Positions 1-50,901 of a DNA stretch of 50,901 nucleotides are shown piece after piece; within the stretch, counting starts at the first letter, position 1; every line of letters begins with the position of its first letter. The notes beneath the pieces were generated by a model. That model was not told the DNA's origin. It was given only the letters and a program-made list of their open reading frames with translations, and did no database searches. The position numbers and the translations under genes were made by a program. The stretch is from an uncultured Bacilli bacterium (GTDB taxonomy: Bacteria; Bacillota_I; Bacilli_A; RF39; UBA660), in contig CANQYU010000003.1 of NCBI GenBank assembly GCA_947628145.1, forward strand, positions 1 to 50,901, read 5' to 3'.

Positions 1-180
1 AAATCTTTTTGGCGTGGGTTTCTTTCCATTTATGACAAACTATTAAAAAGTAGTTGACTTATTATAGTTAGCCTCCACATCTCCAAATTACTATTGGTTT
101 CATTAACTATTATACCACAAGAAAAGCAAATCTCATATAGAGTTTGCTCATATAAATTGACTCATAATTTGTAAAATTAT

Positions 181-510
181 TTAATTATAGAATTCTTTAT
201 ATAACATATTTCCTTTATCAATTATCTCTTTGATTTTGGATTCTTCTATGTGTAATTCTTCACTTAATTTTTTCATATTATTAAAATCTTCATTTTTGAA
301 ATCAGAAGTAGTTCCTATTATTTCTTTATTATTTTTAGAATAAGTTGCGCCACTAAATTTGTTTTCATCACTCCAAGTTATTTCTGTATAATTGTTTTCA
401 TCTTCTATATCACAATATAAATTAGTATTATGAAAATGTAATAAAAAATCAAAAAAACTAGGCATTTGCTGATTTGGAACTCCAAAAGTTATATATTCAT
501 TATATTTCAT
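181..510 (-). CDS. Hypothetical protein (109 aa), possibly the 3' remnant of a longer gene
   Basis: ORF without a clear RBS; the frame stays open upstream of the ATG for 17 codons to an in-frame TGA and reads protein-like beyond it. Confidence 0.45.
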   Translation of the reverse strand: MKYNEYITFGVPNQQMPSFFDFLLHFHNTNLYCDIEDENNYTEITWSDENKFSGATYSKNNKEIIGTTSDFKNEDFNNMKKLSEELHIEESKIKEIIDKGNMLYKEFYN

Positions 511-614
511 AAAATAATAACCATCTCTATTTTTATAAAAATTGTTTTCTTTTAATGTTTCTCATTTTGTTTGTTCAAAAATTTTATATAAATATTCTCT
601 TTTTATTCTCTAGA

Positions 615-628
615 CTTGTGGTATAATA
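615..628 (+). promoter_or_regulatory. Extended -10 promoter (TGnTATAAT) driving the retron ncRNA-RT transcript
   Basis: TGGTATAAT at 619-627; predicted start site about 633-634 coincides with the 5' inverted repeat. Confidence 0.65.
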
Positions 629-632
629 TCTA

Positions 633-800
633 TGCAGTGGTGATTGGAATTTATTCCTACTTTAACGAGTCGTTAAGGGACTAAATTAATGAAGCTCATT
701 TAATTGTAATTATCCGAGGGACTATCCTACACGTTGTGTAGACGCTCCGTTACACTTCGCTTAAAGTCCATCTCCAAATTATAATATTTTTAGCACTGCA
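633..800 (+). ncRNA. Retron msr-msd non-coding RNA
   Basis: Terminal inverted repeats TGCAGTG(GTGA) 633-643 / (TTAG)CACTGCA 790-800; internal hairpins GGAAT/ATTCC, TTAACG-AGT-CGTTAA, CTACAC-GTT-GTGTAG; GC-richer than flanks; directly upstream of a retron RT. Confidence 0.75.
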
Positions 801-820
801 ATTTAATGGGAGGTAGTAAG

Positions 821-1780
821 ATGTGGAAATACATTGGGACAAAAGAATGTAACGAATTTTTGCTATCTCTCCATTTATTTAATTGTCAAAATACCAAAAA
901 ATATTTAAAAGTATTATATTCAATTAGCAACAATATTGAAAAAAATTATAATATATATAAAATTAAAAAAAGAAATGGTAAATATCGAACTATATATGAA
1001 CCCAATTCTCTTTTAAAGCATATTCAAAGCCAAATTTTAATTAATATACTTAATAATAAGTCTATATCAAAATATGCTAAAGCTTATCATAAGGGTATAT
1101 CCTTAAAAGATAATGCTCTTCCCCATATAAATAAAGAAATGATTTTAAAATTAGATATTGTCAATTTTTTTGAAAATATAACCTTTTTAGATATATATAA
1201 TTCTTGTTTTTCCATAGAATATTTTCCCAAATCAGTAGGAATGTTATTAACTTATTTATGTACATATGATGGGCATTTAACCCAAGGCTCTCCAACATCT
1301 GCCTATATTTCTAATCTAGTAATGAAAGATTTTGATAACATATTAGGCGAATGGTGTAAAGAAAATAATATATCATATACAAGATATTCTGATGATATGA
1401 CTTTTTCGGGTAATTTTAATCCAAGTGAAATAATAATTAAAGTTAGAAAGATGCTATATAAATTGGGACTAGAACTAAACGAAAGCAAAATCCATATTGT
1501 TCCTAAATCCGCCAGTCAAGTAGTCACGGGAATTATTGTGAATGAGAAAGCCCAAGTTAGTATAAAATATCGTAAAGCCCTAAGGCAAGAAATGTATTAT
1601 ATAAAAAAGTTTGGCTTGACATCCCATTTGCAAAAGAAAAATATCAATATTGACAAAGCTAAATACTTAAATAAACTTTATGGAAAAATAATATATGTCT
1701 TACAAATAAATGCAAATGCTCAAGAATTTATTAAATATAAAGAAATTTTAGAAAATTTACTAACTTTAAGTGATATTTAA
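821..1780 (+). CDS. Retron-type reverse transcriptase
   Basis: NALPH (region X NAxxH), KLDIxNFF, QGSPTS, YSDD catalytic motif, VTG (region Y); RBS GGGAGGT at 808-814 favours ATG 821 over 806. Confidence 0.92.
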   Translation: MWKYIGTKECNEFLLSLHLFNCQNTKKYLKVLYSISNNIEKNYNIYKIKKRNGKYRTIYEPNSLLKHIQSQILINILNNKSISKYAKAYHKGISLKDNALPHINKEMILKLDIVNFFENITFLDIYNSCFSIEYFPKSVGMLLTYLCTYDGHLTQGSPTSAYISNLVMKDFDNILGEWCKENNISYTRYSDDMTFSGNFNPSEIIIKVRKMLYKLGLELNESKIHIVPKSASQVVTGIIVNEKAQVSIKYRKALRQEMYYIKKFGLTSHLQKKNINIDKAKYLNKLYGKIIYVLQINANAQEFIKYKEILENLLTLSDI

Positions 1781-1848
1781 AGGTAATTTAAGCATAACGA
1801 ATTTTTATAATATAATAGAAATGAAAAATAATTATGGAGGCCTAAAAA

Positions 1849-2895
1849 ATGACTATTGAAGAAGAAATATTTACCAAAGCAAAAGCTGATTTTTCTAAAA
1901 TATCTAAATATGGATTTAAAAAAAATCAAACTTTATATAAATATTCTGAGAATATTATGGATAATAAATTTAGAGTTGATATTGAAATAAATCAAGATGG
2001 GGTAGTTAAAGGCAAAGTTTTTGACTTATCTTTTGATGAAGAATATTTTAACTTTCGAATGGAAGAAAATATAGGTTCCTTTGCCAGTCAAGTTAAAGAA
2101 GAATTTAAAAATTTATTAATCGATATTAGAAATGAATGTTTTATAAAAGAATATTTCCTATATGCGCAATCAAATAGAATTGCCTCTTTAATCAAAGAAA
2201 AATATAAATCTCATCCCGAATTTGAATGGGAAAAATTTCCAGGCTTTGCTACTTTTCGAAATAAAGATAATAAAAAATGGTATGGTTTAATAATGAATAT
2301 TAATCAAAATAAATTAATTCCCAACACTAATGGTGAAATAGAAATAATCAATCTAAAACTAGAACCAACCGAAATAGAAAATTTATTAAAATTAGATGGA
2401 TTTTATCCGGCTTATCATATGAATAAGAAAAATTGGATTTCAGTTATTCTGAATGATACTGTATCCGATGAAAAAATAATGAATTTAATCGCCAAAAGTT
2501 ATTCCTATACAGTTACAAATAAAAATAATGTTAAAAATGAGTGGCTCATCCCCGCGAATCCCAAATATTTTGATATTGAAAAAGCTCTAAAAGAAAATAA
2601 TATAATCACCTGGAAACAAAGTACTAATATTAAAGTAGACGACCTAGTTTATCTCTATGTTGCAGAACCCTATTCCTCAATTATGTATAAATTTAAAGTA
2701 ATTGATGTTAATATACCCTATGAATATCAAGATGAAAATTTAAATATTGAAAAAGTTATGAAAATAGCTCTAATAACTAGATATGAAAAAGGAAAATTAT
2801 CATTTAATAAATTAAAAGAATTTGGAATAAATGCTGTTAGAGGCCCAAGATATATGCCTGTAGCTTTAAGTGAATATATAAAAAAATTAAAATAG
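1849..2895 (+). CDS. MmcQ/YjbR family DNA-binding protein with C-terminal EVE-like domain
   Basis: KWYGLIM...INLK...PAYHMNKKNWISV (YjbR); WLIPANPKYFD...WKQ...VYLYV...VRGPR (EVE/PUA-like). Confidence 0.8.
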   Translation: MTIEEEIFTKAKADFSKISKYGFKKNQTLYKYSENIMDNKFRVDIEINQDGVVKGKVFDLSFDEEYFNFRMEENIGSFASQVKEEFKNLLIDIRNECFIKEYFLYAQSNRIASLIKEKYKSHPEFEWEKFPGFATFRNKDNKKWYGLIMNINQNKLIPNTNGEIEIINLKLEPTEIENLLKLDGFYPAYHMNKKNWISVILNDTVSDEKIMNLIAKSYSYTVTNKNNVKNEWLIPANPKYFDIEKALKENNIITWKQSTNIKVDDLVYLYVAEPYSSIMYKFKVIDVNIPYEYQDENLNIEKVMKIALITRYEKGKLSFNKLKEFGINAVRGPRYMPVALSEYIKKLK

Positions 2896-2982
2896 CTATT
2901 TACTATTAAAATTTAATTTTTTTAGCTAATTTCCAAAGAGTATTAACAAATTTAAAAGAACTTGCTAAATCAAGGAGAGCAT

Positions 2983-3327
2983 ATGAAAGAACTTATTTTT
3001 ATTCGCAAAACTATTGCGACCATTATGGCTTTAACTATTTTAATATGGGCTTTTTTCCAAAATAATATATATGGAAAAATAATTATAATTCCCTTTATTC
3101 TTTGCTCTCTTCTTCTTCTTTTAGAAAATATTTTTTTATTTCTAAATAATTTCAAAATTGCTCATATCTTTAATTATATTTTTAAAATAATTTTTTTTAT
3201 TTCGGCATTAAGTTTTTTGACATATGCTACCTATTATAGTATCACTCATAAAAAATATTCTCTTATTATTATAGTTATAATATTTTTAATTCTGCTAATT
3301 AAATTAATAAAAAAACTTAAATGTTAA
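2983..3327 (+). CDS. Small 4-TM membrane protein
   Basis: Hydrophobic helices; RBS AGGAG before ATG 2983. Confidence 0.65.
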   Translation: MKELIFIRKTIATIMALTILIWAFFQNNIYGKIIIIPFILCSLLLLLENIFLFLNNFKIAHIFNYIFKIIFFISALSFLTYATYYSITHKKYSLIIIVIIFLILLIKLIKKLKC

Positions 3328-3408
3328 AACTCTTTGTCAAAATTCCTAAAAGCTTTTGTAGATTTGTTATCCGAACTATTTTATAATTATAAACAAGGAG
3401 GAGAATTT

Positions 3409-3960
3409 ATGTTAGGGAAGAACATTTTAAAATTACGTAAACAAGCTGGACTTTCTCAAGAAGAATTAGGCGAAAAAATCAATGTAACTAGGCAAACTAT
3501 ATCAAACTGGGAGTTAAACGAAACTGCGCCTAATCCTGAACAGTTAAAATTACTATCTAAAGTTTTAGATGTTAGTATTGATGATTTATTAAATAATGAA
3601 CGAAAAGAGGTTTTAGCTAATAAAATTAGTAATACTGAAAAATTAGCAGGCATAATTATTAAAATATTAAAAATCTTTGGTATAATATTTATTATTTATT
3701 TTATTTTCATAATTATTGGCCTTATTTCTTTAATCTTGTTTAGAACTAAAAATAATCAAGAAGAAAGTATTTCATTTAGTTGTTCATTAAATGCGGAAGA
3801 ATATAAAATATCTATTGGCTCAGCTAATTATTTTTCCTGTCCTACATGTTCTAATGAGCTTCAAGTTAAACTGAAAGAATTAACTAATTATCAAAATATT
3901 AGTGCCTCTAAAAACAATATCGAAAATTATTTTACTAGTCTTAATGGTTATTGTGAATAA
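3409..3960 (+). CDS. XRE-family HTH regulator with TM helix and Cys-containing extracellular domain
   Basis: LRKQAGLSQEELGEKINVTRQTISNWE; one TM; RBS AGGAGG before ATG 3409. Confidence 0.85.
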   Translation: MLGKNILKLRKQAGLSQEELGEKINVTRQTISNWELNETAPNPEQLKLLSKVLDVSIDDLLNNERKEVLANKISNTEKLAGIIIKILKIFGIIFIIYFIFIIIGLISLILFRTKNNQEESISFSCSLNAEEYKISIGSANYFSCPTCSNELQVKLKELTNYQNISASKNNIENYFTSLNGYCE

Positions 3961-4035
3961 AAAGTAAACTTAATACTAATATTATATCTAAATTTAAATA
4001 TTTATTGTATAATAAAAGTAATTATGGAGGTTTAA

Positions 4036-4479
4036 ATGACAAATGACGAAACACTAAGACCTAAAAGAAGCAAATTAACTATTATTTTAATTGTAATATT
4101 AGGTACTATTTTTTATATTTTACCATCATTTTTAATCTTTGGTAGTTTTATCTATGAATTATGTAATCATACTCAGTTTGTTACAGAAAATAATAATATA
4201 ATCATTAATGATGGCAAACTAACTATAAAAAATCTTGAAGCTAATTATAATCCTGAAAGACAAGAATATATTATTACGGGTTCTATTGATGAATCTCCTA
4301 AAAATTACGATTTATATTTAGAATTTGAATTATATAATGAAAATGATTATATCATAGGTACCACATCTATTTCGCTCTCTTTAGCCCAAGATTCCAGTTA
4401 TAAAGTTAAAGCCATTTATAATGAAAATGACGCGAATGAGATTGTAAAATATAAATTAAAAAATGTTGAATTATATTAA
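4036..4479 (+). CDS. Membrane-anchored hypothetical protein (Ig-like/FxLYD-like domain possible)
   Basis: N-terminal TM, beta-rich C-terminus with FELYN motif; RBS GGAGG. Confidence 0.6.
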   Translation: MTNDETLRPKRSKLTIILIVILGTIFYILPSFLIFGSFIYELCNHTQFVTENNNIIINDGKLTIKNLEANYNPERQEYIITGSIDESPKNYDLYLEFELYNENDYIIGTTSISLSLAQDSSYKVKAIYNENDANEIVKYKLKNVELY

Positions 4480-4510
4480 AGAAGCCAAACTAAAAATAAG
4501 TTTTGCTTTT

Positions 4511-5755
4511 TTAATTTTCCATTTCTATAATTTTTTCTAATTCTTGCCCAATTTTTTTAACTACTCCCACGACTAAAGCATTACCCATCATAAAATTCCT
4601 TTTTTTATCACTCATGCCGGTATTTGTCCAATTATCCGGAAATTCATTAATTCTTTCACATTCTAAAGGAGTTAATAATCTTATTTTTTTAGTTATGAAA
4701 TCTTCAACAATATGGGTACTGCGACTAATTCCACCTTCGCTAGTTAGCATTGTGCGAGCTGGAGCTTCTAAATTATCTGGGTAGGGCATAGAGCCTTCCG
4801 AATAAAAATATTTTTCGCCATTAGGTTTAATTCGGGGAATACTTTTGCTTCCCTTTAATATTTTAAATTTTTGCAATTTTTCTTCACTTAAAAAATATTT
4901 ACTAGCAACCTCTTTATTTTCTATAATATCTTTTAAAGGCTTAATTTTTTCATTTATAGGTGTAACTTTAGCAGTATATATTTTTCCATTAAGCATAATT
5001 CCGGCATTATAAAATTGTGTTGTAAAATTATTACTAACCTCTAATAAATCTTTATAATTATCTTTAGTTATACTTGCTTTATTATCATTAAGAACATCTT
5101 TTATAATAGGAAATTGTTTAACAAATAACCCATTTTTTAAAACAATATTTTCTAATTTCTTATTTTTCATTTTTTTATAATAATTAGTACTTTTATGATA
5201 AGCAAATATATAAGTTCGTCTTCTTTTTTGAGGATGACCATACTCCGCGGCATTAATAACACGCCATTCCACCGCATAACCATTATCTAAAAAGCTTCTT
5301 AAAATAATTCCAAAATCTCTTCCTCTTTGTTTAGCCGGCGAAATAAGTATTCTATCAACATTTTCTAAAAGAACAAAAGGCGGTTTCTTAACTTTTAAAA
5401 CCTCATTAATTGCCCACCATAAAACTCCTTTTTTCCCCTCAATTCCCTTACTACTAGCTAAGGTTTTAGCGACGGAATAATCTTGACAAGGAAACCCTCC
5501 GACCAATAAAGTATGGGTAGGTATTTCTTCTTTATTAACTTTAAAAATATCTATATTACTAACATTATCTTTTCCAAATCTTTTGATATAGCAGTCATAA
5601 GCTTCTTGGGTTTTAGTCGCGGGTTCCCATTGATTAGCCCATAAAAAATGCCAATTTCCCTTTTCTATTACTTTATTATTATTTATAACTACATTATTAA
5701 GGCCACATCGAAATCCTCCAACTCCGGCGAATAATTCCACTACTGTTTTTTCCAT
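4511..5755 (-). CDS. dcm: DNA (cytosine-5) methyltransferase, M.Sau3AI-like (probable GATC specificity)
   Basis: ELFAGVGGF, WANQWEP, GGFPCQDYSVA, GIEGKKGVLWW, LENVDR, QRGRDF, MGNAL motifs as in the Sau3AI methylase family. Confidence 0.92.
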   Translation of the reverse strand: MEKTVVELFAGVGGFRCGLNNVVINNNKVIEKGNWHFLWANQWEPATKTQEAYDCYIKRFGKDNVSNIDIFKVNKEEIPTHTLLVGGFPCQDYSVAKTLASSKGIEGKKGVLWWAINEVLKVKKPPFVLLENVDRILISPAKQRGRDFGIILRSFLDNGYAVEWRVINAAEYGHPQKRRRTYIFAYHKSTNYYKKMKNKKLENIVLKNGLFVKQFPIIKDVLNDNKASITKDNYKDLLEVSNNFTTQFYNAGIMLNGKIYTAKVTPINEKIKPLKDIIENKEVASKYFLSEEKLQKFKILKGSKSIPRIKPNGEKYFYSEGSMPYPDNLEAPARTMLTSEGGISRSTHIVEDFITKKIRLLTPLECERINEFPDNWTNTGMSDKKRNFMMGNALVVGVVKKIGQELEKIIEMEN

Positions 5756-5892
5756 ATTGTCCTCCTGTTGTGCTATAAATATTATAAAATAAAACTAACA
5801 AAAGCTCTATATTTTTTAAGCAATTTCCCTAATTAAATTTTACTTTTATTATATTTAATGCTAAAATAACTATATAGAAATTTGGAGGTATT

Positions 5893-6642
5893 ATGTTACA
5901 AACATCAATTATTAAACGTCTTTCACCCGAAATGAAAAATAAAAGAATTTTAAGAATAAAAGAAGCTTTATCATTTCCTATGGGAGATAAAACTCACAAA
6001 AAGCGTACTTATATAAGTAAAGAAAAAGATTTAATTGCTTATTTTGAAAAACCCGGAAAAGAATATTCACGGAATAATAATCCTAATATTAATGATATGA
6101 CCCCTGTCGTGGAGGGACTTAATATTGCTTCTTTTAGTGAAATATGGAAAGAATTATTAGAACTTTCGATTATTCTAAATCCAGATACATATAAAAAATT
6201 ATTTACTATTATTTATAGATTAGCTTATTTATTAGATTGCAAAGAAATTAATGGTCAAGTTAGATTTCAACCAGCGGGGGAAATATTAGAAGAAATAAAT
6301 AATATTCAACAAGAAATTAATAGTAAAGGAAAAAAACTCAATATTTTAAAATTTTTAACTCTTTTAGATTTAATTGGCTGGAATGAAGATGTCAAATATC
6401 AAGCTAATTTATCTTTTAAACCAGTTAGAAAAGGGCGTATTAATAATATTTTAAGTATGATTTCTATTCCTTTAATATTTAAAAATTTTATTACCGAAGT
6501 TATTACTAATGCTCATAATTTAGAAAATATTGATTTTACTACTTTAATTGATATGGCTCAACAATTTGCGAGAACTAGAGGTATTGCCCCTATATCTAAT
6601 AAAGACTTAGTTGACCATTTATCTCCTTTCTTAATTGAATAG
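5893..6642 (+). CDS. Hypothetical protein, candidate cognate type II restriction endonuclease
   Basis: Divergent from the C5 MTase; soluble 249 aa; possible (D/E)xK motif in WNEDVKYQ; family not recognised. Confidence 0.5.
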   Translation: MLQTSIIKRLSPEMKNKRILRIKEALSFPMGDKTHKKRTYISKEKDLIAYFEKPGKEYSRNNNPNINDMTPVVEGLNIASFSEIWKELLELSIILNPDTYKKLFTIIYRLAYLLDCKEINGQVRFQPAGEILEEINNIQQEINSKGKKLNILKFLTLLDLIGWNEDVKYQANLSFKPVRKGRINNILSMISIPLIFKNFITEVITNAHNLENIDFTTLIDMAQQFARTRGIAPISNKDLVDHLSPFLIE

Positions 6643-6756
6643 TTTAATTTTCCTAAAATTCTTTTAAAATGCAACCAAATTTATCTAAAAAACAACCTAA
6701 AATTGGTCGAATGCAACCAGTAGAAATTATAAAATACTCTTGAAAGGAGAAAAAAT

Positions 6757-8238
6757 ATGAATAACAATTTTGCTGAAAATTTAAAAAAGCTTCGCAAAGA
6801 AAACAATCTCTCTCAAGAACAATTGGCTGAAGAATTAGGTGTATCTAGACAAGCTATATCTAAATGGGAATCTTCTCTTGCTTATCCTGAAATGGATAAA
6901 ATAATTGCTTTATGTGATAAATTTAATTTAAATATTGATGATTTACTCCATAAAGATATTAAAGAAATAAAAGGGGAGGAAGAGGTAAAAAATAATATTA
7001 ATAAAGGCATAGATGATTTTTTAAAATTTATAACTAATACTTTAAATCTATTTTGTAAAATGAATTTTAAAAGTAAAATAAAATGTTTATTTGAACAAAT
7101 AATAATAATTAGTTTTTTAGTAATTATATCGGCTATTTTATTTGTTTTTAGTAAATATATTATATTAGGTATTTTTGCTTTTTTACCCACTAAAATAAAT
7201 CATATTGTTTGTTCTTTAATTAATAATATTATTCTTTTATTTTTATTTATTGCTAGTTTAATTATCTTTATCCATATCTTTAAAACTAGATATTTAGATT
7301 ATTATACTAAACTAGAGATTTCTAAAAAAAGTAATGTCGAAGAACCTGTTAATTTAAACCAAGAGAATATAATTTTAAAAGAAAAAGAAGCTAAAATAAT
7401 ATTTCGTAATCCTGAAAATGAATATCGTTTTATTAATGGCTTATTTAAAATGATTTTAGGTATTATAAAATTCTTTGCTATCTTTGTTGTTCTTGGTTTA
7501 AGTTTTACTTTAATTTGTTTCTTTTTTAGCTTTGTAATTTCTTTTTTAATATTTAAAACAGGCCTCTTTTTTATCGGTCTATTACTAGCTATTTTATCTT
7601 GTGCAACCATTAATATTATTCTTTTATTATTAGTAATTAATTTTATATTTTCCCGCAAAAACTCTAAAAAAATTATGGTCATAAGCTTTATTGCTTCCAT
7701 AGCTACCTTTGGCATAAGTTTAGGTTTAATATTTATCGGTTCCCTTAACTTTAGTATAGTTACGCCTGATTTAAAAACTGCTTCTTTAGAACTTACTATG
7801 ACTGATAATTTATTTATTGATAATAATAACATTGAATATATTCCTCAAAATATAGATAATATTATTATTGAATCTCAAGTTCCTAATTTATGTAACTTAA
7901 AAGCCGAAAATATTTATTCTAATGACTTAATTTTATATAGTGAATGTAAAGAACCTTTAAAAGTTATTAAAGAAGCAATTACTAACTTAAATCACTATAA
8001 AATATTAGATTTAAATAATGATTTACAAAATATAAAAGTTTATGCATCTTCTGAAAATATTAATAAATTAAAACAAAATATTATAAAATATTATGAATAT
8101 GAAAATAGTTATAATGCTGAAATAACCGCGTATGAAAATGCTATTAATAATTATGTTAATCAAATAACTAATTATGAAGAAAAAATAGCCGAATTAGAAA
8201 ATGAGCTTGCTAATTATAAAAATAATCAATTTGAATAA
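6757..8238 (+). CDS. XRE-family HTH regulator fused to multi-TM domain and C-terminal coiled coil
   Basis: LRKENNLSQEQLAEELGVSRQAISKWE; several TM segments; heptad-like C-terminus. Confidence 0.85.
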   Translation: MNNNFAENLKKLRKENNLSQEQLAEELGVSRQAISKWESSLAYPEMDKIIALCDKFNLNIDDLLHKDIKEIKGEEEVKNNINKGIDDFLKFITNTLNLFCKMNFKSKIKCLFEQIIIISFLVIISAILFVFSKYIILGIFAFLPTKINHIVCSLINNIILLFLFIASLIIFIHIFKTRYLDYYTKLEISKKSNVEEPVNLNQENIILKEKEAKIIFRNPENEYRFINGLFKMILGIIKFFAIFVVLGLSFTLICFFFSFVISFLIFKTGLFFIGLLLAILSCATINIILLLLVINFIFSRKNSKKIMVISFIASIATFGISLGLIFIGSLNFSIVTPDLKTASLELTMTDNLFIDNNNIEYIPQNIDNIIIESQVPNLCNLKAENIYSNDLILYSECKEPLKVIKEAITNLNHYKILDLNNDLQNIKVYASSENINKLKQNIIKYYEYENSYNAEITAYENAINNYVNQITNYEEKIAELENELANYKNNQFE

Positions 8239-8313
8239 AATTTAAAAAAAATTAAAAAAACATTTGCAAAAAAATTTTAAAAATAGTATAATTTATTAGT
8301 CTGCTCCAGCAAT

Positions 8314-8352
8314 TATGCGTAAAAACAAGACTTGTTTTACGCATATTTTTTT
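8314..8352 (+). terminator. Intrinsic terminator in the 5' leader of the MATE gene (attenuator-like)
   Basis: TATGCGTAAAA...TTTTACGCATA stem followed by T7, between TATAAT (8287-8292) and the RBS. Confidence 0.6.
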
Positions 8353-8387
8353 GCTCAAATGCAGGTTTTATAAATGGAGGAAAAAAT

Positions 8388-10367
8388 ATGGAAAATCAAG
8401 AAAATAACAAATTTTTAGGACAAGAGAAAATATCTAAATTACTTTTTAAATTCTCGATACCTTGTATTTTATCGTTACTTATTAGCTCCCTATATAACAT
8501 AGTGGACCAAATATTTATCGGACATAGTACGTTAGGTTATTTAGGAAATGCCGCGACCGGAGTGGTTTATCCCATTACTATCATTGCGGTTGCTTTTGCT
8601 TGGTGTTTTGGGGATGGAGCCGCGGCTTATTTATCTTTATGCCAAGGACGTGGTACATCTAAAAATGCCCATAAATCTATTGGCAATAGTATATTAGTAA
8701 CATTTGTTACTAGTATTATCTTCCTTATTTTAGGCTTTATTTTTAAAGAGCAATTATTATATCTTTTTGGGGCTAGTAATAAAAGTATTGCTCTTGCTCG
8801 CGATTATTATACTATTATTCTCGCCGCTATTCCTATTTATATGCTTGGTAATAGTATGAATGCCGTAATTAGGGCTGATGGTGCTCCTAAGTTTTCCATG
8901 GCTACCACTGCGACTGGTGCTATTATTAATATCATTTTAGACCCTATCTTTATTTTTGGTTTTAATTGTGGAATTAAAGGTGCCGCATACGCTACAATCA
9001 TTGGTCAAATTGCCACCTTAATTCTTTCCATTATTTATTATCTTAAACCTAAAACTTTTAAATTAAGTTTAGATAGCTTTAAAATGGATTTTAATATTTT
9101 TAAAAATGTTCTTAAATTAGGAGTATCTACTTTTATTACGCAAATGAGTATAGTTATTATTTCTTTAGTTTGTAATATCATGCTTGCTAAATATGGGGCT
9201 AAAAGTAAATATGGGGCTGATATTCCTATTGCTGTTATTGGTATTACCATGAAAGTATTTTCTATTGTTATTAATATTATTGTTGGAATTATTTTAGGCG
9301 CCCAACCTATATTAGGCTATAATTATGGTGCCAAAAATATGGCCCGGGTAAAAGAAACCTTTAAAAAAGTTTGCATTATATCAACTATTGTTGGTTTAAT
9401 ATCTACTGTTATTTTTGAACTTAGTCCGCGTTTAATTATTAGTATTTTCGGTTCTAATGAAGCTTTATATTTAGAATTTGCCGAATTAACTTTCCGTTTA
9501 TTTTTAATGCTAGTTACTTTAACTTGTTTAATAAAAATGAGTTCAATTTTTTTCCAAGCCGTGGGTGAACCTCTTAAATCAATTATTGTTTCTTTAGCTC
9601 GGGACATTATATTTTTTGTTCCCTTAGTTATAATTCTTCCCCGATATATGGGGATTAAAGGGGCTTTAATTGCCGCGCCCATTGCTGACTTATTAGGTAT
9701 AGCTATTACTGTTATTTTAGTCATTAAATTCTTTAAAAATTTAAACTATGTATCTGAAGAAACCCCATCTCCAGCTTATTTACAAAAGTCTCATCCGGGT
9801 GTAATTATTACCATTGCTCGAACTCATGGCTCTCAAGGTAAAGCTATTGGGGAACTTGTTGCTAAAAAGTTAAATATTCCTTATTATTATAAAGAAATGA
9901 CTGCTTTAGCCGCGGAAGAAAGTGGCCTCGCCGAAGAATTTATTTCTAATATTGAAGAAACTAAAAAAACTTTATATGATTTATATCTTACGACATCCCC
10001 CACTAAGTATGCTATTAAAGCTCAAGAAAAAGTTATTAAATTAATTGCCAAACAAGGTTCTTGTGTTATTGTTGGTCGGGCCGCCGATTATGTTTTAAAA
10101 AATAATCCTAACTTAGTTAAAGTATTTATTTATGCTCCTTTGGAATATCGTATTAAAAATGTTATGAATATGTATCATACTTCTCATAACCAAGCTGCAA
10201 AAGATATTATTAAATCTGATAAAAATCGTGCTAGTTATTATCAAGTTATATCAGGTCAAACTTGGGGTGAAATAAAAAATTATGATTTATGTATCTCTTC
10301 AAGTATTGGAAAAGAAGAAACTGCGACGATAATTTGTGAATATATTAAAAATATGACTAAGAAATAA
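8388..10367 (+). CDS. MATE family efflux transporter fused to cytidylate-kinase-like domain
   Basis: LYNIVDQIFIG, NIILDPIFIF, QPILGYNYGA; C-terminal ITIARTHGSQG...VIVGRAADYVL. Confidence 0.92.
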   Translation: MENQENNKFLGQEKISKLLFKFSIPCILSLLISSLYNIVDQIFIGHSTLGYLGNAATGVVYPITIIAVAFAWCFGDGAAAYLSLCQGRGTSKNAHKSIGNSILVTFVTSIIFLILGFIFKEQLLYLFGASNKSIALARDYYTIILAAIPIYMLGNSMNAVIRADGAPKFSMATTATGAIINIILDPIFIFGFNCGIKGAAYATIIGQIATLILSIIYYLKPKTFKLSLDSFKMDFNIFKNVLKLGVSTFITQMSIVIISLVCNIMLAKYGAKSKYGADIPIAVIGITMKVFSIVINIIVGIILGAQPILGYNYGAKNMARVKETFKKVCIISTIVGLISTVIFELSPRLIISIFGSNEALYLEFAELTFRLFLMLVTLTCLIKMSSIFFQAVGEPLKSIIVSLARDIIFFVPLVIILPRYMGIKGALIAAPIADLLGIAITVILVIKFFKNLNYVSEETPSPAYLQKSHPGVIITIARTHGSQGKAIGELVAKKLNIPYYYKEMTALAAEESGLAEEFISNIEETKKTLYDLYLTTSPTKYAIKAQEKVIKLIAKQGSCVIVGRAADYVLKNNPNLVKVFIYAPLEYRIKNVMNMYHTSHNQAAKDIIKSDKNRASYYQVISGQTWGEIKNYDLCISSSIGKEETATIICEYIKNMTKK

Positions 10368-10404
10368 TAATTCATGATATAATAATAATGAATGGAGAAA
10401 TCAT

Positions 10405-10968
10405 ATGAAAAAAAATATTAAAATAACTGAAGCTATATTTCCAATGCCGGTCTTATTAATTGCTACTTATAATTCGGATGGAACAGTTAATGTTATGAAT
10501 GCTGCCTGGGGAACTATGCTCGAAAGAAATCAAGTATTATTAAATTTAAGTGAAACTCATAAAACGGTTGAAAACATTAAAGAAAGGAAAGCTTTTACTA
10601 TTAGTATAGCTGATGCTAAACATGTAAAAGAAGCTGATTACTTTGGTGTTGTCTCAGGCCATAATACTCCCGATAAATTTGCGAAAAGTGGACTTACGGC
10701 GACGGCTTCTTCTTATGTTGATGCACCAATTATTAATGAACTGCCTATATGTCTTGAATGTGAATACCTTGCTAGTCAAACTGGAGAATACGGCTATGGT
10801 GTAATAGGTAAAGTTGTTAATACTCAAGTTGAAGAAAGTATTATGACTAATGCTAATGTAGATATATCTAAATTAGAAGCTCTAGCTTTTGACCCTTATA
10901 CTCATGGTTATTATAAAGTTACCGAAAGAGTAGGTACTGCTTTTAAAGATGGCTTCGACCTAAAATAG
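10405..10968 (+). CDS. Flavin reductase-like (flavoredoxin) protein
   Basis: PMPVLLIATY...NVMNAAWG...DYFGVVSG...APIINELPICLEC. Confidence 0.88.
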   Translation: MKKNIKITEAIFPMPVLLIATYNSDGTVNVMNAAWGTMLERNQVLLNLSETHKTVENIKERKAFTISIADAKHVKEADYFGVVSGHNTPDKFAKSGLTATASSYVDAPIINELPICLECEYLASQTGEYGYGVIGKVVNTQVEESIMTNANVDISKLEALAFDPYTHGYYKVTERVGTAFKDGFDLK

Positions 10969-11094
10969 ACTTAAAATTTAAGTCTTTTTTTTAAGCTAAA
11001 AATCGTATTTAAATTATAATTTAACTTAAATTTTTTTATTTACTTTTAAACCTATCTAAGTTATAATAATATTTCCAAAAAGGGAGGCTTTAAA

Positions 11095-11502
11095 ATGCTT
11101 AATGAATATCCAACTTTAGATTATGAACCATTATTTTCCGCGTATGATTTTATGTGTTTATTTTGTGCGATTTATGCTAATGAAAAAATTTATTTTTTTA
11201 ATTATGAAGATTTAATTAATTATATTAAAACTTGTAAAATAAATAATTTATTTCCTAATTTATTAAATAATATTAATGAAGAAAACCTTTCTTCCTCTAT
11301 TGAAGAAGCCATTCAAAAATTACGCATTGCTCGTCTTTTATATACCATCGCCCCGGAAAAAAATCATATAATTTATCTTTTTCCTAATACTACGAGCTTT
11401 AATCTTATATCTAAAAGAGAAGCTTATTTAAATGAAATGTTAAAATTTATCAGTATGTATCATTGTTATTTATCAACTAAAGAAGAACAAACTAGAATTT
11501 AA
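11095..11502 (+). CDS. Hypothetical protein
   Basis: ORF with RBS GGGAGG and upstream TATAAT. Confidence 0.6.
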   Translation: MLNEYPTLDYEPLFSAYDFMCLFCAIYANEKIYFFNYEDLINYIKTCKINNLFPNLLNNINEENLSSSIEEAIQKLRIARLLYTIAPEKNHIIYLFPNTTSFNLISKREAYLNEMLKFISMYHCYLSTKEEQTRI

Positions 11503-11587
11503 GCAACTAATTTTGCTTTTTTTCTTTTAAAATTATTTTCTAATTTTTCTTAAAGTGTTATACTTATATAAGATTAGGAGAATAATT

Positions 11588-12091
11588 ATGGAAAAAAAGA
11601 AAAAAGAAATTGTTAAAATGTTATTAAAAGAAGATTTAGAAGAAAAAGACGAAGAAGAAATAATGGATTTATTAATTAATCGGCCTATTGCTTTAGATGT
11701 TGATAAAGAAATAGATTCTAAAATGACTTTTGGAGATAAAGTTGCTGATAAACTTTCCGCTATCGCTGGTTCTTGGACTTTTATTATCGGATTTAGTTTA
11801 TTTCTTTTATTTTGGCTCGTTTTAAATGGGGTAGTTCTTATTAAAGCTCCCGACCCATATCCTTTTATTTTATTAAATCTTTTATTATCTTGCTTAGCCG
11901 CCTTACAAGCTCCCATTATAATGATGAGTCAAAATCGTCAATCTAAAAAAGATACTATTCGTAATAAAAATGATTATCAAACTGATTTAAAAAGTGAATT
12001 AATACTAGAACAATTATATGACCAATTAGAAAAAGTTTTAAAAAATCAAAAAGAAATCTTAACGTATATAAAAACTAAAAAAGATAAATAA
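11588..12091 (+). CDS. DUF1003 membrane protein
   Basis: TFGDKVAD...GSWTFI...DPYPFILLNL...LQAPIIMMSQNRQ. Confidence 0.9.
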   Translation: MEKKKKEIVKMLLKEDLEEKDEEEIMDLLINRPIALDVDKEIDSKMTFGDKVADKLSAIAGSWTFIIGFSLFLLFWLVLNGVVLIKAPDPYPFILLNLLLSCLAALQAPIIMMSQNRQSKKDTIRNKNDYQTDLKSELILEQLYDQLEKVLKNQKEILTYIKTKKDK

Positions 12092-12214
12092 TATTTATTA
12101 ACCTAAAGTAAACATCAAGTTTACTTTTTTTAAAATAAATTAAAAAAATTTCTATTTTGTAACTTAGTAGTAACTTACCTATAGTATAATTTATTAAGAA
12201 ATGGAGTGATTTTA

Positions 12215-12877
12215 ATGGAAATATTAAGAGTTGAAAACTTAACAAAAGTATATGGTAAAAACTCAAATAAAGTAGTTGCTTTAGATAATGTATCTTTTAG
12301 TGTGGAAAAAGGCGAATTTGTGGCTATTGTAGGCGCCAGCGGGAGTGGTAAGTCCACCCTTTTACATTTAATTGGAGGGGTAGATAGACCCACCTCTGGT
12401 AAAGTTTATATTGATGGTCAAGAAATTTTTACTTTTGATGATGATAAATTAGCTATATTTAGACGAAGACAAATTGGTTTAATTTATCAATTTTATAATT
12501 TAATTCCTATTTTAAATGTGGAAGAAAATATAACTTTACCTTTAGCTTTAGATAATCGAGAAATAAATAAAGATTCCTTAAATAATATGTTAAAATTATT
12601 AGGTTTAGAAAATCGTCGCACCCATCTTCCTAATGAATTATCCGGAGGACAACAACAAAGAACTAGTATAGGAAGAGCTCTAATAACTAATCCAGCTTTA
12701 ATTTTAGCTGACGAGCCTACTGGTAATTTAGATACTAAAGCTAGTGAAGAAATAGTTAATCTTTTAAAGAAATCCAATAAAGAATTAAAAGAAACGATAA
12801 TTATGATAACTCATAACTTAGAAATTGCTAAATACGCGGACCGCATTATCAAAATCGAAGATGGCCGAATTGTTTAA
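12215..12877 (+). CDS. ABC transporter ATP-binding protein (LolD/MacB type)
   Basis: GASGSGKS, LSGGQQQR, ADEPTGNLD. Confidence 0.95.
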   Translation: MEILRVENLTKVYGKNSNKVVALDNVSFSVEKGEFVAIVGASGSGKSTLLHLIGGVDRPTSGKVYIDGQEIFTFDDDKLAIFRRRQIGLIYQFYNLIPILNVEENITLPLALDNREINKDSLNNMLKLLGLENRRTHLPNELSGGQQQRTSIGRALITNPALILADEPTGNLDTKASEEIVNLLKKSNKELKETIIMITHNLEIAKYADRIIKIEDGRIV

Positions 12878-12888
12878 AGAGGTAAAAT

Positions 12889-15573
12889 ATGAACTTACTT
12901 AATAAATTAACTATTAAAAATCTTAAATTAAATAAAAAAAGAACTATTGTAACTATAATTGGAATAATGCTTTCGGTCGCTTTAATTACCGCGGTTACAT
13001 CTATTTATTCCAGTGGAATAAAGTCTTTAATTAATTTTGAAACTTTCGAAAAAGGAAATTTTCATGCCGCTTTTTATGATGTTCCTACGCCAGATTTAAA
13101 TATTTTTAAAAATAATCGCGAAATTGCCGAAATAAATATAACTCAAAATATTGGCTATGCTAAAATCAATTCTCAAAATGAAGATAAACCTTATGCTTAT
13201 ATAAAAGCTTTTACTAAGAATGCCTTACATAATTTATCGCTCAAACTAGTCGAGGGAAGATTACCTGAGAATCCTAACGAAATAGTTATTCCGACTCATT
13301 TAAAAACTAATGGTCGCTTAACTCTTAATGTTGGTGATAGTATTACCCTTAATATAGGGAAAAGAATGAGTTTAGTAAATCATGTTGAGTTAGACCAATC
13401 AAATCCTTTTCAATCTAATGATTATTTAGAAGAAGAATTAGAGCAAAATACTATATCAGAAGAAAATATAGAAAAAGCCGAAGATATAGTAAATCCAACT
13501 CCTAAAACCTATAAAATTGTTGGAATTATTGAACGTCCCGCGACTAATATTGAAATATATTCCGCCCCAGGTTATACTTTTATAACTTATTTAAATGAAA
13601 ATGATTTATCAAATAAAATAGATATTTATGCCCGGTATACTAAAAATGGCACTAAAAATGCTTATGAAATTACCGCGGGTATTTTAGGAGTAAATGAAAC
13701 TTTCTTTAAAAAAAATTATAAAGGCACGGGCACTTTAGAAGAAATAAAAAAATATCTTAATGAAGAAAAGCCCAAGCAAAAATATGAATATGCTCTTAAT
13801 AGTTATTTAATTGATTTAGAAACAAACCCTTTAAGCATGGACACTACGGGCGAACTAGCTATTGTCGTTTTAATAGTCATGGGTATAATTGTTTTTACCT
13901 CTGTATTTTGTATTAAAAATAGTTTTGATATCTCAATCACGGAAAAAATCAAACAATATGGTATGTTAAAAAGTATTGGTGCCACTAAAAAGCAAATCAA
14001 GAAAAATGTTTTTTATGAAGCCACAATTTTAGGTCTCATTGGCATACCTTTAGGCCTTATTTCTGGTTTATTTGCTTCTTATATTTTAATTATTGTTAGT
14101 AATTATTTTTTAAGAGATAGTCTTGCTATTGGGGTAAGTTTAGAATTTACTTTCTCAATTACGGCCATTATTATTGCTATTTTGCTTGGCATTGTAACTA
14201 TTTATTTATCGGCTTTAAAAAGTGCTAAACGAACATCTAAAATATCTCCTATAACATCAATTAGAAATAGTGCGAATATTAAAATAAATCCTAAAAAAAT
14301 TAAGTCTCCTAAATTTATCAAAAAAATATTTGGCATGGGTGGCGAAATATCTTATAAAAATTTAAAAAGAAATAAGAAAAAATATCGCACAACGGTCATT
14401 TCCATAGTTGTATCGGTCTTTGTCTTTATTGCTTTATCTAGTTTTATGAATATGGCTTTTGAAGCAGTTAATAATGAATTAAAAATTGCTGAATATAATG
14501 TATCTTTATATTCTCATAATCTTACTAAAGAAAGTTATAATAAATATCTTGCTTCCACTAAATTAAATAATATCGAAAATTATACTGTCTTAAGAGAAAT
14601 CGGTTTTAATTATCAAAATAGGGAACTAAACCCCGAATATATTGATTTTCTCCATTTAAAAATAAATGACAATGCTTCGGAATATATTAATATTTATGCT
14701 TTAGGAGAAACCCAATATCAAAAATATCTTAAAACTTTAAATTTAAAATATGAAGAATTTAAAGATAAAGGAATTTTAATGGATTATATGAAAGTTGGTT
14801 ATCAAAAATCTGATAATACTCAAAATAAAAAATCTAAAATGGTTTATAAAACTTTAAGATATACTAATTTTAAACCTGGCACTATTTTAACAGGCACTTT
14901 AGAAAATGGTCAAAATAAACAAATTGAAATCGGTTTTATTACCAATGAAAAACCCTTTGGTTTAAAAAATTATCAAAATACCTACCTAGTTGTAAGTGAA
15001 GAATTATTTAATCAAATATTTAATAATAATTATCAAGACTTAACTATATTTTATAAATCTAATAATGCAAATGTTTTACAAGATGACCTTGACGAATTAT
15101 TAAAAGGGGAAAATTATAGTATCAATAACATAGAAGAAAATGCTCAAGTTATGAATAATTTATATACTTTAATAGGAATATTCTTATATGGTTTTATAAT
15201 TGTTATTTCTTTAATTGGTATTACTAATATCTTTAATACTATTACTACTAATATGGAATTAAGACGTCAAGAATTTGCCATGTTAAAATCTATTGGTATG
15301 ACCTCTAAAGAATTTAGTCACATGATTAAATTAGAAACTTTCTTTATGGGTATTAAATCTCTGATTTTTGGAATACCAATTGGCTTATTCTTATCCTATT
15401 TAATTTATCACTTTTTAGCCGAACCATCGGGAATCCCTTATAAATTCCCAATTATTGCTATAATTATTGCTGTTGGGGTAGTATTTATTCTTATTTCTTT
15501 AATAATGAAATATTCTATGAATAAAATAAATAAACAAAATACTATTGAAACCATTCGTAATGAAAATATTTAA
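12889..15573 (+). CDS. FtsX-like ABC transporter permease
   Basis: Two FtsX repeats (YGMLKSIGAT, FAMLKSIGMT) with large extracellular loops. Confidence 0.9.
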   Translation: MNLLNKLTIKNLKLNKKRTIVTIIGIMLSVALITAVTSIYSSGIKSLINFETFEKGNFHAAFYDVPTPDLNIFKNNREIAEINITQNIGYAKINSQNEDKPYAYIKAFTKNALHNLSLKLVEGRLPENPNEIVIPTHLKTNGRLTLNVGDSITLNIGKRMSLVNHVELDQSNPFQSNDYLEEELEQNTISEENIEKAEDIVNPTPKTYKIVGIIERPATNIEIYSAPGYTFITYLNENDLSNKIDIYARYTKNGTKNAYEITAGILGVNETFFKKNYKGTGTLEEIKKYLNEEKPKQKYEYALNSYLIDLETNPLSMDTTGELAIVVLIVMGIIVFTSVFCIKNSFDISITEKIKQYGMLKSIGATKKQIKKNVFYEATILGLIGIPLGLISGLFASYILIIVSNYFLRDSLAIGVSLEFTFSITAIIIAILLGIVTIYLSALKSAKRTSKISPITSIRNSANIKINPKKIKSPKFIKKIFGMGGEISYKNLKRNKKKYRTTVISIVVSVFVFIALSSFMNMAFEAVNNELKIAEYNVSLYSHNLTKESYNKYLASTKLNNIENYTVLREIGFNYQNRELNPEYIDFLHLKINDNASEYINIYALGETQYQKYLKTLNLKYEEFKDKGILMDYMKVGYQKSDNTQNKKSKMVYKTLRYTNFKPGTILTGTLENGQNKQIEIGFITNEKPFGLKNYQNTYLVVSEELFNQIFNNNYQDLTIFYKSNNANVLQDDLDELLKGENYSINNIEENAQVMNNLYTLIGIFLYGFIIVISLIGITNIFNTITTNMELRRQEFAMLKSIGMTSKEFSHMIKLETFFMGIKSLIFGIPIGLFLSYLIYHFLAEPSGIPYKFPIIAIIIAVGVVFILISLIMKYSMNKINKQNTIETIRNENI

Positions 15574-15647
15574 AAAGCAATTATTTGCTTTTTTTTATCT
15601 TAAGTTTTCTAAATTTAATGTTATAATAAACAAGAAAGGAATAGACT

Positions 15648-16304
15648 ATGAATATACTTTTAATTGAAGATAATCCCTCGATTATAAAAGGCATAACTTA
15701 TGCTTTAGAAAAAAATAATTATAATTTAACATCCAAAACTACAATTAAAGATACAAAAGAATATTTAAATACTAAGCCATCCTTAGCTTTAATTATTTTA
15801 GATATTACTTTACCTGATGGAAATGGCTATAATTTATTTGAAAGTATTATTAAACCTTTAAATATTCCCACTATATTTTTAACGGCTAATGATGAAGAAG
15901 ACATAATTGTTGCTTCTTTAAACGCGGGTGCTGAAGATTATTTAACTAAACCATTTAGCATTAAAGAATTATTAGCTCGCATAAATAAAATAATTTTAAG
16001 AACTAAAAAAACTAATATTATTTCTATTAAAAATATTACTTTTTCATTAGATAAATTAATTTTAACTAAAAATAATAAACCTATTGAATTAACTCCTTTA
16101 GAATTAAAAATTTTAAATTTACTATTTTTAAACTTAAATAAAGTTGTCACGCGTACTACCTTATTAGATAAAATTTGGGAATGGACCGGTAATTATGTAG
16201 ATACTCACACCATAACTGTTTATTTAAATAGAATAAGAGAAAAAATTGGCACTAATATTATCACTACAATTAAAGGCTTAGGATATTGTATAGATGCAGA
16301 ATGA
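15648..16304 (+). CDS. OmpR-family response regulator
   Basis: ILLIED, LDITLPD, YLTKPF, winged-helix TIKGLGY. Confidence 0.93.
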   Translation: MNILLIEDNPSIIKGITYALEKNNYNLTSKTTIKDTKEYLNTKPSLALIILDITLPDGNGYNLFESIIKPLNIPTIFLTANDEEDIIVASLNAGAEDYLTKPFSIKELLARINKIILRTKKTNIISIKNITFSLDKLILTKNNKPIELTPLELKILNLLFLNLNKVVTRTTLLDKIWEWTGNYVDTHTITVYLNRIREKIGTNIITTIKGLGYCIDAE

Positions 16305-17505
16305 ACTTAAATTAAAAAAATTTTTTCTTTTTTCTCTTATTATCTCTGCTATATTTCTTTTAGTATTTATATTTTTAAATATTTATGAGTATCAAACTAT
16401 AACTAAAAATTATAATTATCAAATAGCTGCTTTAATTACTAATCTTAAAAATCATGAACCGCAACTTTCTGAAACGGAAATCATTAAAATCTTAAATTCT
16501 AACTCTAAAGCTAACTTAGAATTATTTAATAAATATGGTATATTTTTAACTAAAGCCTCTACTGTACTTGCTAACAAAAAATTATCAACTACTTATTTAT
16601 TCTTAAATATTACTTTCTTTCTTATTTTAATTATTATTTTTATAACTATGCTTATTCTTTATAGTAAGAAAACTAGTAAAGAAATAAAAGATTTAACTAA
16701 ATATTTAGAAGAAATAAATAAAAAGAACTATGATTTAAAAATAGCGCTTAATACTGAAGACGAATTATCAATTTTAAAAAATGAAATATATAAAACTACT
16801 ATTATGTTAAAAGAAATAGCCGAAATTAACCAAAATGAAAAACTTAATTTAAAAAAATCTTTAGAAGATATTTCCCATCAATTAAAAACTCCTTTAACTA
16901 GTATTTTAATTATGTTAGATAATATCCTCGATGAAGAAAATATGCCCAATCAAACTAAAAATGAATTTTTAAGAGATATTAAAAGTCAAATTTTAAATAT
17001 TAATTTCCTAGTCGAGGCTCTTTTAAAATTAGCTAAATTTGATGCTAATACTATTGAATTTACTAAAGAAAAAACGTCTTTGCAAACTCTAGTTAATGCG
17101 GCACTTAAAAATGTTTCGAGTTTAAGTGATTTAAAAAATATAACTATTAAAATTTCTGGTCAAGAAGAAGCTTTTTTAAATTGTGATTTACCATGGCAAA
17201 TCGAAGCTTTAACTAATATTTTAAAAAATAGTTTAGACCATTCTAAACCTAATTCTATTTTAGAAATTAATTATGCCCAAAATAATATTTATGCTTTTAT
17301 TACTATTAAAGATTATGGGGAGGGGATTTCTAAAAAAGATATTAATCACATTTTTGAAAGATTTTATAAAGGCAGTAATGCTAATCCCGATAGTGTAGGC
17401 ATAGGTCTTGCTTTAGCTAAAACTATTATTGAAAAAAATAATGGTACTATTTCTGTCATCTCAAGTCCTAAAGGAACTACCTTTACTATTAAATATTATC
17501 ATTAA
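16294..17505 (+). CDS. Sensor histidine kinase (HAMP-HisKA-HATPase)
   Basis: DISHQLKTPLT, NILKNS, DYGEGI, GIGLA. Confidence 0.93.
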   Translation: MQNELKLKKFFLFSLIISAIFLLVFIFLNIYEYQTITKNYNYQIAALITNLKNHEPQLSETEIIKILNSNSKANLELFNKYGIFLTKASTVLANKKLSTTYLFLNITFFLILIIIFITMLILYSKKTSKEIKDLTKYLEEINKKNYDLKIALNTEDELSILKNEIYKTTIMLKEIAEINQNEKLNLKKSLEDISHQLKTPLTSILIMLDNILDEENMPNQTKNEFLRDIKSQILNINFLVEALLKLAKFDANTIEFTKEKTSLQTLVNAALKNVSSLSDLKNITIKISGQEEAFLNCDLPWQIEALTNILKNSLDHSKPNSILEINYAQNNIYAFITIKDYGEGISKKDINHIFERFYKGSNANPDSVGIGLALAKTIIEKNNGTISVISSPKGTTFTIKYYH

Positions 17506-20105
17506 TCTTTAAATATTCTTTTAATAATATTTTTTAAAAATTCATTTATTAAAAATATTAATATAACAATTAAAAGAACATATACTCCTTGAATTAAACT
17601 TAAACTTGTCATTTGAAATACCTTTTTTAAAGGAGTTAAATATACGATAACTTGTAAAAGCATAATTAATAGCACACTTATATTTAAGGTTTTATTCTTA
17701 AATATTTTTTTATTTAATTCGCTTTCTTTTAAATTCCGGCAACTATAAGCAAATAATATTTCTTCAAGTATTAAAGTTAATAAAGCCATTGTGGTAGCAA
17801 TCTCCATATTATATACTTTTAAATTAATTAAATAAATCAATAATACTGATATTGTTTTTAAAATGGCAGCTATAAATATTTTGGCTTTTAAAAAAGGGGT
17901 AAAGAAAGCTTTTTCTTTTTTTCGAACATTTCTTTTCATAATATTATCATCTTCTTCTTCAAAAGCTAAAGCTATTGCTGGTAAACTATCCGTGACTAAA
18001 TTAATATATAAAAGTTGAATAGGTAAAAATATTTCTTTTCCCAAAATCATTCCCATAAAAACAATTAAAATTTCTGCCATATTGGAAGCTAATAAATATA
18101 CTAAAACATTTCTTATATTATCAAATATTCTTCGGCCTTCTTTAACCGCGGTAACTATTGTTGCAAAACTATCGTCGGCTAAAATAATATCGGAAACACT
18201 CTTTGTTACCTCTGTTCCCGTAATACCCATGCCTATTCCAATATTGGCTGCTTTTAAAGCTGGGGCATCATTTATTCCATCCCCAGTCATGGCAACAATT
18301 TTTCCTTTCTTTTTCCAAGCATTTACAATGGCGAGCTTATTCATAGGACTAACTCGCGCATATACATTATAGTTTTCAATATTCTTAAGTAACATTTCTT
18401 CACTCATATTATCTAGTTCAGTTCCACTTATTGCTTCATTTTCATTTTTAATAATGCCAATATCCTTAGCAATGGCAACCGCGGTTTCTAAACTATCTCC
18501 TGTAATCATAATCGGTTTAATATGAGCCATATTACATAGTTTAATTGCTTCTTTAACATCTTTACGAGGTGGGTCTATCATATATGTTAATCCCACAAAT
18601 ACTAAATCATTTTCTAAATCATGGTTAAGTTTAAAACTATCATTAATATCTTTATACCCATAAGCTAAAATCCGGTAAGCTTTATTAGCTCCCGCCATTT
18701 CTACTTTTTTTAATTCTTCTTTTTTCTTTTTTGTCAGTTTTTTAATTTTTTCATCTTCTAAAATATAAGAACATCTTTTAAGTAATGAATCAAAACTCCC
18801 TTTAATATATAATCTCGTTTTATTTTGACACTTATTTATAGTTGACATCATTTTCCGTTCAGAATCAAAAGGTAATTCGCCCGTTCTTTCATTTTCTAAT
18901 TTTAAAGCTCTAACATCTAAATATTCCTCACAACATTCATAAAGAGCAATTTCGGTGGGGTCTCCAATATATTCTTCACCATTTTTTTCTACATCATTAT
19001 TTAAAGCCATAATTTCTAATAATAAATTATTTTTATCTAATTCATTTACTTTCCTTATTTTATTATTATAAAAAACCTCAACTACTTTCATTTTATTTTG
19101 GGTAATAGTCCCAGTTTTATCTGAACAAATAATCTCTGTACATCCTAAAGTTTCCACACAAGCCATTTTTCTAACTATGGCTTTCTTTTTTGCTAGTACA
19201 CCCATGCCTAAAGATAAAGTAATTGTAATAATTGCTGGTAATCCCTCCGGAATGGCGGCGACTGCTAAAGATATTGATAGCATTACTATTTCGGCTAATT
19301 TCATATCTTTTGTAATTCCAATAATAAACATAATCAAAATAATTAAAGCAATAATATATGATAAAAATTTGCTTATTTCTTCAATTTTCTTTTGTAAAGG
19401 AGTAATTTCTTTTTCTTCATTTTGTAAACTTTTAGCAATTTTTCCAAATTCTGTATTCATTCCGGTTTCTACTACCACGGCTAAAGCTTTCCCATATACC
19501 ACATTAGTTCCACAATAAAGCATATTAAATCTTTCGGATAAAGACGTATTTTTATCTAAGGCTTTAATTGATTTTGAAACAGGGATAGATTCTCCAGTTA
19601 AAGATGCTTCGTCAACTTTTAAAGAAGCTTCATAAATAATTCTCGCATCCGCAGGAATTTTATCGCCAGCATCTATAACTAAAATATCTCCTCTAACTAC
19701 CTCTTCACTATTAATAATTATAATTTTATTATTTCTTTTTACTCTAACTTTAGCTCTTTGCATTTTATTTAAAGCATCTATCGCTTTATCAGCTTTAAGT
19801 TCTTGTGTAAAACCTAGTATTGCATTTAAAATAACTATTGCTAAAATAACAATACTACTTGTAAAAGACTCCTTATTAATTATTGCTAAAACAAAAGAAA
19901 ATATGGCGGCAAGTATTAATACAATAATCATTAAATCTTTAAATTCTTTTAAAAACTTTTTAAATAAAGATTCTTTTTTAGGTTTAGCTATTTTATTAGC
20001 CCCATCTTTTTCTAATCTTTTTAAAGCTTCTGTTTCTGTTAAACCACTTTCTTTAGTTTTTAATTTATTTAAAACATCATTTATTTCTAAATCATAGTAT
20101 TTCAT
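17502..20105 (-). CDS. Cation-transporting P-type ATPase (Ca2+, type IIA-like)
   Basis: TGES, PEGL, DKTGT, GDGIND motifs. Confidence 0.95.
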   Translation of the reverse strand: MKYYDLEINDVLNKLKTKESGLTETEALKRLEKDGANKIAKPKKESLFKKFLKEFKDLMIIVLILAAIFSFVLAIINKESFTSSIVILAIVILNAILGFTQELKADKAIDALNKMQRAKVRVKRNNKIIIINSEEVVRGDILVIDAGDKIPADARIIYEASLKVDEASLTGESIPVSKSIKALDKNTSLSERFNMLYCGTNVVYGKALAVVVETGMNTEFGKIAKSLQNEEKEITPLQKKIEEISKFLSYIIALIILIMFIIGITKDMKLAEIVMLSISLAVAAIPEGLPAIITITLSLGMGVLAKKKAIVRKMACVETLGCTEIICSDKTGTITQNKMKVVEVFYNNKIRKVNELDKNNLLLEIMALNNDVEKNGEEYIGDPTEIALYECCEEYLDVRALKLENERTGELPFDSERKMMSTINKCQNKTRLYIKGSFDSLLKRCSYILEDEKIKKLTKKKKEELKKVEMAGANKAYRILAYGYKDINDSFKLNHDLENDLVFVGLTYMIDPPRKDVKEAIKLCNMAHIKPIMITGDSLETAVAIAKDIGIIKNENEAISGTELDNMSEEMLLKNIENYNVYARVSPMNKLAIVNAWKKKGKIVAMTGDGINDAPALKAANIGIGMGITGTEVTKSVSDIILADDSFATIVTAVKEGRRIFDNIRNVLVYLLASNMAEILIVFMGMILGKEIFLPIQLLYINLVTDSLPAIALAFEEEDDNIMKRNVRKKEKAFFTPFLKAKIFIAAILKTISVLLIYLINLKVYNMEIATTMALLTLILEEILFAYSCRNLKESELNKKIFKNKTLNISVLLIMLLQVIVYLTPLKKVFQMTSLSLIQGVYVLLIVILIFLINEFLKNIIKRIFKD

Positions 20106-20287
20106 AATATGCCCCTTATCTTAATAAAATTATAGCATCTTTTTCTCTTTAAAAATATATAAAATTAAAAATATATTTAAACTTTTTATTATGTTAAAAT
20201 AAAATTAAGTATTTTTTAAAATTTCTAAACTAAAATTTGTAACGAATTTAAAATTAAGAAGTATAATTAATGAACGAGGTAATAAAT

Positions 20288-20776
20288 ATGGAACCGAGAT
20301 TTGAAGACATATATTTAGAATACTATCCTAGTATTTATCGTTATTTATTAAGTCTTACTAAAAATAGTTCTCTCGCGGAAGAACTAACCGAAGAAACTTT
20401 CTTTAAAGCTTTAAAAAATATTAAAAAATACAATCCGGAATATAAAATATTTACTTGGCTTTGTACTATTGCTAAAAATACTTACTATTCTACTTATCAA
20501 AAAAATAAGAAAATAGAACCTTTAGATATAGATATTAAAGCCAATAATGAAGAAATAATTAATAAAATAATTACTAGTGAAACCAACGAAGAATTACTAA
20601 AAATAATTCATAATTTAGAAGAACCCTATAAAGAAGTTTTTACCTTAAGATTTTATGGAGACTTATCTTATAAACAAATCGGTAATATATTTAATAAAAC
20701 TGAAAGTTGGGCTCGCCTAACTTTCTATCGTTCTAAATTGAAAATAAAGGAGAATATCAATGAAAAAGAATTGTAA
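20288..20776 (+). CDS. ECF RNA polymerase sigma factor
   Basis: AEELTEETFFKA, TWLCTIAKN, region 4 LSYKQIG; RBS GAGGT. Confidence 0.92.
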   Translation: MEPRFEDIYLEYYPSIYRYLLSLTKNSSLAEELTEETFFKALKNIKKYNPEYKIFTWLCTIAKNTYYSTYQKNKKIEPLDIDIKANNEEIINKIITSETNEELLKIIHNLEEPYKEVFTLRFYGDLSYKQIGNIFNKTESWARLTFYRSKLKIKENINEKEL

Positions 20777-21665
20777 AATTGTTGAGGATTTATTACCCTT
20801 ATATCTTGATAAAGTTGCATCCCCAGAATCATGTCGTTTTATCGAAGAACATTTAAAAGACTGTCCTAATTGTCTTAAATATTTAGACAAATTAAACTAT
20901 ACTTTAAAAAATAATAAACTTGATGCTCTAAGTAGTTTAAAAAAATTTTTAAAAAAAATAAACTTTAAAATAATTAAAAATAGTCTTATTATTACTAGTA
21001 TAATTTTATTAATATTTATTCCTATTCTTTATTTTATTAGTAATTATGAGTTTACCGAAAACTATAATAAAGATATTAACATAGCTATTCGTGGAAATGA
21101 AAAACGTTGGAATTTCCAATTTTATTCTCCCCTCGCTGGAAATGGTTATGCGACCTCATGGGTTGTGATGGAAAATGGTAAACCCGTCACGTTAGTTTTT
21201 GTTACTTGGAAATATACTCTAAAAGATTATTTATCTAGTAAAAAAAATTTCCATGTCAGTAATGTCCCAGATTTAGATTATCAGTCTCTTGATTTAAATA
21301 ATGAAATACGCGTTTATTACACTAAAGAAAATTTAAATAAAATAAAAGGGGCTTTAAGTGAAGATTTACCTAAATATATTAAAAAATCTACTCTTATATT
21401 TAAAAATAATAAAACCACGACCAATTTAAATTGTACTTTAAATAATACGCAAGAAACTTATACTTTTACTTATTATGATTATAATGGTCAACTTTTAGAA
21501 GCTTCTGGCAATAATGCTATTTTAAAACATTTATTAAATCCTAATTATTATTATGAAAGTATGGATTTTCAAGATATTACTTTAATAAGTGAAAATGCTC
21601 ATGAAATCATGAATTTAATTAAAAATCATTACACTAAAAATAAAGGCACGTGTGAAATGAACTAG
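20760..21665 (+). CDS. zf-HC2 anti-sigma factor with TM and extracellular domain
   Basis: CKIVEDLLPLYLD...HLKDCPNC; overlaps the sigma gene. Confidence 0.88.
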   Translation: MKKNCKIVEDLLPLYLDKVASPESCRFIEEHLKDCPNCLKYLDKLNYTLKNNKLDALSSLKKFLKKINFKIIKNSLIITSIILLIFIPILYFISNYEFTENYNKDINIAIRGNEKRWNFQFYSPLAGNGYATSWVVMENGKPVTLVFVTWKYTLKDYLSSKKNFHVSNVPDLDYQSLDLNNEIRVYYTKENLNKIKGALSEDLPKYIKKSTLIFKNNKTTTNLNCTLNNTQETYTFTYYDYNGQLLEASGNNAILKHLLNPNYYYESMDFQDITLISENAHEIMNLIKNHYTKNKGTCEMN

Positions 21666-21759
21666 AACACTAGCCTTTTTTATTTAAATTAAAAAATAGC
21701 TTGCAAAATATAAAAAAATAAAAGATAATAATATTAATATAAAAGAAAGAAGCAAGCAT

Positions 21760-23574
21760 ATGAAAAAAATTAAAAAACTTTTAACTTATAACCTAAAAAC
21801 ATTATTAGGCTTTGAATTAATTTATAAATTATCAACTACTCTTATCTTTACCCCTTTATTTTTAAGTATTTTTAAAATAATAACTAAAGTTACCGGATTT
21901 AATTATTTAACTTTTGAAAATATTTTTAAATTTTTACTTAATCCTTTAACTTTAATTTTTTTATTTTTATTAATTCTTTTAATGACTTTTTATACTTTAA
22001 TTGATATTAGTACTATCATTATTATCTTAGATAGTTCTTATCAAAATAAAAAAATAACTATTAAAGAAGCTTTAATTTTATCCTTAAAGAAAGCTAAACA
22101 AGTCTTTAAAAAAGGTAATTTATTATTTCCTTTTCTTGTCATTTTTTTAATTCCTTTTCTTAATTTAGGAATATCTTCTAGTTTTATTTCTACTATATCT
22201 ATTCCTGAATTTATTTTAGATTTTATTATTAAAAATAATTTATTATTTTGTTTCTATCTTATTTTAATGTTTATTTTATGTTTCTTATTATTCCGCTGGC
22301 TTTATGCTATTCATTATTTTGTTTTAGAAAATTGTAATTTTAAAGAAGCTCGTCTTAAAAGTTCTAATTTAAGTAAAAAGAATAAAATAAAAGATTTCCT
22401 TACTATTATTTTTACCGAATTATTAATAACCTTAATTTATTTAATCTTTATTTTTATTGGGATTATTCTTATTATCTTTTTAATAAAAACTTTTAATAAA
22501 AGTAATATTCTTAGTAATTTAACTATTACTATTATCTGGTTATTAATTGCTATTTCTTTTGTTATTTTAACTCTTTTAAGTACCCCTATTTGTTATGCCA
22601 TTATAAGTATTTTATATTATAAACATAAAGAAAAACAAAAAGAAGAAATTAAACACTTAAATATTAATTCTAAAATAAGTAGTAAAGCCAATAAAAAGTT
22701 TACCATTTTAAAATATACTAGTCTTGCTTTAGTTTTAATTAGTTCTTCCTTATTTACCTATTCTCTTCTAAATGGTAAATATAATTTTAATATCGAATAT
22801 ATTAGAACCATGGAGGTAACCGCCCATCGTGGTGCCTCTAAATCTTATCCTGAAAATACCATGGCCGCTTTTATTGGGGCAAAAAAATTAGGCGCCGATT
22901 GGGTCGAGTTAGATGTTGCTCAAACTAAAAATCAAGAAATAATTGTTACCCATGACACCAACTTAAAAAGAACAACTGGGGTAAATAAAAATACTTGGGA
23001 AATGACTTATGAAGAAATAAGTAAATTAGATGCTGGTAGTTTCTTTAGTAAAGAGTTTGCTAATGAACGTATTCCTTTATTAAAAGAGGTTTTAGAATAT
23101 GCGAAAGCTAATAATTTAAAACTAAATATCGAATTAAAACCCACTGGTCATGAGACTGATTTTGAAAAAATAATAAGTTCTTTAATTAAAGAATATGGTT
23201 TAGAAAATGAATGTGTTATTACCTCCCAAGTTTATGAGGTTTTAGAAAATATTAAAAAATATGAACCATCTTTACAAACAGTATATGTAATGTCTTTAGC
23301 TTATGGTGATATTACTAATTTAAAAGCCGCGGATAATTTTAGTATTGAAGCTTCGAGTATAACTAAAACTTTAGTTAATAAAGTTCATAATAAAGGTAAA
23401 AAAATCTATGCTTGGACAGTTAATACAAAAGAAAGTATTGCTGATATGGTTAAATTAAATGTTGATAATATTATTACTGATAATATAACTTTAGCTAAAG
23501 ATGTTATTTATCAAAATAAAACTAGTAATTTAATTCAAGAATATATTAATTTTGTTAATAATTTATTAAATTAA
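21760..23574 (+). CDS. Glycerophosphodiester phosphodiesterase with N-terminal membrane domain
   Basis: AHRGAS...PENT, ELDV, HD, NIELK, WTVN, IITD. Confidence 0.92.
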   Translation: MKKIKKLLTYNLKTLLGFELIYKLSTTLIFTPLFLSIFKIITKVTGFNYLTFENIFKFLLNPLTLIFLFLLILLMTFYTLIDISTIIIILDSSYQNKKITIKEALILSLKKAKQVFKKGNLLFPFLVIFLIPFLNLGISSSFISTISIPEFILDFIIKNNLLFCFYLILMFILCFLLFRWLYAIHYFVLENCNFKEARLKSSNLSKKNKIKDFLTIIFTELLITLIYLIFIFIGIILIIFLIKTFNKSNILSNLTITIIWLLIAISFVILTLLSTPICYAIISILYYKHKEKQKEEIKHLNINSKISSKANKKFTILKYTSLALVLISSSLFTYSLLNGKYNFNIEYIRTMEVTAHRGASKSYPENTMAAFIGAKKLGADWVELDVAQTKNQEIIVTHDTNLKRTTGVNKNTWEMTYEEISKLDAGSFFSKEFANERIPLLKEVLEYAKANNLKLNIELKPTGHETDFEKIISSLIKEYGLENECVITSQVYEVLENIKKYEPSLQTVYVMSLAYGDITNLKAADNFSIEASSITKTLVNKVHNKGKKIYAWTVNTKESIADMVKLNVDNIITDNITLAKDVIYQNKTSNLIQEYINFVNNLLN

Positions 23575-23696
23575 GAGGTAAAAAGAAATTTTTAAAAATT
23601 ATAATTTATATTATTTTAATTAGTATTTTAGGTTTATTAGGAATAATTTATTATAATCATGAATCAAAATTAAAAAATGAAATTGAGGAGAATAAT

Positions 23697-24026
23697 ATGG
23701 AAATAATTATTAATAATGAAGAATATAAAATTACTTTAGAAAATAATGCGACTGTTTTAGCATTATTAAAGCTTTTACCCTTAGAAATGGAAATGCAAGA
23801 ATTAAATGGTAATGAAAAATATTTTTATTTAGATAGTACTTTACCAACTAATTCTCAAGTTCCTATCTCAATTAATGCCGGCGATTTAATGCTTTATGGT
23901 AATAATTGTTTAGTTCTTTTTTATAAGACTTTTAAGACTACTTATAGTTATACTAAAATAGGTCATATTTCTAATTTTGAGCCTTTAAATAATGAAAATA
24001 TTCAAGTTAAATTAATAAGTAAATAA
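23697..24026 (+). CDS. Cyclophilin-like fold protein
   Basis: LPLEMEMQELNGNEKY...GDLMLYG...LVLFY...YSYTKIG. Confidence 0.85.
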   Translation: MEIIINNEEYKITLENNATVLALLKLLPLEMEMQELNGNEKYFYLDSTLPTNSQVPISINAGDLMLYGNNCLVLFYKTFKTTYSYTKIGHISNFEPLNNENIQVKLISK

Positions 24027-24069
24027 ATATACTTGCTATAAATAATTTTTAGCATTAATATATATGTAG

Positions 24070-24720
24070 GTGAGAGTAGTGGAAGAAAGTTGTAACAAGA
24101 AATCGAGTTTTTATAATCTTTTTTGGTTATTTATTTTTGGCAGTGTTTTTGGCTGGATTTGTGAGGTATTATTTAGTTTAGTAGTTCATGGCAAATTTAT
24201 TAATCATTCTGCCTTAGTTATAGGCCCTTTTAATTTTTGTTATGGTCTTTGTGCCTGCTCCTTAACTTGTTTATTATATAAATATCGGAATAAAGGAAAT
24301 ATAGCTTTGTTTTTTATTAGTTTTCTTTTTGGCTCTTTATTAGAATATATTATGAGCTGGGGAATGGAATTAGTCTTGGGGTTCACTGCTTGGAATTATA
24401 GTCATATGTTTTTAAATATTAATGGTCGAGTTTGTTTAGCTATGTCTTGTCTTTGGGGTTTTCTAGGTATTATTTGGATTAAAGGAGTTTATCCTTATAT
24501 TGTTAAAATTATCAATAAAATACCCCGAAATTTAGGTCAAAAATTAATAATTGCTTTAAATATATTTCTAATTTTAGATAGTGCTTTAACCGCTAGTGCT
24601 ATATTAAGAGCTCGGGAATATGAAAAAGGTTTGGCTCCCTCTAATTATTATGAACGATTTCTTGATAAAACTTTTAATAAAGAATATTTATATAATATGT
24701 TTAATAATCATTGGCGTTAA
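24070..24720 (+). CDS. Putative ABC transporter permease (CmpB/TMEM229-like membrane protein)
   Basis: FIFGSVFGWICE, GPF..YG, LEY, WNYS...NINGRVCL. Confidence 0.8.
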   Translation: MRVVEESCNKKSSFYNLFWLFIFGSVFGWICEVLFSLVVHGKFINHSALVIGPFNFCYGLCACSLTCLLYKYRNKGNIALFFISFLFGSLLEYIMSWGMELVLGFTAWNYSHMFLNINGRVCLAMSCLWGFLGIIWIKGVYPYIVKIINKIPRNLGQKLIIALNIFLILDSALTASAILRAREYEKGLAPSNYYERFLDKTFNKEYLYNMFNNHWR

Positions 24721-24751
24721 CTTTATTTTAATAATAAAGTTTTTTTAGGGC

Positions 24752-24792
24752 TTGACAACTGTATATAAGCTGTATATAATAGATATATACAG
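24752..24792 (+). promoter_or_regulatory. Sigma-A promoter with YtrA/GntR operator
   Basis: TTGACA-17-TATAAT overlapped by palindrome CTGTATATA-N5-TATATACAG (24770-24792) and a direct repeat CTGTATATAA. Confidence 0.75.
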
Positions 24793-24804
24793 AAAGGCTA
24801 TAAT

Positions 24805-25182
24805 ATGGAAATAATTATTAGTAATTCAAGTAATATTCCAATTTATGAACAAATAAAAGAGCAAATAAAAAGTAAAATTATAAGCGAAGAGCTTCCCGAG
24901 GGGGAAATGCTTCCCTCCATTAGAAGCTTAGCTAAAGACCTTCGTTGTAGTGTTATTACCACTAAGAATGCCTATGAAGAATTAGAAAAAGAAGGATTTG
25001 TCAAAACTATTCCCGCTAAAGGGATTTATGTAGCTAAAATTAATTTAGCTCTTGCTAAAGAGGAAGCTTATCATAAATTAGAAAATATTCTTACGACGGC
25101 TATAACTCAAGCCAAAATGAATGATATTTCTAAAAAAGATATTATAGATATAATTAATATATTATATGAGGAGGTTTTATAA
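24805..25182 (+). CDS. GntR family (YtrA subfamily) regulator
   Basis: PIYEQI...LPSIRSLAKDL...TTKNAYEELE. Confidence 0.92.
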   Translation: MEIIISNSSNIPIYEQIKEQIKSKIISEELPEGEMLPSIRSLAKDLRCSVITTKNAYEELEKEGFVKTIPAKGIYVAKINLALAKEEAYHKLENILTTAITQAKMNDISKKDIIDIINILYEEVL

Positions 25183-26039
25183 TGGAAAATATTTTAGAAA
25201 TTAAAAATTTAACTAAAAAATATCCTAACTTTACTTTACAAAATATTAGTTTTACTTTACCTAAAGGAATGATTATGGGTTTTATTGGGGAAAATGGAGC
25301 GGGAAAGACTACTACGATTAAAGCGATATTAAATATTATTAACTCTTATAGTGGAGAAATAAAAATTTTTAATTTATCTCATCGCGAACATGCTAAACTT
25401 TTACAAGAAGATATAGGCGTAGTATTAGATGATGCTTTTTTCCCAGAAATACTTACTCCTAATGATATAAATAATTCTATGAAAGGTATTTTTAAAAATT
25501 GGGATACAAAAATGTTTTATAATTATTTACAAGAATTTTCTTTATTACCCAATAAACAAATTAAAACTTTTTCTAAAGGTATGCGTAAAAAATTAGAAAT
25601 TGCAACCGCTTTATCCCATCATCCTAAACTTTTAATCTTAGATGAGCCCACCTCAGGTTTAGACCCCGTCGCTCGCGCTGAGGTTATCGAAATATTTCAA
25701 AGTTTTATTGAAAATGTTGATTGCTCGATTTTACTTTCTAGTCATATTACCGCGGATTTAGAACATGTTGCTGATTATATAACTTTTATTAATGAGGGTA
25801 AAATTATTTTATCTAAAACTACTAATGAATTATTAAATGAATATGGCATAGTTAAATGTACGGAAAAAGAATTTCAAAATATTGCTCCTGAAGATTATAT
25901 TAAATATAAAAAAAATAAATATGAATATGAAATACTTGTCTCGGATAAAAAAGCTTTTAAAGCTAAATATAATATTAAAGTTATTGATAAAATAACTTTA
26001 GACGATTTAATGGTTTTAATGATAAAGGGGGAAGAATAA
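25182..26039 (+). CDS. ABC transporter ATP-binding protein
   Basis: GENGAGKTT, FSKGM, LDEPTSGLD. Confidence 0.95.
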   Translation: MENILEIKNLTKKYPNFTLQNISFTLPKGMIMGFIGENGAGKTTTIKAILNIINSYSGEIKIFNLSHREHAKLLQEDIGVVLDDAFFPEILTPNDINNSMKGIFKNWDTKMFYNYLQEFSLLPNKQIKTFSKGMRKKLEIATALSHHPKLLILDEPTSGLDPVARAEVIEIFQSFIENVDCSILLSSHITADLEHVADYITFINEGKIILSKTTNELLNEYGIVKCTEKEFQNIAPEDYIKYKKNKYEYEILVSDKKAFKAKYNIKVIDKITLDDLMVLMIKGEE

Positions 26040-26671
26040 TGCTCGGATTTATTAAAAAAGATTTAGCCATGGTCAAAAGTAATTTTAAATTATTAGGAAT
26101 ACTGGTTGTTGTCTACACTTTAATGGGCCTTTTTGGCGAAATGGATATTTCCTTTATTTTACCTTTTATGAGTGTTATGCTTATGATTTCTACTTTTAGT
26201 TATGATAACTATAATAAATGGGAAAGCTACTCTGCGACATTACCTAATGGCCGCAAAAATAGTGTTCGCGCTAAATATATTGCGACTATCATAATGACTT
26301 TTATATTTGCTATTATTACGCTTCTACTATCTTTTCTTATTTCTTATATAAATACTAAAACTATACCTTATGAACAAACATTAATTTCCATGCTTGGAAA
26401 TATATTTGGAACTTTATTAGTATTAACTTTTATGTATCCTATAATTTATAAATTTGGTCTTGAAAAAGCGCGAATTGGTATCTTTTTAATTATATTTGGT
26501 TTAGTTATTATTGGTGGCTTTTTATCTTCTTATTTAGATTTATCTTTTATAGGTAAAACATTAAATTTTTTAGGAAAATATATAGTATTAATAATAATTA
26601 TTATAACTATTTTAATGGTTTATCTATCTTATAAAATATCTATTAAAATATATTCTAAAAAAGAATTTTAA
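26039..26671 (+). CDS. ABC-2 transporter permease
   Basis: 6 TM, TFSYD...W...TLP...V.AKY. Confidence 0.88.
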   Translation: MLGFIKKDLAMVKSNFKLLGILVVVYTLMGLFGEMDISFILPFMSVMLMISTFSYDNYNKWESYSATLPNGRKNSVRAKYIATIIMTFIFAIITLLLSFLISYINTKTIPYEQTLISMLGNIFGTLLVLTFMYPIIYKFGLEKARIGIFLIIFGLVIIGGFLSSYLDLSFIGKTLNFLGKYIVLIIIIITILMVYLSYKISIKIYSKKEF

Positions 26672-26755
26672 AACTATTATTAATTTTAAATAAGGGTATA
26701 TTGACAATTTATTTTAAATTTTTTACAATTGTATTATAGAAAGGAGTATTAAAAA

Positions 26756-27112
26756 ATGAAATTAACTATTGATAGAATTATTGGTATAATCTTAATCGTG
26801 ATTTTATTAGGAACGAGTCTTTTCTTTGGTTTTAAGGCCGAACATTTAGAAGAGGAATTAGAAAGAAACTTAGATTACCAAATACGTAATCCGGAAGCTA
26901 ATGGTTATATTTCCGAAGAAGAAGCTTTAGCTAAAGTTTTAACTAGTTTAAATATAACTCGTAATGATATTTATGATTTAGATATTGACCTTGATTTTAA
27001 ATTTAATCTTACGGTTTATAATATTGATTTTACTTATAATCGTTATGAATATGATTATTATCTTGATGCCCGAACTGGGGAAATAGTAAAATCATTTCAA
27101 GAAAGAGATTAA
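26756..27112 (+). CDS. PepSY domain protein
   Basis: N-terminal TM; ISEEEALA...YYLDARTGEIV. Confidence 0.85.
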   Translation: MKLTIDRIIGIILIVILLGTSLFFGFKAEHLEEELERNLDYQIRNPEANGYISEEEALAKVLTSLNITRNDIYDLDIDLDFKFNLTVYNIDFTYNRYEYDYYLDARTGEIVKSFQERD

Positions 27113-27118
27113 CTTTAA

Positions 27119-29077
27119 ATGAAAAAAATTAATTTATTTGTAGTTTATTTTAGTGAATTTATTATTCTAGAAATACTTTATAAACTTTTAATTAAACAAT
27201 CTATATTTCGTTTAAGTTTAATTAATATGTTTCTTTTTATTGGAGTAGTCGCCTTATTTTTAACTATTATTACTAAATTATTTAAAAATACGAAAATTAA
27301 TAAAACTATTTATTTTATTCTTTTAACTTTTCTTACTATTTGGTTTAGCGCGGAGTATGTTATTAAAGGCTATTTTGGTTTTTATATTTCTTGGAATGCT
27401 TTTAAAATCGCCGACCAAATTGGCAGTTTTGCGGGAAAAGGAGTAATTGAAGTATTAAAAAGAATACCTGGTATATGTCTTTTATTTATTCCTTTAATTT
27501 TAAATATAATTTTTCATAAAAAAATTGATTATACTAAATTAACTATCAAAAGTAGTTTAATATATATAATTTCTTTTTTAATTTTACTTGGCAGTTATTT
27601 TCTCAGTTTAAATATAAATAAAAATGCTTCTTATTCTCCCTATGTTTTAACTTATGAAATTAATGATATTGCTTTAAATGTGGAAAACTTAGGAGTTATT
27701 AACACTTTATGTACGGATACTTATAGAACCATTTTTGGTTTTGAAGATAAAATAGTTATTAATGAAAATAATTCTAACCCAAGCGAAGAAGAGCCCAAAA
27801 TACCCGAGGAAGAACAACCTAAAGTATATGAATATAATAATTTACCAATTGATTTTAATTCCTTAATGGTAAATGAAAGTAATTCGGCTATTAAACAAAT
27901 TCATGAATATATGCTTAATGACCCTGGTACTTTCCAAAATGAATATACTGGTTATTTTAAAAATAAAAATTTAATTCTTTTTATGGCTGAAAGCTTTAAT
28001 GAAATTGCGGTTAAAAAAGAATTAACACCCACTCTCTATAAATTAATCCATGAGGGTTTTGAGTTTACTAATTTTTATACTCCGACTATTTATAGTACTA
28101 TTGGGGGTGAATTTCAAGAATTAACTGGACTTTATGCTTCTTCATTAGATATTTTATCTAAGTTTAGGGGAGGTAATGTTTCTTTCCCTGAGGGAGTAGC
28201 CACGAAATTTAAAGAAAATGGTTATCAAACTTTTGCTTATCATAATAATACTTATAATTTTCAAAATCGTGATAGATATTTAAAAAGCTTAGGTTTTGAT
28301 TATTATAAAGCTTGTAATACCGGTTTAGAAAAACTTATTAATTGTAATGAATGGCCTAGAAGCGATGTAGATATGATTAATACCACTTTTGACGAATATA
28401 TTAATGAAAATCATTTTATGGTCTTTTATGCGACTGTGTCTGGGCATTCAGGTTATACTTTTGCTTCTAATGCTATGGCGAGAAAACATCGGGAAGAATA
28501 TCAAAGTTTTAATTATCCTTATTCCGAAGGCCCAGCCTCTTATTTAGCCGCCCAAATGGAATTAGACCAAGCCCTCGAAGCCCTTATTACTAAACTTGCC
28601 AAGGCTGGTAAACTAGAAGATACTGTTATTGCTTTAGTCGGCGACCATTACCCATATGAATTAAGTGTTAATGAGGTAAACGAAATAAGTGATTTTAAAA
28701 GAGACGCGACCGTGACTATAAATAAAAGTAATTTTATTCTTTGGAATAGTGAGATGCCTAAAGTTACCATATCTAAAGTAGGTAGTCAAATAGATGTAAT
28801 TCCCACTATTTATAATGCTTTTGGTTTAAAATATGATTCTCGTTTATTTATTGGTAAAGATATATTAAGTCCCACGGAAGGCTTAGCTATGTTTTCTAAT
28901 CGAAGCTGGGTAACTAATAAAGGAACTTACTTTGCTTCCTCTGGTAAATTTGTTCCCAATGCTGATGTAGAAATAGAAGACGATTATGTAAGAAAAATGA
29001 ATCAAATTGTTAATAATAAAATAACTATGAGTCGACTTATTATCAATAATAACTATTATAGTAAAGTATTTAATTAA
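27119..29077 (+). CDS. LTA synthase family (sulfatase-like) protein
   Basis: 5 TM then AESF, catalytic Thr TIGGEF, AYH, SGH, GDH. Confidence 0.88.
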   Translation: MKKINLFVVYFSEFIILEILYKLLIKQSIFRLSLINMFLFIGVVALFLTIITKLFKNTKINKTIYFILLTFLTIWFSAEYVIKGYFGFYISWNAFKIADQIGSFAGKGVIEVLKRIPGICLLFIPLILNIIFHKKIDYTKLTIKSSLIYIISFLILLGSYFLSLNINKNASYSPYVLTYEINDIALNVENLGVINTLCTDTYRTIFGFEDKIVINENNSNPSEEEPKIPEEEQPKVYEYNNLPIDFNSLMVNESNSAIKQIHEYMLNDPGTFQNEYTGYFKNKNLILFMAESFNEIAVKKELTPTLYKLIHEGFEFTNFYTPTIYSTIGGEFQELTGLYASSLDILSKFRGGNVSFPEGVATKFKENGYQTFAYHNNTYNFQNRDRYLKSLGFDYYKACNTGLEKLINCNEWPRSDVDMINTTFDEYINENHFMVFYATVSGHSGYTFASNAMARKHREEYQSFNYPYSEGPASYLAAQMELDQALEALITKLAKAGKLEDTVIALVGDHYPYELSVNEVNEISDFKRDATVTINKSNFILWNSEMPKVTISKVGSQIDVIPTIYNAFGLKYDSRLFIGKDILSPTEGLAMFSNRSWVTNKGTYFASSGKFVPNADVEIEDDYVRKMNQIVNNKITMSRLIINNNYYSKVFN

Positions 29078-29118
29078 AAAATATAAAAGTATGATATAAT
29101 ACCTAAAGGAGTGATTTT

Positions 29119-29757
29119 ATGGAATATAATAAAATAAAAGATGCTAGTAAGATTATTAGTAGTAGTCCTTACTTAGTTAAAAATCCTACGGCTTATAAAA
29201 ATAAATGGTCTAGTCTTTTTGGTAATAATAATCCTATAAATTTAGAATTAGGCATGGGAAGAGGGGATTTTATTATTAATATGGCTAAAACTTATCCTCA
29301 ATTTAATTTTATTGGTTTAGAAATATCTGATTCTCAAATGGTCATGGCTACCGAAAGATTAGCTAATCAAAATCTTCCTAATTTAAAATTAATTAATGCG
29401 GACGCTAAAATTATTGATACTATTTTTGGTAAAGAAATTCATACTATTTATTTAACATTTTCTGAACCATGGCCTAAAAAAATTGACGAAAAGAAAAGAT
29501 TTACCCATCCTAGTTATTTAAAATTATATGATAAAATTTTTAAAAAGCATAAACATATCATTTTAAAAACTGATAATAAAGGTTTATTTGCTTATTCTTT
29601 AGAAACTTTATCTCAATATTGGTATTCTTTTAATCGTGTAAGTCTGGATTTACATCATAATGAAATACCTATACCTAATATAATGACTGATTTTGAAAAA
29701 AAATATTATGAAGAAAATCGTCCTATTTATTATTTAGACGCTTCTTTTACTGATTAA
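29119..29757 (+). CDS. trmB: tRNA (guanine-N7)-methyltransferase TrmB (variant active-site loop)
   Basis: LELGMGRG, FSEPWPK, LKTDN, MTDFEKK. Confidence 0.85.
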   Translation: MEYNKIKDASKIISSSPYLVKNPTAYKNKWSSLFGNNNPINLELGMGRGDFIINMAKTYPQFNFIGLEISDSQMVMATERLANQNLPNLKLINADAKIIDTIFGKEIHTIYLTFSEPWPKKIDEKKRFTHPSYLKLYDKIFKKHKHIILKTDNKGLFAYSLETLSQYWYSFNRVSLDLHHNEIPIPNIMTDFEKKYYEENRPIYYLDASFTD

Positions 29758-29922
29758 AAAAAGATGTATTAAAAAAAAACATCTTTTTTTTAAATTTTTA
29801 ATTTTTTTAATATTTCTTTAGAAGAATTATTCCTATTGCCACCTATTTTCGTTATAACATATAAACATCTTTTTTTCATATAATAATGATGTTATAATAT
29901 ACTAAATAAAGGAGAAACAAGT

Positions 29923-31134
29923 ATGAAAAAGAAAATATTAATAATTGCTAGTATTATAGTTTTAAGTGCTCTTGGAATTATAGTCGGGTTAAAACTTTAT
30001 CGTAATTATCAAATTAAACATGCGGTTATTATTGTTGAGTTAAAAGAACCTTTAGAAACCGAATTTTTAAGTAAAGTAAAAGTTTCTGATTTTATTACAA
30101 ATATAAATGGTAAAATAGTTAATGATTATGAAATAAATACTAAAAATATTGGTGAAAAAAAAGTTAAATTTACTTATATAAATGATGATAATATTAAAAT
30201 AAATCAAGAATATACTCTAACTATTAAAGATACTACGGCCCCAATAGTTTGGTTAAGTGGCTCTTATTCTGTTAATGTTGGTAGTAATATTAATCTTTTA
30301 GACAAAATAATGTGCGGCGATAATTATGACGCTAATCCCGTCTGTGAAATAATTGGCGATTATGATATGAATACCGCGAACACTTATCCTTTAACTTTTA
30401 AAGCCACAGATTCAAGTGGTAATGTAACTGAAAAGAAATTTAATTTATATGTCCGAAAACCGGCTTCTTCAAGTGGCAATTCGGGCGGTTCTAGTTCTCC
30501 AGCACCCCGGACAGAATTTAGTGATGTTATCAAAAATTATAAAACCGCCAACACGGAAATAGGTTTAGATATTTCCGAATTTCAAGGAGATGTTGATTAT
30601 AATAAATTAAAAGAAGCTGGGGTAGAATTTGTTATCCTCCGAGTTGGTAGTACACGAGGAATTAAAGGCGATTATTTTGTTGATAAAAAATTTCATGATA
30701 ATATCAAGAAAGCTAACGAAGCTGGTATTCCCGTTGGTATTTATTTTTATAGCTATGCTGATAGTAAAGAAAAAGCTATTAAAGACGCTAAATGGCTTTT
30801 AAATGAAATAAAAGGTTATAAAGTTGATTTACCAATTGCATTTGATTGGGAAAACTGGAGTTTTTATAATGAATTTAATTTAAGTTTCTTTGGTTTAACT
30901 GATATGGCTAATGCTTTCTTAGATACTTTTAAAGCCGCGGGATATGAGGGTATGCTTTATAGTAGTAAAGCTTATTTAGAGCAAATATGGTTAGAAACTT
31001 CTTATCCTGTTTGGCTTGCTCATTATACTAAACAAACAAATTATCAAGGAAAATATAGTTATTGGCAATTATGTAGTGATGGTCGTGTCGCCGGTATTAA
31101 TGGTAATGTTGATATAGATATTCGTTATAAATAA
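29923..31134 (+). CDS. Membrane-anchored GH25 lysozyme/muramidase with Ig-like repeats
   Basis: GLDISEFQG, GIYFYS, AFDWE, WLAHY, WQ...VDID; DTTAP/ATDSSGN Ig-like segments. Confidence 0.9.
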   Translation: MKKKILIIASIIVLSALGIIVGLKLYRNYQIKHAVIIVELKEPLETEFLSKVKVSDFITNINGKIVNDYEINTKNIGEKKVKFTYINDDNIKINQEYTLTIKDTTAPIVWLSGSYSVNVGSNINLLDKIMCGDNYDANPVCEIIGDYDMNTANTYPLTFKATDSSGNVTEKKFNLYVRKPASSSGNSGGSSSPAPRTEFSDVIKNYKTANTEIGLDISEFQGDVDYNKLKEAGVEFVILRVGSTRGIKGDYFVDKKFHDNIKKANEAGIPVGIYFYSYADSKEKAIKDAKWLLNEIKGYKVDLPIAFDWENWSFYNEFNLSFFGLTDMANAFLDTFKAAGYEGMLYSSKAYLEQIWLETSYPVWLAHYTKQTNYQGKYSYWQLCSDGRVAGINGNVDIDIRYK

Positions 31135-31157
31135 ATATTTAGCATATATTTTAATAG

Positions 31158-31760
31158 GTGATTACTATTAAAACAATTGGTGTTATTTTAAGAACTTTTT
31201 CTGAAAATAATAAAATTTTTATAGGTACGAGAAAAGATGTCTTTAATACTTTAAAAAAATTTAATGTTAATTTTATTGGAATACCTATTAATAATACTTT
31301 TAATAATATTCTTAAAAGTATATCTTTATGTGATGGCATTATTTTACCGGGAGGCGAGACTTATACTCAAAATGATTTCCTTTTAATAAAATATTTATAT
31401 CAAAATAATATTCCTACTTTAGGTATTTGTTTAGGTATGCAACTGATGGCTAAATGTTTTGGCTCTCAAGAACAAAATTTATCTAAACATTATAGCTCTA
31501 GAAAATATGTTCATTATATTACTATTACCGAAGATAGTTTATTATTTAAAATATTAAAAAAGCCTAAAATTAAAGTTAATTCTCGCCATCATAGTTATAT
31601 TCCTAAAACTAATTTAAAAGTAAATGCTTTATGTCATAATATTATCGAAGGGGTCGAAGCTCCGAATAAAAAATTTTTTTTAGGTGTAGAATGGCACCCC
31701 GAAAGTTTAAATGACTCTAATAGTTATAAATTATTTAAATATTTTATTAATATTTTATAA
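31158..31760 (+). CDS. Peptidase C26 / gamma-glutamyl-gamma-aminobutyrate hydrolase family
   Basis: GIILPGG, GICLGMQ, VNSRH, GVEWHPE. Confidence 0.88.
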   Translation: MITIKTIGVILRTFSENNKIFIGTRKDVFNTLKKFNVNFIGIPINNTFNNILKSISLCDGIILPGGETYTQNDFLLIKYLYQNNIPTLGICLGMQLMAKCFGSQEQNLSKHYSSRKYVHYITITEDSLLFKILKKPKIKVNSRHHSYIPKTNLKVNALCHNIIEGVEAPNKKFFLGVEWHPESLNDSNSYKLFKYFINIL

Positions 31761-31782
31761 AGAAAAAAGTAACTTTATTTCG

Positions 31783-32520
31783 TTACTTTTTTTCATAAAA
31801 GCTTTTAATAGAAACTAAAATTCTTTTTATATTTTCTTCTTTAAATGGTTTATTTAAGACATCTAATATTGGATAACTGAAAGCTTTTTTAATTGTTTCT
31901 TCGCTATCATCCCCAGTAATAATAACTACTGGAATATTTTCAAATAAATTATTTTCTTTCATATAATCTAATACCTCAAATCCATTAATTCCTGGCATAT
32001 TTAAATCTAATAATAAGGCATATATATTTTTATTTAAATTAGCAATCGCTTCACTCCCATTATTAGCTCTAATAATTTTAAATTCCTTATCAATATTTTT
32101 TTCAATAAAATTAAGCATTATATTAGAATCATCCGCAATAATAAGTTGTTTCTTACCATCACTATCGTCTAAATATTCTGTTAATAATTTATCAATTTTT
32201 AAAATAGTTTCTTTTAAATTTTCAAAATTATTTTGAATAAAATCTTTATTTTCTTCTTTTCCAGCCATTTCATGTTGTAAAAATATTTCGGCATCCTCCA
32301 TAAAACCTAAATATTTAGCTTCACTTTTAGTACTATGGGCGAGAATACCATAATTATTAAAATCGTTATTATTTTTATAATATTCTAAATTTTTAATTTT
32401 TTCATTTAAAGAATTTTTATATTCTCTTAAACTATCATTATAAGAATCTAAATCTCCCCAAAATTCTAAAGCTTCATCCACATGAACTCCATAATTTTTT
32501 AATAAGTCTAACTTTTCCAT
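31783..32520 (-). CDS. Hpt + receiver domain protein
   Basis: N-terminal Hpt (AHSTKSEAKYLG), C-terminal REC (IADD, LDLNMP, NKPF); no output domain. Confidence 0.82.
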   Translation of the reverse strand: MEKLDLLKNYGVHVDEALEFWGDLDSYNDSLREYKNSLNEKIKNLEYYKNNNDFNNYGILAHSTKSEAKYLGFMEDAEIFLQHEMAGKEENKDFIQNNFENLKETILKIDKLLTEYLDDSDGKKQLIIADDSNIMLNFIEKNIDKEFKIIRANNGSEAIANLNKNIYALLLDLNMPGINGFEVLDYMKENNLFENIPVVIITGDDSEETIKKAFSYPILDVLNKPFKEENIKRILVSIKSFYEKK

Positions 32521-32533
32521 TCTTTTACCTCCT

Positions 32534-34393
32534 TTATTTCAAAAACTTAGTTAATATTTTATTTAATAAGTATCTATCAATCGGTTTAGATAAATATTCG
32601 TCAAAACCAGCATTTTTATATTTTTCATCCGTGCCCTCAATGGCATCCGCGGTTAAAGCAATCACGGGAACATTAAATCCCGGAATTTCTTTTAATTTAT
32701 TTAAAACTTCAATACCATTCATTTTTGGCATCATAATATCCATTAATATTAAATCAAAAGTTTTTTCTCCACAAACCTCAATTGCTTCCATTCCACTTGT
32801 TACCGAAACTATATCAAAATGATAAGGTTTTAAAACATTTTCGGCTACTTTTAAATTAATTTTAGAATCATCAACCACTAGTATCTTTTTACCACTAAAG
32901 GCATTATAATCAATCTCAATTTCCTCTGTTTTACTTTCGGGAATTTCCATGCTAATTATTTCTTGTTCTAGATAAATTCTAAATGTTGAACCCTCTCCAT
33001 ATTTACTAAAAACATTAACTCGGCCCCCCATCATTTCTGTTAAACTTTTTGTAATCGCAAGTCCTAAACCAGTTCCCTCAATTGTTGTATTTTTATCTTC
33101 GTCAATTCGTTCAAATTTATTAAATAATTTATCTAAATTTTCTTTTTTAATTCCTCGACCTGTATCTTTAACTGATATATAAAGTAAACTAGTTTTTGTA
33201 TCCATTCTATTGATACAATTAACATTAAAGTTTATTTCTCCTTTATCTGTATATTTAGCCGCATTAGTTAAAATATTTAAAATAATTTGTTTAAGTTTAG
33301 CTACATCGCCTTTAAGTATTCCTGGTAAATCTTCGGAATAAGTATATTTAAATTCAATCGGTTTTTCGCCAATTCTGGGAATTACTAATTTACATAAAGA
33401 ATTAAATACCTCCCGAGGATTATATTCTTTAAGAATAATTTCCATTTTATTAGCTTCAATTTTTGATATATCAAGTATTCCATTAACTATTTCTAATAAG
33501 TTATTTGACGCATCAACAATATCTTTAGCAAAACCTTTAGTTTCTTCGCTTAAATCTTTTGCTTCCAACATACATTCACTAAAACCTACAATGGCATTAA
33601 GTGGTGTTCTAATTTCATGAGACATATTAGATAAAAATTCTGTTTTGGCTTTATTAGCTTTTTCAGCTTGTTTTTTAGCTATATCTAATTGTTCAATCAT
33701 TTTAATATCCGGATTTTCAATTGTGAAATACATTATTACCATGACTAAAGCCATGACTGGATTAAATAATAATAACTGAGGATTTGATGTTTGAATTGAT
33801 GTTGAAATTAGCATTAAAATTAATAATATAATAATTGGAGTAAATTCTTTACTATTTAATTTTTTTCTAGCTCTAATTAATTCAATTAACATAAAGACAC
33901 ATAAACCCATAATTAAAATCGCGGCAAATGATGTAGCAGGACCTTGAGTATAACCTGTCGCGCCATTATCTAATAAAATAAATTTTACTGGTAATAATAA
34001 AATAATAATTAAAACTATAATATAAGAAATATTAATAATATTATTTAATTTTTTCTTATTTTGTAATGCAGATAGTTTATTATTTCTTGCTTTATCACAT
34101 ATTAATAAAGTATATTTAGCAATTAAAATAAACCAACCTACAACAATTCCTACAAACAGTTTACTTAAAATTAAAAATAAAGATAAACCTATTCCGTCTT
34201 TAACTAAACTTGTATTACCGGTCATATATAATATAAATTCAATTATTATGGCATTAAGATTAGTTATAAGCATTTTTTTATAAATTTCGGTATCATCATT
34301 AGATACTCTTTTTTTAACAAAAAATAATATCACAATTAGTCCTAAATAAAGTGTGGACATAAATAACATAACCATTTGAATAACTTTAAGCAT
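32534..34393 (-). CDS. Hybrid sensor histidine kinase (multi-TM, HisKA, HATPase, REC)
   Basis: FLSNMSHEIRTPLN, NAAKYT, GTGLGL, LMDIMMP, SKP. Confidence 0.95.
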   Translation of the reverse strand: MLKVIQMVMLFMSTLYLGLIVILFFVKKRVSNDDTEIYKKMLITNLNAIIIEFILYMTGNTSLVKDGIGLSLFLILSKLFVGIVVGWFILIAKYTLLICDKARNNKLSALQNKKKLNNIINISYIIVLIIILLLPVKFILLDNGATGYTQGPATSFAAILIMGLCVFMLIELIRARKKLNSKEFTPIIILLILMLISTSIQTSNPQLLLFNPVMALVMVIMYFTIENPDIKMIEQLDIAKKQAEKANKAKTEFLSNMSHEIRTPLNAIVGFSECMLEAKDLSEETKGFAKDIVDASNNLLEIVNGILDISKIEANKMEIILKEYNPREVFNSLCKLVIPRIGEKPIEFKYTYSEDLPGILKGDVAKLKQIILNILTNAAKYTDKGEINFNVNCINRMDTKTSLLYISVKDTGRGIKKENLDKLFNKFERIDEDKNTTIEGTGLGLAITKSLTEMMGGRVNVFSKYGEGSTFRIYLEQEIISMEIPESKTEEIEIDYNAFSGKKILVVDDSKINLKVAENVLKPYHFDIVSVTSGMEAIEVCGEKTFDLILMDIMMPKMNGIEVLNKLKEIPGFNVPVIALTADAIEGTDEKYKNAGFDEYLSKPIDRYLLNKILTKFLK

Positions 34394-34471
34394 TTTCTAA
34401 ACCACCTCTATTATAATTATACAATAATTATCTAAATTTTAAAAGATTAAAACTAAATAAAAAAAGAACAA

Positions 34472-36259
34472 TTAATTTAATGTTCTTTCTCTAGATTTAC
34501 CTTTTAGTTGAGCATAAATATTATCAAAATATTTATAATCAGGTTTAGTCGCATTTAAATAAGGAATATTATCAGTAAGAATAAAATCAGTTGGTATTTC
34601 AAAAGGATATAAAGCACCACTATCTATAACTAATTTTTTAATCTTTTCCTCATCCATATCTTCTAAAGAATTTGGTACAAAGAAAGCCACAAATTCTTCC
34701 CAAGAACGACCTGTCTCCGTCATTATAATTGCACAATCTTTAATAAAAGGTAATGCTCGTATTTTAGCTTCGATAGTATCCAAAGAGAATTTAAAATCTT
34801 CTCTCGTAACTACTCTGGTTGTTCTTCCTGTAATATGAACAAAACCAGTCTCATCCATATATCCTAAATCTTTTGTATCAAACCATTCTTCTCCATCTTT
34901 ATAAGTTTTAGCTTCTTCAGTTTCTGTTGGTAAATTTTCATATCTTAAAAATCTACTATCACTTTGTTCAAAAACTAAACCAATTTCTCCAGGTTTAACT
35001 AATTCTTGAGTATCTTTATTAACAAATATTAAATTAGTTCCAATTACTGGATAACCAGCACTACCATTAATATTTTTAGTATTACTATTTGCTGTAATTG
35101 CTCCCGCAAATTCATTTTGTCCGTAAGCATTACAAATTTCTCCTTGATAACCTTTCTTACGAGCTAATTCCATCATATTATCAAGTTCTTCTTTATCCAT
35201 TTTAGAACCTGCGCCCAAAATTGTTCCAATATAAGACATATCTTTTATATCTTCGTCACTCATAATAAGTCTTATAAATACTGGGGCTGTAAACGTACTA
35301 ACTTTGGCATCATTTCTTAAATTATATTTTTCTTTATAACTTGGAAATTCTTTAATAAAAGTATTTAATTTATTAGATAAATCAGGAGTACCATTACCGC
35401 CAATGGAAATAACCTCCGCTCCACTTAAAATTCCTGTATATAAAGTTGTTACTAAACCAAGACCAATTTGAGACGGAATATTTTTAATTAAAACATCTCC
35501 ATCATTAATTGGTGCGTCTAAAAATAGCATTTTTTGAGCCGCGGAATTTATACTAAAATCTGTATGACTAATTGGTTTAGCAGGACCCGTAGTTCCACTA
35601 CTATTTATAATTAAAGTAACTTTTCCATCTTGATAAGCTGCTGCTTCCTTTTTAACATTTTGGCTATTATATAATTCTTCATAAGTAGTTATACCATCAT
35701 GTTTTTCTTTAGCATTGGCTACCACTACTTTAATATTCTTTTCATTAATTACGGGATTTAAAGGTAAAAAACATTCATCCATTACAATTAAATCTAAATT
35801 ACATTCTTCTACATTGTGTTTCATTGATGGAACAGCTTTCATATAATCGATATATTTACTAGTTGCTCCCAGTTTACTTACTGCTAAAAGGTTAACTATT
35901 TCTTCAATACTACCATTAAGCATTACTCCAACCATTGATTTATCATTAATACCTAATTCGTCTAATCCATTTGCAGCTTTATCAACAAGTTCTAAAACCT
36001 CTCTATGTGTATATCTTTTTTTCGTTTCAAAAACATAAATAGCCGCCTCATCTAAATGTTTTAAAGCATAATTTTTATAGGTTGTATAAAAAGTATTATG
36101 TACATCAAAATAAGCTTTTTCATTATCTCGATAATTAACAGTCCAAGGTTTATCAACATATACTTGTCCTGTAAGTGGTCCATATGTTTTTCCTAAATGA
36201 ATATCTCTTAAATATAAATCTCTTAATATTTTTTCACTAATATTATTATTTAATTCCAT
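34472..36259 (-). CDS. ANL superfamily AMP-binding enzyme (acyl-CoA synthetase-like)
   Basis: SSGTTGPAK, AYGQNE, DTKDLG, ITGR, terminal K motif. Confidence 0.85.
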   Translation of the reverse strand: MELNNNISEKILRDLYLRDIHLGKTYGPLTGQVYVDKPWTVNYRDNEKAYFDVHNTFYTTYKNYALKHLDEAAIYVFETKKRYTHREVLELVDKAANGLDELGINDKSMVGVMLNGSIEEIVNLLAVSKLGATSKYIDYMKAVPSMKHNVEECNLDLIVMDECFLPLNPVINEKNIKVVVANAKEKHDGITTYEELYNSQNVKKEAAAYQDGKVTLIINSSGTTGPAKPISHTDFSINSAAQKMLFLDAPINDGDVLIKNIPSQIGLGLVTTLYTGILSGAEVISIGGNGTPDLSNKLNTFIKEFPSYKEKYNLRNDAKVSTFTAPVFIRLIMSDEDIKDMSYIGTILGAGSKMDKEELDNMMELARKKGYQGEICNAYGQNEFAGAITANSNTKNINGSAGYPVIGTNLIFVNKDTQELVKPGEIGLVFEQSDSRFLRYENLPTETEEAKTYKDGEEWFDTKDLGYMDETGFVHITGRTTRVVTREDFKFSLDTIEAKIRALPFIKDCAIIMTETGRSWEEFVAFFVPNSLEDMDEEKIKKLVIDSGALYPFEIPTDFILTDNIPYLNATKPDYKYFDNIYAQLKGKSRERTLN

Positions 36260-36331
36260 AATTTTCCCTCCAAAAATCTACTTTAACTATATTATAATAA
36301 TTATTTAAATGCAAGAAAATATTTACACTAA

Positions 36332-36349
36332 TGTATCAAATATGATACA
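36332..36349. promoter_or_regulatory. Palindromic operator TGTATCA-AATA-TGATACA overlapping the HTH gene promoter
   Basis: Perfect 7-bp inverted repeat between TTTACA (36322) and TACAAT (36346). Confidence 0.55.
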
Positions 36350-36370
36350 ATTATTACGGTGATTTGACGT

Positions 36371-36637
36371 ATGAAATATGACCCTAGTTATGTTGACTAC
36401 TCCTACGATGGTGGACTTTTAAATGAAATATTTATAAAAGAATTTATAAGATTTCGCAAAGAAAATAATTTAACCCAAGATTTATTCTCGAAATTTTCTA
36501 ATGTTCCCCGTGAAAAAATAGCTCGCATTGAAAATGGTTCTCATTCTCCAAGTATTTTAAATTTATTAAAAATATTAGGCCCTATTGGCTATACTATAAA
36601 AATAGTTAAAGTAGACCATAATAATATTCAAAATTAA
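36371..36637 (+). CDS. XRE-family HTH protein
   Basis: RKENNLTQ...IARIENGSHSPSI. Confidence 0.8.
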   Translation: MKYDPSYVDYSYDGGLLNEIFIKEFIRFRKENNLTQDLFSKFSNVPREKIARIENGSHSPSILNLLKILGPIGYTIKIVKVDHNNIQN

Positions 36638-36670
36638 AAATTTTTGCTATAATATAGTAATGGTGATTAT

Positions 36671-37531
36671 ATGAATAGATATGAAAGCACTAAAAAAGTC
36701 AGTTTAATTGGTATGTTAAGCAATATTTTTTTGCTTGTCATAAAATTTGTAGTCGCCTATATTTCTCATAGTGAAGCTCTTCTAGCCGATGCAGCCAACT
36801 CTGGAGGAGATATTTTTTCTTCTCTAATGTCTTATATTGGTAATAAAATCGCGAGTCATCCTAGTGATGAAGACCATAATTTTGGTCATGGCAAAGCTGA
36901 ATATATCTTTTCTTTATTAATAGGTATATCTATGCTTTTAGTTGCTTCTAAAATATTTTACGATTCTTTTTGTTCTATTTTAAATCATAGTCAATTTATT
37001 TTTTCCTTTTATTTAGTAATTGTTTGTATTATAACTATTTTAATTAAATTAGCTTTATATTTTTATTGTAAATTAAATTACAATAAACATCATAATATTT
37101 TATTAAAAGCTACTATGCAAGATAATCGTAATGATGCTATATTATCTTTTGGTACTCTTATTTCCGTTATGTTAGGTTTCTTTGGCTATTACTATTTTGA
37201 TGGTATCCTTGGTTGTTTAACCTCTCTTTATATAATATTTACTGGAATATCTATTTTTATAGAAAGTTATAAAATATTAATGGATGTTTCCTTAGCTAAA
37301 GAATATACGGACGAAATAGTAAAATATATTTTAAAAAATAAAGATATAAAAGATGTATCAGATTTTTCGACTATTCCTACTGGTTATAAACATATTGCTA
37401 TTTTAACTATTAATGTTGATGGTAATTTAACTACTTTTAAATCCCATGAACTAGCCGATAATTTAGAAAAAGAAATACCTTTACAATATCATAAAATATA
37501 TAAAGTAATAATTCATGTAAACCCTATTTGA
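36671..37531 (+). CDS. Cation diffusion facilitator (FieF-like) transporter
   Basis: ALLADAANSGGD, HNFGHGKAE, DNRND, IIHVNP. Confidence 0.92.
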   Translation: MNRYESTKKVSLIGMLSNIFLLVIKFVVAYISHSEALLADAANSGGDIFSSLMSYIGNKIASHPSDEDHNFGHGKAEYIFSLLIGISMLLVASKIFYDSFCSILNHSQFIFSFYLVIVCIITILIKLALYFYCKLNYNKHHNILLKATMQDNRNDAILSFGTLISVMLGFFGYYYFDGILGCLTSLYIIFTGISIFIESYKILMDVSLAKEYTDEIVKYILKNKDIKDVSDFSTIPTGYKHIAILTINVDGNLTTFKSHELADNLEKEIPLQYHKIYKVIIHVNPI

Positions 37532-37754
37532 TAATACTTTTCGGATAGGGTTTTCTTTCGTCTGTTAATCCAATTAAATAATCAATTGAAGTATCATAAA
37601 ACTTAGCTAACTTTTCTAAATGATAAATAGGAATAACTCTAAGTCCGGTTTCATACCTAGAATATTGTACTTGTGTAATTTTTAATATTTTAGCAATATC
37701 TTCTTGTTTTAAATCTTTATCATTTCTAATTTCTTTTAATCTTTCAATTTTCAT
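37524..37754 (-). CDS. XRE-family repressor (cassette 1)
   Basis: RLKEIRNDKDLKQEDIA...YSRYETG...SIDYLIGLTD; RBS GAGG before ATG 37754. Confidence 0.88.
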   Translation of the reverse strand: MKIERLKEIRNDKDLKQEDIAKILKITQVQYSRYETGLRVIPIYHLEKLAKFYDTSIDYLIGLTDERKPYPKSIIK

Positions 37755-37798
37755 ACGTTTACCTCTATTTAATTTTGGCACAATACCACTTATTTTGC

Positions 37799-37850
37799 TT
37801 GACTATATATCCAATTGGTTATATAATTTAAATATAACTAAATGGATATA
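37799..37850 (+). promoter_or_regulatory. Sigma-A promoter of cassette 1 target with inverted-repeat operator
   Basis: TTGACT(37799)-17-TATAAT(37822); 17/19 inverted repeat 37806-37824 / 37832-37850. Confidence 0.7.
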
Positions 37851-37870
37851 AAAGAATAAGGAGAATAAGA

Positions 37871-39250
37871 ATGAAAATAGAAAGATTAGAATTAAGTAAT
37901 AATAAACTTAAATATATAGTTATAGGTGTAATAATAACCTTATTATTAGTAATATTAATAAATTATTTAACTACAAGAGCAAGTTACAGAAATACGGAAA
38001 GTATAGAATTAGCTAAAGGAACAATAAATTATAGTTTAGTAGATTTAGAAATAGTAAGTATAACAATAGATGGTTCTCCAAGTGATATTATGCCTGGGGA
38101 TGGATATGCATTAAAAGATACAAGTTATTGTACCGAAAAAGTAGGAGACACCGATACACCAAGTGATACCATAGAATTAACATATGAAAATGGGATATTA
38201 AACATAACCCCATATACCACAAAAGGAACAAATTGTTATTTAGAGTTTGAGAAATATGTTCCACCAACTGCGGAAGATATGTTAGCTAAATTGGAAACGG
38301 CCAAAGGAAGCCAATATTCAATAAGTACATTAAGTGCACCAATGACAAAAAACCAAGAGGCTTCTACAAATAAATTGTATAAATATCCTGAAGGAAGCGA
38401 TTATACATATATATTTAGAGGAAATGTAACAGATAATTGGCTCAACTTTGCTGGCCATACTTGGAGAATAATAAGAATAAATAGTGATGGAACACTAAGA
38501 ATAATATTTTCATGCGCCACCGAAGATTGTTTTACAACAACAGGTCCTGAAACAAATGCAGTAACAGGTAGTGCGTATAATTCTTCTATTAATGATAATA
38601 CGTATGTAGGATATTATTTTGGAACCCCAAGTTCAAGTAGTTATGAAGAAACCCATAAAAGTTTAGCCACAAATCCAAGTAATGTAGCAACAGCAGTAAA
38701 AGATTGGTATAACGGAACTGGAGCTATGTCAAGTTATGAAAGCAAAATAAGTGGAAGCACAGGTTTTTGTAATGACCGGAGTTTATATGTATCAAGTGGA
38801 TATGGAAATGGTGCTGGAAATCAAATCTCATTATATGGAGCATATGGAAGATTTGTAGATGCCAGTCAGAATGGTTTAACAAGTGTAACACCGAGTTTAA
38901 ATTGTAGTAGTAATGATTTATTTACTTATAGTAAAGATGCTGGAAAAGGGAATGGAATATTAGAGGTACCAGCAGCATTAATAACCGCTGATGAGGTAGC
39001 ATTAGCCGGAATGTTATATGATTCAGCAGTAACAAGTAATTGGTTATATACGAACGAATATTATTGGACTATGTCTCCGTATAACTGGTACGGTGGTGGT
39101 GCTCACGTGTTCATTTTGACTACCGGTGGCTCTCTCAGCAGCTTCGGCGTGTACTGGACTGCTCCTGGTGTGCGTCCAGTAATAAATCTGAAAGCTAATA
39201 TAAGCATTACCGGAGCAGGAACAACAGATAATCCATTTGTTGCAACATAA
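37871..39250 (+). CDS. Membrane-anchored surface protein with C-terminal CLec-like DGR variable region (target 1)
   Basis: N-terminal TM; WRIIRIN, GFCNDR, LITADE; C-terminal YWTMSP...GVRPVINL. Confidence 0.85.
   Translation: MKIERLELSNNKLKYIVIGVIITLLLVILINYLTTRASYRNTESIELAKGTINYSLVDLEIVSITIDGSPSDIMPGDGYALKDTSYCTEKVGDTDTPSDTIELTYENGILNITPYTTKGTNCYLEFEKYVPPTAEDMLAKLETAKGSQYSISTLSAPMTKNQEASTNKLYKYPEGSDYTYIFRGNVTDNWLNFAGHTWRIIRINSDGTLRIIFSCATEDCFTTTGPETNAVTGSAYNSSINDNTYVGYYFGTPSSSSYEETHKSLATNPSNVATAVKDWYNGTGAMSSYESKISGSTGFCNDRSLYVSSGYGNGAGNQISLYGAYGRFVDASQNGLTSVTPSLNCSSNDLFTYSKDAGKGNGILEVPAALITADEVALAGMLYDSAVTSNWLYTNEYYWTMSPYNWYGGGAHVFILTTGGSLSSFGVYWTAPGVRPVINLKANISITGAGTTDNPFVAT
39044..39203 (+). 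repeat. DGR-type variable repeat VR1
   Basis: Aligns with 41253-41415; differences concentrated at codon positions 1-2; identical 24-nt 3' block CCTGGTGTGCGTCCAGTAATAAAT. Confidence 0.8.
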
Positions 39251-39254
39251 AAAA

Positions 39255-39296
39255 CTTGTCTATACTGCTTTTCATTCTTATTCATGTATAGACAAG
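39255..39296 (+). other. Conserved 11-bp hairpin just after the target 1 stop codon
   Basis: CTTGTCTATAC / GTATAGACAAG with 20-nt loop. Confidence 0.7.
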
Positions 39297-39308
39297 ATAT
39301 TTATCATT

Positions 39309-39336
39309 AGGTAGAGAGTAATCTCTATCTTTTTTA
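39309..39336 (+). terminator. Intrinsic terminator with GTAA loop
   Basis: AGGTAGAGA-GTAA-TCTCTATCT then T-tract. Confidence 0.7.
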
Positions 39337-39343
39337 TAAATAA

Positions 39344-39802
39344 TTATTTTAAGTATTTAGGGTCATTAGTTCTACCTAATAAATAATCCGCGGAAATATT
39401 ATATTTTTTACAAATAGTATATAAAAAAGAAGTAGCAATACTATTTACACCTCTTTCATAAGAAGAAATAGTCGAAAAAGCAGTATTAAGTAATAATGAT
39501 AATTTAATTTGTGTAATTTTATTTTCTTTCCTAAATTCTTTTAATCTTTTACCGCTTAATTCTTTATTTAAATCTTTATTAATATATAATTTATAATTAA
39601 TATTATCAGTTAAATTAAAAATATAATCTAAAGAAACATTAAAATAGTTGCATAAATAATTTAAGTGTTTAATAGGCATAATATAATCTTCAGTTTCATA
39701 ATGACTATATAAACCTTTATGTATTTTTAATATATTAGCCATTTCTTTTTGAGTATTTCCTACTCTTTCTCTTAATTGTTTTAATCTTTCATTGTAGTAC
39801 AT
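39344..39802 (-). CDS. Double XRE-HTH repressor (cassette 2)
   Basis: Two HTH_3 repeats: RLKQLRE...SLDYIF and RLKEFRKE...SADYLLGRT. Confidence 0.88.
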   Translation of the reverse strand: MYYNERLKQLRERVGNTQKEMANILKIHKGLYSHYETEDYIMPIKHLNYLCNYFNVSLDYIFNLTDNINYKLYINKDLNKELSGKRLKEFRKENKITQIKLSLLLNTAFSTISSYERGVNSIATSFLYTICKKYNISADYLLGRTNDPKYLK

Positions 39803-39874
39803 ACTATCACCACAATAATTTTCTCACGAATAATTAGTAGATTAAAAAAAGGACGCGAAATAATGCAATTTTTC

Positions 39875-39913
39875 TTGACTTTGATTATAGCAGATATTAT
39901 AATTTAAATATAA
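39875..39913 (+). promoter_or_regulatory. Sigma-A promoter of cassette 2 target
   Basis: TTGACT(39875)-17-TATAAT(39898) followed by TTAAATATAA, same as cassette 1. Confidence 0.65.
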
Positions 39914-39956
39914 GTTAGAAAATTACAATATGTTTGATAATAGAAAGGAAAATAAT

Positions 39957-41468
39957 ATGAAAATAGAGAAATTAGAATTAAGTAATAAGAAAATAAAATA
40001 TATAGCAATAGGCTTTATAATGTGTGCAGTAATATTCATATTAATAAACTATTTAACAAGTAGAGCAAATTATCGAAATACCGAAAGTATAGAACTTGCT
40101 AAGGGAACTATCAATTATAGTATTGCAGATTTAAATGTAATAGCTATGTATAAAATAGAAGATGGGGAAGATGTAGAAATAACCGAAATGCCAGGAAACG
40201 GTTATCAAATAAATACTACAAAAAGTTATTGTTACACGACTAATAAAGAAGAACATGATACAAAAGTAACATTAAGCTCCGATAAGGATGGCAATATAGT
40301 AATTGGTAATTTAAAAAAAGGAAGCAAATGTATATTTTATTTTGAAGAATATATTCCGCCAACTCCAGAAGGCATGTTGGCTAAATTGAATGAAGCAAAA
40401 ACTAAAACTGGCGAAGAAAAATTTACAACGTCTAAAACTGGAACAAAATTTGATGGAACGGACCAAAGTGGAATAATGAAAGTAACTGGAATTGACAATG
40501 GAGATAATGGAAATACTTTATATGAAGCTCCAGATAATGATGGAACAAGTTATTTCTTTAGAGGACAAGCAAATAACAATTGGGTAGAGTTTGCTAATAA
40601 AAGATGGCGAATAATCCGAATAAATGGCGATGGAACATTAAGATTAATATATCAATGTGGAACTGCAAGTTGTACTGACACAAGAGGTAATAATACCCGA
40701 ATAAATGGGAGCACCGGAATTGCATATAAATCTTCTCCAGATAATGATAATACCTATGTAGGATATTATAATTTAGGAAAAGCCAGTAGCACTTATGACG
40801 AAGCCCATAAGGGAACAACCCCAAGTACCATAGCAGAATATTTGAATACTTGGTATGGAAGCAACTTAGCAACATATGACAAATATATAGACCAAGATGC
40901 CGGATTTTGCAATGATAGACAAAAAGTAACTGGTGCAGGCTCCTCAAGTTATGATTCAGGAACAGGAGCAGGAACCTCAGCAACAAGTTATGCAGCCTGG
41001 GGAAGAGTAGCAAAGAGTAATTCTACTAGACAAACACAATTACCAACATTAAAATGTGGAGTAAGTGCTACAACAGCAACAGCTCAAGAAACGAGTGTAG
41101 AAATAGATAATGATGCTTATAAAAGAGACTTATTTACAAAAACCGGAGCTAGTAAAGGAAATGAATTGCTACAATATCCAATAGGGCTAATAACCGTGGA
41201 TGAGATATTATTAGCTGGAGGTTTTTATGGAACAGCAAATTCAAGTTATTACTTATATACGAACAAGTCTTATTGGACCATGTCTCCGTGTCGCTTGTAC
41301 ACTGACGGTTATGCTGGCGTGTTCGTTGTGTATGATAGTGGCGACTTCGGCAGTGCCAGCGTAACCAGCACTAATCCTGGTGTGCGTCCAGTAATAAATT
41401 TAAAAGCTAATATAACTTTCTCAGGAGGAAATGGTTCAGTTGATACCCCATTCGTAGTAGCAACTTAA
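39957..41468 (+). CDS. Membrane-anchored surface protein with C-terminal CLec-like DGR variable region (target 2, paralog of 37871)
   Basis: MKIEKLELS N-terminus, shared YRNTESIELAKGTINYS, WRIIRING, GFCNDR, YWTMSP...GVRPVINLK. Confidence 0.85.
   Translation: MKIEKLELSNKKIKYIAIGFIMCAVIFILINYLTSRANYRNTESIELAKGTINYSIADLNVIAMYKIEDGEDVEITEMPGNGYQINTTKSYCYTTNKEEHDTKVTLSSDKDGNIVIGNLKKGSKCIFYFEEYIPPTPEGMLAKLNEAKTKTGEEKFTTSKTGTKFDGTDQSGIMKVTGIDNGDNGNTLYEAPDNDGTSYFFRGQANNNWVEFANKRWRIIRINGDGTLRLIYQCGTASCTDTRGNNTRINGSTGIAYKSSPDNDNTYVGYYNLGKASSTYDEAHKGTTPSTIAEYLNTWYGSNLATYDKYIDQDAGFCNDRQKVTGAGSSSYDSGTGAGTSATSYAAWGRVAKSNSTRQTQLPTLKCGVSATTATAQETSVEIDNDAYKRDLFTKTGASKGNELLQYPIGLITVDEILLAGGFYGTANSSYYLYTNKSYWTMSPCRLYTDGYAGVFVVYDSGDFGSASVTSTNPGVRPVINLKANITFSGGNGSVDTPFVVAT
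41253..41415 (+). repeat. DGR-type variable repeat VR2
   Basis: Counterpart of VR1 with one extra codon; NNC/NNT-rich, A-depleted third positions. Confidence 0.8.
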
Positions 41469-41470
41469 TA

Positions 41471-41509
41471 CTTGCCTAAACTGCTTTTTCTTATTCAAGT
41501 TTAGGCAAG
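41471..41509 (+). other. Conserved 11-bp hairpin just after the target 2 stop codon
   Basis: CTTGCCTAAAC / GTTTAGGCAAG with 17-nt loop. Confidence 0.7.
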
Positions 41510-41525
41510 ATATATTGAACTTATT

Positions 41526-41550
41526 GTAGAGTGAAAACTCTACCTTTTTT
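41526..41550 (+). terminator. Intrinsic terminator with GAAA loop
   Basis: GTAGAGT-GAAA-ACTCTAC then C and T6. Confidence 0.72.
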
Positions 41551-41711
41551 ATTTTTAATATTTAAATTAAGAAAAAATAGTATTGAATTTAGTTTTAATT
41601 TTTAATTTCCAAAAAACTAATTTAATTTAATCAAAATATAAAGACAAAACAAAAATAATATGTTAAAATAATTTTAGTTATTTAAGAATGTATTAAAGAG
41701 GTGTAGCATAA

Positions 41712-42497
41712 ATGGCAAAAGTAATATCATTAGTTAATCAAAAGGGAGGAGTAGGTAAAACTACTACTAGCATTAATTTAGCCGCTGCTTTAGGTGCCGA
41801 GGGGAAAAAAACACTTTTAATTGACCTTGACCCTCAAAGAAATGCCACGACTGGTTTAGGCTTATCTAATGGGGATTATACTCATGATATTTATGAGGTA
41901 ATGACCGGTTTATGTGATGTAAAAGATGCTATAAAAAAAACTAAATTTAAAAATTTATCTATTTTACCATCAACGATTAATTTAGCCGGGGTCGATGTAG
42001 AATTTGTTAAAAAAATGCTTGATAATCCCGAATTCCATCAAAATGAACAATTAAATTTAGCTATTAGTAGTATTAAATCTGACTATGATTATATAATTAT
42101 TGATTGTCAACCCGCTTTAGGTTTACCCACCATGAATGCTTTAGTCGCAAGTGATTCAGTAATTATCCCCGTTCAATGTGAGTTTTTTGCTTTAGAGGGA
42201 ATTACCCAATTATTAAATTCTATAATTATGGTCCAATCAAGTATGAACCCATCTTTAAGAATAGAGGGTGTTCTCTTAACCATGCTAGATGGTCGAACTA
42301 TTATTGGTTTAGAAGTAATCGAAGAGGTAAGAAAATATTTTAAAGATAAAGTATTTAATACCATTATTCCCCGACTTGTAAGATTAGTCGAAGCTCCATC
42401 TCATGGTAAACCTATAAATGTTTATGACCCTAAAAGTAAAGCCACCATTGCATATGCCAATTTAGCAAAGGAAGTGATTTCCCGTGACGGAAACTAG
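41712..42497 (+). CDS. soj: Chromosome partitioning ATPase Soj/ParA
   Basis: NQKGGVGKTT, IPVQCEFFALEG, IPRLVRLVEAPSHG. Confidence 0.95.
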   Translation: MAKVISLVNQKGGVGKTTTSINLAAALGAEGKKTLLIDLDPQRNATTGLGLSNGDYTHDIYEVMTGLCDVKDAIKKTKFKNLSILPSTINLAGVDVEFVKKMLDNPEFHQNEQLNLAISSIKSDYDYIIIDCQPALGLPTMNALVASDSVIIPVQCEFFALEGITQLLNSIIMVQSSMNPSLRIEGVLLTMLDGRTIIGLEVIEEVRKYFKDKVFNTIIPRLVRLVEAPSHGKPINVYDPKSKATIAYANLAKEVISRDGN

Positions 42498-43377
42498 AAA
42501 AAAAGCTTTAGGAAAAGGCCTAGAACAATTATTTTCTAACGAAGTTATTAACTTTGATAAATTCGAAGAGAAAATAGTTGACGAAGGCAAAACCAGTGGA
42601 GGTATAACTGAAATACCTTTAGAAGAAATCCGTAGTAATCCATATCAACCCCGGGTTAATTTTGATAGTGCCTCTTTAGAAGAAATGGCCGCGTCTATCA
42701 AAGAACATGGTATAATCCAGCCCATTATAGTTAAAAAGAGTATCAAAGGTTATGAATTAGTCGCTGGTGAAAGAAGAACGAGAGCTGCGCGTCTTGCTGG
42801 TTTAACGACTATACCTGCCATTATAAAAGATTTTAATGATACTGAAATGATGGAAATAGCTCTTATTGAGAATATAGAAAGAGAAAACTTAAATCCTATT
42901 GAAGAAGCGAAAGCTTATGAAAATATTTTAAAAATAAATAATATTACACAAGAAGAATTAGCTCATAAATTTTCTAAAAGTCGTAGTTACATTACTAATA
43001 TGTTAGGTCTTTTAAATTTACCGGAAATAACAATCAAACTAGTCGAGTCCAAAGATTTATCGATGGGTCATGCTCGAGCTTTAAGTAAACTAGAAAATCC
43101 TAGTAAAATAAATGAAATAGCATTAAGAATTGTTAGAGATGGTTTAAGTGTTAGAGATACGGAAAAACTTATAAATATGGAAAATCTTCCTAAAAAACAC
43201 ACTATTACTCGAAATTCTAATTTTACTTTAAAATATAGTATATATGAAAACTTATGTCGCGAAAAACTAGGAGTAAAAGTTAAAATAAATAATAAAAAAA
43301 TAGAAATACCATATAAAGATGACGAAGAGTTAACTCGAATTTTAGAAAGCTTAAATATTTCAGTCGAGGGAGAATAA
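42484..43377 (+). CDS. spo0J: Chromosome partitioning protein ParB/Spo0J
   Basis: ALGKGL, NPYQPR, AGERRTRA, ENIERENLNPIEEA; GTG start. Confidence 0.95.
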   Translation: MTETRKKALGKGLEQLFSNEVINFDKFEEKIVDEGKTSGGITEIPLEEIRSNPYQPRVNFDSASLEEMAASIKEHGIIQPIIVKKSIKGYELVAGERRTRAARLAGLTTIPAIIKDFNDTEMMEIALIENIERENLNPIEEAKAYENILKINNITQEELAHKFSKSRSYITNMLGLLNLPEITIKLVESKDLSMGHARALSKLENPSKINEIALRIVRDGLSVRDTEKLINMENLPKKHTITRNSNFTLKYSIYENLCREKLGVKVKINNKKIEIPYKDDEELTRILESLNISVEGE

Positions 43378-43378
43378 T

Positions 43379-44194
43379 ATGGACTTTTTAAAAAATATCT
43401 TAGAAATATTTTTAACCAAAAAAGTATTAGGTACTATTATTACTATTTTTAGTGCCTTCATTTTAGTTGCTATTTTTAATAAAGCAATATCTAAAATACT
43501 TATTAAAGGCAAAAATAAATTTGAAATAAAAAAACGGACATCTATTATTAAATTATTTCAAAGTGTTTTTAAATATTTAGTTTTTGCTATATCCATTTTA
43601 ATTATTTTAGAATTCTTTGGAATTGATACTAAGAGTTTAGTTGCCTCTTTAGGCGTTGTAGGGGTTGTTTTAGGTTTAGCTTTACAAGATACAGTTAAAG
43701 ATTTTATAAGTGGAATATCTCTAATCTTAGAAAATTATCTTCAAGTTGGGGATATAGTAACCTATCAAGATTTTACAGGCGAGGTAATCGAACTTGGTTT
43801 ACGAACTACTAAAATTAAAAATTTTAATGGCGAGGTTTTAATTGTTGCTAATCGGAATATTGATACTATAATTAATGCTTCCCAAAAGACAGCTCATATT
43901 TTATTGGAAATTCCCACTGGTTATGAAGAAAAAACCGAAAAAGTCGAAAAAGTTTTAAATGAAGTTATAAAAGAAGCAATTGCTGCTAAACTTATTTTAG
44001 AAGATAGTAAATATTTAGGAGTTAATAATTTAAGTGCTCATTCCGTAGATTATTTACTTAATATTCATTGTGACCAAAATAATCGTTATAATATAAGAAG
44101 AGACATGTTAAAAAGAGTAAAACTAGCCTATGAAAAAAATAATCTAAAAATACCATTTAATCAAATTGAGGTGCATCATGGACAAGACATTTAA
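43379..44194 (+). CDS. MscS family mechanosensitive channel (YkuT-like)
   Basis: GLALQD...SG...GD...GEVIELGLRTTKI. Confidence 0.9.
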   Translation: MDFLKNILEIFLTKKVLGTIITIFSAFILVAIFNKAISKILIKGKNKFEIKKRTSIIKLFQSVFKYLVFAISILIILEFFGIDTKSLVASLGVVGVVLGLALQDTVKDFISGISLILENYLQVGDIVTYQDFTGEVIELGLRTTKIKNFNGEVLIVANRNIDTIINASQKTAHILLEIPTGYEEKTEKVEKVLNEVIKEAIAAKLILEDSKYLGVNNLSAHSVDYLLNIHCDQNNRYNIRRDMLKRVKLAYEKNNLKIPFNQIEVHHGQDI

Positions 44195-44384
44195 ATTACA
44201 TAGTAAAGTCGTAATGAAAAAACCTCACGCTTGTGGCACCAATGAATGGCAAATAATTCGAGATGGTGTAGATATTAAATTAAAATGTTTAGCGTGTGGT
44301 CGGGAAATTATGTTAGACCGTTTAGAATTTATACGGAAATTAAAGAAAGTAATTGGAGGTTCTAATGAAGAAAAGAAATCTTAA
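44178..44384 (+). CDS. DUF951 protein (YyzM-like)
   Basis: MKKPHACG.NEW.IIR.G.DIKLKCLACGR. Confidence 0.9.
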   Translation: MDKTFKLHSKVVMKKPHACGTNEWQIIRDGVDIKLKCLACGREIMLDRLEFIRKLKKVIGGSNEEKKS

Positions 44385-45912
44385 AGAACGTATAACTCTT
44401 GACCCTATTATGACTTTAGTTATATTAATTGTTATAACTATTGTTGTAAGTGGTTTTTTAGGGTTATTAGGAGTTCAAGTTAATTATCAAACTATTGCTA
44501 ATGATGTTACTTTACAAACTACGGAAAGTTTAGTATCTGTCGAATCATTATTTAGTTTAAGTGGTTTAAAATATATATTTACAACCACGGTAGCTAACTT
44601 TGTTTCTTTTACCCCTTTATCAAGTTTAATTATTGTTTTAATTGGTATAGGCGTTATGGAAAAAAGTGGTTTTTTAAAAACAGTTGTTACCATATTAACT
44701 AAAAAAATTAAAAAGAAGACAGTTACTTTTGCCATAGTTTTGTTTTGTATTTTATCAAGTGTTATGGGTTATTTACCCTATGTTATAATGATACCTTTAA
44801 GTGCATTAATATTTATGTATGGAAGACGAAACCCTTATATTGGTATTATTGCTTCTTATGCGGCTTTATGTGCTGGTACAGGTATTAATGTTCTTTTTAC
44901 CAGTAGTGATTCTGAAATTTTAAAAGGAACTTTATTAGGGGCCCATATTATCAATCCCACTTATAATTTAGGCACAACCTCTTTTGTCTTTATCATGCTT
45001 GCCGCGGTTATTTTAGTTGCCATTGCTATAACAGTTATAACAGAAAATTATATTGCTGAAAAATTACCTAAATATGATTTTCCCGAACCTGAACTTGAAG
45101 ACGATTTAGTTATTACTAATAAACAATTAAAAGGTTTAGTTTTTGCCACTATTGCGGGTTTAATATACTTTGTTTTCTTTATTTATTGTATTATTCCGGG
45201 TCTTCCTTTATCAGGGGCTTTACTTGATTATTCTCAAACTTTTTATATAGATAAGTTATTTAGTGCCGACTCTTTCTTTAGTAATGGTTTTGTCTTTGTC
45301 GTAACGTGCTTTTTCGTTATTTTAGGTTTATTTTATGGAATTGGAGCCAAAACTATTAAAAATAATAAAGATTTATGTGATGATTTAGGTCATAGTTTAG
45401 ATGGTGTAGGTAAAACTTTAGTATTAATTTTCTTTGCTTCTACTTTTATCAGTATTTTTAAACGTACTAATATTGGTGAAGTTATTATGGCCGCTTTAGC
45501 TAATATTTTAACTATTGAAGGCTTTGGTACTTTCCCTTTAATTATTTTATTATTTATAATAAGTGCTTTAGGAACCATTTTCTTACCTAATTCTCGGTTT
45601 AAATGGGCTATTCTAGCCGGTATTGCTGTTCCAACTTTAATGGACGCGGGTATTGCCCCAGAATTTATTCAAGTTATTTTCCGGTTTGGAGAATCTGCTC
45701 TCATGGCTTTAACCCCAATGTTTGCTTATTATGTTATTTATCTAGCTTATCTCGAAAAATATAATCAAAATACCAAACCTATTAATTTATTTAAAACTAT
45801 TAGATACCAGCTTCCCTATAGTATAGTAATAGGTTTAATGTTATTAGCATTATTAATTATCTGGTTTATTATTGGTTTACCAATTGGTGTAAATGGAGTT
45901 GTAAGTATCTAA
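44365..45912 (+). CDS. AbgT family transporter
   Basis: DP motif, VESLFS, NFVSFTPL, GIGVMEKSG, GRRNP, FRFGES, W...GLPIG. Confidence 0.85.
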   Translation: MKKRNLKERITLDPIMTLVILIVITIVVSGFLGLLGVQVNYQTIANDVTLQTTESLVSVESLFSLSGLKYIFTTTVANFVSFTPLSSLIIVLIGIGVMEKSGFLKTVVTILTKKIKKKTVTFAIVLFCILSSVMGYLPYVIMIPLSALIFMYGRRNPYIGIIASYAALCAGTGINVLFTSSDSEILKGTLLGAHIINPTYNLGTTSFVFIMLAAVILVAIAITVITENYIAEKLPKYDFPEPELEDDLVITNKQLKGLVFATIAGLIYFVFFIYCIIPGLPLSGALLDYSQTFYIDKLFSADSFFSNGFVFVVTCFFVILGLFYGIGAKTIKNNKDLCDDLGHSLDGVGKTLVLIFFASTFISIFKRTNIGEVIMAALANILTIEGFGTFPLIILLFIISALGTIFLPNSRFKWAILAGIAVPTLMDAGIAPEFIQVIFRFGESALMALTPMFAYYVIYLAYLEKYNQNTKPINLFKTIRYQLPYSIVIGLMLLALLIIWFIIGLPIGVNGVVSI

Positions 45913-45978
45913 CTCCTTTTTTTTGACATTTTATAAAAAAAAGACTATAATAGAAAAGCTCTTTAAGGGGGAAATGTT

Positions 45979-46683
45979 ATGAAAAGAGAAAAATTAAGAG
46001 TTATGGCTAGTGCTTTAGCTCTCGCTACTATATTAAATAGTTGTTCTGTTACAATTAAAAAGAAAAATTCTTCTTCAACTACACCATCTTTAGTTACCAC
46101 GTCTTTAACAGAAGATTTAACTAATGAAAAAGCATTTGCTATTTTATCAGGTAATAATACTGTTAGCTTTTATTTTAGTCCGGAATTAACAAGTACATTT
46201 ACTAAAATAGAAGATGGTCTATATTCTTTAGAACAAGGGTATTTACCTTATCAAATTATTAATAATGAAACAAGCAAAATTGCAACTACGACAGAAAATA
46301 ATCAAACTTTAATATCTACATCTAATGATTTAGAGGGTTATATTGGGGTTAAAGAAGAATATATTCCACTTTTAGATTTAAACAAATTATTAAATGATGA
46401 AGTTTTAGCTAAAAATCCTAGTTTAACTACTGAATTAAAACCATATTCTTTAGAAAAAAATACTTATCTTATACCAACTGGCTATGAATTATATTGTTTA
46501 GATAATAATCTTGCTTATCCTCTAATAGAAACCGAAGAAGGTATAGTTTATAGTATTCCGAAAGAAAGTTTATCTAATTATATTGCCGTTAATACCTTAG
46601 TTGCTAAAGCCCTAAGTAATGGTAATTTATTAATGACCGAACTAACTAATAGATATTATGATTCTAAAAACTTGGTTAAATAA
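45979..46683 (+). CDS. Putative lipoprotein
   Basis: Signal peptide with LNSC lipobox-like site, Ser/Thr linker. Confidence 0.6.
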   Translation: MKREKLRVMASALALATILNSCSVTIKKKNSSSTTPSLVTTSLTEDLTNEKAFAILSGNNTVSFYFSPELTSTFTKIEDGLYSLEQGYLPYQIINNETSKIATTTENNQTLISTSNDLEGYIGVKEEYIPLLDLNKLLNDEVLAKNPSLTTELKPYSLEKNTYLIPTGYELYCLDNNLAYPLIETEEGIVYSIPKESLSNYIAVNTLVAKALSNGNLLMTELTNRYYDSKNLVK

Positions 46684-46779
46684 AACCATGTTTTTTTATT
46701 TAATAAAAACAAAGTATAAGCTTAAAAAAATTAAAAGAACGTGTTATAATATAAAACGTATAGAAAAAGAGGTAATTTT

Positions 46780-47880
46780 ATGAGTTTAAAAGCCGGTATA
46801 ATTGGTTTACCTAATGTTGGTAAATCTACTTTATTTAATGCTATAACTAAACAAAATATTTTAGCCGCTAACTATCCATTCGCGACTATTGACCCTAATG
46901 TTGGTATAGTAACAGTTCCCGACGAACGTTTAACATTTTTAGAAAATTTATATCTTCCTAAAAATACTGTTCCAACAACCTTTGAATTTACTGATATTGC
47001 TGGTTTAGTCAAGGGAGCTTCTAAAGGAGAAGGTTTAGGTAATAAATTTTTAAGTCATATTCGAGAAACTGACGCAATCGTTGAAGTTGTAAGAGCTTTT
47101 GATGACGAAAATATTACCCATGTTGAGGGCAAAACTAATCCCATTAGAGATATTGAAATAATAAATGTTGAATTAATATTATCGGATTTAGAAATAGTAG
47201 ATAATCGTTTAGAAAAAATTATCAAAAAAGCCGAGACTACTAAAGAAAAAGAAGCTGTTTTAGAAATGGAAGCTTTAAAAAAAGCTAAAACTAATTTAGA
47301 GCAAAATATTCCTTTAAGGAGGGTAGATTTTACTTTAGAAGAAAAAGAAGCTCTTCGTTCCTTTAATTTTATTACTTTAAAACCCTTAATATATTGTGCT
47401 AATGTTTTAGAAGATACTCTTGTCGTGGGCGATAATGCTTATACTTTACAAATAAAAGAATATGCTGGTAAAGAACAAAGTGGAGTTATCGTTATGTCAG
47501 CTAAATTAGAATCTGAATTATCCGAACTATCTGACGAAGATAAAAAAGCCTTTTTAAAAGAGCTTGGTATTTCTAGCTCAGGTTTAGATAAATTAATTTT
47601 TGCTACTTATGACCTTTTAGGTTTAGCTACCTTTTTTACGAGTGGTCCTGACGAATGTCGCGCTTGGACTTTTAAAAAAGGCATGAATGCTAAAAGCTGT
47701 GCCGGTTTAATTCATAGTGATATTGAACGAGGATTTATTAAAGCCGAGGTAACTAGTTTTGATGTTCTAAAAGAATATGGTTCTGAATTAAAAGTTAAAG
47801 AAGCTGGTAAACTCCGTTTAGAGGGTAAAGATTATTTAATGCAAGATGGCGATATTGTTTATTTCCGATTTAATGTTTAG
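46780..47880 (+). CDS. ychF: Redox-regulated ATPase YchF
   Basis: GLPNVGKST, ANYPFATIDPN, DIAGLVKGASKGEGLGNKFL, FRFNV. Confidence 0.97.
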   Translation: MSLKAGIIGLPNVGKSTLFNAITKQNILAANYPFATIDPNVGIVTVPDERLTFLENLYLPKNTVPTTFEFTDIAGLVKGASKGEGLGNKFLSHIRETDAIVEVVRAFDDENITHVEGKTNPIRDIEIINVELILSDLEIVDNRLEKIIKKAETTKEKEAVLEMEALKKAKTNLEQNIPLRRVDFTLEEKEALRSFNFITLKPLIYCANVLEDTLVVGDNAYTLQIKEYAGKEQSGVIVMSAKLESELSELSDEDKKAFLKELGISSSGLDKLIFATYDLLGLATFFTSGPDECRAWTFKKGMNAKSCAGLIHSDIERGFIKAEVTSFDVLKEYGSELKVKEAGKLRLEGKDYLMQDGDIVYFRFNV

Positions 47881-48009
47881 TCTAAATTCTTTTAAGAAAC
47901 ATATAATATTATAACTTAAAAGAATTTTTTTTATAAAAAAAACCATCCTAATTATGGAGATTTACGTTAAATTAAAATTATGATATAATATAAACATAAG
48001 GAGGTAATT

Positions 48010-48651
48010 ATGAATAAATTATTATCAAAGACATTTCTCTGGATGTTTTTAGGCTTATTAGTAACGTTCGCGACGGGCTATGTTGTATCTATTAATGAAA
48101 ATATGGTAAATACTATTTTTAGTGGTAGTTTATATTGGCTCTTTATTATAATTGAATTAGCTTTAGTTATATTCTTTTCTACGAGAATATTTAAAATGAA
48201 ATCTACTTCCGCTAAAATATGTTTTTTATTATATTCTTTTGTAAGTGGATTAACATTTTCTAGTATATTTTTAGTATTTGATATATCATCAATATTTTAT
48301 GTCTTTTTAATCGCGGCTTTATTATTTGGTATATTTGGTCTTTTTGGTTATCGAACTAAATTAGATTTAAGTAAAATAAGCACTTATTTATTAATGGCTT
48401 TAATTGGTGTTGTTCTATGTACTATTATTAATATTTTCTTAAATAATTCTACTTTTGATTTAATAATCTCTATTATAGCTATTTTAATATTTACTATTTA
48501 TGTCGCCTATGATATTAGACAATTAAAAGTACTTAAAGAAGCTAATTTGGATGACGAAATATTAGCTATTCATGGAGCTTTTGAACTATATCTTGATTTT
48601 ATCAATATATTTATTCACTTGTTATCTATAATTGGCGATTCCCGTGATTAA
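48010..48651 (+). CDS. Bax inhibitor-1/YccA family membrane protein
   Basis: 7 TM, AYD, LYLDFINIF. Confidence 0.9.
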   Translation: MNKLLSKTFLWMFLGLLVTFATGYVVSINENMVNTIFSGSLYWLFIIIELALVIFFSTRIFKMKSTSAKICFLLYSFVSGLTFSSIFLVFDISSIFYVFLIAALLFGIFGLFGYRTKLDLSKISTYLLMALIGVVLCTIINIFLNNSTFDLIISIIAILIFTIYVAYDIRQLKVLKEANLDDEILAIHGAFELYLDFINIFIHLLSIIGDSRD

Positions 48652-48673
48652 AAAAGACTAAGAGCTAAAATTC

Positions 48674-49906
48674 TTAGTCTTTCTTTTTCCAACGACTAAC
48701 ATGGGGTACTTTTTCCCATGTTACTGTTTTTTTAGCTAAAGCTTTAATAGCGCAAGTAATATAAGTAAAGAAGAATAGGGGACTAAAAAATATCGCTTTT
48801 ATTTGCATATTTTTACTTAAATTAATTGTATCTTTTCTTGAATTTAAAACCAGAGCTATCTTAATTATCATAATTAAATATATTATAGTAAAAATAGTTA
48901 TTAAATTAATTAAAGAATTAACAAATAAACCTTTAAATAAAAACATATTAATAATTTGTTTTAAAACAATTAAAAATACTCCGATAATTAATAATATATA
49001 AGGTTTCATTCCCACTATTTCACTTATAATAGAGCCATAGTTAATATTATTTTTTAAACATTTCTTAAATAAAGGAATATATTTTTTTCTATTATCAAAA
49101 TATCCTCTAATCCAACGCATTCTTTGATTAACCGTATTTTTATAATAAATAGGTTGCTCATCATAAAACATAGCTTCTTTATTATAAGTACTTGTTAAAT
49201 TATTTAACATAGAATATAAAGTAAGCTCATAATCCTCGGTTAAACTATGAAAAGGAAAACCATGCCATTTTTTAATTAAATCTCCGGCAATATATAAACC
49301 TGTCCCTGATAATATCACATTTCTTGTTTGACTACTTTTTCGGGTATTAACATTTGCATTTAAAAAAGTAAAAGTAAGTCCGGAAGAGGCCGCGATAATA
49401 GAATCATTCCCATTTTTTAAATTTCGTTCTCCCGTGCCTATATCATAACCCTCAATATAAGATTTTTCCATATTTTTAATAAAATCTTTATCTAACACAT
49501 TATCAGCATCTAATATAAAATATATATCATAAAATTTCTTTTCTCTTATTAAATCATTAATAGCTTCATCAATTGCATAACCTTTACTTTTTAAATTTGT
49601 ATTAACTCTTATAATTACGCGAGCACCCCATTTTTTAGCAATCTGAATAGTTGGGTCTTCTTCACTTTCCACAATAATTACGACATCTTCCATGTTAATA
49701 GGGCGTGTTTGTTCTTTAATACTATTTAATAAATCTTCAATAACTAAAGACTCATCTCTTGCCGGAATTAAAATACAAGCTTTCTTAAAACTTTTTCTTT
49801 TTTCTTCCGGTAAATTTTCATTTTTAAAAACTATAACTTTCATTAATAAAAGTATTTCTAAACTTACCACGACTAAAATAACACCTAAAATTTCCATAAA
49901 AACCAC
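48674..49906 (-). CDS. Family 2 glycosyltransferase (processive type)
   Basis: IPARDE, DADN, TED, QRMRW. Confidence 0.9.
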   Translation of the reverse strand: MVFMEILGVILVVVSLEILLLMKVIVFKNENLPEEKRKSFKKACILIPARDESLVIEDLLNSIKEQTRPINMEDVVIIVESEEDPTIQIAKKWGARVIIRVNTNLKSKGYAIDEAINDLIREKKFYDIYFILDADNVLDKDFIKNMEKSYIEGYDIGTGERNLKNGNDSIIAASSGLTFTFLNANVNTRKSSQTRNVILSGTGLYIAGDLIKKWHGFPFHSLTEDYELTLYSMLNNLTSTYNKEAMFYDEQPIYYKNTVNQRMRWIRGYFDNRKKYIPLFKKCLKNNINYGSIISEIVGMKPYILLIIGVFLIVLKQIINMFLFKGLFVNSLINLITIFTIIYLIMIIKIALVLNSRKDTINLSKNMQIKAIFFSPLFFFTYITCAIKALAKKTVTWEKVPHVSRWKKKD

Positions 49907-50031
49907 ACTTCCATATATATATTTAAATAAATTATATCACAAAATTAATAAATAATAAAAAACTTTAAAATTTCTTGACAAAAGCCCTAAAAATGTTTAT
50001 CATATTATCTTACAAACAGGAGGGTTTTTAA

Positions 50032-50715
50032 ATGAAAAAATTTTTAACTATATTATTATGTACTACTTTTATTTTAGCACCATTCAAAGTAGAAGCAAAA
50101 TCTTATAAATTTAATTATTATTGTGACACTAAGCAAAACTTTGACGACACAACTTTTTATAAGACATGTCATATTGAAATTACTACTGATTTTGATATAA
50201 ATCATATTAAAGGTAATTTAATTTTAAAGAATGCTACTCTACAAGATATTAAAACCAAAGGGGATTGGAAAAATAATAATGGTTTATCAGAAACTATTGA
50301 TATTTCTTCCACAACTTCTCATAAAGGAACTATTGCTATTGCTGATTTAGTATTTACTGGTCCTTTAGCTGCGACTGAATGTGAAACTAGTTTTGAACCA
50401 TTAATTGCTGAAGAAAATATTACAGCTTGTATAATCGTTGATAATGAATATTATGGTAAAGATGGTACAAAAGTAACTGCCGAAAAATATTATGAAGAAT
50501 GCTATAAATATACTTGTACCGTAGTTGATAACAAATATTATTATAATCATGAAGGTAAAGCCGTAAGTTATGCTCAATTTCAAAAAGATTGCGCAGAAGT
50601 AGAAAGTCCTCAAACCGGTATTGATTATGGTTATATTATTTTACCTTTAGGCATAATATCTATTATAGCTATTATTAAAATAGCCAAGAAAAATACAAAA
50701 ATTTATAAAATATAG
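50032..50715 (+). CDS. Secreted Cys-rich protein with SPQTG sortase-like anchor
   Basis: Signal peptide (VEA), two Cys-bounded repeats, SPQTG + TM + basic tail. Confidence 0.7.
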   Translation: MKKFLTILLCTTFILAPFKVEAKSYKFNYYCDTKQNFDDTTFYKTCHIEITTDFDINHIKGNLILKNATLQDIKTKGDWKNNNGLSETIDISSTTSHKGTIAIADLVFTGPLAATECETSFEPLIAEENITACIIVDNEYYGKDGTKVTAEKYYEECYKYTCTVVDNKYYYNHEGKAVSYAQFQKDCAEVESPQTGIDYGYIILPLGIISIIAIIKIAKKNTKIYKI

Positions 50716-50761
50716 TTGAAAAAATTAGATAATATGTTATAATTTATATTATCTAATAAAT

Positions 50762-50835
50762 GCGAGTGTAGTTTAATGGTAGAGCTTCAGCCTTCCAAGC
50801 TGATAACGTGGGTCCGATTCCCATCACTCGCTCCA
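50762..50835 (+). tRNA. tRNA-Gly (anticodon TCC)
   Basis: GCGAGTG/CACTCGC acceptor stem, TCAGC-CTTCCAA-GCTGA anticodon arm, encoded CCA. Confidence 0.95.
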
Positions 50836-50881
50836 GTGACGTTTCTGTTCGAACTTTTATAGTTTGAACTTAACATATATA

Positions 50882-50901
50882 ATCAATCCGTTCGGGTTGA
50901 T
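50882..50901 (+). terminator. Probable terminator hairpin after the tRNA
   Basis: ATCAATCC-GTTC-GGGTTGAT; any T-tract would lie beyond the window. Confidence 0.45.

Follow-up and report, generated by a model that had tools for sequence, protein, structure and literature searches.

Two lectin-like genes of an uncultured Bacilli bacterium are probable targets of a DGR whose parts are spread over the genome

We analyzed a window of 50,901 nucleotides (positions 1 to 50,901 of contig CANQYU010000003.1, assembly GCA_947628145.1) from an uncultured Bacilli bacterium (GTDB RF39; UBA660). The window holds two alignable genes, here gene 1 and gene 2, with regulator genes and conserved hairpins beside them (Table 1). 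The gene 1 product consists of an N-terminal membrane anchor, an expanded C-type-lectin-like domain, plus a VR close to the C terminus. Pfam gave no family match for this protein; in the gene 2 protein, in which VR2 covers residues 452 to 487 of 512, residues 441 to 492 match DUF6273 weakly (19.2 bits, below the cut-off of 23.5). The double-HTH gene sits between the two target genes and is divergent from gene 2; a similar 150-aa double-HTH gene adjoins the target gene on contig C42. The arrangement of two hairpins after the stop codon recurs in most of the 27 foldable targets of the genome, with compensatory stem variants read by eye.

Table 1. Genes and sequence features around the two variable regions, in window coordinates
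Feature	Positions	Strand	Description
XRE-type HTH regulator gene	37524..37781	-	Pfam HTH_3 5e-14; divergent from gene 1
Gene 1, probable DGR target	37871..39250	+	459 aa; ORF; alignable with gene 2
VR1	39072..39178	+	TR-homologous stretch; core 39080-39163; GC-rich 3' end GGTGTGCGTCCA at 39167-39178
VR-specific sequence GTAATAAAT	39179..39187	+	Candidate IMH-like determinant directly past the end of TR/VR homology
Conserved hairpin CTTGTCTATAC ... GTATAGACAAG	39255..39296	+	3' of the gene 1 stop; then terminator hairpin 39310-39335
Double-HTH (XRE-type) regulator gene	39344..39802	-	Pfam HTH_19 6.7e-23 and HTH_3 4.9e-20, two stretches
Gene 2, probable DGR target	39930..41468	+	512 aa; ORF; architecture as gene 1
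VR2	41281..41390	+	TR-homologous; core 41289-41375; GGTGTGCGTCCA at 41379-41390, then GTAATAAAT at 41391-41399
Conserved hairpin CTTGCCTAAAC ... GTTTAGGCAAG	41471..41509	+	3' of the gene 2 stop; then terminator hairpin 41526-41549

An AF2 model of the gene 2 protein (pLDDT 89.4) suggests a C-type-lectin fold with the VR in the C-terminal part, as expected of a DGR target. Most of the 50 matches listed by a structure search are C-type-lectin folds with Z scores of 3.5 to 6; direct matches to the DGR targets TvpA (2y3c, Z 4.9) and Mtd (1yu0, Z 4.1) are weak. The best structural match to the large domain of the model (residues 151 to 512) is the N-terminal domain of the Thomasclavelia ramosa IgA peptidase (9qa6_A; Z 13.2, rmsd 3.6 over 198 residues). 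The published part consulted describes that domain as an oversized C-type-lectin-like core without canonical disulfides that is dispensable for IgA peptidase activity (PMC12237041). It differs from the target in sequence (15% identity) and has no known VR, and the common fold shows no function.

The variable cores of VR1 and VR2 comprise 28 and 29 codons and differ by a gap of one codon. Over the 28 aligned codons between TCTCCG and CCTGGT, the two genes differ at 16, 12, and 6 sites at codon positions 1, 2, and 3, exactly the 28 and 6 differences that a preliminary description had counted and read as adenine-directed mutagenesis. The bias does not extend over the genes: the 423 codons aligned outside the VRs have 145, 137, and 188 differences, with position 3 highest, and the 87 flanking C-terminal codons have 22, 19, and 34. 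Position 3 accounts for 6/34 differences inside the VRs versus 188/470 outside (Fisher P = 0.010). Third-position adenines, said to be rare in the VRs and favored elsewhere, indeed number 0/28 in VR1 and 1/29 in VR2 versus 47% and 46% in the remainder of the genes (P = 8e-14).

There is no TR inside the window, nor did we find a TR-like repeat elsewhere in it. Seven noncoding, adenine-rich TRs lie on other contigs: four in tandem on C15, two on C28, and one on C42. They are 99, 102, or 105 nt long and differ by whole codons, so the earlier guess of two TR variants was right in kind; the template predicted from the VRs alone matches 15/17 codons of TR_C15a and 14/17 of both TR_C42 and TR_C28a. 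Adenines occupy 111, 100, and 7 of the 240 sites at each of codon positions 1, 2, and 3 in the seven TRs. Each TR has 7 to 10 AAC codons, and in 0/7 can an A-to-N change turn a codon into a stop. Because TR adenines stand almost only at positions 1 and 2, rewriting would alter amino acids and leave third positions as they are, which would explain the reversed codon-position signature.

Aligned to the TRs, both window VRs mismatch mainly on TR adenines, which bears out the adenine-directed reading. VR1 is closest to TR_C42, with mismatches at 20/32 adenines and 8/70 other bases and one 3-nt gap; VR2 is closest to TR_C15d, with 17/33 and 5/72 and likewise one 3-nt gap. When any TR is allowed, 6/105 positions of VR1 and 3/108 of VR2 stay unexplained. 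Across the family, columns with A in all seven TRs differ in 173/330 VR cells and invariant non-A columns in 61/1188, a count independent of the choice of best TR. The 22 well-aligned VRs compared with their best TRs mismatch at 366/708 adenines and 153/1572 other bases, a count favored by that choice. The resulting non-A rate of 9.7% exceeds that of textbook TR/VR pairs. Six other VRs of the family are clearly degenerate (84/185 adenines, 123/413 other bases).

The homology with the TRs begins at about (A)TGTCTCCG. Two flanks had been described as identical in both genes, and the second, of 24 nt, as a candidate IMH. The 5' flank TTATATACGAAC (at 39044 and 41256) is identical as described; it belongs to conserved coding sequence and lies beyond the stretch homologous to the TRs. 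Identity likewise stands for the 3' flank CCTGGTGTGCGTCCAGTAATAAAT (at 39164 and 41376), of which only the 12 bases GGTGTGCGTCCA are common to all seven TRs. The CCT that precedes GGTGTGCGTCCA in the window VRs is found in 0/7 TRs. Past GCGTCCA, the VRs have GTAATAAAT and the TRs ATATCCTTTT; the VRs conserve GTAATAAAT, whereas no TR has it and the TRs carry ATATCCTTT at the same place. The motif GTGCGYCCAGTWATHAA occurs 23 times in the genome, with 0 control hits.

The genome has 1.06 Mb and 27.7% GC; its assembly consists of 73 contigs at 91.8% completeness, and many of these contigs break off in the target gene family. It contains at least 28 paralogous target genes scattered over contigs, and these hypervariable surface lectins make up ∼3.6% of it. 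The exact GGTGTGCGTCCA end is kept in 19/28 VRs, both window VRs among them. An extra codon precedes it in about 11/28 VRs, again including both window VRs, and in 0/7 TRs. VR length is uncoupled from the relatedness of the gene bodies: nearest paralogues share VR length in 12/24 cases and the best TR in 6/24. When contigs assembled from four runs were compared with the VRs, paralogues and related organisms mapped together.

The genes for a MutS-like protein, Avd, and an RT form a single operon on contig C22, as three intact ORFs that overlap end to end. The RT (372 aa, at 4761 to 5879 of a 15,877-nt contig) belongs to the DGR clade. RTs of this clade carry the hallmark (I/L)GxxxSQ and the catalytic motif YxDD, and the C22 RT has LPIGNMTSQ and RYMDDF (YMDD). 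Among solved structures, the best match is 8ub7_A, named "Reverse transcriptase" (328 aa, E = 8.2e-27; next, 2.3e-13), which we take to be the BPP-1 bRT, with Cas-RT and group II RTs well behind; the NCBIfam matches of the C22 RT include no curated DGR-RT model. An Avd accessory protein is present by a borderline match: 40.2 bits to Pfam bAvd, cut-off 40, and 37.5 bits to NCBIfam DivGenRetAVD, below the cut-off of 80. A sequence search of solved structures gave no relative of Avd. The MutS-like ORF scores 24.2 bits against Pfam MutS_I (cut-off 20.6). C22 carries no TR or cassette and so lacks the usual, though not strictly defining, arrangement of a TR directly beside the RT. Of the two other RTs in the genome, one is that of a group II intron (425.7 bits), whose RNA domains are also present, and the other, at 806 to 1780 of the window, appears by its scores to belong to the retron clade (415.7 bits to PADLOC RT_Ec107-like; 210.4 bits to the NCBIfam retron St85 family, below the cut-off of 235).

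Each TR lies within a unit of ∼345 nt composed of an extended -10 box, a leader, the TR, and a structured 3' RNA, so that each cassette is apparently a complete DGR RNA gene. A long stem-loop directly follows the TR; next comes a short hairpin, after which the sequence is A-rich, and the last element is a long stem with a T-run. Of the cells of the cassette fold, 93% are paired across 57 matches versus 76.7% in shuffles, and 39/47 pairs vary on both sides; the post-TR stems are 86 to 100% paired, also with changes on both sides. The first 10 leader bases form a 10-bp duplex with a segment downstream of the TR (96.4% paired), in which 6/10 pairs vary on both sides, in 36 cells, and this covariation supports the duplex. 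These duplex figures come from a MAFFT alignment that had been made without fitting it to a structure, and 0/500 shuffles attained the cell count or the covariation score observed there. A competing pairing of the TR end did no better than shuffles. The cassette thus has the upstream:downstream duplex and the stem-loop right after the TR known from DGR RNAs, elements that may by analogy be equated with those of BPP-1.

The cassette occurs in 22/24 congeneric genomes, in up to 25 copies each, and in 0/16 genomes of other families. The RT was found in 17/24 congeners, and both cassette-less genomes also lack it; five cassette-bearing congeners (77 to 93% completeness) gave no RT match with this query, and two congeners have RT pseudogenes. 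Flanks of up to 6 kb around 31 RT loci at 66 to 86% identity contain 0 cassette matches, and 8/11 RT loci of 51 to 54% identity have cassettes immediately upstream of the RT. The arrays include one of 12 cassettes in tandem within 3.3 kb and, in a sister lineage, a cis array of 8. With no TR beside the RT, it is this co-occurrence that links RT and cassette.

These findings indicate that, architecture apart, this is a genuine DGR of a known kind, and both window genes are very probably targets of an element spread over the genome. Their C-terminal 33 to 36 codons would be the VRs, which mutagenic retrohoming wrote with adenine-rich RNAs as templates, and the parts of the DGR would be distributed among the C22 operon, seven stand-alone cassettes at three other loci, and at least 28 targets. 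We infer that the C22 RT-Avd uses all cassettes in trans, and the system may be active at present. The templates vary in framework codons and length, and all have two ends that are also present on about 20 to 30 surface-lectin genes; therefore, any cassette could rewrite any target that shares these ends. The genus, gut Bacilli with reduced genomes, may have turned the DGR into a template library in which many RNA genes, each transcribed on its own, supply a single RT-Avd-MutS-like machine in trans, a proposal that we make tentatively, at somewhat less than even odds.

It is conceivable, though rather unlikely, that the window VRs are fossils, DGR-written in the past, whose present differences reflect old homing and ordinary drift after rewriting ended. 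None of the seven TRs of the assembly matches VR1 or VR2 in length, and the non-A mismatches and unexplained positions of both, the degenerate VRs elsewhere in the family, and the RT pseudogenes of congeners all fit such a history. However, both window VRs keep the exact GGTGTGCGTCCA end, both targets are open reading frames, and the RT, Avd, and MutS-like ORFs are intact; moreover, the assembly is incomplete and many of its contigs break in the target family, and a TR with the extra codon (...ACTACGCCTGGTGTGCGCCCAATA) is present in a congener (L016). A stricter pairing, in which each cassette serves only the adjacent target and the cassettes of the other targets are absent from the assembly, seems improbable. 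It would account for the C15 target, whose 102-nt VR best matches the adjacent TR_C15a (A 13/34, non-A 3, no gap), and for the only 99-nt VR (C28), which lies near the only 99-nt TR (TR_C28b). Yet 28 VRs face 7 cassettes, most targets, both window ones included, have no cassette nearby, the same two ends are common to all TRs and most VRs, and the C42 VR (108 nt) and its neighbor TR_C42 (102 nt) are unequal in length.

Diversifying selection with gene conversion among surface-protein paralogues could dispense with a retroelement altogether; positive selection likewise favors changes at positions 1 and 2, and the family is large, paralogous, and has conserved flanks. We judge this highly improbable: it leaves unexplained why there are noncoding A-rich copies that have a conserved structured RNA of their own, why variation is confined to the columns that hold A in these copies, why third-position A is nearly absent from the VRs of a genome with 27.7% GC, and why a DGR-type RT and Avd co-occur. 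That the window RT drives diversification deserves almost no credence. It is the sole RT on the contig of the target genes, but it scores as a retron RT, no Avd was found in the neighboring ORFs (181 to 510 and 1849 to 2895), and the window yielded no TR-like repeat.

The usual picture of a DGR, and the usual basis of searches for DGRs, is one TR next to one RT. Here, the template is a free-standing, duplicable RNA gene, arrayed and scattered away from the RT, and RT-centered repeat pipelines would miss most of the system, both window genes included. If the template-library reading is true, adenine mutagenesis would be multiplied by cassette choice, much as in silent-cassette antigenic variation systems but via RNA and reverse transcription. 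The share of the genome given to hypervariable lectins points to a major role for them where this uncultured gut lineage meets its host or phages. In addition, the cassettes form a natural collection of compact DGR RNAs whose templates differ, which bears on template RNA recognition and on the engineering of multi-template DGR mutagenesis.

The prototype is the DGR of Bordetella phage BPP-1 (mtd-avd-TR-brt), which resembles the present system in A-specific TR-to-VR differences, Avd plus RT, a TR that is rich in AAC and has its adenines at codon positions 1 and 2, and a VR at the C terminus of a lectin-fold protein. According to the part of the report consulted, its RNA has a stem-loop just past the TR, an upstream:downstream duplex, a short hairpin with adenosines, and a long stem (bioRxiv 10.1101/2023.10.23.563531); by analogy, the cassette RNA elements would follow the same order as those reported to be required for cis-primed reverse transcription. 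BPP-1, as described there, has one TR in one operon, with the upstream strand of the duplex within the avd coding sequence, whereas each of the seven cassettes here (congeners have up to 25) stands free, with its own noncoding leader and extended -10 box, and is unlinked to the RT. The present system is also chromosomal, not phage-borne, and has 28 targets.

A small MutS-like gene with avd and RT, as here, marks Architecture D of Wu et al. 2018 (the DGRs that contain an MSL), in whose consulted sections MSL-bearing DGRs also carry avd, one MSL belongs to a Legionella DGR, TRs usually lie directly beside the RT, and we found no mention of multiple TRs per DGR (PMC5758913); the RT contig here differs in having no TR. 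DGRs with at least two TRs are known: one survey counts 53, Stenotrophomonas has two TRs, and nine genome sequences with at least two TRs were left out of one cassette-architecture analysis (MetaCSST PMC6642488; PMC11661182). In the consulted parts of these two papers, self-contained TR transcription units arrayed in tandem are not reported, nor are TRs detached from the RT, and we found no stand-alone template-cassette arrays detached from the RT in the portions of the DGR literature searched. In Trichodesmium erythraeum, the TR is, per the sections consulted, likewise a highly expressed small RNA with its own promoter (main transcript, 265 nt) that serves at least 12 genes; there, a single TR lies near the RT of a cyanobacterium with a large genome, without arrays of differing TRs (PMC4143802). 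The genome of Thiohalocapsa PB-PSB1 similarly has many targets, for some of which an RT and/or TR in trans is the best explanation, and seven RTs, for which the authors, in the text consulted, invoke separate horizontal acquisitions (PMC10907252). Here, unlike in Thiohalocapsa, one DGR-type RT was found in the assembly, together with many paralogous templates.

Both plus-strand target genes in the window terminate in a GC-rich stretch, within a source genome of 1.06 Mb with 27.7% GC and 73 contigs, of which the window is one complete 50.9-kb contig. When the variable regions (VRs) of the two genes were aligned from TCTCCG to CCTGGT, the 28 aligned codons, with one codon gap, showed 16 differences at codon position 1, 12 at position 2, and 6 at position 3; the difference counts and flanks reported in the preliminary description proved exact. 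The bias is local to the VRs and not gene-wide, since the other 423 aligned codons show 145, 137, and 188 differences at the same positions. Position 3 thus accounts for 6/34 differences in the VRs versus 188/470 outside them (P = 0.010), and third-position A occurs in 1/57 cases in the VRs versus ∼46% in the remainder of both genes. No third copy or template repeat (TR) was found within the window, where a repeat search paired only the two VRs with each other.

A permissive blastn search of the source genome returned ∼40 sites related to the VRs. Among these, 28 lie inside open reading frames of 459 to 644 amino acids where complete, with an N-terminal membrane anchor, and 7 are noncoding, are A-richer, and lose their similarity to the VRs directly after GCGTCCA; we refer to these seven as TRs. 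They are 99, 102, or 105 nt long and AAC-rich, with 111 adenines in first, 100 in second, and 7 in third codon positions, and a stop codon can be reached by an A-to-N change in none of them (0/7). Comparison of 22 well-aligned VRs with their best TRs gave mismatches at 366/708 adenines and 153/1572 other bases, a contrast flattered by taking as best the TR with the fewest non-A mismatches. A column-wise test confined to alignment columns invariant across the seven TRs, and hence independent of that choice, gave the same picture: 173/330 VR cells differ at all-A columns versus 61/1188 at invariant non-A columns, and mean VR entropy is 1.51 versus 0.25. Six degenerate family members (C22, C37, C8:26044, C30, C1:60478, and C33) had been left out of the main count beforehand; their VRs show mismatches at 84/185 adenines versus 123/413 other bases. 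For the window genes, VR1 differs from the TR on C42 at 20/32 adenines and 8/70 other bases, plus a 3-nt gap, and VR2 differs from TR_C15d at 17/33 and 5/72, again plus a 3-nt gap. If any TR base, or any change where some TR has A, is allowed, only 6/105 positions of VR1 and 3/108 of VR2 are left unexplained. These figures are in line with adenine-directed mutagenesis, as which the reversed codon-position signature had originally been read.

Features of the window, the other contigs (C) of the source genome, and congeneric genomes (G)
Feature	Location	Strand	Remarks
Retron RT	window 806-1780	+	PADLOC RT_Ec107-like, 415.7 bits
YjbR-domain protein	window 1849-2895	+	348 aa
XRE-type HTH gene	window 37524-37781	-	
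Target gene 1	window 37871-39250	+	
Post-stop hairpin	window 39255-39296		
XRE-type HTH gene	window 39344-39802	-	
Target gene 2	window 39930-41468	+	
Post-stop hairpin	window 41471-41509		
XRE-type HTH gene	C42 1825-2277		
XRE-type HTH gene	C15 6836-7701		
XRE-type HTH gene	C22 9484-9711		
TR	C15 9573-9674	+	noncoding VR-like repeat
TR	C15 9916-10020	+	noncoding VR-like repeat
TR	C15 10262-10363	+	noncoding VR-like repeat
TR	C15 10605-10709	+	noncoding VR-like repeat
TR	C28 11186-11290	-	noncoding VR-like repeat
TR	C28 11532-11630	-	noncoding VR-like repeat
TR	C42 2447-2548	-	noncoding VR-like repeat
Weak cassette-RNA model match	C12:22575-22656		eighth match; 38.5 bits, E 1.8e-4
DGR-type RT	C22 4761-5879		372 aa; motifs PIGNMTSQ and YMDD
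Target-family member adjoining RT operon	C22 7840-9339 (L007 4541-6040)		
Group II intron with intact RT/maturase	C66 (L001 876-2580)		RT 425.7 bits, plus D1-D4 RNA matches
DGR RT pseudogene	G008:C43:512-1537		4 in-frame stops
DGR RT pseudogene	G011:C50:767-1876		23 in-frame stops

The TRs differ among themselves in non-A framework codons and by whole-codon length changes, and TRs of congeneric genomes span 96 to 120 nt. An extra codon carried by ∼11 VRs of the source genome is absent from its seven TRs and present in one congener TR. Only 12/24 targets have a VR of the same length as that of their nearest paralogue; for example, the genes at C6:19799 and on C15 share 91% identity in the 300 residues that precede the VR, and their VRs measure 105 and 102 nt. 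The synonymous T/C in GCG(T/C)CCA tends to agree between TRs and VRs within a genome: among the rows listed, T is found in 6/6 TR ends and 22/23 VR ends of the source genome and C in 2/2 TR ends and 12/12 VR ends of congener G013, while the G015 TRs have T and G017 and G023 are mixed. Judging from sequence comparison, the framework and length differences, the uncoupled VR lengths, and the concordant T/C would fit, without proving, a process in which TR segments are copied whole into many targets. Target and cassette counts are lower bounds, as many contigs break in or beside target-family members (C14, C17, C21, C23, C25, C27, C28, C29, C35, C39, C44, C55, C56, and the end of C1). Alignment at 80% likeness of the assembled contigs of four (X1, X2, X3, and X5) of five DNA runs from two studies mixed paralogues and related organisms together; for sample S1, such a mixed alignment contained 242 to 288 short contigs per run.

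The source genome has three reverse transcriptase (RT) genes, located in the window, on C66, and on C22, and only that on C22 is of the type found in diversity-generating retroelements (DGRs). Among solved structures, the C22 RT is closest, well ahead of all others, to the 328-aa RT of entries 8ub7-8ube, which we take to be the BPP-1 enzyme. Upstream of it in the same gene row, with overlapping ends, are an Avd gene, which matches Pfam bAvd at its cut-off and scores below the NCBIfam cut-off, and a gene for a 140-aa protein with a match to MutS domain I. C22 itself carries no TR. The target-family member adjoining this operon has a degenerate, AT-rich VR with AATGCTCGCCCA in place of the GGTGTGCGTCCA end, and it looks like a copy outside rewriting. 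In the window, the retron-type RT is followed by a gene for a YjbR-domain protein; the pair is unrelated to the DGR.

Genes for XRE-type HTH proteins, some with a double HTH, adjoin target genes at all five loci looked at, on the opposite strand to the target in the window and on C42 and C22. From this placement, these neighbors may exert gene-by-gene control over expression of the target family. Directly after the target stop codon and before the true terminator lies a conserved 11-bp hairpin with a 15- to 20-nt loop, which recurs at this position in most of the foldable targets (27 in all); its stems include the compensatory variants CTTGTCTATAC, CTTGCCTAAAC, and CTTGCTCATAT. The hairpin could be a candidate target-recognition structure or an mRNA element. 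BPP-1 has a known target-site hairpin, whose role the conserved hairpin may fill here.

The target family has at least 5706 database matches, mostly singleton clusters. An AF2 model of the gene 2 product, built on 89 sequences, reached a pLDDT of 89.4, and its residues 151-512 match the N-terminal domain of the T. ramosa IgA peptidase (Z 13.2), a domain described as oversized C-type-lectin-like (PMC12237041). The next structural matches are to many lectin folds at Z 3.5 to 6, TvpA and Mtd among them. The lectin fold was seen only by this wider structural search: Foldseek against the PDB gave a single match at E ≤ 0.001 (9qa6), with a low TM, and querying solved structures with a profile of the target family gave three matches at E 0.4 to 0.5, none meaningful and all to the membrane-anchor segment.

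The TR-bearing units, or cassettes, are ∼345 nt each and 86 to 90% identical over their full length. A covariance model of their 3′ part had matches in 22/24 congeneric genomes, with as many as 25 per genome, and in 0/16 genomes of other families in the same class. TR-end motifs were counted 12 times in a 3.3-kb stretch of G015:C20 and 9 times on G002:C17; VR-end motifs number 23 in the source genome and 20 to 25 in three congeners, and reversed-pattern controls for both motifs gave 0 matches. The DGR RT occurs in 17/24 congeners, mostly as a single copy, G009 having a second, more distant copy with 44% identity. Both cassette-free congeners also lack the RT, and the C22 query did not find it in five cassette-bearing congeners. 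Two of the 17, G008 and G011, have the RT as a pseudogene and retain 1 and 4 cassettes, suggesting that the system is decaying in some species. The RT contig of the well-assembled G002 has no TR end, and the closest TR ends in G020 are >136 kb from the RT. Named records with relatives of the RT carry the titles uncultured Bacilli, Tenericutes, or Mycoplasma sp. CAG:776. No cassette was found within the examined flanks of 31 loci whose RTs are 66 to 86% identical, and 8/11 loci with RTs at 51 to 54% identity have cassettes immediately upstream of the RT; one of these, L056, runs target gene, eight tandem ∼334-nt units, avd, RT. Thus, we conclude that TRs in tandem arrays characterize this RT clade and that their separation from the RT characterizes the source genus. 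In the open-access literature, neither self-contained TR units in tandem arrays nor a DGR in RF39 or this lineage was found, and the papers listed for Tenericutes or Mollicutes included none of relevance, though supplements of DGR surveys may list such loci.

By eye, 6/7 cassettes have an extended −10 box, TGNTATAAT or TGATATACT, 7 to 8 nt ahead of GGGTTAATC, with the conserved leader GGGTTAATCT following the box at that distance; the cassette promoters went unflagged in a scan for consensus promoters. The TR is followed by a long stem, the conserved AGATTAATCC, a short hairpin, an A-rich stretch, a long stem, and a T-run. In an alignment of the 57 matches to the covariance model in the source genome and its relatives, 93% of cells are paired versus 76.7% in shuffles and 40 to 47% with slid partners, and 39/47 pairs have changes on both sides; being fitted to the model, this alignment favors the pairing figures. 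When 44 full cassettes were aligned independently with MAFFT, the duplex between the leader and AGATTAATCC was 96.4% paired, with 6/10 pairs changed on both sides (36 cells), and its observed cell count and covariation score were reached by 0/500 shuffles. A first RNAalifold model, in which the 3′ end of the TR pairs with AGATTAATCC, was without covariation support, and the leader:downstream duplex was adopted instead. Scanning the cassette and RT loci against Rfam assigned no family; one snoRNA match (28.4 bits) fell below the gathering score and was set aside as chance.

The MutS-like/Avd/RT gene order on C22 corresponds to the “MSL” accessory arrangement of Wu et al. 2018. In the cassette, a stem-loop after the TR, a duplex closing around the TR, a short hairpin with adenosines, and a long stem follow one another in an order that mirrors the BPP-1 Avd-binding stem-loop, “cPRT Stop,” and bRT-binding stem. 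For the first two of these BPP-1 elements, putative counterparts are reported in 207/278 Avd-bearing DGRs (bioRxiv 10.1101/2023.10.23.563531). By analogy, we infer that the cassette RNA elements may be equivalent to those of BPP-1.
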